A stretch of DNA of 63,246 nt, counting the filler, from Olpidium bornovanus S191 (taxonomy: Eukaryota; Fungi; Olpidiomycota): NCBI GenBank assembly GCA_017911155.1. It is 30 parts of 30 records of this genome, joined end to end, with 100 filler letters (N's around TTAATTAATTAA, not from the genome) between each part and the next. Parts side by side here need not be neighbours in the genome. Positions count along the whole stretch, not along the records: positions 58,603 to 63,246 come from JAEFCI010000844.1; 29 more parts are not named here. One strand, written 5' to 3'. The translations under genes were made by a program, and so were the position numbers. How positions within the stretch are numbered: position 1 is the first letter of the stretch; each line of letters opens with the position of its first letter. Positions 1 to 63,246 of this stretch are shown here, in pieces. The notes under the pieces were generated by a model. It saw nothing but the letters and a program-made list of their open reading frames with translations, searched no databases and was not told the DNA's origin.

Positions 1-1035
1 CCGAGGTTTCTCCGGCCACTGTTTGGGCACCGGTCCAAATATGCAGTTTTTTCTCCCGAACGTGCCTTTTCAACGGCCCTGGCCGCGTTACTTCGGCTGC
101 AACCGATTGCCGCGAAACATGCTCCCCTTGGGAAAGACTATGTGCCGGCTCGGCGCTTTCGGACGGTGATTTTAATCGTTCGTAGTTCTCTTGCTTCGGG
201 GGATCTGACGGCTCCGAGTGAAGGTTTCCTTGGGCGAAGGACGGAGTCGCTGAGTCGGAAGGTCTGCCGATCAAGGAAGCAGACAGCGGAGGTGGCGAAA
301 TCTCCGCTTGCGTCCGGTTTCTCCGTGTGTCTGTCGGGAATTCGAGCACCTTCAGTTTCTCCCTGTCCGGGATTCCCTTCGACAAGCGGCTTCCGCTACA
401 AGCCGCCTGCCGTGCAGGCAACTCCGGAGGCGAAGCTCCGTACAGGTCGATGCTCTCGGTGCCGGGCCCCCTCTCGAACGCGCTTTCGTCCGCGTTCGGC
501 CCCAAGCGCGGAAATCCGGTCACCGGAAGTTCTTCCCCGAAACTCGCGATATAGCGCCGCTTGGGCGTATCGCCCGCCTCATCTTTTCCGGAGCCCTCGG
601 TCGACGCTTCCTGCGGGGGATTTGCCGTCGCCACTGGTACAAACAGGTTTTTCTTCATCAGAAACGTGCGTGCCGACCCGATCGTTATCCTCCTGGTCGG
701 GCGCTTTGCGGCGGCATCGCTCTTCACCAATTCCCCGTTTCCTTCGGTGCCAGATAATAAATTTGTGGCCATCTTCTCCTGCAATTCAGAAAAAACGCGG
801 ATATTAGGCGAGTACCTGTGTTTGTGCGCGGTAGCGGGCCCCGTACTTGTAGTTGGTCAACGACGTGTTGGAATCTTGCAGTCGGTGACACGGATGCGTC
901 CGCATTCGCCGACGCCTGCTTCTGTCGGGGTGCGTTAGGCCCAGGAAGCAGCTCGCGTACAGCCGCCACGACGACCGTTTTCACCTTCTCTTTGCTAAAT
1001 GGCGTCGGGTTTGAGATTGGCGTCGAATCACTGCA

Positions 1036-2302
1036 TCATAACCGAACACAAGCCCGAAGGATTGTTCTCAGTTTTCCCTTGCGTGAAAGGAAATAACGAT
1101 AATCATGAACTCCACACCTCTTGTCCATCACGTCCGATTTCAAAATTATCTCGTGTGATGCCTCTGCGTTCCCCTTCGTTCCCGACACAATCTTCGGTGA
1201 GGCGACCCGTGATTTCGCGGCGATGCCGCAAACTCCGTCCGCGTTGCGGAGCAGGAACTCCATCACGCCCCCGGCCGCCATGCTCCCCTTAAGAACGTCC
1301 ACCGAGTTGTCAAGCTGCAGGCAGTTCGGCGCAAACACAATGGCGAGATTGGACACTCCCATTTTGTTCGAGGCCTCGAAAGTCGTTACGCGTTGCAGAA
1401 AGCGAAGAAGATACTGGAGAAACTCGAGGTTTTCCGGCGGCAGGCGGGCCATACATTCCATCATCTTCGGGAGGCTGCCTGACGGTCAATTCGAATGAGA
1501 AAGCCTTTGTGAGGGAAAGACTGGAGATTCCTAAACTTGCGGCCCTCTGAGCGGGCTGGCGACTGGAGGGGAAGGAAGGCACGCCATGCGCGAAAGAACA
1601 CGCACCGTCTACGCCTTTCAGTTGGTTAAATTCTTCAGACGGGATCACCCCTCCGGGGATCTCCCGCACAAACATTTTGATGAGACCAGCCACGGTGCTT
1701 TCGTCGTACACGTCGGTGAGATCAACTTCACCCGCTGCTCACGGACAATGAGTCGTTCCCAGAGAATTTCCAGTTTCCCGTGGAATTCGTTAATTACGCG
1801 GTTGACGTTAAGGTTCGCTCATAACATCCATAGAAGCGGCGAAACGTCAACATAACCAAGAGCAATAAAAGACCAGCGACTCACTGGCCTCCCACTTTTC
1901 CCGGCATGCCTTGATGTTGGCCGCACTTCCCGAAACTCGGAATATCCCCGGGCGACTGATGACTTGTTTGATTGACAATAAATGGAGGAGACCATGTCTC
2001 AAGACTCCGTCCTTTATTCCTCCTCACAGAACTGTCGGCCGTCGGGAAAGGAAGCTTTTGTTTTCACGCCGTTCCTTACCCTCAGGATCGTCAAAAAAGT
2101 TTACCAGCTGTTGGAATGCCACGGGCACACGAGGTTTCCATTTGCCGTCCGCGATGCCGTGCTTGAGCTCGTCTCGGCCCACGAGCGTTGAGATCGGCAC
2201 GCCGAATATGGCCGTCGGTGGCCGCTCGTTCACGCTGCCCTCCCTGGGCGACAGGCCGCCAAAATCGCGACTGAACCCGCGCAAGAGCCGCCTCATGGCC
2301 AT
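1036..2302 (-). CDS. RhoGAP-domain protein, multi-exon; probably continues toward position 1
   Basis: ATG at 2302. Exons encode AIFGVPISTL, SPGIFRVSGS (arginine finger), STVAGLIKMFVREIP and LPPENLEFLQYLLRFLQRV...NKMGVSNLAIVFAPNCL, separated by GT-AG introns. Confidence 0.92.
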
Positions 2303-2890
2303 CTTACTATTTTAGCCGCTTCCACGTTAACGTCTCGAGAGGTCAGTTGACCTGAAGGCAGCGGCTACTTCGGGTTTCCGGGCTTTGGTTGGCGCGCCAG
2401 GAATGTACGAAACTCTACCGCCGCAGACGCCCTATGCCACACGCATTCCGGGGCACCCGGCAAACTCCGCCGCCCTTACGCAACTGCACGCAGAGTTACG
2501 CTCGAACGCGGGTTCGGGCGGGATTGTCGAGCGTCGATTTGGAACGGACCTTGTCGCCAGCGGAGCAGCGTTCCGGGGGTGGCCGGCGGGCGGCCGGGGT
2601 CAGGGAGGCGGATAAGAACTGCACGGTGGCCTAAGCGGGACGAAGCCCGGCCGAGAAGGCGATCTCAGAAAAGGCGGCGGAACCCCGCCGTGGCGCACGC
2701 AACGGCACGTGACCTTGGCAGAGGTTTTTGCCACGCGGCGGTTGGTGCCTGCGGGCGGGCGTCCGTCACAACAAAGAGTCACGTGACCTCGAAGTTCTGC
2801 GTCGCTTTTTCGGTGTCGACCAACTCGGGAGGAAGTGGCGCTGTGCTGCATAATCTCCGCCATCTGGTAGCAGGCGCCGGTAAGTACACG

Positions 2891-3400
2891 TTAGAAGTTG
2901 TGGGCGTCCATGGCTGGGACAGCTGGATTGGGGCAAGCGGCAGCGCTGTCATAGCCTGTGCCCGAATGCGGGAAAAGAAGCAAGTAATGAGGAACCATGA
3001 GGGTTTGCTCGTTTTGCAGCCTGTGTACGGGAAACGCATCTATTCTGCACGCCTCCGGTGCCTGGCACCAGGAGGAAATGTGCTTCAGCAACATGTTCGT
3101 TACGCTGGCCATAAGGGCGATGGTCTGGCCAAATGTCCAGTCCAGCTCCACAAACTGCTGATGGGTTAGCTGGTATTCCAGATTTGAATTCAGATCCTGG
3201 CTGTAGCGAACGTTTTTGATGCCGGAGATGTGCTCAACCTGAAGGTGCTCAATCCCCAGGTCAAATTAAATGTCGACCAGATATGCAATTGAGCAATGGA
3301 ATGCAGGGTCCGCATGCCCTGGGAGTTCAGATAGATAATAATGGCTATATATGTCAGAACAAACAACCGGTGACCAGGTATCCTAAGTAGATGCGTCTGA
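2891..3400 (-). pseudogene. Degenerate putative membrane-protein relic with a WTFGQ motif
   Basis: Reads ...QFVELDWTFGQTIALMASVTNMLL, resembling the W[GT]FGQ-I-AL motif of fungal hypothetical membrane proteins. Upstream frames are broken. Confidence 0.25.
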
Positions 3401-3735
3401 ACTTTGTTAGACCAAAAAATACAATGACCAAACCCTCGGTGTTGTCTCTCGGAGATAGCACCAGAGCCACTTTAAATTCTGGTCTGCGCACATACTAAAA
3501 GCCCCAGGGTGTCCCTTCTTGTCGTAACTTGTGGCGCAGGGAATTCTTGAGGTCTTCAAGCGTTTTGCTCTTCGACTCGGTTGCCGCGCCGGCGCCTTGC
3601 GTAGTTTTGGGCGCTTTGGTCCATTGATGCGCATGTCACGCCAGGCAGGTTTTTATATGGCGGGAAAACTGTCGAGATTCGGTACCATGAGCAGAACCAG
3701 CTCCCCATTACAGATTTTAGGCCAGGTTAAACGCA

Positions 3736-3870
3736 TTTGACGCGGTGCTTTATGTCGGATTCGATGCCAAATTTGATGCTGCATTCAACGCAGTATTTAA
3801 TACTCGATTTTATGCTGGATTAATGCTTGAATTTAATGCTTGATTTGACGTGGGGATGATGTAGGATTTG
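3736..3870. repeat. Degenerate 12-bp tandem repeat, consensus about TTTGATGCNGGA
   Basis: Units: tttgacgcggtg / ctttatgtcgga / ttcgatgccaaa / tttgatgctgca / ttcaacgcagta / tttaatactcga / ttttatgctgga. Confidence 0.6.
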
Positions 3871-4012
3871 ATGACAGGCCCCAATTGGTTTCATGTCGGA
3901 TTTGAGTCTGGATTTTAATCTCGCTTTTCCGAAGGCGAAGGCAAAGCCACAGGTAAGAGCGGAGACGAAAGCGAATGCACGAAGGCGAGATTGCGAAAGC
4001 GGCAGCGAAGGC

Positions 4013-4112
4013 NNNNNNNNNNNNNNNNNNNNNNNNNNNNNNNNNNNNNNNNNNNNTTAATTAATTAANNNNNNNNNNNNNNNNNNNNNNNNNNNNNNNN
4101 NNNNNNNNNNNN
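4013..4112. other. Artificial contig spacer (N44-TTAATTAATTAA-N44), first of 29 identical copies; the last is at 58503-58602
   Basis: Identical 100-nt block recurs 29 times, and the 12-mer puts stop codons in all six frames. Confidence 0.99.
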
Positions 4113-4562
4113 CGCGGTGCGCAGACTACAATTGCATAATTGAGAAGTGAACTCGTTACAGATGGTATGCACACCCTTCCTCCTGTGCGTGTCGACGACA
4201 GGCCTCATCGTGTTCTGTACTTTTGGCGCCATGTTTGCCGTGTGCCCTGCTTGTTCCTCCGGGGATTCCGGCGCAGGTTTCGTTTTGTTCGAGCTTATTT
4301 CGGCGTTGTGCAAGTTTCGTTTTGCGGACTTGCTCGCCTTCGCACTCAGGAGGGGGAGGGATGCCGTGACTCTTTGAAGACTTCCTCGAAAGTGACGACA
4401 CCCCTTCCCTTCCGTCTCCCGCTGCCCGGACCCTCGCGTTTCCCGAACCTCCTCCTGACAGCCAGGGTTCACAGGCTTCCTACATACCACGGCGAGGAGG
4501 ATCAGGGGGCTCGTACTTCCTTTTGGCGCGGACGGCTTACGCCGACCGCGCCTCCACGGTGC

Positions 4563-4728
4563 CATTCGCCATAGCCTGGCGACATTTCCCAGCCGGTGCC
4601 ATTCGCATGCGCGACGTTTGCCGGACTTCCTCAGCATCCAACGCTGGCGTGTCGGTGACATTCGCCACTCCCTAGCGACATTTGCCTGCCAGTGCCATTC
4701 GCATGCGCGGCGTTAGCCGGACTTCCTC
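4563..4728. repeat. Imperfect tandem duplication with 96-bp period
   Basis: cattcgcc...cctggcgacattt...gtgccattcgcatgcgcg...gccggacttcctc starts at 4563 and again at 4659. Confidence 0.85.
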
Positions 4729-6240
4729 CGCGTCCGCGGACCCGGACCCACCCCGCTCGCCCTCGCGCCGGAGGTCCCGGCCTCACTTCCCGAACACGAG
4801 GGCTCTCCTCCTCCCTCGGCCATTGTTTCGGGCGACGCCGCCTCCCTCAACCGGAAGAGTTTCAACCCCTTTCCCGCCGTCTGCCCTGCCAGTTGTGTCC
4901 CATCCAACTCTCGCAAAATGTACGTACCTGCCTCTTCAAAAGCTTCTTCGATCACGTAGGGGCCAAACCACTGTCTCGCAAACTTCTGATGAGTCCCCAG
5001 CTCTCCGTCTCCACATGCTCGTTCCGTTTGAGGACCCAGTCGCCTGCCCGTAGGGGGCGTGGGTGACGCCGACGGACCCGATCCACGCGCGCTTTTTCCT
5101 TCTCTCTCTCCTTCCGGAGCCGCTCCAGCGCCCTCTCGATGTCGTCCTGGGGATTTGCGACCGGCCCCCGGGGGCTACGGGACCGTTCACAGGGGCCGGC
5201 CTGTCATCCATATTTTGACTGTGATCTTATCTGCCCGATGCTGTTCTCTTCGAAACTGCGTGAGGGCATGTCCGCATATACGATATCGCATTCGCCTGCA
5301 CAGGGCTACTCGCCGTACTTCTGCGTTCATGGCGGTGCCCGAAGTCTCTCCAGCTTGGGCGAGGTGCATGACAGCCGACGGCCTGTGGACGGCGTAAAAC
5401 GCGAGCAGCCGACGAGGATTCGTTTGGCGAATGCTTGGAGATTGTGAAGCAAGCGGAGTGCAGGTTTAAACCGTCCGTGACCTCACGTCTTCCCAGGAAA
5501 TCCCATCCCTGCTGCACATTTTCCAACTGGATTGTGCTGCAGGGCTTGTCGGCAAAACGGTAAAAAGACCACTGCTTCCTATGGCACGAGTAGGTGTTCT
5601 TCTCTGCGGACTTTGAATTGTGGAGAGCGGGCGTCCGCGCGGGTCTCCACGCAGGCTTCGCCCATGGTCGCCGTCTCACGTCGTCTCCCTCCTTCTCCGC
5701 GCGGTCCCGGTGGGGAGTGCGTTGGCGGGGTGTGGCACACGCGGGGCTTCCGGAGGGGGTGCCGAACGGGGGTTGTAGGGGGGTTGTCGGGGGTTTGTCT
5801 CGGGGGTTGGGCCGATCACGTGACCAGGGCCCGCAAGGGTGCCTGCGGCGTTGGCCCCGGACGGTGCCCCGCGGCGCGCGCGCATCACAATCTGCCAAAA
5901 AATCTTCGCTTCTTTCTCACGCACAGAGAAGATTGGCGGCATCTTCACCCCTAAATGCCGCGTCCACGCCTAAAGAAAGACAATGTAAGCGTCGGACAGC
6001 GGGTATTTTGGCTGATTTGTGAGGAAGTTGGCCAGAAGTGCTGCATTATGAAGGAGAAGCAGCTTAATCGTACACTGCCCCGTGGAAGCACACTGCTACC
6101 CCACCGGATGACGCAGATTAACCTGGCTAGCCCTCACTTTTCTTGCCCGTCCCAACCTGTGAAGTAACCACTCAAAGAACCACTTGCCTCACTGTCTGTG
6201 TTGTCATGGCAGGGGTGCCTTCGTCACATTCTGCGAGGTG

Positions 6241-6344
6241 GAGAGAGCGAGAAAAAAAGCGAGACACGGAGAAACGGAGAGAGAAAGAGCGAGAAAAAGA
6301 GCGAGAGTGCGAGAAATAGAGAGAGAGAGCGATTCGAGAGAGCT

Positions 6345-6388
<44 letters not shown>
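6241..6388. repeat. (GA)n-rich microsatellite
   Basis: GA-rich tract ending in a pure (GA)n run. Confidence 0.9.
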
Positions 6389-6391
<3 letters not shown>

Positions 6392-6670
6392 CTTTTCCCC
6401 GAACCCTTTTCCGACGTGCCGCACCTGGAGGCAGAGCGCGCAACACGTTGCTACTGCTGCATGCTGTTGACAGTGTGCCAGCAGCATGGTAGCATGCTGC
6501 CGGAAGCAGCCTGGTGCCAGCACAGTGCGTCCAGCGTGGTTTTCTTCCAGTGTACTCCATACTCCTGGCAGCCTGTGTCCACAGTGCTGCCATACCAAGT
6601 TTTTCGTGCTGGGGTATGGTGCACCCAGCTTAGACTCAGCAATTGTATCATATTTCAAAAAAAACTTCCC

Positions 6671-6747
6671 GTACATTTCGGGTACATTGAGGGTACATTT
6701 CCGGTACATGCACATCACGGGGGGGGGTCACCGCCGGGGTATAAAAG
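6671..6747 (+). promoter_or_regulatory. Four 11-bp-phased GTACAT repeats followed by a TATAAAAG box upstream of the transposase
   Basis: GTACAT at 6671, 6682, 6693 and 6704; TATAAAAG at 6740-6747; ATG at 6825. Confidence 0.6.
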
Positions 6748-6824
6748 GCAGGCTTCCCTCCCAAAAAAACCCTCTCAAAAAAGTTTCACCCAACACGCAC
6801 CCCACCGACCACCACATCACCCCA

Positions 6825-8623
6825 ATGCCAAGGCCCAAAAAACAAAAAGCTGCATTCCAAAGAAATGCAGCCATTACTTGTCAGTCCCGTGCAGTCGATC
6901 GGCAGGAACCAGAGCTAGAGGAAGACTGGGAAGCAGCAGGTGAAGATAATAATGCCGACAACGATGACGAGGTGGATCCCATTGACCCGAAACTTCCCAA
7001 TCAATGGCTAGAGGAAATTGATCCCCCTCGACCAGCCTGGAATTTTGATAAAGCTGGCAGCAATTTGCGAACTGTGTACACAGGTAATTTTGAGTGTGTT
7101 GTGATTTTTCCATTTTTTTCGTGATTGTTGCTTACACATCATTCACCTACTGAACTTTTACAAGGCAATTCTCGTATGACGGGATGGAGAAAGCGCAAGG
7201 CACAGGAAGAGCTGGCAGCACATGCAAAGTCATACCAGCACGTTGATCAGATGTTCAGACGAGTGACCGCAGAAAAGGCAGGTGAAGTTGTGGAAGACGC
7301 AGTTGATGATGACGTGGGTATGGATGAATTGGAGAAACTGGCAGCGGCAGAAAAGAAACTCAGAGAAGGACTTGCACGTATCAAGAATCGAAAATCTGAA
7401 TTGGCAGCGGTCTCTGGATACCAGCTGCGGCGATTCATGTGCGTGCAGAGATACATGGCGCTTGTTTTGGAAGGGAAAAGGAAAATTGAGCAAGCTGCAA
7501 AGGAGAGTTGGACAACAAGCACAAACCATGCTGGGCGGTGCATTCGCGCATGGACACAAACGTACATTCAGCTCGGGAACTTGCCTGAACATGCTCAGGG
7601 GAAGCACGCTAAAAGGGAGTCAATCCTGGACGATGAAGACATCAAGGGACGGTGACTGCAATGGTTGCGTACATGCAAGCCTCAAGATCAGTCAGCTGTA
7701 AATTTCCAGCGTGAGCTGCAGACCGTCATCCTTCCGGATAAGCTGGGCGTGGAAGCCACCGTTGGGATTAATACAGTTACTAAGTTCATGAAACTTTGGG
7801 GTTTCCGGAAGCGCGTTGCGGGTCAACAGGTGAGACTGTTTACATAAGCACTATGTGCATTTTTGTTTGCACTTTTGTTACTGATCTCTGGTTATCGTCA
7901 GATATATTTTGATGGTCATGAGCATCCAGATGTTGTTGAGTATCGCCAAGACTGGGCCAAAATAATGCTCGAGTGCCGAAAGCTCATGGACACTTTTACG
8001 GGCGACAACATGGAAGTGACTGTTTCACCTCACCTACACATCTGGGAAAGCAAACACGTTCTTGTCACGTATGATGAGTCGACTTTCTATTCCAATAATG
8101 CAAAGACTTCGATGTGGATGGAGGACGGTGAATCAATCATTAAGAAGAAAGGTCAAGGTGAGTTTGTGTAATGTGATTGTCGTTGTTGTATTTGTATGCA
8201 CACCGTGCTGACATTGCTGTATGCAATAGGTGGATCACTCATGGTCAGCGACTTCTTGTGCGCATGCCATGGCCCATTACGTCTTTCTGCGGAAGAAGCA
8301 AAGAACTGTGATCTCCCGGAACAAGCAAGAATCATTATTCAGCCAGGAAAAAACAAAGATGGATGGTGGAAGAGTACGGACATGGTGAAACAACTGGAAG
8401 AAAGGGCGTTGCCAATTTTCAAAGCCCTTCATCCCGACTGCATTGGTATGTTCAGTTGTATTGTTTGTATACATGGCAACCGCTACTTTTCGTAAATTAA
8501 CTCATGGCTCGTGATCACAGATGTATTTTGTTTTGATCAATCCACCAACCACAATGCATACCCACCGGATGCTCTCATCACGTCAAGGATGATGCTGAAC
8601 TCAAAGTTAGCCAGCAAGCTGGA
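6825..8623 (+). mobile_element. Spliced IS630/Tc1/mariner-like DDE transposase pseudogene (4 introns, 1 premature stop, 3' truncated)
   Basis: Exons 6825-7083, 7165-7829, 7902-8157, 8230-8445 and 8521-8623 join in frame. Motifs: IYFDGHEHPDVVEYR, LVTYDESTFY, KGQGGSLMVSDFL, PGKNKDGWW, VFCFDQSTNH. In-frame TGA at 7653-7655. Confidence 0.88.
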
Positions 8624-9161
8624 NNNNNNNNNNNNNNNNNNNNNNNNNNNNNNNNNNNNNNNNNNNNTTAATTAATTAANNNNNNNNNNNNNNNNNNNNN
8701 NNNNNNNNNNNNNNNNNNNNNNNCATGCAGGGGTGCGCAAACGCGGGTAACCGTGGAGACGCGCAACCGGCGCAATCGTGGACGCCGCGGGAGGACCGGA
8801 ATCGACAATCGCCTTTCTGCTTGGAAACCATTTTCTATTCCGACAACCGGACGGAGGCCGCGAAGAATAGGAGAGGGCCGCTCAGATTGCAGCTCATCGC
8901 CGAGACGAAATAAAGCCCGCACTCTCGTCCACTGACAACTGAAAGTTGGCCCAAACTGGAAACGGCCGTTCCGCTCCGACCTTCAGACGGCGTTCCTCGT
9001 AATCGACGATCCGATCGTCTTGAAGCGTCTTGCGGCAGTACCTGTCAGGGTTCGGCGTTCTTCCCCCCTGACTGTTTGTTCCATATTCCAACGAATTCCA
9101 CGCAGGCCTGTACGACTGACCTCACAAAAAAGACGACTACTCGGACCTGCGGACCGCAAGG

Positions 9162-9800
9162 ATGAACGCCCTTCACATCATCTCCGCGCTGCTCGCCGTG
9201 ATCCTGACCGGGTTGTTTCCGTCCAATTCCGGCAGCGGGCTCGTCGCTGCTTTGCCCCCCACTGTTGTCTACCGCCCGGTGACCGTCGAGCAGCTGAAGG
9301 AACCGCAGTTCTGGCCTAACTACAACGAGCCCCGACGCCCCCGGGCGCGGCCGCTCGTCAAACCGACTTTGGTATGTCGCGAAACCCCGTCCCGGCGCAA
9401 AGGCGTCGCCAGGCGGGCGCACGGGCGCTGACGTATTCGTGCTCTGTGTCCTGTTCCGCTTCCTGCGTCGATACGCCAGACGCAGACCTGCGAACCGCTG
9501 GGAGTTTTCTTGGGAATCGACATCTACGACGGCCATATCGCCTTCTTCATCGGCGCCGCCCTGATCGTGATGATCGGACGAGCCGCGATGATCCGCAGGC
9601 CTGCCGTCGAAAGGCGGACGGCAAACGACGCCCGGCAGACGGCGGTGAGGTGTCCATCTAACCTGACCCTCTTGCGCCAGCGGAGACCGGATTCCCGACG
9701 GTCTCAGCCGGTTGGAGTCGATGAGGAAGAAGGCGGCGGCCATATAAATGACGAGCCGAACCAAGTGGTGGTGACGTTTGACCACCAACCATACTGCTAG
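9162..9800 (+). CDS. Small signal-peptide, single-pass membrane protein of unknown function (~164 aa)
   Basis: Hydrophobic N-terminus MNALHIISALLAVILTGLFP. Intron 9372-9479 (GTATGT...gctgac...CAG) joins in frame to a TM segment IAFFIGAALIVMIG. Possible 36-nt intron at 9645-9680. Stop at 9800. Confidence 0.6.
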
Positions 9801-11443
9801 CCTGACTTTCGCCGAGGACGGTTATTCCTAAGAATACGATCGTTTCCGAACTGTTTCCCCCGCGCGATGCAACGCGCCGCTCTTAAAACCTTGTGCTCCT
9901 TCACGTCGTCGAAGCTTTTCACAGCCATTCTCTAAACCATCCGCCGGCCGTCTTTAGAATTAGATGTGACTGTCCGCTGCGTACGCGAAAGGCGCACCGT
10001 CCCGTAATTCTGCTTCCGCTTTGCCAATACAGGATTATTTCCTTTGCGGCAACCGTTCGTGAATTTGGATGCGCATCCATCCTTCTCGCGTCAGCGTCGG
10101 CTTCGGTGCACCGCAGGCGCGCCACTCCCGCGGCAACAGTGAGGACTACTCGCGTGACCAGCAAGCGGCCCAATTTTTTGCAGATGCCGATGTCGCGGAC
10201 AGCGTGAGTTGTGCAGGCGGGCGCACGGAATCGTTTCGGCTCAGTCCGCAAACGCCGCGGGCGGTACGCTTTCTTTCTCTGCAGGTCAAGCAACGTAAGG
10301 AGCCGAATTTTACGGCAACGGAACGCTGCTGAACGTCGATATCTCCGACTGCTGATTTTGGCAAAAGCAGTGCTTGTTCGCCGGCCGTAAAAGCGATTTC
10401 GGAACGTTCCGACCGTGAAGATGCGTTTCGGATGCGCATCTGACACACAGCCCGCCAGAAAAATGCGACACACATTATTGCGGTTCGATGATGTGATGCG
10501 GGGTGTGAGTGACCCGTGGCCAGTCGAGACGACTTCAAAGCGTTTTGCACTCCAGTTACCCGTCCGCCAAGCGTCTCCTGGGCCGCTGCAGCAGCTACCG
10601 CATCAGAAACGAAGAAGGAAGCGACTTCATTGTCGGTGCAGCAAACGCAGCGCCTTATGGGCGACATGNNNNNNNNNNNNNNNNNNNNNNNNNNNNNNNN
10701 NNNNNNNNNNNNTTAATTAATTAANNNNNNNNNNNNNNNNNNNNNNNNNNNNNNNNNNNNNNNNNNNNCATGGGGCTTAACGACTAACTCTGCTTTCCGA
10801 TTAAAGTACAAAACTAGTACAACAATGGTGTGGAAGGAAAATCAGGCCAAGGTGCACCGGGAGGGAGGAAACTCCAAGCCGGGGTTCGGCGGTGCCGTCA
10901 ACCCGCTCCGGAGCAGGAGTGCATTCTCCAAGACTCCGAGTCACTTCTCAGTCTAGTGCCAATTATCGGAGAGTACCAATAGTGCCTGGTGAGGGCGGCA
11001 AGTACTTCGGTGGGTAACAAGAGCCCCCGGAAAAAGGGGGGGGGGGCAGAATGACGCGTCGCGGCAGAGGGTGCTGTAGTTAAAGTAGACTACGCGTAGA
11101 ATCCCACCCCCCTGCTCGCGCGCGAACTCCCACCACTCTCCGTCCCACACACCGCACAACCCACTCTCCGCTGAGGAGAACTCTCGTCACTGCCAAGGCG
11201 AAACTTCGTTTAGAGAATTTAAACACTGCGTGTGGATCCCAGTTACACCGCCGTCGAGGCGAGTGATTTCGGAGGATAGACTAGTGCATTCGAGCCCCAC
11301 TCAGAATTGCCGCCGAGGCATAAAAAAAAGAGGAAGGAGAAAGAAAGAAGAAGAGGAAAACAGCCATGGCACCCCAGCGGTCGCCGAAAGAGACTGCCTT
11401 TGGGACAAGCAGAGCCGTTCTTGCCCACAACGGCGCAATGGTC

Positions 11444-11536
11444 CGCATCTTCTACGACGAGCGCATGTCTCAAGGAGGGGCCCGGGGAGACCCCATTGGG
11501 GACGCGTTCAAGAGCTACGTTTTCCGGGTCCCCGGG
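11444..11536 (+). pseudogene. RPS6: Diverged fragment of ribosomal protein S6 (eS6)
   Basis: RIFYDERMSQGGARGDPIGDAFKSYVFRVPG resembles eS6 RIFYDKRMSQEVxGDxxGDEFKGYVFRITG. Flanking sequence does not match eS6. Confidence 0.7.
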
Positions 11537-12350
11537 GTCTGGTTTCCCCTTTTTCTCTCACTTTTCTCATCACCTTGCGGGTTGGCCCCGTTTGGGTACG
11601 CGTTGCGCTAATACTCCTAACTTGCACACTACGTGATCCATCCTTGCTAGCTAGCGCTGTTGTGTTTCCTCCTTTTGCTTCTTTTCTTTTAATTTCGCGG
11701 CATCCCCCTCTTCTGTAGGGAGGGAATGCCGTGAGGGGGGGGCTGTCGGGCGATTAATGCGCGCCCGGCGACTAATGCGCATGGCGCATTAACGAGAAAA
11801 CTCCCCTTCCGATACCACTACCCGATCTGATCAAAAAACCACAAAATATAAACAAAGCGTAGCGCGCTTCGAAGGCGCATCGGCGGTCTCCTGCGGGGAC
11901 NNNNNNNNNNNNNNNNNNNNNNNNNNNNNNNNNNNNNNNNNNNNTTAATTAATTAANNNNNNNNNNNNNNNNNNNNNNNNNNNNNNNNNNNNNNNNNNNN
12001 CCCCCGCCTCATCACCTGGGGGCTACGCCGTGTATAATTACCGCTGACGACACAAGCATACCCCCTGTCATGTTGGCAAAAGGCGACCGGCAGCGCCGTG
12101 CACGTGACCTCCCTGACCTTGCGCGCGACCCCTTATTCTTTCTCTTGCGCGATCAGCGTTGACCCGCCGTAAAACGGTGGCCCCCCCCGGCAGCAGTAGC
12201 AGCGGAGTCGCGTTTTGGCAAACAAAAAAAAAAAAAAAACCGAAGGCTGCGGTTAGTTGCGGGAGCCCTGCACGACGATGCAGAAGTCCCAGCGGCTTCC
12301 GCCGGCGGCGCCGCACTCTCACTCACTCTCGCTCTTACTCCCACTCTCAC

Positions 12351-12411
12351 AAGTGTTCAAGTGTCTAATCGTGGTTTCCACGATTAGACACTTGAACCTT
12401 CCCAGGGCCCC
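12351..12411. repeat. Dispersed palindromic hairpin element, copy 1 (MITE-like)
   Basis: Perfect 20-bp arms GTTCAAGTGTCTAATCGTGG (12355-12374) and CCACGATTAGACACTTGAAC (12378-12397) around a TTT loop. The same arms occur at 39581-39633. Confidence 0.85.
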
Positions 12412-13203
12412 TCTCTCTCTCTCTCTCTCTCGTGCGCCACAGCGCACGTTCTTTGCAGACGGTCGGTCCCCCCGTCGTAATGGCACCGCCTGTGAAGCCG
12501 TAACATGGGGGGGAGGGAGGGGGAAGGGAGAGGAGAAAGCCGACTTGCTTTTGCGCGCTCGCCGGCTATCCAAGGACTGTTGACTCGGCTGTGGATTTTG
12601 AGTATGATGAAAATGGTGTTTCCAATCCGCGAATTTGGAAATCGGCCGGCGAGACCGGACGCTCGGTTGCCGCGCGGCGCCAGCACGCGCGCTGCCACCG
12701 TTTAACCAGTCAAAATACTTGGAGAGGGAAGTTAAACCTTTCCGGGGAGGACTCTACACGGGCAGTTGTCGCGACATTTCGGTCGTTATCTCGAGTGTCA
12801 ACGGGGCGGCGGTCACGGCAATCAGTCGCGTTTCGCGAGAAATGCGGCGTAACGCGCTCGGGGTGGCTTTCAAAGTGGTCGTTTGTGAAAAACGGCCCGA
12901 AGAACGACGACTTATGACGTCGGCAGTTCAGGGGATCGACTCCACCTTTGCATGTTTTTTTTTTGTTTTTTTTTGGTTACGACGTTCGGCGCGCCGCTCT
13001 TCGGCGGAGGGCGCGCGTGAGGCGCGCAAGGGCCTTCCACTCGACACCCCCTCACCCCCACCCCCCCACAAACTCGAGATGGGAGAGTCTGCGGAAGTAA
13101 AAGAAATCCGTTCCAGTCCATTCTTCTTAAACTTTTTCCCTCCTCCCTCCGTCCTGCCTTTGTTTCACGCCCACGAGTTTTGAACTCCGCGAGCGCGCGA
13201 ACT

Positions 13204-13234
<31 letters not shown>

Positions 13235-13312
13235 GTTTTTTCCCCCCCCCCCCCCCCCCCCCCCCTTTTCCTTTTTTTTCCCCCCCCCGGTTTGTGACCC
13301 CGCGGGGGCCGC

Positions 13313-13354
<42 letters not shown>

Positions 13355-14732
13355 CGCCCCACGCACCGCCGCGCGACCTGATTCCTTTTTCTCTGACGGA
13401 CGTCGGCGACTTCCCCGGCGGCTGCCGAGCTCGGGCGGGGAAAGAAACGATCTCTCGCGGGCGGAAAAAAAAAGGAAAAAACAAAAAAAAAGAAATCCTC
13501 GGAACTGACGAAAGGGGTGGCCGCTACCCCCAGCGGCGCGCGCGAGTTGTTGCGCGCACTCGGTGCTGCCCGACCGGTGTGGTGCTCTCGCGTCGCGTCG
13601 CGCGCGCGGGGGAGGGCGGGCGGGGTTGGGAGGGAGTGTGTGAGTTGAAAATAAAGTGGCCCCCTGGCGGGGCGACGCTACGGGCGCTGCGAGCTCCGAC
13701 CCCACTTTCCCATGGCCGTAGAATCCTTTCCAGTCCAGCAGCCATATTAAAGGGGCCTGGCGGGGATGAGCTCGAATACACTTTGGCCGCTCAGGCTGCA
13801 TCCCAAGTACATTCGCGCGGCGGGCACTGCGNNNNNNNNNNNNNNNNNNNNNNNNNNNNNNNNNNNNNNNNNNNNTTAATTAATTAANNNNNNNNNNNNN
13901 NNNNNNNNNNNNNNNNNNNNNNNNNNNNNNNCATGCGTTCACCCCCATACGTTTTCACCCCTGAAACACCCTTGAAACTTATTCGTTTACCCGCGTTCTA
14001 CTCTGAAACGCCCTCTCAATAAAAGGCAGAATTCAGCACAGAGGAATAGAAGCTCATCAGAGCTCGTTCAGACTGCGAATTCAACAAGCAGATGGGGTGA
14101 TTGAGCTCTGCAGGTTTCTGCATAATTTCTGTTCTGTCAGTTGCTTACCAATCGATTGACGGGGGCGCCGTCCGCCAATCAGGTACTCTACCGTGTTTCT
14201 CTTGGGGATTAAAAATGTCTCTCGCGCTCGTGGAGAGGTTGGCGTGCGTCAAAGGAAGGAAGGGGATGCGCGCGGGGGGCAAGAAGGCGATGTTTTCCTC
14301 CTTGGAGGAGAAAGGGGAGAGGCGGGATGTGAGGCGAGGGAAGATAAATGCTGCCTTCCTTCTGTCGCGACGCGTTTTTCCCGGGAAGCCGCGCGGGCCT
14401 TCGTCAAAAGACGCATCTGTCCGCCGGCTGCTGGCAACGCGACGTGCCCCGCCAATTTCCCCAAAAGCAGGTCAAAGGATATTTCGGGCTTCAACAACCC
14501 CACGAATTCCCAGCGTTGCTTGCGGACGAACTTCGCTTGTTCCACAACCAAAGTCGATCGACCCAACCCAAAGGCTATTTGAGAACTGTGAGCCGCGACC
14601 GGGATCGCACGTAAAACTACCTGCTTCGGCAAACCCGTGGCCCTTCCGCCTGCCGTATCCAAATCAATCCGTCATAGTCGCGGGTCTCGTTACGTTATGA
14701 AAAAAAAATAGAACGGCTTGGCCGAGTAACAA

Positions 14733-15060
14733 CTAATTTCTCTCATCGTCGGTATTTCCTTTGCGAAGGCGCTGCAACCGTACAACCCGGGAATTTTGTT
14801 GGCCCGAGAAAGCAGCAGGTGGGCAGGCAGAAGCGAAAATTACCTTGTTCATGACAGCATTGGCAGTTCTGTCCGGCAGCAATTCCTGCAATTGTTCCCA
14901 TGTGGATGACCTCTTGTTCTTATCAAGATGCCTGAGAAGCCTCGAAATCTCAGCCTGCGCCCATCTTCTTTTTTGGTAAATGCTTCTGTATTCCCCGATG
15001 GCTGGAACACGAATTGGCACGGTGAACCCCATTTTCCGGAGTTTGTGGTACTTGACATGG
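14733..15060 (-). CDS. Myb/SANT-like domain protein fragment
   Basis: RRWAQAEISRLLRHLDKNKRSSTWEQLQELLPDRTANAVMNK shows the W..E..LL / W....LP.RT..AV.N spacing of Myb repeats. Confidence 0.45.
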
Positions 15061-15289
15061 ATTTCCGTATAATAATAACAGGATCCGCAGCAATGAATTA
15101 GACAGAATGCTGGGCAAACCTTTTCACAGCACCCCCCAGGAGCACGTCGAAGATATTGGCCAATGGAATATCAATCNNNNNNNNNNNNNNNNNNNNNNNN
15201 NNNNNNNNNNNNNNNNNNNNTTAATTAATTAANNNNNNNNNNNNNNNNNNNNNNNNNNNNNNNNNNNNNNNNNNNNCACCGCAAGAAAC

Positions 15290-15476
15290 GCGTGCGGTCG
15301 ATTCGGGTTCCCGGCGCCACGCAGGGCCGAGGCGTAAAAATGGGAGTTACGGGAAAAAATCGGAAGAGGGAAGGTGGAATGTATCTGTGGTCACGTGACT
15401 GATTTATCCTCCGTGACAGAAAGGCGTGCGGTCGATTCGGGTTCCCGGCGCCACGCAGGGCCGAGGCGTAAAAATG
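15290..15476. repeat. Exact 53-bp direct repeat, two copies with 134-bp period
   Basis: gcgtgcggtcgattcgggttcccggcgccacgcagggccgaggcgtaaaaatg at 15290-15342 and 15424-15476. Confidence 0.95.
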
Positions 15477-16741
15477 CGGTTCCCGCCGCCAAATTTCACG
15501 CTCACGGTTTTCGTTTACTCTCGGCCTGCTCGTGGATGAGATGATCCGGTAGGGCCAATTTTTCACAGCGGGGATCAATGATGCCAATCAGCAGGCGAAG
15601 GGGGGGGGGGGGTTGGAGGATTTCCGCGGAAAGCCTTTTATTCCTCCTTCTTCTTCTTTTTTTGTGAGGTCGGGAGGGCAACGCGGAGCATTTCAACTGG
15701 CGCTTTTGCTGTTGCGGACGGTTTCTGTAGTATTGAGCCTCCGTACTGCTTCCCCTCCAGTTTGATACACCTGGAAACGAAACATTCGGGGATCTTAAGG
15801 ATTACTCCCCGAACGTATCAAACACTTGATGCGAAAAGAAATAAAAAAGGAGTCCAGTTGTTTGCCCAGTCCCGGTGAAGAGCACCAAGAAAGTCTTCCA
15901 TGATTGTCTAGCGGTATGATTCCTTGTTCGGGTTGAGGAAGTCTCCGGTTTGATCCCGGATCAGGGCCTTTCCTTTTTGTCGATGCGGGTTCTTAAGTCG
16001 CCGAACAGGTTGCTGGTTTTGCCCCGGTGTAGTTCCCAAGGCTGGCTTTTTCCCCCCCTCAGCCTACCCTGTTCTGGAGGGGGGGTCTTACACAGGGAGA
16101 TTCGGCGCAACGCCCGCACCACCGGTCGATGAAACCGGTGCTTGGTGGATGCGCCGCAGCCCTCAGAGAAAAAACGCACCCCGAAGTTCAAGGAGCTTAA
16201 AGGTTCTCTGCTGTTTGCTGCTGTTGCTGCAGTTCGCGGATATTGAAAGGCCTTCCCCCTTCCGTCATCTCCCACCACGCAATGCGGTTGCGGGTGGGAA
16301 CGCGTGCGCGTGGAGTGGAAATAATTCACCAACACCCTCCAGGTTTCCTTGCTGCGGAAAGGGATGGCGTGGGGCTTAGAGCAACATTTACATCCAAGTG
16401 CCCCTCGCAATCTCCCTGTGCTGAGCTCAAAAGGGCGGTTTCAATGTGACAAATATTGCGTGGCACTAATCTCTGATAAGTCACCGCAACCAAAACAGGA
16501 TGCGATCACACGCGCCCAGGTCAAGGTGGTCTTCCACATAAAAGGCCCTAGTTGGAAAAACGACCCAGGCGGTGTACACGTGACACAGCGCAAATCAAAG
16601 GAAACCTCCAGGTCCGCATGAACCTGCATTGAACATCTCACTATGCTGGCGTGCAATCTCCACGGCACGGGTGATATTTGGCAATCACTGGGGATTGCGA
16701 CACTAAATCATGCAAAGTGCGTGCAAGGGTGTGCTTTATCG

Positions 16742-17367
16742 TCAGACCTTGAACCCGCGGCTGGCGCGGCGGCCACGTGCACGCTCAAATTTTCGTCCCT
16801 TGGAGCGGACGTAGGGCTTGGCGTGGCTGCCGGGGACGCCAGCGGCTCCAAAGTGCTTGAACGCCTCGCGGGCATTTTTGGGACCACGGAGGAGGACAGT
16901 GTTGGAGCCCGTGGGGGCCTTCAGAGCGAGTTGGTCAAGGGTCAGGCAAGTGCCGCCGGCCTTCACGATGCGCGCCCGCGCAGCCCCGGTGAAACGGAGC
17001 GCAGCGACGATGAGCTTGGGGACCTCGTTTAGGCGAACATCGTCTGTGACAGTGCCGACGAGGACTGCGGTTTTGCCAGTGGCATTTTTCATGTTGCGGG
17101 CGATGCGCGAGATGCTCATTGGCGGCCGGTTCACGCGGGACATGAACAGACGCTTCAGAACAACCTTGTTGAATTTGGCGTTTGTCCGGCGGGCAAGGAA
17201 GCGGTACAGCTGTGGCGAAACGACGGTCAGCAGCGCCCCACTACCCGGAAAACCTGCAATGGCCTATTCGATGCAACGGTATGCAGAAAAATCCTCTCAC
17301 CTTCACCAAAAGACGCAGGTAAACGTCCTGCGACTTGGGAGCCGTTCGGTTCCCCTTCCGAACATGG
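16742..17367 (-). CDS. RPL18: 60S ribosomal protein L18 (eL18), 5' truncated
   Basis: Exon 17367-17301 ([22 protein letters not shown]), intron 17300-17210, exon 17209-16742 (LYRFLARRT...[25 protein letters not shown]). Confidence 0.98.
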
Positions 17368-17729
17368 NNNNNNNNNNNNNNNNNNNNNNNNNNNNNNNNN
17401 NNNNNNNNNNNTTAATTAATTAANNNNNNNNNNNNNNNNNNNNNNNNNNNNNNNNNNNNNNNNNNNNCAGCTGCTTAGCGTTGCAGTCCTTTTTGTTGAT
17501 CAAGAAAAGAGCAATGATAAGAAATAACTACGCCGGTGTCATAGAATTATCAATTATAATACTAATTATTCCATTGTCGGCTACATGGTTTGCGGTGAAA
17601 TCATCGGCGCCGTAGCTGCCAGCTAACCGTTTTTTTCCGTTCATCTCTTTTTTTCCCTGTTTTTCTTTGTTTTTCTCCAATTTTTTCCGTATTCTTTACT
17701 TTTAGGGATTGAGTGTGCGTTTGAGTATA

Positions 17730-17780
17730 CGTGTGTGTGTGTGTGTGTGTGAGTGTGTGTGTGTGTGTGAGTGTGTGTGT
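17730..17780. repeat. (GT)n/(CA)n microsatellite
   Basis: Interrupted GT run. Confidence 0.9.
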
Positions 17781-19507
17781 GATAAGGGCCCTCCGCCCCA
17801 CACTCGTTGCCCGCCCGCCCTTTCCTCCCCCCCTCCCCGAAACCTCTCACCAACCGGCCTACCCTGCCCGCCCGCACCCGCGCCCGCTCCCTCTCCCGCA
17901 CACGTCAGTCTCCTGCCCGCTCGTGGAAAGCGTTGGGCTGCGGAAAAGAGAAGTTGGGCCCGCCGGTGGAAGTTTTTGTTGCAGAAAAGGCGGGCCCTGA
18001 AGGCGCGCCGGAAAGCGGAGGCGCTGCTGCTGCGCAGCCGGCCAGCCAGACACCACGCGCCTGCGGCCAGGAGTGTTTTCTGCGCTTCGTTTGCCGTTCA
18101 AAGTCGACCGGGACTGCCCGCGGACAGCGCCGCACCGCGGGGGCAAGTGTGGGCAGCGGCCGCGCGTGCTGGCCAGCGGCCGGCCCGTGCTGGACGGTGG
18201 GCGACGCGTGCTGGGCGACGCAGGGGAGAAAAAAGTGCGCGGCGCGAACGGAGCTCCGTTTATTCTTCTCGCCCGTCGCGGCGGTTTTCGGGTGAGAGAG
18301 GAAACGGGACGTGGGGAAGAGGAGTGAGGGACGGAAGCACCGGAGCTCTACGATACGAGCGGCACGCGCGGACAACGCGCTGGTGTGGGTGAGACGCCGG
18401 CGGACGTGGCTTCAGTGGCTTTCCGTGTTTCAGTATGCTCTCGTTTCTGATACTACTCTGCGCCGAGTCCGGCCCGTATAAACACAGAGGCCCAAGCTTA
18501 ACGTGCGAGACTGGCGATGACCCGCGCAGGTGCAAGCGGTTCGGCAGAGAAAGAAAAACGTCGTTCCGGGCCCGGAAAAGTTGCTGATAACCTCCGCCCT
18601 TTTTTGCAGCAAAGAATCCGCCCACCGCATCGTTAATCTCAAGTAGGATCAGGGGGGTTTTTCTGCCGCGACTTCCTCTATTTGGAGAATTCGTTTGTAA
18701 CCCAGCTTGCCGAAATTCCTTTTTCCAATTCGATCGCAATGGAAAGCACGGGCTCGGAGAAGTTCTGAAACGGTTCAAATTACAAACGGGGAAGTCCTTG
18801 AAAGTCGTCGTTGTGTGGGGTGTGTGAGTGTGTGTGCCTGTGTGAGGCAGGCAAATCTGGCTGGAAATCGCAAAGGTAATAGATATAAATTGCCGCAGTT
18901 GCTGCGGAGTTTTATATTATTCGCGCCGTGCAGCATGGTCTATTCAAAAAAACAAAGGTGGAGGACGGTGAACTGCGAAGGCTTTGCAGCATATCGCCTG
19001 ATCACTGGCGTAAATGTCTCATAAATGCAGAGGAACATCGGAATAGCACGCCATTTGTTGGATTTGTCCGACGAGCGCGCGTCGGCAAAGAACTTGTTTT
19101 TGACCCGTCGACTAGAGGTCGATCAAAGACCGATCACGGTTTTGGAAGCCGGTCGCCAACGAATCCCCCCCCTTTTCCCCCAGCTCGACGGAAAGAAAAA
19201 GAACACGTGCGCTGTCTCCCGAGATCCAAACGTGTGCGCGTTCGGGGTTCTAACGTTCCCGGGTCCCGCATCCCAAAAGCAGGGAAGAAGGAAATCGTTG
19301 TCAAAGTGGTGGGTAAAGGACGCGGGAGAAGACCCCAACGATCTGGGAGCCGACCGTATCGTAATCGGTCGCGGGCCACCAGGATCAAGGGTAATCAACT
19401 TCCGGGAGTCTCACACGTAACGATGAACAAAACAGTTTAAATAAACATATGATCGGTGGTTCCCGATTCTCAGGCGTCACGGTAACGTCATCGACGAAGA
19501 CCCACAG

Positions 19508-19797
19508 TCACCCGCGTTGGTCAACAAGGGAGACCGCGGTCCGCATCGCACAGGCGCTGACACGGCTGTCCGCAAAGTTGAGGCAGGTTTGCGAGTAGGT
19601 TTGAGCAAGGCCTCCGGCGATCCGGGAGTTTATCAGGTTCCCAGAACAGCCATCATCGATGAGAACCCGCACCGGTGTCTCGCCGAGCCTCCCTGGGAGT
19701 AGGAGTAAGTCTTCGGCATTCTTTGAGGGCTCGGGGGTCACCGCAGCGTTGGTAACGGTGATCTTTGGTCCAGGCGCGTCTGCCCCGGGGGGCATGC
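19508..19797 (-). mobile_element. Degenerate Ty3/gypsy retropepsin protease fragment
   Basis: LLLLPGRLGETPVRVLIDDGCSGNLIN matches the retroelement protease LID[ST]G motif. Stop shortly downstream. Confidence 0.65.
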
Positions 19798-20661
19798 NNN
19801 NNNNNNNNNNNNNNNNNNNNNNNNNNNNNNNNNNNNNNNNNTTAATTAATTAANNNNNNNNNNNNNNNNNNNNNNNNNNNNNNNNNNNNNNNNNNNNCAT
19901 GGGGCGCCGCCAAATCGGTAGATACGTTTACCATACTGACGTGGGGGCCCTGGCTCCAGGACAGTATTGACGTCGGCTGAGGGCCAACGATGACCAGTTT
20001 TTCAGCCACGACGTGGCCGCAATTGAGGACGGGGCGCAGGACCGATGTGCCGTCAGCTGGAAGGCTTTGGTGGCGGACGAACCGGGAACTCAGACAGTTA
20101 CGCAGGATGAGCCCGGGGTTGCCGGGCCTTCCCGGGAGATGCGGCTTTCGCGTAGGCATGATCTGCTGCAAGCACACAAGTCACAAGATCTTCCGGACAT
20201 TGCTTCCTTGGTTGTGCCAGGTGGAGGCGTCTCTGCCAGCTACTCCCTTGGTTGCTGGACATTGCTTTGTTTCTTCTTCTCTTTTTTCATTTTCTTCCTT
20301 TTTTGCTTTCTTTTTCGGTACCGTCTCGCAATCGTAGCACCTGTCGCCGGTGTTGAAACTGACAGTGGGCCGAAAGGAAAACCATGAGAACCTGCGGGCG
20401 GAGCCGTACAAGTGAGTGAGCTTGTGAGAAGAGCGAGAACAGAGGAAGAGTCCCCCTATTATTTTACCCCTTTAATTTCAATTGGGTGTCCCCCTTCCCC
20501 CCACTCCCGGCCATTTTGCGCGCCGCTTGCGCTCTCTCCCCTCCGGCGAGGAGGGGAAAAAAATTTTTTCTTTCTTTTTTGGCAACGCCTTTCGCCGGGT
20601 CAACCCCCCCCCCACCCCGCACGCCGCTCCGCCCGCCCGCTTTCTCTTCCCTCCGGCGAAT

Positions 20662-21244
20662 ATGCGCCCCCTCCTTCCGCTCGCCGCGGCCCTCCTCCTG
20701 CCCTGCGTGGCTGCCGCCGCCGCCCCCCAGACCGTCTTCTCGCCGTTCGCGTCACTCGCGGGCGGCGATGGCCCCCACGAGAGACCCCCAGCAAACATTA
20801 GCACCTGCGGGAGCGGTAAGGCGGTTTCGGCTTCAGGGGGAAGAAAGAAAAAGAAAATGAGAGAGGGCGCGCGCGCGCGCGAGAGAGAGTGTGTCGCGGG
20901 TTTCCGAGTTAAAGGGCGCCATGGTCCCGGACGCCGAGTCGTCCGTTGCGTCCCAGGCGTGGCTCTCGCGCGTGAGCCCGTGAGGCACGCGCGGAATGAG
21001 GCGGGTACAGCAGTCGGAGGAACGTCCTGACCCCCCCCCCCTTCCTCCCCTTCCTCCTCCTTCCCTCCTTTCCTTGCACGGTCTCCTCACCTCCGCCCCC
21101 ATTTTCTTCCTCTTCGTGGCAGTCTCCGACATCCTGAAAATCGAGGCCGTCGAGCTTTCCCCGGCCGCGCCCGAACGCGGACGGCAGTTGAGAATCATGG
21201 GGGCCGGCAGCATTTCCGAGCAGATCGACGGCGGTTCGATGCAG
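20662..21244 (+). CDS. NPC2: ML-domain lipid/sterol transfer protein (NPC2, PG/PI-TP type), 3' truncated
   Basis: Signal peptide MRPLLPLAAALLLPCVAAA. Exons 20662-20815 and 21123-21244 give STCGSVSDILKIEAVELSPAAPERGRQLRIMGAGSISEQI. Confidence 0.85.
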
Positions 21245-22238
21245 GTGGGTTTTTCCCCCAAGCCGACGCGAAGAACTCGGCGGGNNNNNNNNNNNNNNNN
21301 NNNNNNNNNNNNNNNNNNNNNNNNNNNNTTAATTAATTAANNNNNNNNNNNNNNNNNNNNNNNNNNNNNNNNNNNNNNNNNNNNAGCATGTCTCCTGCCC
21401 CCAGGGCTTGCCAACCACTCAACCCGCCTGGTCTCAAGGCCGGGGGATAGATTGTGGCGAACGAGCGGGCCACTCGTGGTCGTTTTCCAGATCTGGCAGA
21501 TTGTCTGACAGCGCCAGGGGTCCGGGAGATTCCGCCGTGGCCGACTTTCCGGCGTACGAGGATTTACGTGGACAGCCAGGGTCACCGCACCGGATCTGCG
21601 TTACCTTGAGGCCAGAAAGGACGCACCTTTGCGGACGGCCTACTTTCTTTCCCGCGGGCCCGTTCGTTCAGCGAGCCTGGTTTTGGCGGGACGAAGGGCT
21701 CGCCCGGTAACTTGCGGAGCGGGGACGCAAAGAAACGGCCGGAGCCGCCGAGACGGGAGGAACGTGAAGCCGGGGCGGTTGTTGTTATTAGTGTCAAATG
21801 CAGAACGGGCCCGAGAGGTTTGTTTTTCGAGAAAAAAAAAAAAAAAGGGAAAAGAAAAGGGCACGAAGAACGCCGACGGCCCCGAATCGCCCGAAAGGGG
21901 CTGCAGTGCGGGGGGGGGGAAGGTTAAGAGCGAAAAAAAAAAAAAAAAAAAATTGGCGCCTTCGAGGAAACAAATTCATCCCCACCCTCTCCCCACTACC
22001 CCCCTTCCCGGTCGCCCCCGGGTCCGGATAAAACAGAGACTTCCGGAAAGCATTTCGGCCGAAAAACGGCGGGCGGCCGGCAGCCATTCCCGCCGCAGCG
22101 GCCGTTCTGCGGCGCCTCGCCACCGCCCCGATCCGAACGCGGCTCGCGGCTTTCGGCCGTTCGGCGCCGCCGCCTGCGCTTCGCCGACCGCGCGCCGTCG
22201 GACTCGCCACCGCGGTCCCCGCTTCCGGCGCGACCGAC

Positions 22239-22349
22239 ATGGTCGTCAGGATCAAGACGGGCGAGCGCGTCTCCCGCCTGAGGGAGCTGATGCGCAGGCC
22301 GGAGTACGACATTCAGGCTTACGTCGTCCCCAGCGAAGATGCCCATCAG
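22239..22349 (+). CDS. XPNPEP1: Xaa-Pro aminopeptidase P, first exon only
   Basis: MVVRIKTGERVSRLRELMRRPEYDIQAYVVPSEDAHQ followed by a GTACGT donor, matching the RL..LR..M...YIVPSEDxHQ N-terminus. Confidence 0.88.
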
Positions 22350-22421
22350 GTACGTAAGCGCGGGCGGGTTCGCCGGTGGGATGTGGGGGAGGAGGGGAGG
22401 GGGGGGGGGGGGGGGGGGGGG

Positions 22422-22454
<33 letters not shown>

Positions 22455-23078
22455 NNNNNNNNNNNNNNNNNNNNNNNNNNNNNNNNNNNNNNNNNNNNTT
22501 AATTAATTAANNNNNNNNNNNNNNNNNNNNNNNNNNNNNNNNNNNNNNNNNNNNCTGTTCCGACGTCGTGATGGAACACTCGACGTCAAACCTTTGGAGG
22601 AACCTCGGGACGAAGACGACGCGGACCTTGGTGCAGAAAATAGTCTGAACAGTCAATTCTAAAACGTTTTGCATGCTTGAACTACGAATGCCCTGATTTC
22701 TCGTTTAGGATACGTAGGCAGTCTATGATCGTTGAATATTCATCGGGAGACGCGGGATAAAGAGACTGTTGCAACTCGAGACGCGACAGGTTGCTAGAGG
22801 GCGCACTTGGGACCGGACCGTGCTCGCTCGTCGACCACATCTGCTGTTAGTGCTACCTGCGGCGTTATGGATGGTTGGGTCGACGAGTAAAAGCGTGGCG
22901 CCCCGAGGCGCTGAATGTCGAGATAAAAACAATGCGAGAGGCTCGACCAAACTGGGACCGACAAATTCCAAAGCTTCATTTTGAAATTCCAACATAGCTG
23001 TGTTCTTTTCTCTGATTTTTTTTTTATTTTATTTTATTTTATTCTCCTTTTCTACGTCAAGCGACGAGAGCGAAAGGG

Positions 23079-23948
23079 TTACGGAGCAATCGGAGTATCA
23101 ACTGGCGCCGCAACGGACACCGATGTGTCGCCACTGGGTGGGGCCGAGGAAGATCCGCCAGGAAACGGGGCCGACGAGGAAGACCCGCTGGTAGACGACG
23201 AGGTGGCCAGGGATGACAAGGGATTGGTGGAGGTTGCGGGTGCGGAAGCCGATGACGTGAAACCCAACGACGAAAGAACGACGGGGCCAGTTGTCCGCGA
23301 CCGCGTGGAACGAAGCCCCCTGGGGGCGATGGCAGAAGCGATCCGGCGGGTTGTTGAGGAGGCGGAGGAGAAACCGGAAACTGGCGGAACGACAGCACTT
23401 CTGGTTGCAGACGCGGGGGCGTGACTGGCGCGTGTCTGTGACCGTGTGATGTGGTCCGTAGGAGGAGAGGCACTCTCGGTTCCGCCACCTCCCTCAGGAT
23501 TGTCGTCGTCGTCACGCAAAACGTCTCGCCAAACATCTGAGAAGAAAAAGTTTCGTGAACGGGTTTGACCTTGATCAACCCGGGACATGTCAATAGTCGG
23601 ATCCTCCCGTGCAACAGCGAGCCGGCGAAGGAAATTATAGGACTCGGCACTTTGGCGGAGATCGGGAAACCAGGAATTCCGAGCGCGAGGAGAGATGGCT
23701 GCCGGGGCATCGTCGGGGAGTTTGGCGTCTGGTTGTGGCGGGGAAACCGGGGGCATGAGAACGCGGACTTGAATATAACTGTCATCGGCGACAGGGGCGG
23801 GACGCGGATCATAGTCGCGATCCTCAGGGCCACCAGGACCACAGTATTGCGTGTCTGACAGCAGGAACAGGAATTCCAGGTCGCGGGGATCGGCGGGCAG
23901 CCAAAAGGTGGCTGGCCAATTCATGACCTGAATGAACGTTTCGATCAT
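23079..23948 (-). CDS. Hypothetical protein with Ser/Thr-rich C-terminal half
   Basis: Open frame of 289 codons preceded by a plausible TTGCAG acceptor. No family recognised. Confidence 0.45.
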   Translation of the reverse strand: MIETFIQVMNWPATFWLPADPRDLEFLFLLSDTQYCGPGGPEDRDYDPRPAPVADDSYIQVRVLMPPVSPPQPDAKLPDDAPAAISPRARNSWFPDLRQSAESYNFLRRLAVAREDPTIDMSRVDQGQTRSRNFFFSDVWRDVLRDDDDNPEGGGGTESASPPTDHITRSQTRASHAPASATRSAVVPPVSGFSSASSTTRRIASAIAPRGLRSTRSRTTGPVVLSSLGFTSSASAPATSTNPLSSLATSSSTSGSSSSAPFPGGSSSAPPSGDTSVSVAAPVDTPIAP

Positions 23949-24332
23949 GGAACGGCGAAGTCTGCAAGAGATCGAACGCGAGGTTATTTGCCAAAGTGGG
24001 GTTGCATTACGAAGGAAGGATGGGGACTAACTGGAGGAGGGCAACGCATGCTTCGGTGCTTCCGTCCCTGTGGACGGCGCAAAACCTCCACGCGTAATGG
24101 ATAAAGCAAATCATGCGTCCACGTAAAGTGCATTGACGTTCCGGTGTTGGCCGATCGGTGACGCACGCAGCCGCGGCAGCAAGCAAGCTGCGGGAATCAC
24201 GCAACCGGTGCGCCCAGAAGGCCGTGTAGATCNNNNNNNNNNNNNNNNNNNNNNNNNNNNNNNNNNNNNNNNNNNNTTAATTAATTAANNNNNNNNNNNN
24301 NNNNNNNNNNNNNNNNNNNNNNNNNNNNNNNN

Positions 24333-26092
24333 CATGACGCTCGCAGACATCAGCCTTTTCAACGGAGGAGACATCACACTCCACCTGAGTTTCGAAGTCG
24401 GCTATGCTGCGGACCGCGAGGTCAAAGAGACCTCCAACCAGCTGTGCAGAATAACGGTGCCGCCTCCCCTGATCTTGAAGCCCAACCGCAGCGCCAAGGT
24501 CAAGGTCGGGATCACGGCTCTGGTCGTCGGGCCGTTTTCCGCCAAACTGATAATAATATCTAAGGAGAAGAAGATCACCGTTCCGATCGCAGGTGCGGGA
24601 TCCCGTCCCTCCACCACGGCCGGTCGCGGCGGGATTTTTTCGCCAATCGGCGTCTAACAGCCGCGTGCGACATTGCCATACGCAGGCGTGGGAATGAAGA
24701 TAAAGCTGCGCGAGAAAGGCAGGGCGATAATGGACCGAGGGCTTCGAACGGTGCGTAACAGGGGGAAAAAAATACGCGGCATCCGCTCGTCATGTCCTGC
24801 CGTCTCGCGTAAGCGTAACCCCCCGTTTCCGCTGTCCGGTTCCTCCCAGCTGTGCGATCCGGGCCCGCTAGGCGACGACATCGTGCTGGAGGACGTGGAC
24901 GAATGGTTGCGGCAGCTGGAGCTGCACACGCGGAACGATCTCAAACTCGTGGATCTCATCGGCAGGGTGTACAGAGCGCTATTCCAGCGGGAAGCGGAAG
25001 CAGCGAACGAACCCGCTCCTGCCGCCGCACCTCAAGAAGCGCGCCAGAAATCGGCGGTCCCTAGACCTCTGGGTCCGGGAGGCGGGCGGAAACGGAAATC
25101 ATTCTTTGTGGTCGACGGAAAGCGCAGACCCTCGGTGGCAGACGCGGCGCAGCCCGACGGGACGACGACCGTCGCGGACGCGGACGCGGCGGAATCTGCC
25201 GTCGCGCCTCCTGCGTGCCTTACGCCGGACGGTCCGAGCGGACGCCCCGACAAGAGCCTCCGGGCGTCGGCGACCGCTCCGAGCGCTCCGAAGCCTCCTT
25301 CACCCGGCCTTTCTGTTAACCCCCCTCTCCTCTCAACCAGGTCGGCGTCTACAGGAGGGGACGGCGGAACGGCTCATCTTCCCAGGATCAGCCCCGAGGA
25401 ATTCAACAACGTCCCAGCGCGTCGAAAGGAGTTCGCCTCTCGCCTGAAATCGTTTTACGACAACCCGACAATCGCAACCGTCGACGACTTCACGGCACTG
25501 GTGGACACGGTGAGGCAGGCGGCACCAGTCGGGGGCGTTTGAAATCCGCGGGGGCCGACGGGAACCTCCCCGCCACCGCCAAAGATTCTTTTCTTACACT
25601 TGGCCGGCCGAACGCAGTTCGTGGAGCCGAAGCTCCCTGGACTCGAACCTTGCACGCGCGACAGCGACGCCACGATAATTCACAAGATCCTAACGGCACC
25701 ATACGTCGAGGTGAAACAGTCGCGTGTTTTTTTTTCTCTCTTTTTTTATGTTCTCTCTCTCTGACGCTTTCTACACCGGTACCGTTCAGGTCCGTGCTCT
25801 TGACGTGAGAGACATCCTCTCGGTTGTCGAGCCAAACTGCGTCACTTCCTTGGACCGGATTCTTCGCAGGCCGCCCGCCTTTGAAGAGGAGATTCAGGTA
25901 AGCATACTTTTTTTTTCTTTCCGGCAGCCGGTCGCGGGAAAGATAGATAGAAAAAAAGAAAAAAAGCGTAATCATGGCCTGACGTGGCGGTCGTGAACTG
26001 TGCCCGCGCTCCGAAAAATTCAGGAAAAACCTGCGGCCGTCAGCATCAACAAGGTGAAGTACCAAGAGCCGCCCGCGTCGTTCGCGAGTCGA
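24333..26092 (+). CDS. Internal fragment of a large ASH (ASPM-SPD2-Hydin) Ig-like domain protein, probably cilium-associated
   Basis: ISLFNGGDITLHLSF...LILKPNRSAKVKVGITALVVGPFSAKLIIISKEKKITVPIAG fits ASH repeats. In-frame intron 24593-24871, with further GT-AG exons to 26092. Confidence 0.6.
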
Positions 26093-26192
26093 NNNNNNNN
26101 NNNNNNNNNNNNNNNNNNNNNNNNNNNNNNNNNNNNTTAATTAATTAANNNNNNNNNNNNNNNNNNNNNNNNNNNNNNNNNNNNNNNNNNNN

Positions 26193-28440
26193 CGTCTTCC
26201 CCAAAATGTGGTTCAGGTACTCGACGGCCTCTATGCGCCGGAACAGCTCGAAGTCGTGCAGGCACAACTGCTGGGCCAGATCTTCCGGCGTGAACATCGC
26301 CAGCGATACCATGGACTCCATCGACTTTCTGTTCGAGTTCCGCGAATGTTCCCTCGTCAGGTTTTCGTGGCTTTCCACCTGTCGCCACGAGACAGGAAAT
26401 GAAATTTCGTCAGAACCATAAATTCCCGTCGTCGGGCTGAAGCCAAACCGCCCCCCCCCCTCACCCTCCGCCCGCCTCTCCCAACCCCTCCCACCGCCAC
26501 CCCATCATGAGGAGCGATTCACGTGGGGTTCCCAACGCCCCGAAAACGGACGAGAAATGTTCCGGCGCCCACGACCGCCACCGACAAACCTTCTTTTCTA
26601 TAAGACCTTTTAGCCGGTTCGCGCGCTCCGCATACGACAGATGGCCGGAAATCTGGACCACAACGTCGGCCAGGTCATCCCGGAGCTCCTTGTCCTCCGC
26701 AAAATCTTGAAAGTAGTGTTCTATCCACCACTCCAGCGTAACGATGCACCGCAGCTGCGTCGGGCCCTTGACCTTCTCAAAGTACTGGACATCGTCCGGC
26801 TTCGCGTTCTCCGGAAGTTCGGCGTTGAACCGGGCCACGAGCCTGTCGAAGAACTCGGCCGGCCGCATAAACGACCGAAAGGTCAAAAGGACGGTGTCAA
26901 TGAACTCGTAATCTGGCGGCAGAGAGCCATCCGTCACCCGCTCGATCAGCTTATCCTCGGTGGCAGCCATCACTACCCAGCTGCCGTTCCGCGCCCCGGC
27001 GAAAAGGTCTGCGGTTAATGTAACATCAAGCCCGATCGAAAAAATCGCCATCCGTTCCGCGTGACCCGGATTTACAGAGCGCCGTTCCGTGGACGTACTC
27101 CTTCTCGATGAGCTGCAGGACCATCGTGTCCTTCCCGTCCTCGGTGACCCATTTGAGGCTGTAGTGCTTTTCCTTTTCGACGACCGCGAAGTCTGAGATT
27201 CCCCTCACAGCGGCGTAATAATTCACGTTGCGATCTAGTTGCACGTCCACGAGCCCCCCGGCCGCCTCCAACGTGAACTTTTCAAAGTCGAGGCCGCACG
27301 TGTTGCACGTGTAGAGCAGGATGTTCTCCATCACGGTTGTCGCCACGATCTTCAAGATCATCGGAGGCCGGCCTGCCGGCAGCGCGATGGTGATCCTGTG
27401 GCAGGTCGCGTCGCCCTGGTCGCCCTCCAGGGCAAGCCGGCCATCCGACCGCGTCCGGGTGTGCGTCTGAAAATTGATCCGCCGCAGGGTCGCGGTCGAC
27501 GGGTTGCTGGACGGGGAGGAGCACGTCCGCTTGCGAAAAATCGCCGGGACGGGCGTCAGCTTGGACTCCTCTTCCCGGAGGGCATTCCCTCCATCCGAAG
27601 CGTCCCGCCACGTGCCCGCGTTGGCGAGACATCCAACGGACCCGCTGAGCGGCGGGAGGACCGATGACCCCACGTACGCGTTCAGCGTGGACGTCGAGCT
27701 GAACTTGAACGGCGCGTTCCCGTCTGGCGCCGAGATGTCGAACGAGGATCTCGCGAGACGTTCCGCATCGGCGGCGGCTTCCTCGGTGCTGGTGAAGAAC
27801 GCCAGCGGCGAACCGTTCTCGGTGCTTTCCCTCTCCTTTTTGAACATTTTTGACGAGATGGCCTTGTAAAGGATCCCCGGCTGCACTCTGCGGCGGATCG
27901 ACGGGGCCCCGAAAGTGTATTCGGGGATCCTCCCCATCCGTTCGACCAGCTCAGCCTCAGTTGCGACGGTTTTGGGGAACCCGCCGGACGGCATTCGATG
28001 GTGTACCGTCTCTTTTGGAGCTGATATCGACACCCTTCGACAGCTTCTTCGCCTCCCTGCGCAGGCCTTCGTCGTCAGCAGTCACGGACAAAGTCCGACG
28101 CACGGCCCGGGTAACCGCCAGATCCGCCTCGTCGGCATATCCCGTCCAACAAACCTGCCGGACTCGGATTCTCCTCCCTTTTGTACATTGTGACGCCGAC
28201 GAGGTCGAATTCGGAAATCTTGGTGCTCATGCGTTCCGGCTCGATCTCCGTGCCGTTCGCCATAACCAGCCTAACGCTGTATTCGTTGACGTCGAGAGCC
28301 TTTTTCTGGCCAATGATCTCGATTACTTCCATGACCGTGCTGCTTCCGGCCGCTCTGATCACGGTGTTGTTTCCTGGGAGATGCGCCTTCAGCAGGACGT
28401 CGTCTGACCTGTCCGCCGACTTGTGACCGAAGACCAGCCT
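26193..28440 (-). CDS. RasGEF (REM plus start of CDC25 domain) with two N-terminal Raf-type RBD/ubiquitin-like domains, truncated
   Basis: REM: VVMAATEDKLIERVTD...FIDTVLLTFRSFMRPAEFFDRLVARF...LEWWIEHYFQDF. CDC25 start: FTPEDLAQQLCLHDFELFRRI. RBD-like segments at ~28400-28180 and ~27400-27170. Confidence 0.88.
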
Positions 28441-28951
28441 GGCGAACGGCGCGTTTTTTTTTTTTTTTTTTTTTGCGCGACGTGGATTTGCTTATCAACC
28501 GTTCTGCCGTCGAGGGACCTGCGCAATATCCCGTTTGCTTTCCAGCGTCGGGACGCTTACGTCGTCATGTGCATCCTTGAAGCTTTGGAAAGGGTAGGCC
28601 GCGATGCTCAAGACTACGACGAGGCAGCAGAGTTTTAGGAAGGAAGCCACGGAAGTGAACAAGATGGCTGCTTCATACCAATCTCCNNNNNNNNNNNNNN
28701 NNNNNNNNNNNNNNNNNNNNNNNNNNNNNNTTAATTAATTAANNNNNNNNNNNNNNNNNNNNNNNNNNNNNNNNNNNNNNNNNNNNCATGAAATCAGGTT
28801 GCGCCTGAGCGGTCAAAAAGGCTACAAATTGAGGCCAGGAAAAATAAGCGATAGTTCCGAAACGATAAATACGGAGAAGGGGAGGGGTGTGCGTGTGTGT
28901 GTATGTGTGTGTGTGTGAGGATTCGATGAATCGACCGGCGGAGCCGCCCAG

Positions 28952-30321
28952 TCACGGAAACGGCCTGCCGTGCATGTCCGCGCACGGCCTCTCGTAGATG
29001 CCGGCCCGCTTCCGCATCTGGCAGATGCGGACGGAGAACGTCGAATAAGAATTGCCCACGAAGTGGTCCGCGTTGGCGCACACCTCCTGCTCCGCCAAGC
29101 CAAGCCTCTGGTCTTTGCCGAAGAGCTCGTCTGGCACCGAGAACGAGCGGAGAAAGCGGCACATCTCTTGGACGTCCTGGCGCGACGACCCGTCGGGCGG
29201 CGGCGCCTTGCCGGCCTCGGGCGAGCAACGCTCGCCCTCCATCAAGGCCACGGCATCGGAGAGGATGAGCACGCGGGTGAACCGCTTCCGGAACGCGGCT
29301 TGGAGCTTTGGCGATGACGACTCGTCCGAAGAAAGGTACAGAGTCAGGGCCAGCCGCTCGTTTGAACGAAGGCGGGCGCCGGCGTCGCCAGCTAGCTGCG
29401 GCACCAGTTTCGCGAACTGCAGCGCAGCTTGGTCCGCCGCCTCGTCTTCAGAAAGAGCCTCCAGCTTCTTGTGTACGGCGAGGAAGTCGCCGCGGCGGAG
29501 GTGAAGGCAGCCGTAGCCCGCCACTTCGAAAGATTCCCCGCCAGAATGCTCCATCGCGTCAGCGGCGGCGACCTCTTTCACGCGATTTATGATCGCTTCG
29601 GTGACATTACGAATAATTCTTGATGGAACAAGGCTTGCCTCAAACAGGTCGTCGAAGAGGGGGCCGAGCCTCTTGATTCGTTCCCAGTCAATGTCGGCCG
29701 CGTACGGGAAGGAGCCGTTGGGCATTGCCGCCTTCGCCAAGCCGGCAAAGCCGTTAAAACGCCTGAACGTTCGCGAAAGTTCGATTAGTGGCAGGTGATT
29801 CCAGGGTCCTAGGAACCGTGCGATCTCTTCGGCGCTGGCGCCGCGGTATTTTAGAGAGGGCGTGAATACGACGAGGCGCCTGTCGGCCCCGAACTGCGGC
29901 GCGAGGGCCCACGGCGGGCTGTCCGCGAGGTCAACCCCAACCGCGTTTGGCACAATCCAGGCCATACCCCCGTCTTCCTCCAGCATCCTGCCTTCGTCGA
30001 TCCCGGGGGTATTTGTGACGCCGAGCAGACGGTAGTCTACATCGGAGTAACCCACATCCAGGTAGAACAGCGGCGGCCTCCTGACGCCCGGCTTTCGCCG
30101 AGGAAGGAGAGATGCCAGGCGCGAGTGCGGCACGACGTCCACAATCCCGCGCCAAGTGTCGAAGAAAATCTGCGGGTCAAAGTAGAAGTCCAGGCCCACC
30201 GGCGTATTGAGCCGGTGGTGTGCGTGGAATTCTGGCAGGATTAGTGTGCGATTGAGTATCAGGGATATCGCCAACGCGCACTTGAGAGCGCTCCGCGCGT
30301 TGTTTAAGCCGTTGTCCATGG
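28952..30321 (-). CDS. GDP-fucose O-fucosyltransferase family protein (O-FucT), 5' truncated
   Basis: GLNNARSALKCALAISLILNRTLILP, CLHLRRGDF, LYLSSDE and EQEVCANADHFVGNSYSTFS in a 455-aa open frame. Confidence 0.9.
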
Positions 30322-30421
30322 NNNNNNNNNNNNNNNNNNNNNNNNNNNNNNNNNNNNNNNNNNNNTTAATTAATTAANNNNNNNNNNNNNNNNNNNNNNN
30401 NNNNNNNNNNNNNNNNNNNNN

Positions 30422-32064
30422 GAGGCCGAGGAGGAGCGAGGCTTTAAGCTGCTGCTTCGCCCGCTGAACCTCAATCTTGGATATGCCGGGGGCGGCCAGG
30501 CGAGCCCATTCCTTGAGCGAAAGCTCCACGACCTCGGTCATGTCCTTGGTGTTCTCCGTGATGACGTACATCCCAAAGAGGCCCGTGTCCGTGTAGGCCG
30601 TGTTGAAAGCCATGTACGACTTGCAGAGGTTGCGCCTCGCAGACACGTTGGACAGGCGGTCGCGCTCGTGCTCCGTCACACCGAACGTCCGGTCCCAGGA
30701 CCCGATCATCGTCTGCATCACGAGCATCGGGTAGTAGTCCGAGGAGCTCCACCCGACGCCCTCGACGGCCAGTGCGAAGTGCGTTTGCGGGGCGGCATCG
30801 TCGGTGACTCGCAGCTCGCTGCCGGTAAACGTAGGCGCGGGGGAGGCGTCGAGCCGGTGCGCTCCGTGGCCGTTCCGCAGGTTTCCAAACGTCCCCCGCG
30901 CATAGTGCACGAGCAGGTCATGGTCGACTCCTCCGGCAGCCGCCAGAACCATCCGGTCGGCCGTATAGTTCTTCTTGATATAGCCGAGCAAGTCGGTCCG
31001 CTTGAGCGATTTGATGTTCTCCTCGGGCCCAAGAATCGTCAATCCCAGGGAAGAACCTGACCACCGTACGGGTTACCGCCGCCCTCCACGTACACCCCGG
31101 GTGGCGGTTCTGCCTCGCAACTGCCGCTGACCGCGAACAACACGCACCTTGGAAAGCAACAGCATGCAGGTGGTCGAAAACGACTTCTTCGGTGTTCTTT
31201 TCCACCTCCTTCTGTTCTCGCAGTATGACATCCCGCTCCCGCTCAACTGCGCCTTCCTCAAGCAGCGAGTTCTGAAGAATATCCGAGAGGATGTCCACAG
31301 CGCGCGGCACGTCGTGCTTGAAGGACTTCGCATAGTACACCGTTTGCTCTCGCGACGTGTACGCGTTCAAGTGACCGCCCATGTCCTCGACTTCCATCTC
31401 CAGGCCCTTCTGCGTCCGCGTTCGCGTTCCCTGCCGTGCAACAAGCCGCCTTCAGCGGACGAACCCGCGAGAAAACGGGGCCGCGGACGCAAGGGTGGAG
31501 GTGGGAGGTGGGTGGGGGGGGGGACCGCGGTGCGGTTACCTTGAACGCCATGTGCTCGAGAAAGTGTGCGGCACCGTTGTCCTGCTCGGTTTCCGCGCGA
31601 GACCCCGCGTCAATCCACACGCCGACCGTAGATGTCTCTGCATGCGGGATGGCCTCTGTCGCCACCGTAAAGCCGTTTTCCAGCGTTGTGACCCTCGTTT
31701 GCGGAGTCCCCACGAAGGACGCGTAGCCGTTGCGAGCGACCTAGAACCCAAAAGGCGACAGAGACGGAACAAGACGGGCAGAACCGGGCGGGGTCGTCCG
31801 ACCCACAAAACCCAGGAGAGCAGCGCGCAACCGCGGGCGGCGGCGGCGAAAGACGGCGGGGGGGTGGGTTTCGTGCGGGCGCGCGCGTTCTGGCGTCAGC
31901 GTAGGGGAAAGGGGGGGAGGCGCCGGACAAAGGAAGGAAGCAGATGAGCCGACACACCCGGCGGAAAAGCGTACCGCGGCAGGGCCCTGCCTCAGCGAGC
32001 GGCGCAAGAGCGAGAGGGTCCTGCGACACGCGGCAGCGCCGCCAGACGTAGGCAACAGCGCCAT
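30422..32064 (-). CDS. MAS1: Mitochondrial processing peptidase beta subunit, 3' truncated
   Basis: Arg-rich presequence, [15 protein letters not shown], intact [11 protein letters not shown] zinc motif, [26 protein letters not shown] and [14 protein letters not shown]. Confidence 0.96.
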
Positions 32065-32151
32065 GGTGTTTTTTTTTTTTTTTTTTTTCTCTCCCCTCCC
32101 CTGTTCCCCCTTCGGGCGAGCGGGTGCAGCAGTTGGTTGGCTCTTCTCGTT

Positions 32152-32185
<34 letters not shown>

Positions 32186-32197
32186 CCCCCCCTTTTT

Positions 32198-32267
<70 letters not shown>

Positions 32268-32367
32268 NNNNNNNNNNNNNNNNNNNNNNNNNNNNNNNNN
32301 NNNNNNNNNNNTTAATTAATTAANNNNNNNNNNNNNNNNNNNNNNNNNNNNNNNNNNNNNNNNNNNN

Positions 32368-33692
32368 CATGGCCCCCGGCGGGTTACCGTTTGTCCGCAC
32401 CGACCGGCCGCCGAGCGCGGCGCATCACAGTTCGGTTGATGGCACGCGATTACCGTTTGCGAGACGGTCACCTCTGGCGGAAGGGGTTGGACCCAGCCGT
32501 TGACGCGCCGCGGCGCGTCATCTGCGGGGCGGCGGACCACACGTTGATCCTCGCGTTGGCGCACGAACACCTCGGGGCGGGTCACTTTGCGGTAAAACGG
32601 ACGCTGCGGAAGATCGCCGATCGGTACTACTGGCCGGCCTTTCGACGCGCGGTAACCGAGTACGTCGAAACTTGCCAGATCTGTCAGAAGTACTCGAAGC
32701 GGCGGTTCTACAGAGATCTTCACCCGGTGTGCCCACCGTCGATCAACTTTGAGTGGTACGTGGATGTTGTCGAGTTGCCGAAGGTAAACGGATATCGTTA
32801 CGCGGTGTTGGCCCGCGAGGGGATCAGCAACTTCTGCGAGGGGTGGCCTCTTGGAAGCAAGCACTCCGCGTCCGTCGGCCGCTTCCTCTTGGAAGACGTC
32901 GTGTGTCGATATTGGCCGTGTTGTCGATTTCGCGCTGATCGCAGGGAGCTCCGGGCGACCGAGGTACGGGACCTTTTCCATCTCTTCGGCATTGAAATAC
33001 ATTTGACTGTGGCGTACCACCCCGAAGCCAACGGGAAAGCCGAAAGTGGGCACCAGACATTTGTCGGCACCTTGGTGAAGGCGGCGGAGTTCGAAAGCAC
33101 GAAGTGGGTGGACCTTTTTCCGTTGCTGTGGGCTAACCGATCCACGACCCATCGGACGACCGGGTTCGCCCCGGTCGAGTTGATGCACGGGAACCGACCG
33201 TCACTGCCCATCGAGGACGCCCTCGTGATGTGGTCCGCGCTGCCGTGGAAGGATGGCCTGTCCCGTGAAGAGCTGCTGGCATTGCGGATACGCCAGCTCC
33301 AACGAAGGGAGAGCGACGTGGAGGAAGGCCGAAGGAAATTGCTCGATATGAAGCAGCGGGAAAAGGAGCGCGGCGACACAAAGCGGCGGCCCCACCCCCG
33401 GCCTCTTAAGGTCGGCGACTGGGTCCTCCGACGGAACGAGCGGATCGAAGCCAAGGTCGGAACACATCGTAAGTTTACGCAGCGGTGGTTTGGGCCTTTT
33501 GTCATCACGGACAAGTCAGTGGAGACAGGCACCTACCGCTTGCGGGAACTCGACGGGATCGACATCAGCGACCGTGTGGCTGGGAAGCGGCTAAAGGCCT
33601 TTCGACGTCGAGGGAGGGCGGACGGCGAAGACGGGGCATCGGCTGAGGGCGAGGTGAACGCGGACGAGGTCGGAGGAGCCGGCGTCGATTAG
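32368..33692 (+). mobile_element. Ty3/gypsy pol C-terminus: integrase (HHCC, DDE core, GPF), no chromodomain, 5' truncated
   Basis: HEHLGAGHFAVKRT...YYWP...CQICQK, WYVDVV, FRADRREL, AYHPEANGKAESGH and KFTQRWFGPFVI in an intronless intact frame. Confidence 0.95.
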
Positions 33693-33993
33693 CGGCATGG
33701 AAGGATGATAGAACAACGTACCCCTGAGTCTCGAAGCGAGATTCATAGGCAGCCGACGAACCCTGACCGGAAGGGGGAGGCCCGGGAAGTGATCGGGGGG
33801 CAGGCCTGCGGCAGGCGGCCTCGACATGAAGAGTAACGAAGAACGGGGCGCGAAGGCGCTGTTAAAGGGGGGCGCACCAGAGACCGTTTCGCTCGCTTTC
33901 CCCCCCGCGTCAGCTGACGGGGCCGGCTGTGGCGTTATTGGCGGTCGGGCGGGGAGAGAGAGCGAGATGCCTCGGGGCCCAGGCGGTCGTTCG

Positions 33994-34104
33994 AGAGCAA
34001 AAGAAGCGTTTGTTCGAGAGCGAAAGAAGCGTTTGTTCGAGAGCGGAAGAACCGTTAGTTTGAGAGCAAAAGAAGCGTTCGTCCGAGGGCAGAAGAAGCA
34101 TTCG
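33994..34104. repeat. 23-bp tandem repeat, about 5 copies (AGAGCAAAAGAAGCGTTTGTTCG)
   Basis: Units start at 33994, 34017, 34040, 34063 and 34086, about 300 bp downstream of the integrase stop. Confidence 0.9.
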
Positions 34105-35809
34105 AAGGCCGCTTGTGATCGGTGTGCGCCGTGCTTCCGAGCCGGCCGGAGATAAGTGTGGCGTTTTTTTTCTCTCCTTTCAAAAAAAAAAAAACGGGCG
34201 AGGAGAAAAAGGGACGAGAGAAGAAAGACGGAGAAGAGGAGGGAGAGACAATGCGAAAAAGAGGCTGGAAAAGAGAGACGGGGGGGAGGGGGGAGGGACA
34301 ATGCGAAAGGGAGCGCAGGGGAGAAGGACGGGAAGGCGCGAGAGAGAGAAAGACGGGCGCGGTGCCGAAGGATGGGCCAAGAGAACTCGTCGCTGGCGGA
34401 CGACGTGGTGGGGCTGGCCCAGGAGCTTTCGGAAGACCACCGGACGCGCTTCCTCGCGCTTGTTGGGGCCGCCGTCGGCTGCATGGNNNNNNNNNNNNNN
34501 NNNNNNNNNNNNNNNNNNNNNNNNNNNNNNTTAATTAATTAANNNNNNNNNNNNNNNNNNNNNNNNNNNNNNNNNNNNNNNNNNNNCATGGCAAAGAGCC
34601 TGTGTGCAACAAACACCAGCGTTCACGTAAAGGCAGGGATCAAAAGACCAAAAAGCAGAGTGCGATGCAGAATAAAAGGAATAAGCAATTTATGTATAAT
34701 TCTCCTCGCCATTACTTGAGCTACGTTGATCCTGATACCTGTTCAACCGAAAGGGTATGTAGGCGGCCAGACACGCAAATGCCGGGGATCGTCTGGTGCA
34801 GACAGAGCACTCGAACATTTGCTCCGTGTTTGTGCGCATCGTTGCTATGACGCGTGAACCGCAGGCCCTTCTGCTGAACGTCGTCAGCGCACAAACAGCT
34901 GAGCTGAGCCCAACGGTGAAGAGCTTATCGAAAAGCACGTCGGAACCGGAAGGCGTCGGAGAGCGTATTTGCGTCAGCAGCCGCAACTGCACCGCGATGG
35001 CAGCACTGGCTTCAGCAGAGGCGCCGGTAGTGAAGGCGCTTTGAAGAGCTTGTTAAAAACCTTTTCGAAAAGCCTTTTGAAGGACGCGTTGAAGAGCGTT
35101 TAGGATGAAGCTCTGTCCAGACAGCTAGTGTCGAGACAATTAGCAGCACTACCGATCTACAGATCCGGTCTACGCAAAGCGTCCCCGACCAGTACTCCCG
35201 CCATAGAATTAGGTACTGTCATTTGCCGTGTCGGAGCTTTGTGAAGAGGATTGTTTCTGCCTTAAACTCGTTGCCTGTGACGGGTCCGGCTCTACTGACC
35301 AACCTGTATTCCTCTGTTGTGACGTACTACTGTAGTAGGGAAACATGAAGTACGGAGTGGTGTCACATATCCGGAGGCAGTAGAAGCCAATAATTGTTTT
35401 TCTCATCATCGACGTGAGTGGTCATACAGGGCTCAATATATGGTGCCCTATCTTGGCAGCTAGGCGGGAGTCTTGCACGGTGGCCTCCGTTCTGAGGAGA
35501 ACTTGATTGCCCACTATGAATTACATGTGGCGACCCGTCGGTTGTACACAGCGGCCTGTGGCTTCTGTGCCTTCTCGAAGGGCCATCGTGCCTCTTGGAG
35601 CATTTTTGGGAAGTGTTCTAGAGAAATTACTTGGAGCAGGGGGTCCAGGCCGTGCAGGTCTGTGCCGTCCTCTGACCCTCTGAAGGGTAGTGGCGGTACG
35701 ATATACCCACAAGCCTGCTTAACCGGCTTCCCTTCTCGCCTCTCTGGCCTTCGCCTTCGACTCGCCACGCTTTCGGCTGCGCCTCGTTGTAGGAAGTAGC
35801 GGACGTTTC

Positions 35810-37585
35810 ATGTCACCGTCATCGTCAGAGCGGGAAGCGGCGGACAGCATCCGGCGTCCCACCCTTGCCAGCGCTGACACGGCGAGTTACAGCGCGTGCT
35901 CTGCTGAGTTCTGTCCCGTCGAAGGAGAGCTTTCCAGGTTTCTCGCCGTCGGGACCTACCAGCTTGCGAAGGGCAGCGCAACAGCTCAAGCAGGACGCGC
36001 CACAGTCGCGGAGGAACATGCAGACGAGGCGGGGAGGTTATCGGAGAGCGGGGAGCGGGATATGCTTAGCCCGCCCACCACGCGCTTGGGAAAGCTGCTG
36101 ATCTATGAAGTGAACTGCGGAAACGACGGCATCGGAACACCGAAGCTGTACGTCGTTGATTCATCGTCTCCTGATACAGTTCGAGGCTCAGTAACACGGG
36201 AGTCATTCAATTGCTAGGGAGGAACGGCAATCGATCGACACGCCGGCCATCCTTGACATGAAGTGGTAAGTACTTGTACGATTCGCGCTATTTCCATCTG
36301 CGGGTGAGTCTGTTTGCATTGCACCCTTATCGATATGCCGCCTACTATCTCTCGTTTTTTTGGACACGGCCTAAACGTTCTGGACGATACACGCGCAGGG
36401 CAAAACAAATCATACCCGGGGCACGACACCAGACCCTGGCGGTTGCGAACGCGGCCGCATCGGTAACTCTGTTTACACTTTGCCCCGAAGACGGCCAGCC
36501 TCCCCTTTTCCGTGATGAGGCGTCCTGCCGCGTCAACAACGAGGAAAAACTGTGCCTGTCATTGGACTGGGCAGACTTCCGGTGGGGCCGTTCTCTCGGC
36601 TGTATGGGGCTCTGGAATTGGCCATTCTCTCCGGATAATCCCGACTCTTGGTCTAACGTGCCGAACGCAACTTTAGGCACGCGTCTCCGGCGACCATTGT
36701 GGTCAGCCAGAGCGACGGATCGTTAGCGACGCTGCGGCTTGCAGAAGGCGGTCGGCTGGTGAAAGGCGATGCCTGGACCGCACACGGCTTCGAGGCCTGG
36801 ATAGCTGCGTTTGATCGCGCAAATTCGGCTCTCGTCTACTCAGGTGAGCACTTCATCAGTCTTCTTTAGTTTATACAAAAAGTTATGCGGGGCAAGGTAG
36901 GAACTCACCTCACTTTTCGGACCACGAAGGCGGTGATGATTGCAAGCTCAAAGGCTGGGATTTGCGCACGTCCTGCGCGACCCCCACTTTCGTAAGCCGT
37001 AGGTTCGTTCTTTTGTTTTCCATTTATGGTTCCCCTCCTGCGCTCGCTGATTACGTTTCTTCCTCTCTCCTGCCTGCCCGACAGGCACTCCATGGGCGTT
37101 ACGGCCATTGAGTCTAACTCGCTGGCGCCGAACCTTTTGGCCACAGGCAGCTACGACGAACACATACTGATTTGGGACCACCGCAGCCTCGCCGTGCCAC
37201 TGCATGACGTGGGGGCGGGTGGCGGGGTGTGGAGGTTGCGGTGGCACCCACGGAGGCCCGACGTGCTCCTCGCAGCTTGCATGCACGGGGGGTTGCGAGT
37301 TATCAGAGTGGGCGAAGGTTTCATTTTGGTGTTGTGTGCGCGTTTAGCTGCGTTAGCAATCATTGGTCCGTATGTGCGTAGGCTGACTGCGGACGCCCCG
37401 GCTCACGCCGCTTACTTCTGTCCCCGATAGCGTCATGCAGGATCTCATCCTCGTTCCTGGACCACCAATCCATGACGTACGGCGCGGACTGGAGCAGGGC
37501 CGTGCCGCGGGACGAAGGCTGCACGCTGGTTGGGAGCTGCTCGTTTTATGACCACGTTTTGCATTTGTGGTATGCGTTACCATGA
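35810..37585 (+). CDS. DPH7: Diphthine methyltransferase DPH7/RRT2 (WDR85), multi-exon WD40 protein
   Basis: LAVGTYQL, AILDMKW, LCLSLDW, AWIAAFD, YSGGDDCKLKGWDLR, LATGSYDE, GGGVWRLRWHP, LAACMHGG, SMTYGADW and SCSFYDHVLHLW in the expected order. Confidence 0.93.
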
Positions 37586-37983
37586 TCTGTCTTTATGTTT
37601 TCAACCGGAAAAAGTTCACTTTCAAATGCTTATGTATTTTTGTTGTCTGCCTGCCGGTATCCTCCTCTCTAAATCTCGCTTTTTACATTCTTTGCAACCG
37701 GNNNNNNNNNNNNNNNNNNNNNNNNNNNNNNNNNNNNNNNNNNNNTTAATTAATTAANNNNNNNNNNNNNNNNNNNNNNNNNNNNNNNNNNNNNNNNNNN
37801 NGAGGGAGCGGGGGAGAGGATTAAGGGCAACCCTGCTCTCGCCGGCATTATTCTTCGTCGACCCTGACCGCCAGATAGGACGCAGGAGTCAGATGGAGCG
37901 GCCGCGCGTTCCCCGCCTTTTCTCCTTTTTTTGTTGGTTTTTTTTTTTTTTTTTTTTTTTTGCGCGAGTCACCTTCTGCGCGC

Positions 37984-38896
37984 TCATTCCAGGTTTTGGT
38001 CTTGTGGGTCGTAATTCTCGTTGATTAGACGGTAAAAGTAGGAAGGCGGGTGGCCGCCGCTATTGCCGGGGGGGCGAGTGGTGGGGGGGTTAGAAAAAAT
38101 TTCGTTCGAGTGCACTGCGAAAAAAAAAAAAAAAAATTCGGCGAACGAAAAAAGCCGACGGACTCGACCACTCACAAATTCGTAATGAACAGGCTGACGT
38201 GTTCGGGCGGCACGTAGTCGCACAGCGGGTTGATGATGTCGACCTTGTCTATCAGGTTTCCTGTCGAACACACGGACAGAGGTTGTGCGCCCAGGGAACG
38301 GGCGCGGGGGGAAGAACCGGTTTCAGCGGCAAAAAGGGGGTGGGGCGCGCGCGCGGTGGAGGGCCCGCCGGCCCCCGCCTTACGATCCGCCAACAGCAAA
38401 AGCGGGCTTCGTTCGGGCTTCTCCCCGCGCACCCTCTGTGAAGCTCATGACGGCGTCCGGCGCGACCAAAGAGTTGTGCTGCTGGCCCTGGTCGTACGAG
38501 TACACGGGCGAAAGCTTGTACAGGCCGGTGCAGACGACGACGGGCGTCGAGTGCGCTCGCGCCGCAGCGGCGATCATGGCCGTGCCCGTCACCGCCATCA
38601 CCCCGCCGTTCGCGAGCACTGGGCGGCAAAACGAATGCGCGCAGAAAAATCTCAGAAAAAACGGCGCCGCCAATCGGCGCAGAAAGGAGGTAATGCCAGC
38701 GAGGGGCCGGAAGGGCGAGAGGGGAGAGCGAGAGAGAGAGAGAGAGGGAACGCGACGCGTTCCAAATCGTACCCGCATGGCAACCGAGGATGACCTTGTT
38801 GACGCGGCTCATCACGGCGAATATTGCCGAGTCGGTGATCAGCGTCACGTCTATCCCCTCGGCCGCTAAAGAAGCCGCAAGTTCCTGACCCTGGTA
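37984..38896 (-). CDS. GCD7: Translation initiation factor eIF2B beta subunit, 5' truncated
   Basis: [86 protein letters not shown]. Confidence 0.95.
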
Positions 38897-38996
38897 NNNN
38901 NNNNNNNNNNNNNNNNNNNNNNNNNNNNNNNNNNNNNNNNTTAATTAATTAANNNNNNNNNNNNNNNNNNNNNNNNNNNNNNNNNNNNNNNNNNNN

Positions 38997-39938
38997 AGCC
39001 ATGATCCCGAGAACCTTGACCTGCTTGATCTGTCCAGTGCGGCCAACGGCCTCGCCGATCTCAAGAACGTCGATGGGGTCGCAGTCTCCCTTAAGCTTCG
39101 TCTCCGCGTGCGTGCTCGCGGGGTCCTCCCAGGTCTGCAATTTTACGACGAAACCAGCGTAAACGGCGTGTAAGAGAGCAAAATAAAAATGGGGCGATCC
39201 CTGCTTGAAAACGTCCGAAACCGCACTCGGACCTGCGGGAAGGCGCCGTAGTTCCAGATGTAACCGTGATGCGGGACTGAACGCCGCGCGCCACAACGTA
39301 AGCCGCGGTTGGCTCGAAACGGGATTCCCCGCCCTCATCCCCGTTGGGACAAGAGGGGACCAAACTTCCGAGTCCGGCAATCGACGCATGCACGGCGAGG
39401 GTCTAATAGAACTCACAGCAGTTGCGGACATAGCGAAGTTTGCCCTTTTTGACGTCCTGCTTGATCGGGTTCATCGACTCCCCGGTGGCAATCTTCGGGA
39501 GCGCGGGGAATAGCGGAAGTGCAGCCGGTCAAAAAAAGAACGTGAACTGGACGCGTCGGGACGCCGAAGGGGAGGCTTGGGAAGTGTTCAAGTGTCTAAT
39601 CGTGGTTCCCCCGATTAGACACTTAAACACTTCTTAGGCCCCGTCCAGACGGGGATGGACGTCTTCGGGGAGGGGGGGGAAGGCTTCTCGGCGCAGAGCG
39701 GCGGGAGATGGGAAAAGATAGCATTCGATTAGACTAAATTATAAAATAATGTTGGGCACACCTCGAGCTTCGCGTTTGTCCAGCGCGGGATCTCGACGAC
39801 CATGTTGTAAACGTTCGTGTCGTTGCCCGGGTGGAGGGGGATGTCGTGGAAGGGCGACACGGGCGCCCCGTCCCTCTCGAAGAAAACCCTGTAGTCGAGC
39901 GAGTTCGGGGCCCCGACGTGACGAGTGGTGAAGGCCAT
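38997..39938 (-). CDS. IPP1: Family I soluble inorganic pyrophosphatase, 3' truncated; in-frame upstream ATG at 40223
   Basis: [42 protein letters not shown] and QTWEDP...[13 protein letters not shown]...[13 protein letters not shown]. Confidence 0.96.
39569..39642. repeat. Dispersed palindromic hairpin element, copy 2, inside an IPP1 intron
   Basis: Arms GAAGTGTTCAAGTGTCTAATCG (39581-39602) and CGATTAGACACTTAAACACTTC (39612-39633), 21 of 22 paired. Lies between the NAKLE and IATGESMNP exons. Confidence 0.85.
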
Positions 39939-41387
39939 CGCGGCGCGCCGGACAACGGCCGCGGCGCAGAGGGCAGCAGTGGTTGGTCGCGTGGTGTGGC
40001 CATGGTGGTGGCTCTTACGGAGGAAGGGGCGGGGCAGCGGGAGCGAAAGTGCGAGGCTGTTTTTTCGCGGCGCGGACGAGAAAAACAACGCCCGCGGGGG
40101 AACCGGGCGACGATGACTACCGGCCGAGAAGCACCACGAGAAGGCGGCGGCGGCCCGGGCCGTCGCCGTCGTCGGCGCCGCCAGGGCCGGTGGTATGACG
40201 AAAACAGACGACGCCAGCAGCATGCGTGCGCGCGCACGCGGGGTTCCGCAAGGGGGAGGTGGTTTTCCCTAGCCAACCTCGGTCGCAAATTCGAGCCGGT
40301 TCTCTTTTGTCTCTTGACGTCACGAGAGCTCTTATTCTCTCTCGAACACGTCACCCTTTGTAACATTCTCGATTGCATGACGCATTTTTGCCTGATAGTG
40401 AGACTATGGTATACACATAAGATCCTCAAGAGGCGGCAGGCTGTATTGGATGCCATAGGCAGCTTATCAAACAGATGGGCTCGTCAGATTTTGATCNNNN
40501 NNNNNNNNNNNNNNNNNNNNNNNNNNNNNNNNNNNNNNNNTTAATTAATTAANNNNNNNNNNNNNNNNNNNNNNNNNNNNNNNNNNNNNNNNNNNNTTTC
40601 GCTGTATCACCCCCCGACTGCCCCCGCACCCCACCGCACGCAAAAGCTCGGAGCCCCGCGTGGTCACCACGCGGGAAGGACCGGACGCACAGCGTCGACG
40701 GACGCGACGTCGAAGGACGGCTTTGCCGACGACCTGCCTTCCGCTCGACGTCGACAGACATAAATAGCGTCCCTTCCGCTCCGTAGTTCGACTTCGAACC
40801 TACTTTAAGTCAACTTAACTTAGCTTAACCTTTCCTTTCGACTGCACTTGCCAGCCCTCGTCACGTTACCTGTAGCTCCTTGCACAGACCTGACGAGGGA
40901 GAGGAATAGATGCTTAACCTTGCCGCAGTACAGATGCATCCTGGATCCCATGCGTGCGCCCGGGTTGTCAGCCACCCTTGCAGGGGCTAGCCCCTGTTAT
41001 ATGGGCTTCCGCGGCGTTTTACATCTAGGGCAGTGCCACCCTCTTGGTGCCCTCGGGAGTCAGGATCCCCATCCGGGTGGTTGCATTCTGGCCCCTGGCG
41101 CCAGCACCTGTGATTCGCGATTCCCCGTCCGGCCCTCGGGTAACGCGACCTCATTTGGCGCTTCTCTCGCTGTAGGGTTCTGAGGTCACGTAAGAGGCTG
41201 TCGCAGGAGAAATTTTTCCAACAGCAGTAAACCGGCTCACTTGCTTTTTCTTTCAATCGCGAAACGAGCTGACGATTGCGTTTGTAAACCATACAGGTAC
41301 AGCAACGATGGGTCTCGGGGGCCATTAGCGGGTAGACAACAGAAAGCAACTCTGGCCGACACCGGGTGACGAACGGGGGCGGCGGGT

Positions 41388-41418
<31 letters not shown>

Positions 41419-42953
41419 AAAAAAAAAAGGGTTCCAGCAGTCGCCGTTGCCCGCAATATCCGTGATGGCAAACCCTTCCGGTGTCGTGCTTCCCTCTGCG
41501 TTTGAACTTTTGTTGTGTCCTGTTGGGCTGGGTCGGGTTCGTGCGGGTTCATCACCCTGCGGGGCGGCCAGCGGGCTGGGTTGGGTTTTGTCGCCCTGCG
41601 GGTATGATTCCCCGAACTGTTCGGGTGGAGAAATAAAACTTGGATTTTGGCCGAGAACCCGATGCCGAAAATCCCATAAAAAATGTGCAGCGCCAAATCT
41701 GCACAAGAATGCAGCGCTCAACCTGGTTCCAAAAATCCCATAAAAGATGTAGAACGCTTAGTCCCGTATATACAGGGTAAAAAAAAGTAACGCTCGTTCT
41801 CATATTTAACCCCGGCACACTGTGCGGAAATGTTCCCAAACATCGTTACCCGGTCATTTCATCGACCCGCGCATCCGAAATTCAATCTCACTAGGAAGAT
41901 TGTATTTGAAGTATGTTGCACTTGCCTTAGACTGTGCACTGTGCGCGGGAAAACCCAACGGTCAGCAACTCTCACTTGCGACGAATTCAACCAGATCATC
42001 CAAAATTTGACCCCTAGGGAGATCAGATTTACGAGACGCCTCCATGGAGGGCTCCGTAGGCGCGCTCGCCGCCGGCCTCAAGGGTGGCCCAGCTCCTTTG
42101 GAATGTTTCCCTCCTCCCCACTGCTCTCCTGAGCACTCCTCAGCACGGCCGGGGGCCAGGCTGCCTCCCTCCTAATTCTTTCTGCCGCGGGATGGCCGGG
42201 GGCCGCGAATGGCGGCGGCAACGCCACACGCAGCGCCAGCGACGCCACACGGCTCGAACGACGGCAACGGCCAAGCCCGAGGACGAATGGGCTTGCGGGT
42301 CCAACGGCGTTTTCGGCCGCAGCAAGGTCGGTCGCAGTTGGATGATTGCGAGAGGGGATAGCCGGGATAGCCGGTCACGCTCTTTGCTTCGCTCGGAATT
42401 CTCTCAAGGAAAGGAGTTCCCCGTTACATTCGTTTTTCTTTTTCCTTTTTTTTTCTTTTCTTTTTTCTTCTTTTTCTTTTTCGGGAAGTGTTTGTGGGCG
42501 GCGCGGCCTCCCGCCCGGCGACGCGAGAGCTAGCTTTCCCCCGGAATGCGGAATGCTCCGCGGGGATGATCACGGGGAGGGGCTTCTCGCNNNNNNNNNN
42601 NNNNNNNNNNNNNNNNNNNNNNNNNNNNNNNNNNTTAATTAATTAANNNNNNNNNNNNNNNNNNNNNNNNNNNNNNNNNNNNNNNNNNNNCATGCGATGG
42701 TTTTTCAGCGAGTTGGTCAAATTCCCTGTAAAAATTCCACGCTGCACTTTCCTCAAATGATCTTGTAAGAATTTTCTCACAAACTTCAACAAAACCTCAG
42801 CCGTATCGCCATCAAAGCCCCTGTCGGATTCGGAAAGCAAATAGATTGAGACGACAATTCGGATGGCAAGTTGATTTGGAAGGCGGCGTCCAAGGTTGGT
42901 CCAGAGTACATACTGGAAACTCAAAATTGAAAGGCAAATGTTCAGATGGCAGC

Positions 42954-43077
42954 TATATTATTGATACTATGTATATTATATATAGTTATATATATTACTA
43001 TAAGTATTTGTATTACTAAATATATTAGTATAGGTATAGGTATATGTATTATATATATATATTTGTATTTATAAATT
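42954..43077. repeat. AT-rich low-complexity island (about 12% GC)
   Basis: 124 nt with only 3 C and about 12 G, TpA-dominated, in a GC-rich background. Confidence 0.85.
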
Positions 43078-44086
43078 CTGCTCGGGAATTCAGGCCAATA
43101 TAGAACAACGGGAGTAACCCCTCGGGCCATCGCCCAGGGAGCGCCCCGAGGTGTGACGAATTAAAATCAAACTGACTACAAAAATTATGCGGGAACACGC
43201 CGATAAAACCAAAAAGGCGCGTTATAACAAGAGCCCGTGGCGCTTTCTTTAACATCGAACGCGCCGCCCACCTTCCTGCCTTGTCCCTCCCCCATTCTCC
43301 CCCATGCTCCCTCATTCTCCCCTCCTCCCCTGCCCGCAAACACACACACACCACTTCCGCTCGCGCCGCTTTGCCCCGTTTTTCCCGTCGCGCGCGAGAT
43401 CCGCGTAAAACTTCTCCGCGCGGTTGACATCTCCCCCCCCCCCCATTCTCCCTTCCTCCTCCTCCACCTCCGCACTCCTCACAACTCCCCTCCATTCTTC
43501 TTCCCGCGCATAGGGCTCCAACTTCGCCGGCCGCGCTACGGCTCGCGTTATTCTTGTTTTCACGGCTTTTTCTTTTTTTTTTTGTTCGTGTGCGAAGGGG
43601 CGGCGAAATGTAGTCGGGGAGGGCGTTCTTCTCGAGCAACGACAAAAAAAAAAAAAACAGAAGAAATCGCGATTTGCGGCTCGCCGCGTGTCCGGCCCTG
43701 GAGTGCGCCGAGAGTCTGGTTTCGCAAACGGGAGCACGAACGCAAGCGAGCAAGTCAGAGGTGCCGTGACTTCCGAATTTCCCCCACCCCCATCCCCCAA
43801 GAACATCCCGATTTTCCGGCGAGGCCGGGGACGCGAGCGACGCATCGCGCACCTCGCGCTCAGGGAGGGTTTTGGAGGAGCTTCTTTCTCATGGNNNNNN
43901 NNNNNNNNNNNNNNNNNNNNNNNNNNNNNNNNNNNNNNTTAATTAATTAANNNNNNNNNNNNNNNNNNNNNNNNNNNNNNNNNNNNNNNNNNNNCGGGGA
44001 GGGGCGCACCGGCACTAACCTGGTTAGCGGCACGCGGGAAAAGGCGTGCATTCGAGTTCGCGCTTACGGCTCACGATTTAGCGCCC

Positions 44087-45128
44087 TCAGTTTGGCTTGT
44101 TCGGCTTGTTCCATGAGACTGCGGGCCTCGTTGAAGTCCATGATCTGGACAGCCGACTCGCGCCGGTAACTAGGCAACATGGTGGCCACGGGTGAGGTCG
44201 GCAAGGCAGCTGGGAGAATCGACGTCGAGTAGAGAAAAGATCGAGAGGGCCATCAAAGACACGCTTCTTTTGGCTGCGGCCATATGACGAGACGCGCGAA
44301 AATTCGAGACTCGAATCCATCGTGAGCGTCCGCCCCCAAAGGCAAAGGCGAAAAGTTACCAACCGTCGGTGGCTTCGGGCCGCTGCTTGGGCATAAACAG
44401 CGACGTCTCAGATGCCCTCCTGCTGGAACCGAGATAGGTCGAAGACATTTTACGATTGAACGACGGCTTCGCGGCCTTTTTCGCCCGGTCCTCAATGTAA
44501 CGCAGCCGGCGCCCGGAGTCCGGCGGTGGATGGGTGGCGAACGGCGCCTGACGCAACTCATCGGCTGCCGCCGACCCCGCGAGTAACTTGTCCACCAGGG
44601 AGCTGTCGAGGTAGGCGAAATCCGGAGGTATGCGGCTGCTGTCCGCGTGTTCCACTACGCGGTTTCAACAGCGCGTCCACGTAGAGGAAAAAAAAACCGG
44701 GCACTCTACGAAAACGTACACATGGCCGACGTTCGCTCCAACGTCGCTTTGAAGTTCGGATCGAACTCTTCCACCGTGGCGTTCAACCGGCCTGCGGTGT
44801 TACACGGCTTCAGCATGTTCGCCGTCAACCGCACCCATTCATCGTCGTCTGTGACGGCGACGTCAAAGAGCTGTTGACAGAGAATTTTTTTTTGTTACCG
44901 AAACAAATCAAAAAAAGGTCAGGACGTCTGATCACCGCCCCTTCCTGATTTGTCTTCCAAAACAACTGTTGTGCGATATTGGCCTGGCGGACAGAGAATA
45001 CTCCCGGACGGGGCCGATTTACCAGGACAGAAAGTTGTCCTGCCGTCCTGATCGTCGTCGAAAAATCTGCGTCCCGCTGCACATATCTAGCCGCGCGTTA
45101 TCCTCCGGCTGCGTCGCGCGCGTCTCGG

Positions 45129-45161
<33 letters not shown>

Positions 45162-45518
45162 GAGCGTCACGGGGCGCCTCGCCGCTTTCGAGCGTCGACG
45201 GGAGTCGTGGAGACGCACCTTGCGCGTCTCGCTCGCGATGTCCGCGTTCTCGGCGTGGCTCTTACCGAAGCACAGCGTCGCGAACAGGAGGTTCAGCTTT
45301 CCTCTCGGGTGCCAGTTGGACCAGCCCGCGGTCACGGCGGCGAGCAAGGGCGCGCTGATTTCGGACGCGAGCGCGACCGGAGCGGCCCACGCGTGGTGGC
45401 GGTGGAGGGGGTGCGCCGCGGGGCCGTCGCCCGCGGCTGCGGACATCGCGAGCCCCTGCCCGGAGCACAGGGGAACCCCGTCCAGCAACGCCTGCAGCCG
45501 CTCTGGATCCGACTCCAT
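44087..45518 (-). CDS. NELFA: Negative elongation factor A (NELF-A/WHSC2) homolog, 3' truncated
   Basis: Exon 45518-45219 (AWAAPVALASEISAPLL...KLNLLFATL), exon 44870-44720 (LFDVAVTDDDEWVRLTANML...GRLNA) and an exon from 44654 (IPPDFAYLDSSLVDKL) splice in frame and parallel human NELF-A WAPPSIASLL..KLKLLLGTL..DSDPWVLMVADIL..G.LN..LPLECQYLN. Confidence 0.78.
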
Positions 45519-46037
45519 CGGGAGCGAGCGTTTCCTCCCAAGGTCGCCCAGGTCGGCGGGCGGTTGCGTTTTCCCCCCTCCTCTTCGCCCCCTCCCGGGC
45601 GCTGCTTTCTCTCTCGTCGCCCTTTGGCGATTTTTTTTTTTTTTTTTTTTTTTTCGAGCGTCGGGTGCGGAGAGCCTCGTGACCCCGACCGACGAACACC
45701 CGAAATGGCTGCGATGGCAACGCCAACAACCTGCCTTCGCCGCAACCACCCGTTCTCCCCCCGCCTTGCGCGGAGGTGCGCCGCCGCCCCCGCGTTGCTG
45801 CCGTCGCGCCGCGACGGCCCTCTCCCGGGTGCAGCGTGCGTGGCGGTGTCGACGCCGCGTCGGTTCGTCCGCAGCAGGACCTTGGATACTCCGCACGCGG
45901 GACTGGTATGGCGCCAGCCGAACGAGCGCCGGAGGGGGGGTAAGAAAAGTTGCGGCAGCAGTGGCGCACTTTTTCTCTCACTCTTTCCCTCTCTCGGCGA
46001 GGCGTCAGCTCGTGTCGTTTCTTTTTGTTTCTCTTTT

Positions 46038-46079
<42 letters not shown>

Positions 46080-46231
46080 CTTTTTGTTTTTTTCTGCNNN
46101 NNNNNNNNNNNNNNNNNNNNNNNNNNNNNNNNNNNNNNNNNTTAATTAATTAANNNNNNNNNNNNNNNNNNNNNNNNNNNNNNNNNNNNNNNNNNNNCCA
46201 GAGCGCGCAGAACGACTAACCTGACCGGGCC

Positions 46232-47714
46232 TCAACGTACGTTGAGGGTCCCGAATCCCGCGCAGTTGCACGTGTTCAAAAACGGGCGGCGCCAAGAACC
46301 AACAAAAAAAAACGGCGGGGGGGGGCGAGGGCAAAGGAAGAAGGACCACAGCGGCATGGGAGGCGATAACCGGGGGGGAAAAAGCACGGACGATGCGACC
46401 CATCGTGGCCGAGGGATTTCTATTGACTGCGAGTCGCCGGCATTTCTAGTAACTTTCTGGCGAGAAAATCCTGCTTCATCCCGCGAGCCAGCGCGAAGGT
46501 GCGGCTTACGACGATCTGCTGCTTCCAAAAGGGCAGGGGAAGCACGAGTGATCCGATGAGATCGTGCAAATGCTGGTCGAAGTCTCCTTTTTTTTGCACG
46601 GCGGACAACAAAAAACAAAAGGAACAAAAGGGGTGGGGAAGGGAAGAGGGGTACGGGGTTCCCAAAAGGGTTTAGGAAAGGTGGTAAGTTTATTGATTCA
46701 GAGCTTTCTTCTTCCCCCTCAACCCTCTCCTCGCTGACGGGCGGAGCAGAGAAAGCTTTCTGTTTTGGAATCACGCAAGACTTACTTGACACCTTCGACC
46801 GGATGTGCTTTTGAATGGTTTCTAGAATCTCTTCGAGAGAAGGCTCCGTCCCGTTGGCTTCTGCAAGGCCCTCCTTTTTCGTCGAAAGCTTTTCCGGTTC
46901 GGCAGGAACGCCGGCCGGTGCCGCCTTCCCGCGGCTCTCCGGCCTCGCGTCGCCGCAGGTCGCTTTCGCCGCTTCCGCGGCATCCGCGTCGCTTGGCCGC
47001 TGCATCTGGGGTCTCGCGGTCAGCTTTTCCGGCGCCGGCGCCGCCCTCTTCGCGACTTCGGGACCGGCGGACGCTTCGCGTTTCGCCGGTACCAGCGGCG
47101 CCGGAGCCTTCGTCGCCGGCGCCGGAGGCTCGTAGTCATCGATATCCGATATGTCCTCCACGTCAACGTCGGCCCCGGAACTCGACGGGAAAGGCAGTTT
47201 CCTCGGGTCGGACAGTGGACCGCTTCCTCCTCCACCACCTCCGCCGCCGCCGCCGCCGTCGGACTCCATGATGCGCACGCCGGCCGCTTCCGTCTCCGTC
47301 GGACCCCATCGGTAATCCCCGTCGCCCTCGTCGTCCTCCGCGTTCCGCAGCATGAGTGGCGACACCCCGTCGACGTCGTCCGCGCCGTTGAGCTCCGACG
47401 GCTCCGGGTATTCCGCATCGGGCTCCCGCTTTGCCTCGGGCGTCCGCGGGTGGTGCGAAGCGAGGGAAGCGGCGAAGTCCATGCCGATGTCCTTGTGATC
47501 CCGCCGCGAATAGTACCTATTCTCGTCTTCTTTCACGCTCAGGAACGGCCCACCCGCCGCCGCCGCGGCGGCGGCGCCCGCGTCCGCAGCCTTCATGACG
47601 GGGCTCAGCGGAGGGATGGCTGTGAACCGGAAAGGGGCAGGCGCTTGAGTTCTCGTCCGCTTCGACGTGCGCCCGCGGAGCAGGTACAACTTCGGCGTCA
47701 AGGGATCGTCCGGC
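46232..47714 (-). CDS. Hypothetical low-complexity protein fragment (acidic, Ala/Pro-rich)
   Basis: Long open frame with GC3-rich codons. A probable donor after ...IQKHIRSK suggests the real exon ends near 46793. Confidence 0.55.
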
Positions 47715-48107
47715 NNNNNNNNNNNNNNNNNNNNNNNNNNNNNNNNNNNNNNNNNNNNTTAATTAATTAANNNNNNNNNNNNNNNNNNNNNNNNNNNNNN
47801 NNNNNNNNNNNNNNACCAATGAAGTACGATCACGCTCACCTGGCTCGGTAGGCTGAGTGCCCGCTGAGCGAGGAGGAGTGTTGTGAACCGAAAGAGTACG
47901 CTCTACGGTCACGTGATCAAAGATGCCAAGACCGGAGGGGAGCTCCCCCTGGAGCTCTTCCTCCCGCAGTCAAACGCAAACAACGGAGGGGAAAAGGAGA
48001 GAGGAAGGAAGACGGAAAGAAGAAAAGCCCCTTTTCCGCAACATTTTTACAACTGGCAGACGTCAAAAAAAACTTTTTCTTTCCTTCCTTCCTTCCTTCT
48101 TCCTGCA

Positions 48108-48404
48108 GATCACGATGCCGATCGCGATGCATTCGTTCTTTTTTCTGCGATCACGATGCCGATCACGATTCCGATCGCGACGCCGATCACGATGCCTTCG
48201 CTCCTTTTTTCAGTCACGATTCCAATCACGATGCTAATCAAGATGCCGATCACGATGCCGATCACGATGCCGATGGCGATGCCTTCGCTCTTTTTTTCGG
48301 CCAGTCACGATGCCGATCACGATGCCGATTGCGATGCCGATTGCGATGCCGACTGTGATGCCTTCGTTCCTTTTTTCTCTCAATCACGATGCCGGCACGA
48401 TGCC
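48108..48404. repeat. Higher-order repeat: arrays of GATCACGATGCC 12-mers separated by TTCGYTCYTTTTT linkers
   Basis: About 18 12-mers in five blocks separated by four related T-rich linkers. Confidence 0.9.
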
Positions 48405-49612
48405 TTCTGATAACCGTTGAGCCCTTTGACACCGGTCATGCATTTTCGGTAGGTTTTGCCAATACGGATGGGGGGCGTAGTTGGGCTATATCAGCACCCT
48501 CCTTCTGACGATAAAGCCCCTTGAGTCCATTTGACACCGGATGTGTATTGGAAAAATATGTAACCTATGTGATACGGCAACTTCCTTCCTTTGGCGACCT
48601 TTCAGCGGAGATAACCCACGCTTCCGGCGGGAGCCGGTCAGCCGTCACACACCCCACCTGCCCCATTGGGTGGGAGCCGGGCATAACCGGCACAACTTCA
48701 CCTCCTGTCACCATTCATAGCGCAAAAAAAAAATAGACGACGGCGCCCGCCCAAAAGAAAATAAAATAGAAATTGAATGATGGTTCCGACCACGCCACCT
48801 GGTGGCGACGACGACGATGAAGACGACGGTGCCAACCGCGCCACACGGTGGTGCCGACGACAACGGCGTCATCCACGGCGACGCGGCAGCGACATTACGA
48901 TGGCACCAATGACGGCGACGAGGACGACGAGGATTACGACGATGAGGGCGGCGGCGGCGGCGGCGGCGGCACCAAATGCTTTATAATTCCATGACTCTCT
49001 CATCTCTCTCTCGCTCTCTTGCCGGCATCGCGCGTGCGCGCATCTCTTCTTTTTTTTATTTGTTTGGTTTTTGTTTTGCGGCCGCCAGAAGGAAGAAAGG
49101 GCTGGCGGCGGAAGGTGGCGTTGTGCCGGGCCTGGCCGGATTTGTCCTTTGAAAAAGTATGGAGGACAGTGGAGGCGTGTGGTGGCTGACATGGCGCTGC
49201 CTCCCTTCCTTCCTTCTTTCCTTCCTTCCTTCCTTCCATCTTTTCCTTCTTTCTTTTCCTTCCTTCCTTCGTTGCCGGCATCGCGCGGCTTCCCCCCCCC
49301 CCCCCGCCTCCGCCCCATGGCGGGCGCACTGGACTTCGTCCGTTCGACCACACGGTACGCTTGGGAGAGTCCGGGCGGGTCCGCCCTCCGGGGCCCTTGC
49401 GGCGGCAGACTCATAGCGACGGGCAGGCGCAAGCGGGGAGGCCGGCGCCGCGCTGCCGCGCCGCGCGCCAAGAGCGCCGCGGAGTAGGACCGCGCGGCAA
49501 ACGCACTTGGCAGACGCCTCGACCCGGTGTGCGAGAGGCACGGTCTTGCACCTTGCGCGAGACACCAGCCTGGAAGTATGGCGGGGTTCCTGCCCAACGG
49601 AGGGCAGGCGGC

Positions 49613-49960
49613 CGGGCGCCGCCATGCCCGTGCCCCTAGAACGAGGGCATGCGGGCGGCGCCGTGCCCGTGCTCCCAGAGAGGAGGACCGGCGGGCGGCG
49701 CCGTGCCCGTGCCCGCAGGGAGGAGGACCGGCGGGCGCCGCCGTGCCCGTGCCCCTATGGAGGAGGACCGGCGGGCGCCGTGCCCCATGGAGAAGGACCG
49801 GCGGACGCCATCCTGCCCGTGCACCCCGCAGGCGGACGCCGTCCTGCCCGTGCCCCATGGAGCGCAGGCGGGCGCCGCCCTGCCCGTGCCCCATGGAGCG
49901 CAGGCGGGCGCCGTCCGGCCCGTGCCCCATGGAGTGCAGGGGGGCGCCGCCATGCCCGTG
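49613..49960. repeat. GC-rich minisatellite, ~10 imperfect 30-42-bp units with a TGCCCGTGCCCC core
   Basis: Core near 49625, 49664, 49704, 49745, 49780, 49814, 49844, 49880, 49918 and 49953; the last units have a 36-bp period. Confidence 0.85.
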
Positions 49961-51336
49961 TCTTACGAAGGGGTCTACTGTGGGGACTATTCGAAATGAG
50001 CATCGCACCTTGGAAGGTTAAGTTGGAAGACCTGAAGAGGTATCATGCGCGTGTGCTTGGCTGACGGTCGGAAAGGGAGAAGGTATCACCACAGGGCGAG
50101 GGCACAATCGATGCCCGGGTGGCGACCCAGCGCTGGTTGCAGAAATGCGACAAAGCTCAGAACCCTTCGTACCTGAGAGCGACGGCGGCCATGATCCTAA
50201 CAGATTTTATGTGGTGAACAGTGTTTTGTTTCATGGGAGAATGGCTGCCATCACTTTGCTTGGTCCGTTGGGCAGCACCGTATAATGATCCCGTGTATGA
50301 CTGCGAGATCAATAGCCGATCCTTCGATCGGCAGCCAGGGGCTAGGTTACCACCTGCACTGCGTGATTATTAAAAGCCGTTCCCCGCTCCTGAGCATTTG
50401 CCGCATATCAGACGTTAGACCATGTCCCCAGGAAGAGCCATGAGCTTGCCGCACCGACGGCTTCGTCGATCAGACCCTCGACGACGCCTGAGACGGCATG
50501 GGCGCCTCCAGGTGCAGGTGCTGGGAAGCGCACCAGAAAACGCAGACGGAAACTGAAGGACGACGGGCCCGATAAACTGCCCAAGAAAGTAACGAAGAAG
50601 CGACCAGACGGATACGTAGGCGATATGACGGATACGTTGGCGATAGTACATTTTGACAGAACTTGCAAGAACAAGTCCTCACGTACAGAATACTGGTAGA
50701 TGGTGACTACCGAAGCACACAGTGGAACGGAAGCGGAACTCAGCGATATACCCCAGGTGACTTGCGGGATGCTTGTTGAGCACACCCGTGGCGGTTCGGC
50801 AATAGTCACCACACTTCCACTCTACATGGTCAGCGGTGGTGCATCTTCTTTACGACAGCCAGTGTCAGACCGAGAATCCCTTGGGTGCCCCGCAATGGTT
50901 GCCCTCCTCAGCAGGGACGTCGAGTCTGAAGAAAGGGAAGAAGGTAGGAGGCTTACGCGCCCAAGCATAAGTCACCGCTGCACCATTCTGGATCACGTTC
51001 GCGCTGTCTTGATCGATTCAGGTTTTTCTATAGACCTCTGAGATGAAGTGTGGCAAGCGGTCACTCACATTTACAGCCGATCGCCACACACACCTTTTAG
51101 GAAGGCAGGATGCCATTCCAATACCTCACGGTTTCTGACCCACGGCAAGTTGCCCATCTTCACGTGCATTCGCATTCTTGGCTGTCGTCCTTACTACCAT
51201 GTTTTGAAGGCAGGACGATTATCCAAGCTCGGGGACNNNNNNNNNNNNNNNNNNNNNNNNNNNNNNNNNNNNNNNNNNNNTTAATTAATTAANNNNNNNN
51301 NNNNNNNNNNNNNNNNNNNNNNNNNNNNNNNNNNNN

Positions 51337-51600
51337 AAGCTGGTGGAGGCCCAGGGTGAGTTAGCAGAGGCGCAATCAGAGCTCAGAGAAGCGCCTTCTC
51401 AGCTCAGCGAAACAAGACATCTCCTCGAAGAAGCAAACGAAAAACTCAGGGAGCATGGGATCACCTCCGATCCGCCACCAGAGGCGCTACCTTCGCCGGG
51501 CGCAATAGCCATGCTTCGAATCGATGATTCGGAACATGACGTGGAAATGACGGGCGCAGCGACAGCTCTCTGTATCGAGATTCTCATGGGTTGTTTAGGC
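51337..51600 (+). CDS. Coiled-coil protein fragment
   Basis: Heptad pattern LVEAQGELAEAQSELREAPSQLSETRHLLEEANEKLREHG at the contig start. Confidence 0.4.
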
Positions 51601-52856
51601 GAGACATCTTTTGATAGCACTTCCGCCATTTTTTCTCTTCTTTTTTATTTTTTTTTTTTTTTTTTTTTATCTTTCGGCTAAGTAAAGCCACACTGCAAAA
51701 AAAAAACCGCTCATCATTGCGCGTCCCGCGATCGCGAGCGAGCGAGTTGCCCAGAACTTTTTTTTTAAAAAAACAACTATGGCCAGGCAAAACTTTGCGG
51801 CCGTCGGGAACAAATGACGTACGAATTCAGAACAGAAACGCTTGAAGTTGGAAAAAGAAAAACGCGAACGCCGGAAACACTGACGGAACGAGCGGTGGAA
51901 GAATGGCATCGTAATTAACTGCCACCGTCACCCACGCCGCAGACAGATATCGATTATAAATCAGTATAACGTTGAGAGGGGTGCGATGAGGAACTTCGTG
52001 CACTAAATCTGTAACTGGTCGGAACTGCATCCAAACAATTCACAACCTGCGTTACAGGGGGTCGCCTGGGTCGGATGACCTATGGCCTATGACACGTCCT
52101 GGCTAGAAAAATTCAAAGCCGGGCTTTGAAGGGCTTCTGCAAAGCAAAGAAAGGGGGCGCGATTATGGAGGAGCAACCGACGTTTTCACCGGGAATGCGG
52201 GAGGCGCGTTCGGCGGCGGCGTCTGTAGTAGGCGGGGGGGGGGGGCATCCTGGGAAAAGCGCGCAGAAGGGGGTGCGAGAAAAAGGGACTTTGCTGGAGA
52301 AGCGAGAAAGGACGGAGAGAAGCGAGCGCGAGGAAGCCGAGTGAACCGCCACGATGATCTGGTTTTTTTTTTTTTTTTTTTTTTTTTGGGGAGGAGGGGG
52401 AGTTGTAACGAAGATCGGCGCGGCGAAGGCCGTCTTGATTGCAGGAAGAAGAGTTCGTTCAAATCGCAGGCGCGTACGTGAGAACCGCGGCAAACGTAAG
52501 CGGCAAAAAGCCCGGCGCGAAGGAGTGTATAAGAAGAAACCGCGGCAAACGAAGAGGAAAATGGGCTGGCGCGAAGGCGCGCCGCCGCAATGGTGCAGGC
52601 GATGGGCCGGCGCAGTCGCAGAAGGGATCGTAAACCGGTTGGCCTTTTTGGTTTCGAAACGGCTGAGAACTTCGTTTTGGAGCCGACTCACGAGCTGTCT
52701 ATCTAACGCCATAAATGAATTGAACATGAACTATGGGAGAGCTCAAACATCCAACACGCAGGTATGAGCGTGAGGCAAAAGCCCTGGGGAATGTGCTGTG
52801 GACCGCACCCCGGCCACACCTCCCCCCGGCCTCCTTGCGAACAAATAAAACAACGT

Positions 52857-53008
52857 ACCACTGCAAAGTGAGAATTGAAATCACCGATGATCAGGATGAA
52901 AGCAAAACCAAAATCATGCGGATCATTCCATTTTACCGTTACACACTTGAGGTGGGTGAGAAGGGTGAGTGTTGATACCTTGCACGTAAAATCCAAGTGA
53001 GCAACCAT
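52857..53008 (-). pseudogene. Possible endonuclease/exonuclease/phosphatase (APE-like) fragment
   Basis: ILIIGDFNSH matches the hhhGDFN motif. No other EEP motif is visible. Confidence 0.3.
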
Positions 53009-53181
53009 TCAATGATAGTAAAACAGCCGGACATATTTTACTACGTAGAACTGGTGCAGGTGGACACAATGGATCTTGGTGNNNNNNNNNNNNNNNNNNN
53101 NNNNNNNNNNNNNNNNNNNNNNNNNTTAATTAATTAANNNNNNNNNNNNNNNNNNNNNNNNNNNNNNNNNNNNNNNNNNNN

Positions 53182-53285
<104 letters not shown>

Positions 53286-53531
53286 CCCCGCCCCCGCCAC
53301 CCCCCGCTCTTTCTCCGCGGAGTGTTGCACGCTGCTGAAGGTGCCCCCCCCCCCCTTCCCCAGCCGCACGCGTCTGACACGTTGGCCGTTTCGTCCGCGC
53401 AGAACCAAAGTGTCGGAATGTCGAAAGGAAAGACGGCAAGAGCGCGGCAAAAGAAGCGGTAATGCGTCTGCGGTAGCCCCCGCTGTTTGCGCGACAGTTT
53501 GCCAGTCGCGCGCGGGTTTTGGCGCTTGCAG

Positions 53532-53954
53532 ACCGCAGGACGCTCACGCAAACACCTCAAAAACGTTGATGACAGGGCAAGGCCTCACCCGTTTGAAAAC
53601 GCCTTAAGGCAGCGGGAAAAGGAGCGTCAGGAGCGCGAGGCAGAGAGAGAGGTGTGTGTGTGTGTGTGTGTGTTCCAGCACGAGGAAGTCAAAACCAGCT
53701 TGGTATTTGGAGCGGAAGAGCTCTCTGGACTTTCGTCGCGCCGCTACGTTATCTCACAGAAAGATTTTCCGCCGATTTTTCTCGCACATCCCCAGCGTAA
53801 GCGGAAAGAGCGCGAGGAGCGTGAGCGCGGCAGGGAGGCGTACTACAGAGCGCGAGAATCGACGCACAGGGCGCTGTCTAAACGAACGAGTCGCGGACAG
53901 CCGGTGATGCGGAATCAGATCAAGCACCTCCTGTCGAAGATTAGGCAGTTGTGA
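53532..53954 (+). CDS. FYV7: rRNA-processing protein FYV7/CCDC59 family, C-terminal exons
   Basis: RPHPFENAL..., in-frame intron 53652-53795, then ...ALSKRTSRGQPVMRNQIKHLLSKIRQL*, matching the K.T..GQP.M...I..LL.KI terminus. Confidence 0.8.
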   Translation, partial: TAGRSRKHLKNVDDRARPHPFENALRQREKERQEREAEREVCVCVCVFQHEEVKTSLVFGAEELSGLSSRRYVISQKDFPPIFLAHPQRKRKEREERERGREAYYRARESTHRALSKRTSRGQPVMRNQIKHLLSKIRQL

Positions 53955-54957
53955 AAGTAACCGTCGGCTTAACCGTCGCCAGACAAAAAGCACTGCGGGT
54001 CGGCGTGAAAATCGCCCAAAGTTTACTGTCCCAAAACGGGCGAGGTCGAGCGGCCGACCGGACGAATTTTATAATTTAAAAAGGCCCGTCTCGTGAAACT
54101 TCCGAGAACTTGGGTGGCTTTCCGGGCAGTCGTGAAAGCGGTTGGGGCGCTGGCGCCTCCCCTCCCTGAAATCCCCGGGCCCCGCCGGCCTGCCGGGCCT
54201 TGTGTACCGGGACTACCCTTGCCCTCCCGGCATTCGCGTTTCCGGACCGGCACCCCAGTTTGTAGCCCGCGAGCTTGGTGTGGTATTCGGGAAGTCGACA
54301 GATATCTTTAATAACGCAGCGGCGCAGGAGGGAGTTGGATCTCGTCGCCTCATGCCTCTCTTCCGAAGATTTCAGTCCTCACGGCGCATCGCCTTGGCGA
54401 CACTCCCTGGTTCCGGATCATCTATCTCCAGGGAGGAGATGGTCTCAGCCAAACACGAAGGCAAACGCTCCNNNNNNNNNNNNNNNNNNNNNNNNNNNNN
54501 NNNNNNNNNNNNNNNTTAATTAATTAANNNNNNNNNNNNNNNNNNNNNNNNNNNNNNNNNNNNNNNNNNNNGAGACCGGCCGCGTGGCATTTCCTTTCCC
54601 CCGCAGCGTTTCAGACCAGGCATCGAAACAGTTGTGAGAGAGCCATCGAAACAAAAGAAAAAAAAAATTAGAGTTTCGCCTGATCGTCCATGGCGCGTGT
54701 CTTCCTTCCCCCACGCCCCCCGCCAAAAAAAAAAAAAAAAAAAAAAAAGAGGCAGGAACTACCTCGGGAGGGGGGAGAGGACGCGAAGAAGAAAAAACGG
54801 CTGGTGGACTGCCTGGGCACCGGGGAAGAGACGGCGCGCGAACGCAGCCGAAAACGGGCGGCGACGGTTGCGTTAGCGGGGGCGGAGCCGGAGCCGGGTA
54901 GCGGGGAGGAAGGAGGGGGGGGGGGGAAGGGGGGGGGCGAAGGGGGGAGCGGGGACC

Positions 54958-55980
54958 ATGTCGTTGGCGAAACCTCTCGCCTCGTTCTCAGACTGGTGGG
55001 CGCGCAACCGGAAGCTGCACGGTGCGGAGCTTCTGCTCACGCTGAGCTACGTGTACTTCCTGCAGGTCCTCCCTCGCCCTCTCAAGACGATTTGCAAGCG
55101 CCTTATTTCGCCCGAGCTCATTGCGCAACGCCAACCCCCCCCCCCCCCCCCCCTCCGTTGTCCCTTTATCCCCAACAGGGTGCCCGCAGTTATGTCGACA
55201 AGGTGATCAAGTATATCTTCCTCACGGAGATTGGCGGCAGCACCGGCGCGCTCACAAGTATGATGGGCGCTGCCCACATCGCCTGGGTATACTGGCTGCG
55301 ATCAGTCCCGCTGTTAAGAGGCTTCCTTTGCGCCGCTGCGTTCTAATATGTTGTCAAAAAAACAGATGCAGAAGTGGGCACTCGGCCTCTTCTTTGACAA
55401 TTTTCCCATTTTGGGCTACACAGTCAAGCCCTACTTCCTGCTTGCGGCGCTGCTTGGGTTCATCGTGCAGCCGCTGTTGGGCATACCAGCCGTGACGGGC
55501 AGCGTGGCCACAATGGGCGTCGTTTTCGGCCTCGTGCAGACATACGGCGCCGTTGCCGACGTTCTGGCAGACGCCCTGGTCGTTAAAACGGGCCGCAAGG
55601 ACGAAGAGGATGCCTCCTCGGGCCTGCAGTCCCTCTCCTGGTTCAGCCTCGGTGTCGGCGCCTGCCTGTCCTCCCTGGTCGGTGGCGTCCTCGTCACCGC
55701 CAAAGACGGTGGCGAGGGCGCGGACTTGATAGACTCGCGTGGCGCCCGCGGGTTCATGCTCGGCATGACCGCCATGCCGTGCGTCTTGTTCCTCCTGGTC
55801 TTGCGTCTAAGGGAGGAAAAGACGAACTTTCGCCCGGGGTTTCGGGCCTTCTGCCGGCAGGCCGTCCGCCTCTTCCTCGCCTTTTTCTCCCCGCCATTCC
55901 TTGTCCTGCGCTGCGCTTTGTGGTCTGTCGTCAGTGGGGCCGCTTCCTTCGACCTCGACACTCCTTATACCGCGTTCCAG
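54958..55980 (+). CDS. BT1/FBT family folate-biopterin transporter (MFS), 3' truncated
   Basis: Exons 54958-55065, 55179-55286 and 55366-55980 give YVYFLQG, IAWMQKWALGLFFDNFPILGYTVKPY, AVADVLADALVV and SGLQSLSWFSLGVG. Confidence 0.85.
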
Positions 55981-56337
55981 GTTAGTCAGAAGAAGTGTGA
56001 AATGTAAACAAAAAAAAAANNNNNNNNNNNNNNNNNNNNNNNNNNNNNNNNNNNNNNNNNNNNTTAATTAATTAANNNNNNNNNNNNNNNNNNNNNNNNN
56101 NNNNNNNNNNNNNNNNNNNCCCCCGCCGCACCGCTTCTCCACGCGCCCAAACTATCCGGTTGATCATTCCTCTCTACTGTATTTTTCTAATAAAGCGGTT
56201 GTCTAAGGAATTGTCTACGACATGTTTTAAACCAGGAACCCACCCACGCCGCCCAAGGGCCTACTTTCCCTCACGCAACGGGGCGCTTCTACTACTTTCA
56301 AAAAAAAAAACCGCGGCGTAAACCGGAGATTGAAGCA

Positions 56338-57060
56338 CTAGAAGAAGAGCTCGGGAGAAACCATGTCGTACGAATGCAGCGCGGCGATTTCACTGTACGC
56401 CTCAAATGCGGGCGAGTGGATGCCGTTCATGCCGGTCGTCGAAATTATGGCTTGGAAGTTGGGGCCCCAGCTGGCAAAGAGCCGGAGGTCCGCGAACACT
56501 TCCTCCGTCGCTTGGATAAACGCGACGCAGATTTGGCGGGCGGTATTCGACCCGGAGACGTGGGTCGTGGCGAACTCCACGACGGCCTTGACCCTGAGTA
56601 GGCGCTCCTCCAACATCTGGGCAAAGTGGGGATCGCCGATGTCCGCGGTGCCGGGGTAGAGCGGCGGGGATTGGACAGGCACGGCGGAGGGAAGATCGGC
56701 CAGCAGCGACCGGAAGAGCGAGATCTGGATCGCTTTTAAGTACTCGCGGATGGTTAGCTCGCCGAAATCTGGAGAAAAAACTTGAGGAAACTGCGGGACA
56801 GGCTCGATGGCCTCCGCGCCGGCCCGCGGGACTGCATCGGATACCAGTCTATGGAGATACAAGAGTTTACCCAACCGGACCTCATCGGGGTAAAAATAAA
56901 TGGCGGATGTTGCCGGCTGTTCGTAGGCGATGTTGTGTAAAACTCCAGCAGCGCCGCAGAAAAGGCTCTCGAGACGATCCCCGACGCTCTTGGCCGCGAA
57001 TTCGCGGGACGGCCTATAAAACCAGGCGAAGAAAGAGTTAGCCGAGGGAATTGCGACCTG

Positions 57061-57063
<3 letters not shown>
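56338..57063 (-). CDS. C-terminal exon of an unrecognised protein
   Basis: About 240-codon open frame with natural composition after a poly-T/CAG acceptor, ending in TAG. Confidence 0.65.
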
Positions 57064-57110
<47 letters not shown>

Positions 57111-57639
57111 ACAAAAACCCCCCNNNNNNNNNNNNNNNNNNNNNNNNNNNNNNNNNNNNNNNNNNNNTTAATTAATTAANNNNNNNNNNNNNNNNNNNNN
57201 NNNNNNNNNNNNNNNNNNNNNNNAGCTACCGTTCGTGAAAGCTACCTCCGCCGCACGTTGTTTGCACAAGGTCAGTCGTCATTTTTGAAACTTTGGCCGG
57301 CGGAGATGGCCGCCCGCTGTGGGCAGTCGTCAACTTTCCCCGCTGCTGGACCACGTTTCTTGCCGGAGTTGGCCGCAGACTGTGCGCAGTCGGGAACGCC
57401 CCCATGTCGGAAAGCGCGTACCTGGCCCCCCGCCGGGAATCTGGCTCCTCGCGGCCGAGTGCCACGTTAGCTCGGGAATAAGGGGTGGCCGGAAACGGGA
57501 CCTACTGCCCGAGTACGTGACGTCTTCGCTGTCCTGGACCACGTTCCTTGCCGAGGCTCTCAAGGGTGCGCGTAATCTTCCGGGGTGGGCCACGCAAGTG
57601 GTCGTCGTATTGAAGGCCGGGAGTCGCGCGTGGTCGAAG

Positions 57640-58502
57640 TGAATTCTTTGCCCTTCAATCACTGTCAGCCAGCCCTTCCCAGTGGTACTGTGTCTCCAGA
57701 GGACGCACAGCATGTTACCCAGGAAGGTTCCAACCTCTGAGGAAGGCTGGAACTGTTTAACGCGTCCATTGGAAAGCTGCTAACTTCCTGCAACCGCCGG
57801 GGTTTTTTTTCCCTCCATGAGGGTTTTTTTTCCCTTGAAAAAGAAAAGGGAAGCTTGTCAAACGCCTCCACGTGGTGCTTCCTGGGCAACGGTCTCTGCC
57901 AGTGCAGAACCGGCTAAGTTTGACATCAGCGATATCGGCGGCCGTCCAAAAAAAAGAAGTAAAAGGAGGTACAACTATATAAAAGATGAGGGCTTGCAGC
58001 GCGACAACGGGCCAGCTGGGGACAGGCACATCGAGATTACCAGAAGGTGGATGAGATGACAACGGACTCTTCCAGTTGACTGGGGTGCGCGGGGTGCCAC
58101 GGCCCAACAGGCGCATTTTTATGTGACATGTGTTGGCATCAGTGTGACTAGTCCAGGGAGCAAATGGGCGGGTGTGCAGGCAGCTCGGGTCAGAGCTTCC
58201 GTCACGGTTCGTGCGTGGAGGAATGTGTCAGGTCTTGATCGACGAAAGCAAACACCCTGCGACCACTGCAGGGAACTAAGCGCTGCCACCGCCGGCACCT
58301 GTTCCAAGAGGCCGTGCGGCTGCTCAAGGGGCGGCGGGTGCGCTTCCACGTGGACCGGATCTGTGGATTGGAAGTGCTACGATTCGTCTTGACGCCAGTC
58401 GTCTCGACACCCGACATCCCGATCCACTACACGTATGCGCTCTTTGACGCGTTGTTCGAGGTGTTCTTTGTTGCACTCTTCGGTGGGTTAATGGGCGCCA
58501 TG
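57640..58502 (+). mobile_element. Highly degenerate DIRS-like RT/RNase H relic (tentative)
   Basis: Ordered weak motifs LPFN, SPEDAQHVTQ...L..LELFN..IGK, WCFLG and LLKGRRVRFHVD, with stops and frameshifts. No YxDD motif is seen. Confidence 0.3.
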
Positions 58503-58868
58503 NNNNNNNNNNNNNNNNNNNNNNNNNNNNNNNNNNNNNNNNNNNNTTAATTAATTAANNNNNNNNNNNNNNNNNNNNNNNNNNNNNNNNNNNNNNNNNN
58601 NNCATGTGCATCCCGCATTGGTTCCAGGGCAAGAAGAGCACAACAGGATCAGCTTATGCTGTACGATTGATTACCAGATGCCATTACCGCGTTCAAGAAA
58701 GTGCTGAATCGGCGCATTTTTGGTGTAGTGGTCACCTTTTGGATCTGAAATTCCTGCATAAAACTAACGTCGACCCAACTCCACCCGGTAAGATGTGACA
58801 TAATTCGGAGACGCACAAAGTGGAAAACGAGCGTAAAACATCCCACCCGCGAATGCTTTCGTCTCCTC

Positions 58869-61488
58869 TTAGAACTGTGGGCTGAGCGTGCTCGCTGGTC
58901 CGGCGTTGGCCGTTGGCGACGGCGTCGCCGGCGGCCCCTGCCTCCGCCGACCCTCTGAACCACCGCACTTCCTTTTCGGCGTTCCGCTTTCGCCGCCGCT
59001 GCAGTTGTAGTCGCTTTGCGCGTCGCCCCCGCTGAAGCTCCCACTGTCGTCGTCTCCGGTGCTGCTGCCGTCTTCGACTTCCTCCTTTTCGCCGCCTCGG
59101 TCGCGGTTCAAAGCCGCCGCTTTCGACGGGCTGACGGCGTAGGGGCCGCGCGGGAGGAGCTCGTAACGGGAAACACAGTCGTATAGCCTGCGGGGCCAAG
59201 ATGTAGTCAGGACGAGCGCGCCGCGGAATGGAAGGTGCCCTGTTTTACGAAACGCAAAAGACTCCTCCGCTTCTCCCACCCAGACAACGCGGGGAACTTT
59301 TGGAAATGGCCGCACGTGCCGAGCCGCAAACGTTTCCTCACCACTTCTCTTGAACAACCTCTTTGGTGACTTTGCGATTTTGAACCACGCCCAGCCCGAT
59401 GCAGAAGTCGGCCAGCGAGGACGATTCGACAGGCTTGCCGCCGAGGAAGGCGACGAGCTCGTAAACCTGCACAAGATGCCGGCCAAAACCCGCGAGCACT
59501 TTAAAATCTATCGTTCACCCCAGGTAGATGGTCGCCACCTTAAAAAGCGTCCGGCGACGTGCCGGTTTACCTCTTGCCAAGGGGCCTTGGTCCGGCCGAC
59601 GAATATTTTTAACTCGGAAAGCAACCCTCGGGCGCTCCCGGCCGTCCCGTCTTCCGTCTTCAACGTTTTCGCGAAAAGTAGTCGGGACTTGCGGCAGGCG
59701 GGAAACGCTTCGTTCAGCTCAAATTCTGCTTCTCCCTGCCACGTGGCGCTTTCCAGGGATCGATACACCCTGCGGTCGTGATTGAACGTCAAGAATATTA
59801 GAATATCTGTATTGTCGGGCGCGCAAGCACACGTTGACGCGGCTTATGATGGAGTTCGCAATCATACAAAACTATATACGATGCGGTGTCATTTACTTAA
59901 TATCTTGACAGTTCGACTCCTTCGGCAACAACACCTACCATTCAGGCGAAAGTACCCAGCAGCCGCAGGCGATTGCTTTGAGGACAGACATTGTGCGCTT
60001 CGCGCTTCCGCCTAAAATGGGAATCCAGGCGCGCAAACCACACGCAAATTAAGGAAAACCGGAACAGCAAAGAACCATAGGATGAAACGGGAGGATGAAT
60101 GCAACAGCCGGACTTACTGATAAGGTGCGTTGTTGTTTTCTGAATTCTGCGCGATGCGGAAAGTGTGTGAGTCCCGTCCGGAGCGACGCCCGAAACCAGC
60201 GAACATTGCCTACCTGTTTCCGATCGCGAATCCGCCCAGTTTGCGGACGGTCGAAACGATGACATCACGCGTCCTTTCAAGGGAAAATCGGGTCCGGCCA
60301 AAACCAATTACGGCGATTGTCGTCTGCCGCGTAAAGTTTCGTCTCGGCGAACACGCGGCACGTAAGAACATAGAAATCTGACGTACGCGTCGTCTACGTT
60401 CGTCATTACGAGCGACTTCTTCTCGGGCTGTCTTTCCGCACCGCGAGGGGGAAAAGATGAGACCACGGATCTGATACTGCATAAGGCGAGTTTCAATGCG
60501 CACCTTCTTCGAAGCCGGGTCGCTTCTTCGCCTCCTGGCTGCAGTCTGGCGCTTGTTGCCGTCGACCTCCGCTAGCACAGCTGACGCGGAAACTCCGCGG
60601 CCCTGTAAACCGACCTTCCGCTTCGTCGTTTTGCCGGCTGCAAGATTTTCGACCGTCGAACTGATTTGCGGGGATAGGACCGCGACCGCCTCTGGGCTCT
60701 TCCCGAGCTCGGCCGCCGGTCGGGTTTCGGGATGTGCAGCCTCCACCGCCTCTGCAGCGTCCGGCCGCGCGGCGGGACCGGCGGGCAAAATCAAAGGAGG
60801 TGGAGCGAGCAGAGTTCGGCGCAAGGGCGGTTCGTGTGTTTCAGCCGCAGACGGCGTTTCCAGCGATCGATGCTTAGACGAGCCGGAAGTACTGTTGTTT
60901 GCTAGGGCTACATAAATAGCGATCAGTGTCCACCGCAGACACAAGGGTAATGTATCATCCGTCTTTACCTAGCAACTGTTGCGTGGAGCTAAAGCGGTCC
61001 TCGCCGGCGCTAGCGTCTGACACTTTTGTGGGTTCCATCGACTTCCGCTTCTGGATGCCAGCATAGGCAAAGTGAGCTGTTGGATAGGCGCCGGTTCGAA
61101 AGAAGAGGGTGCACGCGCTCGAAGGGCGGCGGATCGCACCCTCGCCCTCGACGTCTTCGCCGCCGTTGTCATTTCCACGAGAAACCCCGCCTCGTCAACC
61201 CTCTCGCCCCGCCTCTTGCATTCGGTCACCCACAGCACGCTGACCGGTACTGCCGCGCCGGCCGCCGAGCAGGACTCCGCGCCTGCCGCGGGATCTGTCT
61301 GCTTTCGCGCGAGCATGGCAGCATACTTGTTCCTGATCGCCGCCGTCGGGTTTTGGACGACGAGGTGTGTGCAGTCGCCGCACAGGGTCTTGCGGACCTG
61401 TGTTTGGGGAGAAAAACGCCCGGCCCGCCAGATCAGAAAACGCGCCGCCCGAGCGGGGGCAGCGCCCGACCAACGCGGGGGCGGGGCG

Positions 61489-61527
<39 letters not shown>

Positions 61528-62035
61528 ATTTCTGTCATGGCGGCTTGCGCACTTGGGACGGCGCCGCCAGGGCAAGAACCACCGCGAGACAAACGCGCGC
61601 GGGGGGGGCCCCGAGGCCTCCTCTCCCCGGCACGTTGGGGCAGAGACGATCGCGGTCTGCGTTTTCGCCCCCGCACGATAAAAAAAACCGCGCGCGAAGA
61701 ACCGGCCGGAGCCGATAAAACGCCGCACGGGGAAGGGGAAGGGGGAAGCAGGGAACACCCGAGCTCCTCTTTTTTTTTTTTTTTCTTTTTTTTTTTTTTT
61801 TTCTCCTCGCGCACCGGCGAACCTTGGCGCCCAACGCCTGCAGATCGGCGGCGAAGCCGGAGCTGGCGTCCGCGTCGTCGTCGGTGATGACGTGCACGTG
61901 GGCCACGACCCCGCCGAGGACGCCGCCCGGAAGCGGGGTCCCGGCGCGGCCGTCCTGCGCGCGCCCCGCGGAGTCGGCGGCGGGGCGCCGAGCGGGCGCC
62001 GCGGCGGCAGCGGCGGCGGGCGCGGCGCGTTTCAT
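58869..62035 (-). CDS. MCPH1: Microcephalin (MCPH1/BRIT1) homolog: N-terminal BRCT plus C-terminal tandem BRCT, apparently complete
   Basis: N-BRCT: VLGGVVAHVHV...FAADLQALGAKVRKTL...THLVV...VSVLWVTECKRRGERVDEAGF. C-BRCTs: VIVSTVRKLGGF, TTTHLIS, KRTMSVLKAIACGCWVLSPEW-VYRSLESATWQGEAEFEL...FPA, YELVAFLGGK, VVQEKWLYDCV. Confidence 0.85.
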
Positions 62036-63098
62036 GGTCGGGCGCGCGCCTGGTGGGTTTTTATTTTTTTATTTTTATTTTTTTTTTTTTTTTTCGCCCT
62101 GAACTTCCCCCGGCCGCGTTGTTGGCTGAGGGCAAAAAAAAAAACGCAAAACGGGCGCGCGGCGGGGCCCTCCCCTCTTCTCTTCCCTCTTTTTTTTTTT
62201 TTTTCCTCGACTTTTTCCCCCCGCTGGGGGCAAAGGCAAAAAAGCACCACGGCGGCGTCGGGCTTGATTCTGTCCCGTGAGCTCTGGTCACGATACACTA
62301 GTCCTTGCGTCTCGTTTTCAAGTGCTGCTCTCCACGGACGTCTCAACATCCCGCATGCGCTTTCCGCCCAGAATTGCCCTTTCCCGAACATGGACATAAG
62401 CGTGGTGTTCTGTTCCACAATGACCTGCTCACGAGGTCATTGTGAAACCTTCCCAGAAAACGTTCTTTTTTCTGTGCCGGGCGACGTCTCCTCGAAAAAG
62501 TCTTCCCATCCCTGTCACCCTCCAGATGACCGTCGTCGATTGCGCAGCGTCATCTTTTTTCCTCGGTACCTCGAGGTTCAGGCCCTCTGGCAAACAATTG
62601 CAAAGTAAACACATGATAGAAGGCAGGTTTGGCCCACGCCTCATGCTTGTGTCCTGCAGCGCTTTACACACCACTCGCCCCGTCGCCACCACCACGACAC
62701 GTCCTTCATCACCCCCGCACGCGTATGCTCGTCATCGCCTTGACAACGCGCCCTTGCTCAACCGGCCCAGACGGCTCGGCACATTAACGCGGTCGAAAAA
62801 TTTATAAGACCTCAGCGAGCCACCGAACGATTTGCAAGGCCCGCGGGTTTGTCGGCATTTGCCCCCCCCCCATCCGGCAGAATCCGTTTTGACGGGTAAT
62901 GTTTTCTCTCTCTCGGCTAAAGTTTGCGCCAGAGACGCCGTCCGCGGTGAGCTCCTTCCTCCCCCATCTTGCTGTGTACCCTCGCTGCGCGCCGAGCCCT
63001 CGTCCTCTTCCCACCGCCAACAGGCGTTTTTTTTTTTTTTTTTTTCCATTTTGCAACGCCTCTCTCTCCTCGAGGCTTGCTCGCCGGCGGCGCAAAAA

Positions 63099-63143
<45 letters not shown>

Positions 63144-63246
63144 AAAGAAAAAGAAAAAAAGAACATGTCCCGGCCGGCGCAGCTCCGCGCAGCGTTAGCG
63201 CCGCCCTCGGCCCTGTTGCCCAAGGTACCCCCCGCTGCGCCCCCCA

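Follow-up and report, generated by a model that had tools for sequence, protein, structure and literature searches.

The intact 5' portion of a predicted NELF-A orthologue in G+C-rich DNA of Olpidium bornovanus S191

Introduction

In the textbook view, NELF (negative elongation factor) is an animal factor that is absent from yeasts, and to our knowledge the pausing function of its subunit NELF-A has been shown for animals only. A stretch of DNA assigned to the fungus Olpidium bornovanus S191 (referred to here as the window, 63,246 nucleotides in 30 joined parts, filler included) raises the question whether a fungus may keep this factor, and whether it may keep pausing along with it. An earlier note on this DNA had recognized a NELF-A homologue in the piece at positions 43995-46097 (record JAEFCI010012809.1) and had suggested that this lineage may retain a NELF complex together with animal-like pausing of RNA polymerase II.

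Homologues of NELF-A and NELF-C have been described in Dictyostelium and Chlorella, and NELF has been suggested to be ancient and lost in some lineages (PMC4940160). According to the comparative study of Chivu et al. (PMC11482795), NELF-B and NELF-C/D are widespread in eukaryotes, and NELF-A homologues are apparent in some unicellular eukaryotes. Among the fungi, Rhizophagus irregularis, Lobosporangium transversale and Basidiobolus meristosporus belong to the NELF-A-like set of that study, and all three recur in its sets for NELF-B and NELF-C/D; the two chytrids Batrachochytrium and Spizellomyces are confined to the NELF-C/D set, and Allomyces is in none of the three sets (PMC11482795). The public databases as well carry fungal members of the family: GenBank applies the name "Negative elongation factor A" to proteins of Mortierella sp. 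AM989 (KAF9108668.1) and Apophysomyces sp. BC1015 (KAG0167625.1), and UniProt lists a "NELF-A N-terminal domain-containing protein" for several fungi. The Olpidium gene is genuine, but its family was known before from many early-branching fungi, which makes the finding less novel than the earlier note had assumed.

Gene model

Our analysis placed the Olpidium NELF-A gene, with all its features given below, on the minus strand of the piece, with the first in-frame ATG at 45518. Four exons, all of them open and free of frameshifts, sum to 877 nt and encode 292 residues. Exon 1 (45219..45518, 300 nt) codes for residues 1-100, the Pfam match beginning at residue 43, and is followed by a phase 0 intron of 348 nt (44871..45218, GTGCGT...AACAG). 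Exon 2 (44720..44870, 151 nt) contributes residues 101-150 plus 1 nt and holds the most conserved block of the protein, DDDEWVR (44849-44829), which contains W112, the counterpart of human W89. Intron 2 (44655..44719, 65 nt, GTACGT...GCGTAG, phase 1), the position of which is conserved in fungal homologues, precedes exon 3 (44364..44654, 291 nt), which codes for the extended region, for an apparently degenerate HF motif, for the beginning of the disordered tentacle and for SLFMPKQRP. Intron 3 (44210..44363, 154 nt, GTTGGT...CCCAG, phase 1) joins exon 3 to the exon of the tentacle motif VQIMDFNEA, exon 4 (44075..44209, 135 nt), which continues into the start of a charged helical stretch. Exon 4 ends in phase 1, exactly 25 residues past the V of VQIMDFNEA, and each of the four homologues with exactly mapped exons agrees with it in this respect. 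Right after 44075 stands the donor GTGAGC of a fourth intron, the start of which occupies 43995..44074 and includes an in-frame TAA at 44066-44064.

The two junctions of the earlier note (45219/44870 and 44720/44654) are present in this model, with canonical sites and both in frame. The remainder of its layout had to be revised: an additional intron between the domain and the motif (44363-44210) had been overlooked, and the gene does not end at 44087, where the range given in the note stops, since exon 4 reaches 44075 and is followed there by the GTGAGC donor at a conserved intron position. The G+C content of the piece amounts to 57-75% in the exon-bearing 200-base windows and to about 50% in the first intron. 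The first intron also houses a (GA)16 / (CT)16 microsatellite at 45129-45161.

Domain identity and structural residues

The earlier note had named a search with the NELF-A N-terminal profile HMM as a check on its claim, and the product passed the curated cut-off of this profile (Pfam PF23553, NELF-A_N; gathering score 27) with 39.1 bits and an E-value of 8.9e-10. The match forms one continuous stretch across both junctions, from residue 43 to residue 168 and covering profile positions 16-139 of 146. No Pfam family besides NELF-A_N was matched by the 292-residue product up to E 10; a protein with a TFIIS-N/LEDGF-IBD-like domain, considered as a candidate, was rejected, as no such family was matched even at this E-value. 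A phmmer search of PDB sequences revealed human NELF-A only at E<=1e-4 (6gml_U, 1.5e-6; 5l3x_A, 1.6e-6). Furthermore, a profile built from the Olpidium product and 11 fungal homologues retrieved human NELF-A with an E-value of 2e-38, over both N- and C-terminal domains, and aligned continuously with the human protein to residue 235. The gene is almost certainly a NELF-A orthologue, and the proposal of a NELF-A homologue in a fungus is supported by the domain match, the tryptophans that contact NELF-C, the tentacle motif and four common intron positions.

Key structural residues of human NELF-A have counterparts in the Olpidium product. In the human protein, two invariant tryptophans, W24 and W89, occupy pockets of NELF-C (Vos et al. 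2016, PMC4940160), and W44 and W112 of the Olpidium product align to them. D108, D110 and V113 are kept in the alignment as well. P160, Y165 and L166 are kept where PPDFAYLDSSLVDKLLAG aligns to PLECQYLNKNALTTLAG, by alignment only; within the extended region, PPDFAYLD (44628-44605, exon 3) matches human P138..Y143-L144-N145. Thus the product shares with human and other metazoan NELF-A the N-terminal helical domain and the extended region, which wrap NELF-C in human, as well as the W24/W89 pair, the D-x-D-x-W-V block, P138/Y143/L144 and the counterpart of VKLLDISE, while it differs from them by an overall identity of about 20-25%, by the position of intron 1 and by the basic patch residues R66, K146, K168, K170 and R175, which it does not keep. 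The H-F-x-L motif (K-H-F-x-L-K/R in full), near-invariant from fungi to human, reads THPPP in the Olpidium product (44535-44521, residues 191-195), with H192 kept and the F changed to P193.

Several smaller peculiarities were observed in the same part of the protein. THPPP is placed differently by two alignments, the H-F motif being either degenerate or displaced. A low-complexity insertion of about 24 residues, LCSGQGLAMSAAAGDGPAAHPLHRH (45395-45470, residues 17-41), separates the first helix from W44 and is missing from every aligned homologue. Fungi and animals share a tryptophan in helix 1 (human W12) that the Olpidium product lacks. The HDAg-like domain has been reported from InterProScan detection only in animals and Capsaspora (Chivu et al., PMC11482795).

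The C-terminal domain of the family (...FEMN-x-x-x-G-x-W-+-K) was seen in the Basidiobolus, Rhizophagus and Mortierella homologues and is conserved to human, where it binds the PHD finger of INTS12 (bioRxiv 10.64898/2026.06.30.735463). The annotated proteins of Radiomyces (451 aa) and Zychaea (453 aa) are apparently without this domain, which may reflect either a real loss or a truncated gene model.

Tentacle motifs

The motif VQIMDFNEA (residues 268-276, 44150-44124) aligns with the fungal pattern (V/I)Q(M/I/L)(L/M)D(F/I/L) and with VKLLDISE of human NELF-A (human 254-261); its counterparts are VQMLDFNDA in Radiomyces and VQMVDFSES in Zychaea. When residues 180-292 were compared with a profile that covered the post-domain region in 12 fungal homologues and left out the Olpidium protein, they scored 29.0 bits, against 14.4 bits for the best of 2000 shuffled sequences. 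The likeness to KLLDISE seen in the earlier note is therefore one of homology (29.0 bits against at most 14.4 for shuffled sequences), and only the label "Pol II-binding" that it had attached to this segment was loose. KLLDISE is located in the NELF-A tentacle (residues 188-528), just past the HDAg-like region 89-248; the paused complex requires the tentacle, which as a whole cross-links to Pol II, while cross-links to RNA come from K255-D258 (PMC9068813). A second tentacle motif of the Olpidium product, SLFMPKQRP (44403-44377), matches fungal SLFIPKRRP. Judging from the alignments, SLFxPK(R/Q)RP and (V/I)Q(I/M)(M/L)DF are conserved in fungal NELF-A, and the second of them is conserved in animals as well.

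Possible function of the gene product

What the four exons contain, as far as sequence comparison can tell, is an intact 5' portion of a NELF-A gene with NELF-C-binding elements and tentacle motifs. In the mechanism that we propose, the N-terminal part of the protein would pair with a NELF-C/D orthologue, which would in turn bridge to NELF-B, and the result would be a NELF-like complex without NELF-E. Such a complex would associate with Pol II-DSIF early in elongation, its tentacle would touch polymerase or RNA, and the polymerase would be slowed or stabilised near promoters. We consider it probable that the piece represents the first four exons (292 codons), together with the promoter-proximal flank, of a NELF-A orthologue that joins a complex of this kind. 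Membership of an A-B-C/D complex is in itself likely, and the chances of a real effect on promoter-proximal residence time appear evenly balanced. Because NELF-E, and probably HEXIM, would be lacking, the cross-species comparison by Chivu et al. leads one to predict at most a modest increase in residence time and no focal pause of the animal type; a weak "proto-pause" would be the likelier outcome, a focal and regulated pause of the animal style being less likely. A NELF complex and pausing in this lineage are plausible only by analogy with related fungi.

The main alternative accepts the gene as a true member of the NELF-A family and assigns to it a fungal role other than promoter-proximal pausing: together with NELF-C/D, the protein could act as a scaffold for some other nuclear process, or it could be an Integrator- or termination-linked factor, in which case homology would say nothing about pausing. 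The state of the RNA-binding surface speaks for such a role. Among the residues of basic patches 1, 4 and 5 of human NELF-A, R65 is kept as K86, but R66 is replaced by S87, and K146, K168, K170 and R175 are not kept; most of the basic-patch residues are also missing from the three fungal homologues compared, and the HF motif of the Olpidium product is as poorly kept. NELF-E points in the same direction, being restricted to metazoans (Chivu et al., PMC11482795) and thus a partner that is not expected in fungi, as does our literature search, which found no functional work on NELF in any fungus. On the other hand, human NELF-A can be aligned with the fungal family in the N-terminal domain, in the extended region as far as about residue 235, at the LLD motif and in the C-terminal domain. 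The tryptophans that contact NELF-C are kept, and NELF-B and NELF-C/D co-occur with the family in the sampled fungi. Moreover, pausing indices are higher in species with core NELF subunits (Chivu et al., PMC11482795). A role apart from pausing appears rather unlikely on this evidence, and membership of a NELF-like complex with at most a modest effect on the polymerase is the reading that we prefer.

A bolder reading would have the gene stem from a G+C-rich fungal lineage for which NELF is unrecorded, e.g., Kickxellomycotina, Blastocladiomycota, a chytrid or even Dikarya, and would have this lineage run an A/B/C-D complex with a real NELF-dependent promoter-proximal pause. The G+C content and the divergence of the Olpidium gene fit none of the named fungal genera, and no named relative exceeds about 25% identity. 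We regard this reading as distinctly doubtful. If it were true, regulated pausing would be older than animals and could be tested in a fungus.

Relatives, intron positions and origin of the gene

A profile search of 1.84 billion representative proteins revealed 722 members of the family at E<=1e-3, and 209 fetched proteins were ranked by their score against the Olpidium protein. The best 16 of these 209 all belong to early-diverging fungi (35.0-56.6 bits), the best animal sequence scoring 34, and the closest groups are Basidiobolus, Glomeromycotina, Mucorales and Mortierellomycotina. Basidiobolus ranarum (K7432_006958, 56.6 bits) and Funneliformis mosseae (56.4 bits) head the ranking, together with B. 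meristosporus (ORY06555.1, 53.4 bits) and Geosiphon pyriformis (KAG9305486.1, 52.1 bits). Zychaea mexicana (XP_052978730.1) scored 47.0 bits, Rhizophagus 45-47 bits, Lunasporangiospora 43.0 bits and Mortierella sp. AM989 (KAF9108668.1) 40.2 bits, and Umbelopsis, Bifiguratus, Radiomyces spectabilis (XP_051427831.1), Diversispora and Acaulospora fell between 35 and 40 bits. Identity to the known homologues is low, about 23-26%.

Closer relatives were not encountered in the other collections. A word-indexed protein search with a 295-aa model gave no match, which is weak evidence, as this search returned only proteins of about the length of the query and missed Rhizophagus irregularis XP_025172955.1 even though the first 154 residues of that protein were included in the query. 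Two further profile searches, in which proteins of roughly query length or low-complexity candidates predominated, yielded names but no close relative, an exact look-up of 10 ORFs in a collection of 15 billion proteins found none of them, and a scan of metagenomes for relatives was as well negative.

The exons of four fungal homologues (Radiomyces, Zychaea, Mortierella and Rhizophagus) were mapped exactly, and those of Basidiobolus by tblastn. Intron 1, in phase 0 and ten residues before D-x-D-x-W, is placed identically in all five of these genes. Exon 2 measures 151 nt in Olpidium, Radiomyces and Zychaea, 154 nt in Rhizophagus and 157 nt in Mortierella, and its phase 1 end falls on one and the same aligned residue across the fungal genes compared, so that positions 1 and 2 are common to all five (Basidiobolus by tblastn). 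Intron 3, in phase 1 before the motif exon, is also found in Radiomyces, Mortierella and Rhizophagus and is missing from Zychaea, whereas intron 4, in phase 1 and 25 residues past the V/I of the motif, occurs in each of the four exactly mapped homologues. Overall, position and phase agree for all four introns with Radiomyces, Mortierella and Rhizophagus, and for three of the four with Zychaea. Nematostella NELF-A has no intron at positions 1-2, and in read-through fragments of insects and mammals the animal intron follows VDE, at a distance of seven residues. Independently of the sequence scores, the common positions and phases support both the orthology and the fungal source of the gene.

Intron 1 is by far the longest intron of the gene. 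Compared with its 348 nt here, it measures 674 nt in Radiomyces (3229-3902), 689 nt in Zychaea (1226-1914) and 347 nt in Rhizophagus clarus (1232-1578), and the remaining introns of the homologues range from 70 to 206 nt. Since its length is conserved, the first intron may contain regulatory sequence.

The Olpidium gene thus resembles NELF-A of early-diverging fungi in its N-terminal domain, in four intron positions and phases with a long first intron, and in the motifs R/G-W, KL-G/N-x-LF, F-A/G-Y-L-N/D, SLFxPKRRP and (V/I)Q(M/I)(L/M)D(F/I/L). It differs from them in its much higher G+C content, in the insertion of about 24 residues and in the H-P that stands in place of H-F. The Pfam NELF-A_N domain is shared as well with Dictyostelium and other Amoebozoa, green algae, cryptophytes, Capsaspora and ichthyosporeans (Vos 2016, Chivu 2024), but the NELF-A-like proteins of unicellular eukaryotes score lower (at most about 33 bits) and carry lineage-specific motifs, e.g., GEWSAS...LDPLVRVRLLLAP in the G+C-rich algal type. 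The reach of this homology sets the origin of the NELF-A family before animals and fungi.

These comparisons bear on the possibility that the sequence is not fungal at all and comes from another eukaryote or a contaminant contig, its NELF-A-like gene merely resembling those of fungi. An identity of only about 25% to the fungal homologues, the lack of a close sequence in the collections searched and the wide occurrence of NELF-A-like genes in protists would be compatible with such a source. It is nevertheless improbable, given that the 16 best of the 209 scored proteins are all fungal, that the protein displays fungal-type features (W at the R-W position, KL-x-x-LF, FAYLD, SLFxPKxRP and VQxxDF), and that the intron positions match those of fungal genes, with an exon 2 of exactly 151 nt in two of them, and not those of Nematostella or other animals. 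An algal or stramenopile origin, suggested by the G+C content, was rejected: G+C-rich NELF-A-like proteins of that type do not exceed 30 bits and carry other motifs. Allomyces, considered as a G+C-rich source, gained no support, as it is missing from all three sets of Chivu et al. Judging from these comparisons, the gene very probably stems from a fungus that belongs to the zygomycete grade (Mucoromycota, Zoopagomycota) or stands near it.

The gene is one more example that NELF was lost from certain fungal lineages, among them the model yeasts, and not from fungi generally, since early-branching lineages keep NELF-A. Published comparative data indicate that related fungi keep NELF-B and NELF-C/D as well. 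The Olpidium gene adds a divergent and G+C-rich member to the family and no new principle, the point being contained already in the databases and in Chivu et al. 2024.

The truncated 3' end and integrity of the gene

The stop codon that follows ...NREP is intronic, because the GTGAGC donor after 44075 occupies the conserved position of intron 4; it follows that the edge of the piece, at 43995, truncates the gene. A protein ending in ...NREP was ruled out as a candidate, the comparison of fungal introns placing the conserved donor just upstream of the stop. The rest of the gene beyond exon 4 is absent from the piece, and its final 80 bases contain no exon like the K/E-rich continuation of the homologues. 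Intron 4 either extends beyond the edge of the piece or ends at a putative acceptor at 44014 (an intron of 61 nt), with an open exon 5 from 44013; for the second option, a CTAAC branch lies 9 nt upstream and the open frame runs to the edge. An acceptor at 44020 (a 55-nt intron) is an unlikely candidate, as a stop would follow at once and no more than 4 nt would separate the branch point from the AG.

Could the locus be a decaying pseudogene, or a non-functional relic fragment of NELF-A? Its high divergence, the degenerate HF motif and the low-complexity insertion within the N-terminal domain might be taken in this sense, as might the in-frame stop that is met after exon 4 if the transcript is left unspliced. 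However, this stop lies just past a conserved donor site and is hence intronic, the four exons (877 nt) are open, their splice sites are canonical and stand at conserved positions, and the key structural residues are intact, which makes decay highly improbable. Finally, an accident of joining open frames in G+C-rich DNA, where long ORFs are common (several of 130-390 aa lie on both strands of the piece), has a negligible chance of explaining the match and is refuted by the tests run, for the other ORFs of both strands gave no significant Pfam match, whereas the NELF-A match stands above the Pfam threshold and continues across the junctions, with the tail motif and four conserved intron positions backing NELF-A independently.

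Flanking regions

The G+C-rich segment upstream of the ATG (45519..46097, minus strand) is presumed to comprise the 5'UTR and the promoter. The piece 43995-46097 has no Rfam match, and neither another gene nor a Pfam match was found in the 5' flank. Two A-rich stretches are embedded in the otherwise 62-72% G+C DNA of this flank: a perfect run of A24 on the gene's strand (45631-45654), about 115 nt before the ATG, and a 76-nt tract (46018-46093) that is almost pure A on the same strand. Both may act as nucleosome-excluding promoter elements. On the 3' side of NELF-A, a gene for a PfkB-family sugar kinase was observed on the same strand in Radiomyces (5855-7095) and in Zychaea (3685-4210), and this adjacency in both Mucorales genomes indicates local synteny.

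What the first reader, a model, noticed from the sequence alone, without database searches (positions are those of the whole stretch)
58869..62035. Full three-BRCT microcephalin (MCPH1) in an apparent fungus
Seen: spliced exons reconstruct an N-terminal BRCT closely paralleling human MCPH1 (VVAYVEV...LVDMGAKVSKTF...THVI...VSVLWVEKC...IDESLF), a disordered linker, and a tandem C-BRCT matching [20 protein letters not shown]...WISEEPFEL and ELVHLCGG...SEKWVLDSI. Established: MCPH1 restrains condensin II and acts in DNA damage and centrosome control in animals; yeasts have no ortholog. Inference: a flagellated fungus retains the MCPH1-condensin II module. A linker segment GLIFSPSR (~60440-60465) weakly recalls the FSP-containing NCAPG2-binding motif.
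Basis: partly seen in the sequence, partly recalled or inferred. Interest (0 to 1): 0.8.

Follow-up and report, generated by a model that had tools for sequence, protein, structure and literature searches.

The report
MCPH1-type three-BRCT gene in Olpidium
This small contig of the zoosporic fungus Olpidium bornovanus carries an intact, 11-exon gene for a true relative of animal microcephalin (MCPH1), so the family is older than animals, but nothing here shows that it still controls condensin II.

Summary
The piece is the whole contig JAEFCI010000844.1 of the Olpidium bornovanus assembly. On the minus strand, 11 exons with ten GT-AG introns (62035-58869) encode a 600-aa protein: N-terminal BRCT, basic disordered linker, C-terminal tandem BRCT.

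Sequence, profile and fold searches all rank human MCPH1 first by wide margins:
- Tandem BRCT: 94 bits, against 23 for the next family.
- N-BRCT profile: 95 bits, against 49 for TopBP1.
- Foldseek: top hits are 3SZM and 2WT8.

The deposited model (507 aa, "hypothetical protein") skips most of BRCT2.

The gene is not unique to Olpidium. Same-architecture proteins occur in Mucoromycota, choanoflagellates, Capsaspora, Diphylleia, Mesostigma and a foraminiferan. This contradicts the published statement that MCPH1 is only found in metazoa.

The condensin II inference is not supported:
- The cited GLIFSPSR lies in intron 4.
- No YDDYF-SP CAP-G2 motif exists in any fungal ortholog.
- A published survey finds condensin II in only one fungal genus, Gonapodya.
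- Whether Olpidium has condensin II could not be tested here.

Most likely role: a phosphopeptide-reading chromatin or DNA-damage scaffold. Verdict: new member of a known family, moderately interesting.

The parts
61823..62035 (-). Exon 1 (aa 1-71): start codon, Ala/Pro/Arg-rich N-terminus, first half of the N-terminal BRCT, ending ...LQALGAK. Donor GTTCGC.
   Evidence: The intron after LGAK is at the same position as in Mucoromycota orthologs.
61140..61397 (-). Exon 2 (aa 72-157): second half of the N-terminal BRCT (VRKTL..CTHLVV..VSVLWVTECKRRGERVDEAGFL) plus a short spacer. Donor GTGCGA. An alternative donor at 61179 is less likely.
   Evidence: Spacing to the KRKSMEP box matches L001, Salpingoeca and Mucoromycota orthologs.
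60969..61050 (-). Exon 3 (aa 158-184): conserved basic box KRKSMEP (61050-61030) and box EDRFSSTQQ (61002-60976).
   Evidence: The RKSM[EQ]P box occurs in animal, fungal and protist orthologs. FSS[ST]QQ occurs in Bifiguratus (variant FTSSHH), Diphylleia, Mesostigma, Nonionella and P0144.
60504..60907 (-). Exon 4 (aa 185-319): disordered Ala/Pro/Arg/Lys-rich linker with basic patches (KTTKRK, RRRR). No YDDYF-like motif.
60428..60503 (-). Intron 4 (76 nt, GTGCGC...ACAG).
   Evidence: The ortholog ORF in L001 runs PDAKKVVRKTKRLIVMTNVEKQTRD with no counterpart of this stretch.
60387..60427 (-). Exon 5 (aa 320-333): PEKKSLVMTNVDD, strand beta1 of BRCT2. Read in a different frame from exons 4 and 6.
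   Evidence: (aligns to human RTLVMTSMPSE).
60214..60273 (-). Exon 6 (aa 333-353): ATRDVIVSTVRKLGGFAIGN, helix alpha1 of BRCT2.
   Evidence: The downstream intron position is shared with P0064.
60118..60146 (-). Exon 7 (aa 353-363): RIQKTTTHLI, the TTH strand of BRCT2.
   Evidence: The downstream intron position is shared with P0064 and P0086.
59939..60011 (-). Exon 8 (aa 363-387): SGSAKRTMSVLKAIACGCWVLSPEW, including the conserved R-T of the phosphopeptide site and the conserved Trp.
   Evidence: The downstream intron position is shared with P0064 and P0086 to within one residue.
59571..59769 (-). Exon 9 (aa 387-453): end of BRCT2, inter-BRCT linker helix, start of BRCT3 (VYRSLESATWQGEAEFELNEAFPACRKSR...KIFVGRTKAPWQE).
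59342..59466 (-). Exon 10 (aa 454-495): BRCT3 core (VYELVAFLGGKPV...VVQEKW).
58869..59187 (-). Exon 11 (aa 495-600 plus stop): last helix of BRCT3 (LYDCVSRYELLP), then an acidic/Gly-Ser-rich tail ending ...LSPQF.
   Evidence: The relative in L001 also ends ...GSPQF.
61179..61912 (-). N-terminal BRCT domain (aa ~42-144, interrupted by the 425-nt intron 1).
   Evidence: AF2 pLDDT above 90 in the core. Foldseek top hit 2WT8, E 7.8e-8, TM 0.82-0.86. Profile against PDB 95 bits.
59139..60421 (-). C-terminal tandem BRCT (aa ~322-511, spread over exons 5-11).
   Evidence: AF2 pLDDT 89.7, pTM 0.84. Foldseek top hit 3SZM, E 1.4e-20, TM 0.87, 34% identity. phmmer 94 bits.

Best explanation
The contig carries an intact, intron-rich gene for the Olpidium bornovanus ortholog of microcephalin (MCPH1). 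The protein is 600 aa: one N-terminal BRCT, a conserved basic KRKSMEP box and an FSSTQQ box, a ~135-aa disordered basic linker, and a C-terminal tandem BRCT.

Shown here: the gene structure, the domain architecture, and that each BRCT unit is closest to the matching unit of MCPH1. Also shown: proteins of the same build exist in Mucoromycota fungi, choanoflagellates, Capsaspora, Diphylleia, Mesostigma and a foraminiferan. The gene was therefore inherited from a pre-animal ancestor.

Inferred: it works as a phosphopeptide-reading chromatin scaffold. The tandem BRCT would dock on a phosphorylated C-terminal tail such as gamma-H2A(X), as human MCPH1 does. The N-BRCT and the linker motifs would recruit partners.

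Inferred: in Olpidium and other fungi this role does not use the vertebrate YDDYF-SP/CAP-G2 contact, and is probably independent of condensin II.
For: Gene model:
- Ten GT-AG introns give an in-frame 1803-nt CDS.
- An uninterrupted ORF of a relative (L001) aligns without gaps across junctions e5/e6 to e10/e11 (43% identity, E 3e-62). The only gap near the e4/e5 junction is 3 aa, a few residues downstream of it.
- Four intron positions are shared with Mucoromycota orthologs.

Family assignment:
- PDB phmmer: 94 bits to the MCPH1 tandem BRCT, 23 bits to the next family.
- Non-animal N-BRCT profile: 95 bits to MCPH1, 49 bits to TopBP1.
- Foldseek top hits are 3SZM/3SHT/3SHV and 2WT8/3PA6/3KTF.
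- An exhaustive HMMER search found 332 clusters at E<=1e-10. Most have two matched stretches (N-BRCT plus tandem BRCT).
- Every named animal hit is microcephalin or microcephalin-like, or an uncharacterised hemichordate protein (Saccoglossus, Glandiceps).

Fungal origin:
- Orthologs occur in Bifiguratus, Calcarisporiella, Phascolomyces, Pilobolus and Absidia. Four of these sit on 0.26-1.4 Mb contigs; the Bifiguratus contig is 35 kb.
- Two unnamed clade members sit on 0.58 and 1.9 Mb contigs.
- In an NJ tree Olpidium sits beside this fungal clade.

Phosphopeptide site: T at the end of beta1 and the R-T pair in alpha2 are conserved.

Condensin II:
- No [YHFW][DE][DE][YFHW][FY] motif is present in Olpidium or any fungal ortholog.
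- The published table gives CAPH2/CAPG2/CAPD3 = 0/0/0 in all sampled fungi except Gonapodya.
Against: - No expression or junction data for Olpidium were available. The exon 2 donor (61140 or 61179) and the exon 4 acceptor (60907 or 60901) rest on homology only.
- Function is inferred from homology alone. The residue that I recall as N696 in the human phosphate pocket is Ser here and Ser/Thr in other fungi, and I could not check the structure papers.
- Human MCPH1 also contacts CAP-D3 through its N-terminal 195 residues (cited). A condensin II link without the SLiM is therefore not excluded.
- Olpidium was not in the condensin II survey.
- The fungi shown to carry MCPH1 are not the same species as those shown to lack condensin II.
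- The contig is only 4.6 kb, from a binned metagenome of non-axenic zoospores.
- Its best fungal and best animal hits score the same: 153.7 against 153.2 bits.
Confidence: 0.75

Rival explanations
1. One reading: Olpidium keeps a working MCPH1-condensin II module, with MCPH1 restraining condensin II in interphase as in mammals.
For: - The protein is a genuine MCPH1 ortholog with an intact N-BRCT. Human MCPH1 residues 1-195 bind CAP-D3 (cited).
- Condensin II does survive in one fungal lineage, Gonapodya.
- Non-fungal lineages with an MCPH1-like protein, Capsaspora and Diphylleia, have condensin II.
- Olpidium itself was never surveyed.
Against: - The FSP segment cited as support is intronic.
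- No YDDYF-SP type CAP-G2 motif occurs anywhere in the protein or in fungal orthologs.
- Condensin II subunits are 0/0/0 in sampled lineages on both sides of Olpidium: Spizellomyces, Neocallimastix, Allomyces, Mortierella, Umbelopsis, Rhizophagus, Basidiobolus, Syncephalis, Coemansia and Ramicandelaber.
- MCPH1-like genes persist in Mucoromycota, whose sampled members lack condensin II.
Confidence: 0.15
2. The contig belongs not to Olpidium but to another eukaryote in the non-axenic zoospore preparation, and was mis-binned.
For: - The assembly is a binned metagenome: 16% of the raw assembly was kept, selected by tetranucleotide composition.
- The contig is only 4644 nt and carries a single gene.
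- The best fungal and best animal hits have equal scores.
- The closest relative (P0002/L001, 49% and 43% identity) comes from an unidentified sequencing run.
Against: - In the tree, the protein sits beside the Mucoromycota clade and apart from animals.
- It has the SMEP form of the box, as in fungi and Diphylleia, where animals have SMQP.
- Four intron positions are shared with Mucoromycota orthologs.
- The authors filtered the bin further with BLAST and mmseqs.
- Even if mis-binned, the source would still be a non-animal eukaryote.
Confidence: 0.08
3. It is a member of another BRCT family (TopBP1/Rad4, Rtt107/Brc1, an MDC1/Mdb1-like gamma-H2A reader, ECT2) that only resembles MCPH1.
For: - Pfam gives only generic BRCT families plus RTT107_BRCT_5 at 35.8 bits. 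It gives no hit to the Microcephalin family.
- All tandem BRCTs share one fold; BRCA1 scores 2e-14 in Foldseek.
Against: - MCPH1 leads every search by 45-70 bits, or about 6 orders of magnitude.
- The architecture is 1+2 BRCTs, not 6-9.
- The RKSM[EQ]P box after BRCT1 is shared with animal microcephalins.
- No named hit among the top 150 belongs to another family.
Confidence: 0.02

Closest known systems
Human/animal microcephalin (MCPH1/BRIT1); structures 2WT8, 3KTF, 3PA6 (N-BRCT) and 3SHT, 3SHV, 3SZM, 3T1N, 3U3Z (tandem BRCT)
   Same: - Same order of parts: N-BRCT, then a basic RKSM[EQ]P box, then a disordered linker, then a tandem BRCT at the C-terminus.
- 34% identity and TM 0.87 over the tandem BRCT; 28% identity and TM ~0.82 over the N-BRCT.
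- Conserved TH, Trp and R-T positions.
   Different: - 600 aa against 835 aa.
- The linker is unrelated, with no Pfam Microcephalin central region.
- There is no YDDYF-SP CAP-G2-binding motif.
- An 18-aa insertion in the N-BRCT loop is shared with its closest relative.
- It has an FSSTQQ box that animals lack.
- It has an acidic C-terminal tail.
Unnamed Mucoromycota proteins: Bifiguratus adelaidae OZJ02439.1, Calcarisporiella thermophila XP_069255365.1, Phascolomyces KAI9251905.1, Pilobolus KAI8974114.1, Absidia repens ORZ12236.1
   Same: - Same three-BRCT build and the same KRRKSMEP box.
- 30-36% identity.
- Shared intron positions in two further, unnamed members of the clade, P0064 and P0086.
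- All are annotated only as hypothetical or BRCT domain-containing.
   Different: - These are non-flagellated fungi.
- Mucorales carry their own conserved linker motifs (IKAQIKADFF[IV]GD, PLRRKRRSLG), which Olpidium lacks.
- Only Bifiguratus keeps a variant of the FSS[ST]QQ box.
Other gamma-H2A(X)-reading tandem BRCT proteins (MDC1, fission-yeast Mdb1 and Brc1, budding-yeast Rtt107, plant BCP4)
   Same: A C-terminal tandem BRCT of the phosphopeptide-binding type. The likely mode of action, docking on a phosphorylated histone tail, is the same in kind.
   Different: - Much weaker similarity: MDC1 13.9 bits, Brc1 18.6 bits, Rtt107 24 bits.
- Different N-terminal modules (FHA, or several BRCTs).
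- Arabidopsis is reported to have no protein of MCPH1 architecture.
TopBP1/Rad4 BRCT domains
   Same: Second-best family for the N-terminal BRCT (49 bits).
   Different: It scores half as high as MCPH1. TopBP1 has 8-9 BRCTs in a different arrangement.

Membership tests
MCPH1/microcephalin | A single N-terminal BRCT that is closest to the MCPH1 N-BRCT among all BRCTs | tested here: met
   - Profile of 11 non-animal N-BRCTs against PDB: MCPH1 E 2.7e-26 (95 bits), next TopBP1 6e-12.
- Foldseek: 2WT8 7.8e-8, next XRCC1 3e-5.
- Olpidium alone against PDB: E 0.003, still the best hit for that region.
MCPH1/microcephalin | A C-terminal tandem BRCT that is closest to the MCPH1 tandem BRCT | tested here: met
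   - phmmer: 3SHT/3SZM E 8e-26 (94 bits), next KKT4 3e-4.
- Foldseek: 3SZM 1.4e-20 at 34% identity, next BRCA1 2e-14 at 19% identity.
MCPH1/microcephalin | Architecture: N-BRCT, disordered linker, tandem BRCT ending near the C-terminus | tested here: met
   Spliced model. Most top library hits match in two stretches at the corresponding ends.
MCPH1/microcephalin | Best named relatives in a whole-database search are microcephalins (reciprocal-type test) | tested here: met
   The named animal clusters among the top hits are microcephalin or microcephalin-like, apart from two uncharacterised hemichordate proteins: Acropora, Diadema, Ptychodera, Crocodylus, Acipenser, Oscarella, Eptatretus, Ixodes. 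No other BRCT family appears.
MCPH1/microcephalin | Conserved basic box [KR][KR]x[KR][SC]M[EQ]P just after BRCT1 | tested here: met
   KRKSMEP at aa 158-164. The same box is found in animal, fungal and protist members.
MCPH1/microcephalin | Central-domain SLiM (YDDYF followed by a CDK S-P site) that binds CAP-G2 of condensin II | tested here: not met
   A regex scan finds it only in vertebrate-type sequences. It finds none in Olpidium, any fungal ortholog, or the invertebrate and protist members listed. The motif is defined. It is therefore a vertebrate feature rather than one shared by the whole family.
MCPH1/microcephalin | Pfam 'Microcephalin' central region | tested here: not met
   No hit at E<=1. 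Only BRCT, PTCB-BRCT, RTT107_BRCT_5 and BRCT_2 were found.
MCPH1/microcephalin | Tandem BRCT binds a phosphoserine C-terminal tail (gamma-H2AX) | not testable with these tools
   Only indirect evidence: T at the end of beta1 and the R-T pair are conserved. The Asn of the human pocket, recalled from memory, is Ser here.
MCPH1/microcephalin | Partner complex condensin II (CAP-H2, CAP-G2, CAP-D3) encoded in the same genome | not testable with these tools
The published survey lacks Olpidium and finds condensin II in Gonapodya only among fungi.
TopBP1/Rad4, Rtt107/Brc1 | Six to nine BRCT domains, with these families as the best match | tested here: not met
   Only three BRCTs are present. TopBP1 scores 49 bits, Rtt107 24 bits and Brc1 18.6 bits, against 95 bits for MCPH1.

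The most novel reading that the evidence does not exclude
MCPH1 is not an animal invention but an ancient eukaryotic protein. It is present in Olpidium, Mucoromycota, choanoflagellates, Filasterea, CRuMs, a streptophyte alga and a foraminiferan. In fungi it has outlived condensin II.

Its ancestral job would then be something other than CAP-G2-mediated condensin II inhibition. The widely conserved RKSMEP and FSS[ST]QQ boxes would mark the ancestral partner sites. The YDDYF-SP condensin II switch would be a later addition of vertebrate type.
Probability: 0.45. Interest if true: 0.6.

Novelty: new member of a known kind. Interest (0 to 1): 0.45.

Why it matters
A leading paper on MCPH1 states that it is only found in metazoa. 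My literature searches found no report of a non-animal ortholog. This locus and its relatives show the three-BRCT protein in fungi and in distant protists. Several of these belong to groups whose sampled members have lost condensin II.

This separates two roles that are entangled in mammals, DNA-damage and phospho-histone reading versus condensin II control. It also offers simple organisms in which to ask what MCPH1 did first.

There is a practical point too. The deposited Olpidium gene model drops most of BRCT2 and carries no family name, so automated ortholog surveys would miss it.

Tried and rejected
1. Word-index protein searches.
- With the Olpidium tandem BRCT alone: 221 candidates, none significant.
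- With an alignment of fungal tandem BRCTs: only 5 short unnamed fragments.
As a result I could not list further fungal taxa or look for condensin II subunits.

2. Alternative readings of the gene.
- An unspliced frame-1 reading through 60944-60210, which contains GLIFSPSR. Rejected because it removes strand beta1 (LVMT) of BRCT2 and has no counterpart in any ortholog.
- The deposited 507-aa model. Rejected because it deletes VDEAGFL, exons 5-8 with the start of exon 9, and the last helix of BRCT3.
- Donor 61179 for exon 2 (model A). Judged less likely than 61140 from the spacing seen in orthologs.

3. EDRFSS as a degenerate YDDYFSP. Rejected as a homolog of the central SLiM. It sits about 10 aa after the RKSMEP box (F177 is 13 residues past P164), the position where vertebrates have a different conserved stretch (NDRRLQRKF), and it belongs to the separate FSS[ST]QQ box.

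4. Flanks and non-coding content.
- Flanks 58603-58868 and 62036-63246: no Pfam hit for any ORF.
- No Rfam family or tRNA in the piece.

5. Sources that could not be reached.
- The structure papers for the MCPH1 phosphate pocket are not held.
- No paper mentions run SRR11108978.

6. Tool refusals.
It was rebuilt as A3.
- tblastn missed the short exons of the fungal loci. An exact-match exon mapper replaced it.
Full report
**What the piece is.** The range 58603-63246 is the complete 4644-nt contig JAEFCI010000844.1 of assembly GCA_017911155.1, Olpidium bornovanus S191. This assembly is a binned metagenome from non-axenic zoospores grown on cucumber roots. Olpidium is a zoosporic fungus, placed as the closest flagellated relative of the terrestrial fungi. 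It is deposited as a 507-aa "hypothetical protein".

**Gene model.** I read the three minus-strand frames and joined the stretches that resemble BRCT proteins at GT-AG sites with matching phase. This gave 11 exons:

| Exon | Window coordinates |
|---|---|
| 1 | 62035-61823 |
| 2 | 61397-61140 |
| 3 | 61050-60969 |
| 4 | 60907-60504 |
| 5 | 60427-60387 |
| 6 | 60273-60214 |
| 7 | 60146-60118 |
| 8 | 60011-59939 |
| 9 | 59769-59571 |
| 10 | 59466-59342 |
| 11 | 59187-58869 |

The CDS is 1803 nt and the protein 600 aa. All ten introns (61-425 nt) are GT-AG.

Three independent lines support the model.
- A 1898-nt contig from run SRR11108978 (L001) carries an uninterrupted ORF of a relative. It aligns without gaps across junctions e5/e6 to e10/e11 (43% identity, E 3e-62). 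Just downstream of e4/e5 there is a single 3-aa gap. Its upstream ORF supports donor 61140 for exon 2.
- Four Olpidium intron positions coincide with introns in Mucoromycota orthologs on 0.58 and 1.9 Mb contigs. These are the introns after LGAK, after ..IGN, after TTHLI and at SPEW.
- The human MCPH1 alignment runs through the same junctions.

The deposited model differs in several places. It jumps from ...SDPASKK straight to GEAEFELNE, which deletes most of BRCT2. It also drops VDEAGFL and the last helix of BRCT3. This probably explains why no Pfam domain is on record for it.

**Is it MCPH1?** Pfam gives only generic BRCT families. The finer tests are clear.

| Test | Best hit | Next family |
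|---|---|---|
| Full protein, phmmer against PDB | human MCPH1 tandem BRCT, E 8e-26, 94 bits | KKT4 BRCT, E 3e-4, 23 bits |
| Profile of 11 non-animal N-BRCTs against PDB | human MCPH1 N-BRCT, E 2.7e-26, 95 bits | TopBP1, 6e-12, 49 bits |
| Foldseek, tandem BRCT model (pLDDT 89.7) | 3SZM, E 1.4e-20, TM 0.87, 34% identity | BRCA1, 2e-14, 19% identity |
| Foldseek, N-BRCT model (pLDDT 79.2) | 2WT8, E 7.8e-8, TM 0.82-0.86 | XRCC1, 3e-5 |

In the full-protein search, the best hit for the N-terminal region was also the MCPH1 N-BRCT, at E 0.003. In the profile search, Rtt107 scored 24 bits and Brc1 18.6 bits.

An exhaustive HMMER search of 1.84 billion representatives found 908 clusters at E<=1e-3 and 332 at E<=1e-10. 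Most had two matched stretches, at the N-terminus and at the C-terminus. The named animal clusters are microcephalin or microcephalin-like, or uncharacterised hemichordate proteins. A basic box, KRKSMEP, directly after BRCT1 is shared with animal microcephalins, where it reads ..KSMQP or ..KCMQP.

**Whose gene is it, and how widespread is the family?** Named non-animal hits with the same architecture fall into two groups.
- Fungi: Bifiguratus adelaidae, Calcarisporiella thermophila (1.38 Mb contig), Phascolomyces articulosus, Pilobolus umbonatus and Absidia repens.
- Protists and algae: Salpingoeca rosetta, Didymoeca costata, Capsaspora owczarzaki, Diphylleia rotans, Mesostigma viride and Nonionella stella.

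In an NJ tree of the tandem BRCT, Olpidium sits beside the Mucoromycota clade. Animals form their own large cluster, and the protists branch outside it. This tree is unrooted by outgroup and has no support values, so it is only indicative. Raw scores do not separate fungi from animals: 153.7 bits for Bifiguratus against 153.2 for Acropora.

Together with the shared introns and the SMEP form of the box, animal contamination is very unlikely. Mis-binning from another non-animal eukaryote cannot be fully excluded for a 4.6-kb contig.

Houlard et al. 2021 state that "MCPH1 is only found in metazoa". Lorkovic et al. 2024 find no protein of this architecture in Arabidopsis. My three literature searches found no report of a non-animal MCPH1. 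Ortholog databases may already list such proteins, but I could not check them.

**The condensin II inference.** The motif that binds CAP-G2 is the central-domain SLiM, SSYEDYFSPDNLKER in mouse. Its YDDYF core competes with the HDDFF motif of M18BP1 and is followed by a CDK S-P site.
It reads in a frame that happens to stay open from exon 4 to exon 6 (the 244-aa ORF 60944-60210).
- A scan for [YHFW][DE][DE][YFHW][FY] finds the motif in several dozen sequences of vertebrate type. It finds none in Olpidium or any fungal ortholog. It also finds none in the coral, echinoderm, hemichordate, sponge, choanoflagellate or Diphylleia proteins.
- The SMC-complex survey of van Hooff et al. records condensin II in fungi only in Gonapodya. 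CAPH2/CAPG2/CAPD3 are 0/0/0 in Spizellomyces, Neocallimastix, Allomyces, Mortierella, Umbelopsis, Rhizophagus, Basidiobolus, Syncephalis, Coemansia and Ramicandelaber. Capsaspora and Diphylleia have the complex.
- Olpidium is not in that survey. I had no means left to search its genome.

The inference is therefore unsupported but not disproved. Human MCPH1 also touches CAP-D3 through its N-terminal part. The MCPH1-bearing fungi are also not the very species shown to lack condensin II.

**Most likely function.** What is shown is an intact three-BRCT protein of the MCPH1 family.

What is inferred is its mode of action. The tandem BRCT keeps the Thr at the end of beta1 and the R-T pair of helix alpha2, which are typical of phosphopeptide-binding tandem BRCTs. 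Established knowledge of BRCA1, MDC1 and MCPH1 then suggests that it reads a phosphorylated tail, most plausibly gamma-H2A(X). The N-BRCT and linker motifs would recruit effectors.

By my own recollection, not verified here, the position that is Asn696 in the human phosphate pocket is Ser in Olpidium and Ser/Thr in other fungi.

A second conserved box, FSS[ST]QQ, lies about 10 aa after KRKSMEP. It is shared by Olpidium, Bifiguratus (variant), Diphylleia, Mesostigma, Nonionella and a metagenomic protein, but not by animals or Mucorales. It contains an S/T-Q site of the kind targeted by ATM/ATR kinases. Its role is unknown.

**Verdict.** The identification as MCPH1 in a flagellated fungus is supported. 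The condensin II module and the FSP motif are not. This is a new, mis-annotated member of a known family. Its main value is to show, together with its relatives, that the family predates animals and persists in fungi.

Noticed in passing
window 58869-62035 (minus strand); deposited protein P0001: The GenBank model BJ554DRAFT_452 (507 aa) uses different splice sites. It loses VDEAGFL.., all of exons 5-8 with the start of exon 9 (most of BRCT2), and the last helix of BRCT3. No Pfam domain is on record for it.
   Followed up: yes
window 60210-60944 (minus strand, frame 1): A 244-aa ORF stays open through exon 4, intron 4, exon 5 (read out of frame), intron 5 and exon 6. An unspliced reading therefore looks coding. 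This is where the misleading GLIFSPSR comes from. Whether intron retention gives a real isoform is unknown.
   Followed up: partly
window 60976-61002 (EDRFSSTQQ); also P0003, P0092, P0095, P0129, P0144: A short motif, FSS[ST]QQ, about 10 aa after the RKSMEP box is conserved between Olpidium, Bifiguratus (variant), Diphylleia, Mesostigma, Nonionella and a marine metagenome protein. Animals and Mucorales lack it. It contains an S/T-Q site. Its function is unknown.
   Followed up: partly
Mucorales orthologs P0022, P0037, P0064, P0078, P0086, P0118, P0119, P0147 (linker region): The Mucorales proteins share a linker motif, IKAQIKA[DENRG]F[FYS][IV]G[DQT], and a PLRRKRRSLG box. The ADFF core loosely recalls the HDDFF/YDDYF CAP-G2 motifs, yet the sampled Mucoromycota lack condensin II. 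Olpidium has no counterpart.
   Followed up: no
L001 (Logan SRR11108978 contig, 1898 nt): This is the closest relative of the Olpidium protein (43-49% identity, same ...SPQF end). It lies on an intron-free, AT-richer contig whose N- and C-terminal halves are in two overlapping frames (17-805 and 645-1514). That pattern suggests a transcript with a frameshift or a retained piece. The source organism is unknown.
   Followed up: partly
window 61490-61526, 61770-61802, 62078-62094, 62190-62204, 63027-63045, 63100-63146: Long homopolymer runs (T37, T15+T17, T17, T15, T19, A31+A15) sit in intron 1 and in the upstream intergenic region of an otherwise GC-rich contig (exon GC 0.64).
   Followed up: no
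window 63163-63246 (plus strand): An ATG followed by MSRPAQLRAALAPPSALLPK and a GT could be the first exon of a divergently transcribed neighbour cut by the contig end. It has no family hit.
   Followed up: partly
PDB hits 6ZPK/7QRO: After MCPH1, the next-best solved structure for BRCT2 by sequence is the BRCT domain of the trypanosome kinetochore protein KKT4 (E 3e-4), ahead of BRCA1, BARD1 and MDC1.
   Followed up: no
window 61397-61140, aa 98-125: The Olpidium N-BRCT carries an ~18-aa Ala/Gly-rich insertion between helix alpha2 and strand beta4, with low pLDDT. The L001 relative has an even longer insertion at the same place. Other fungi and animals have none.
   Followed up: partly
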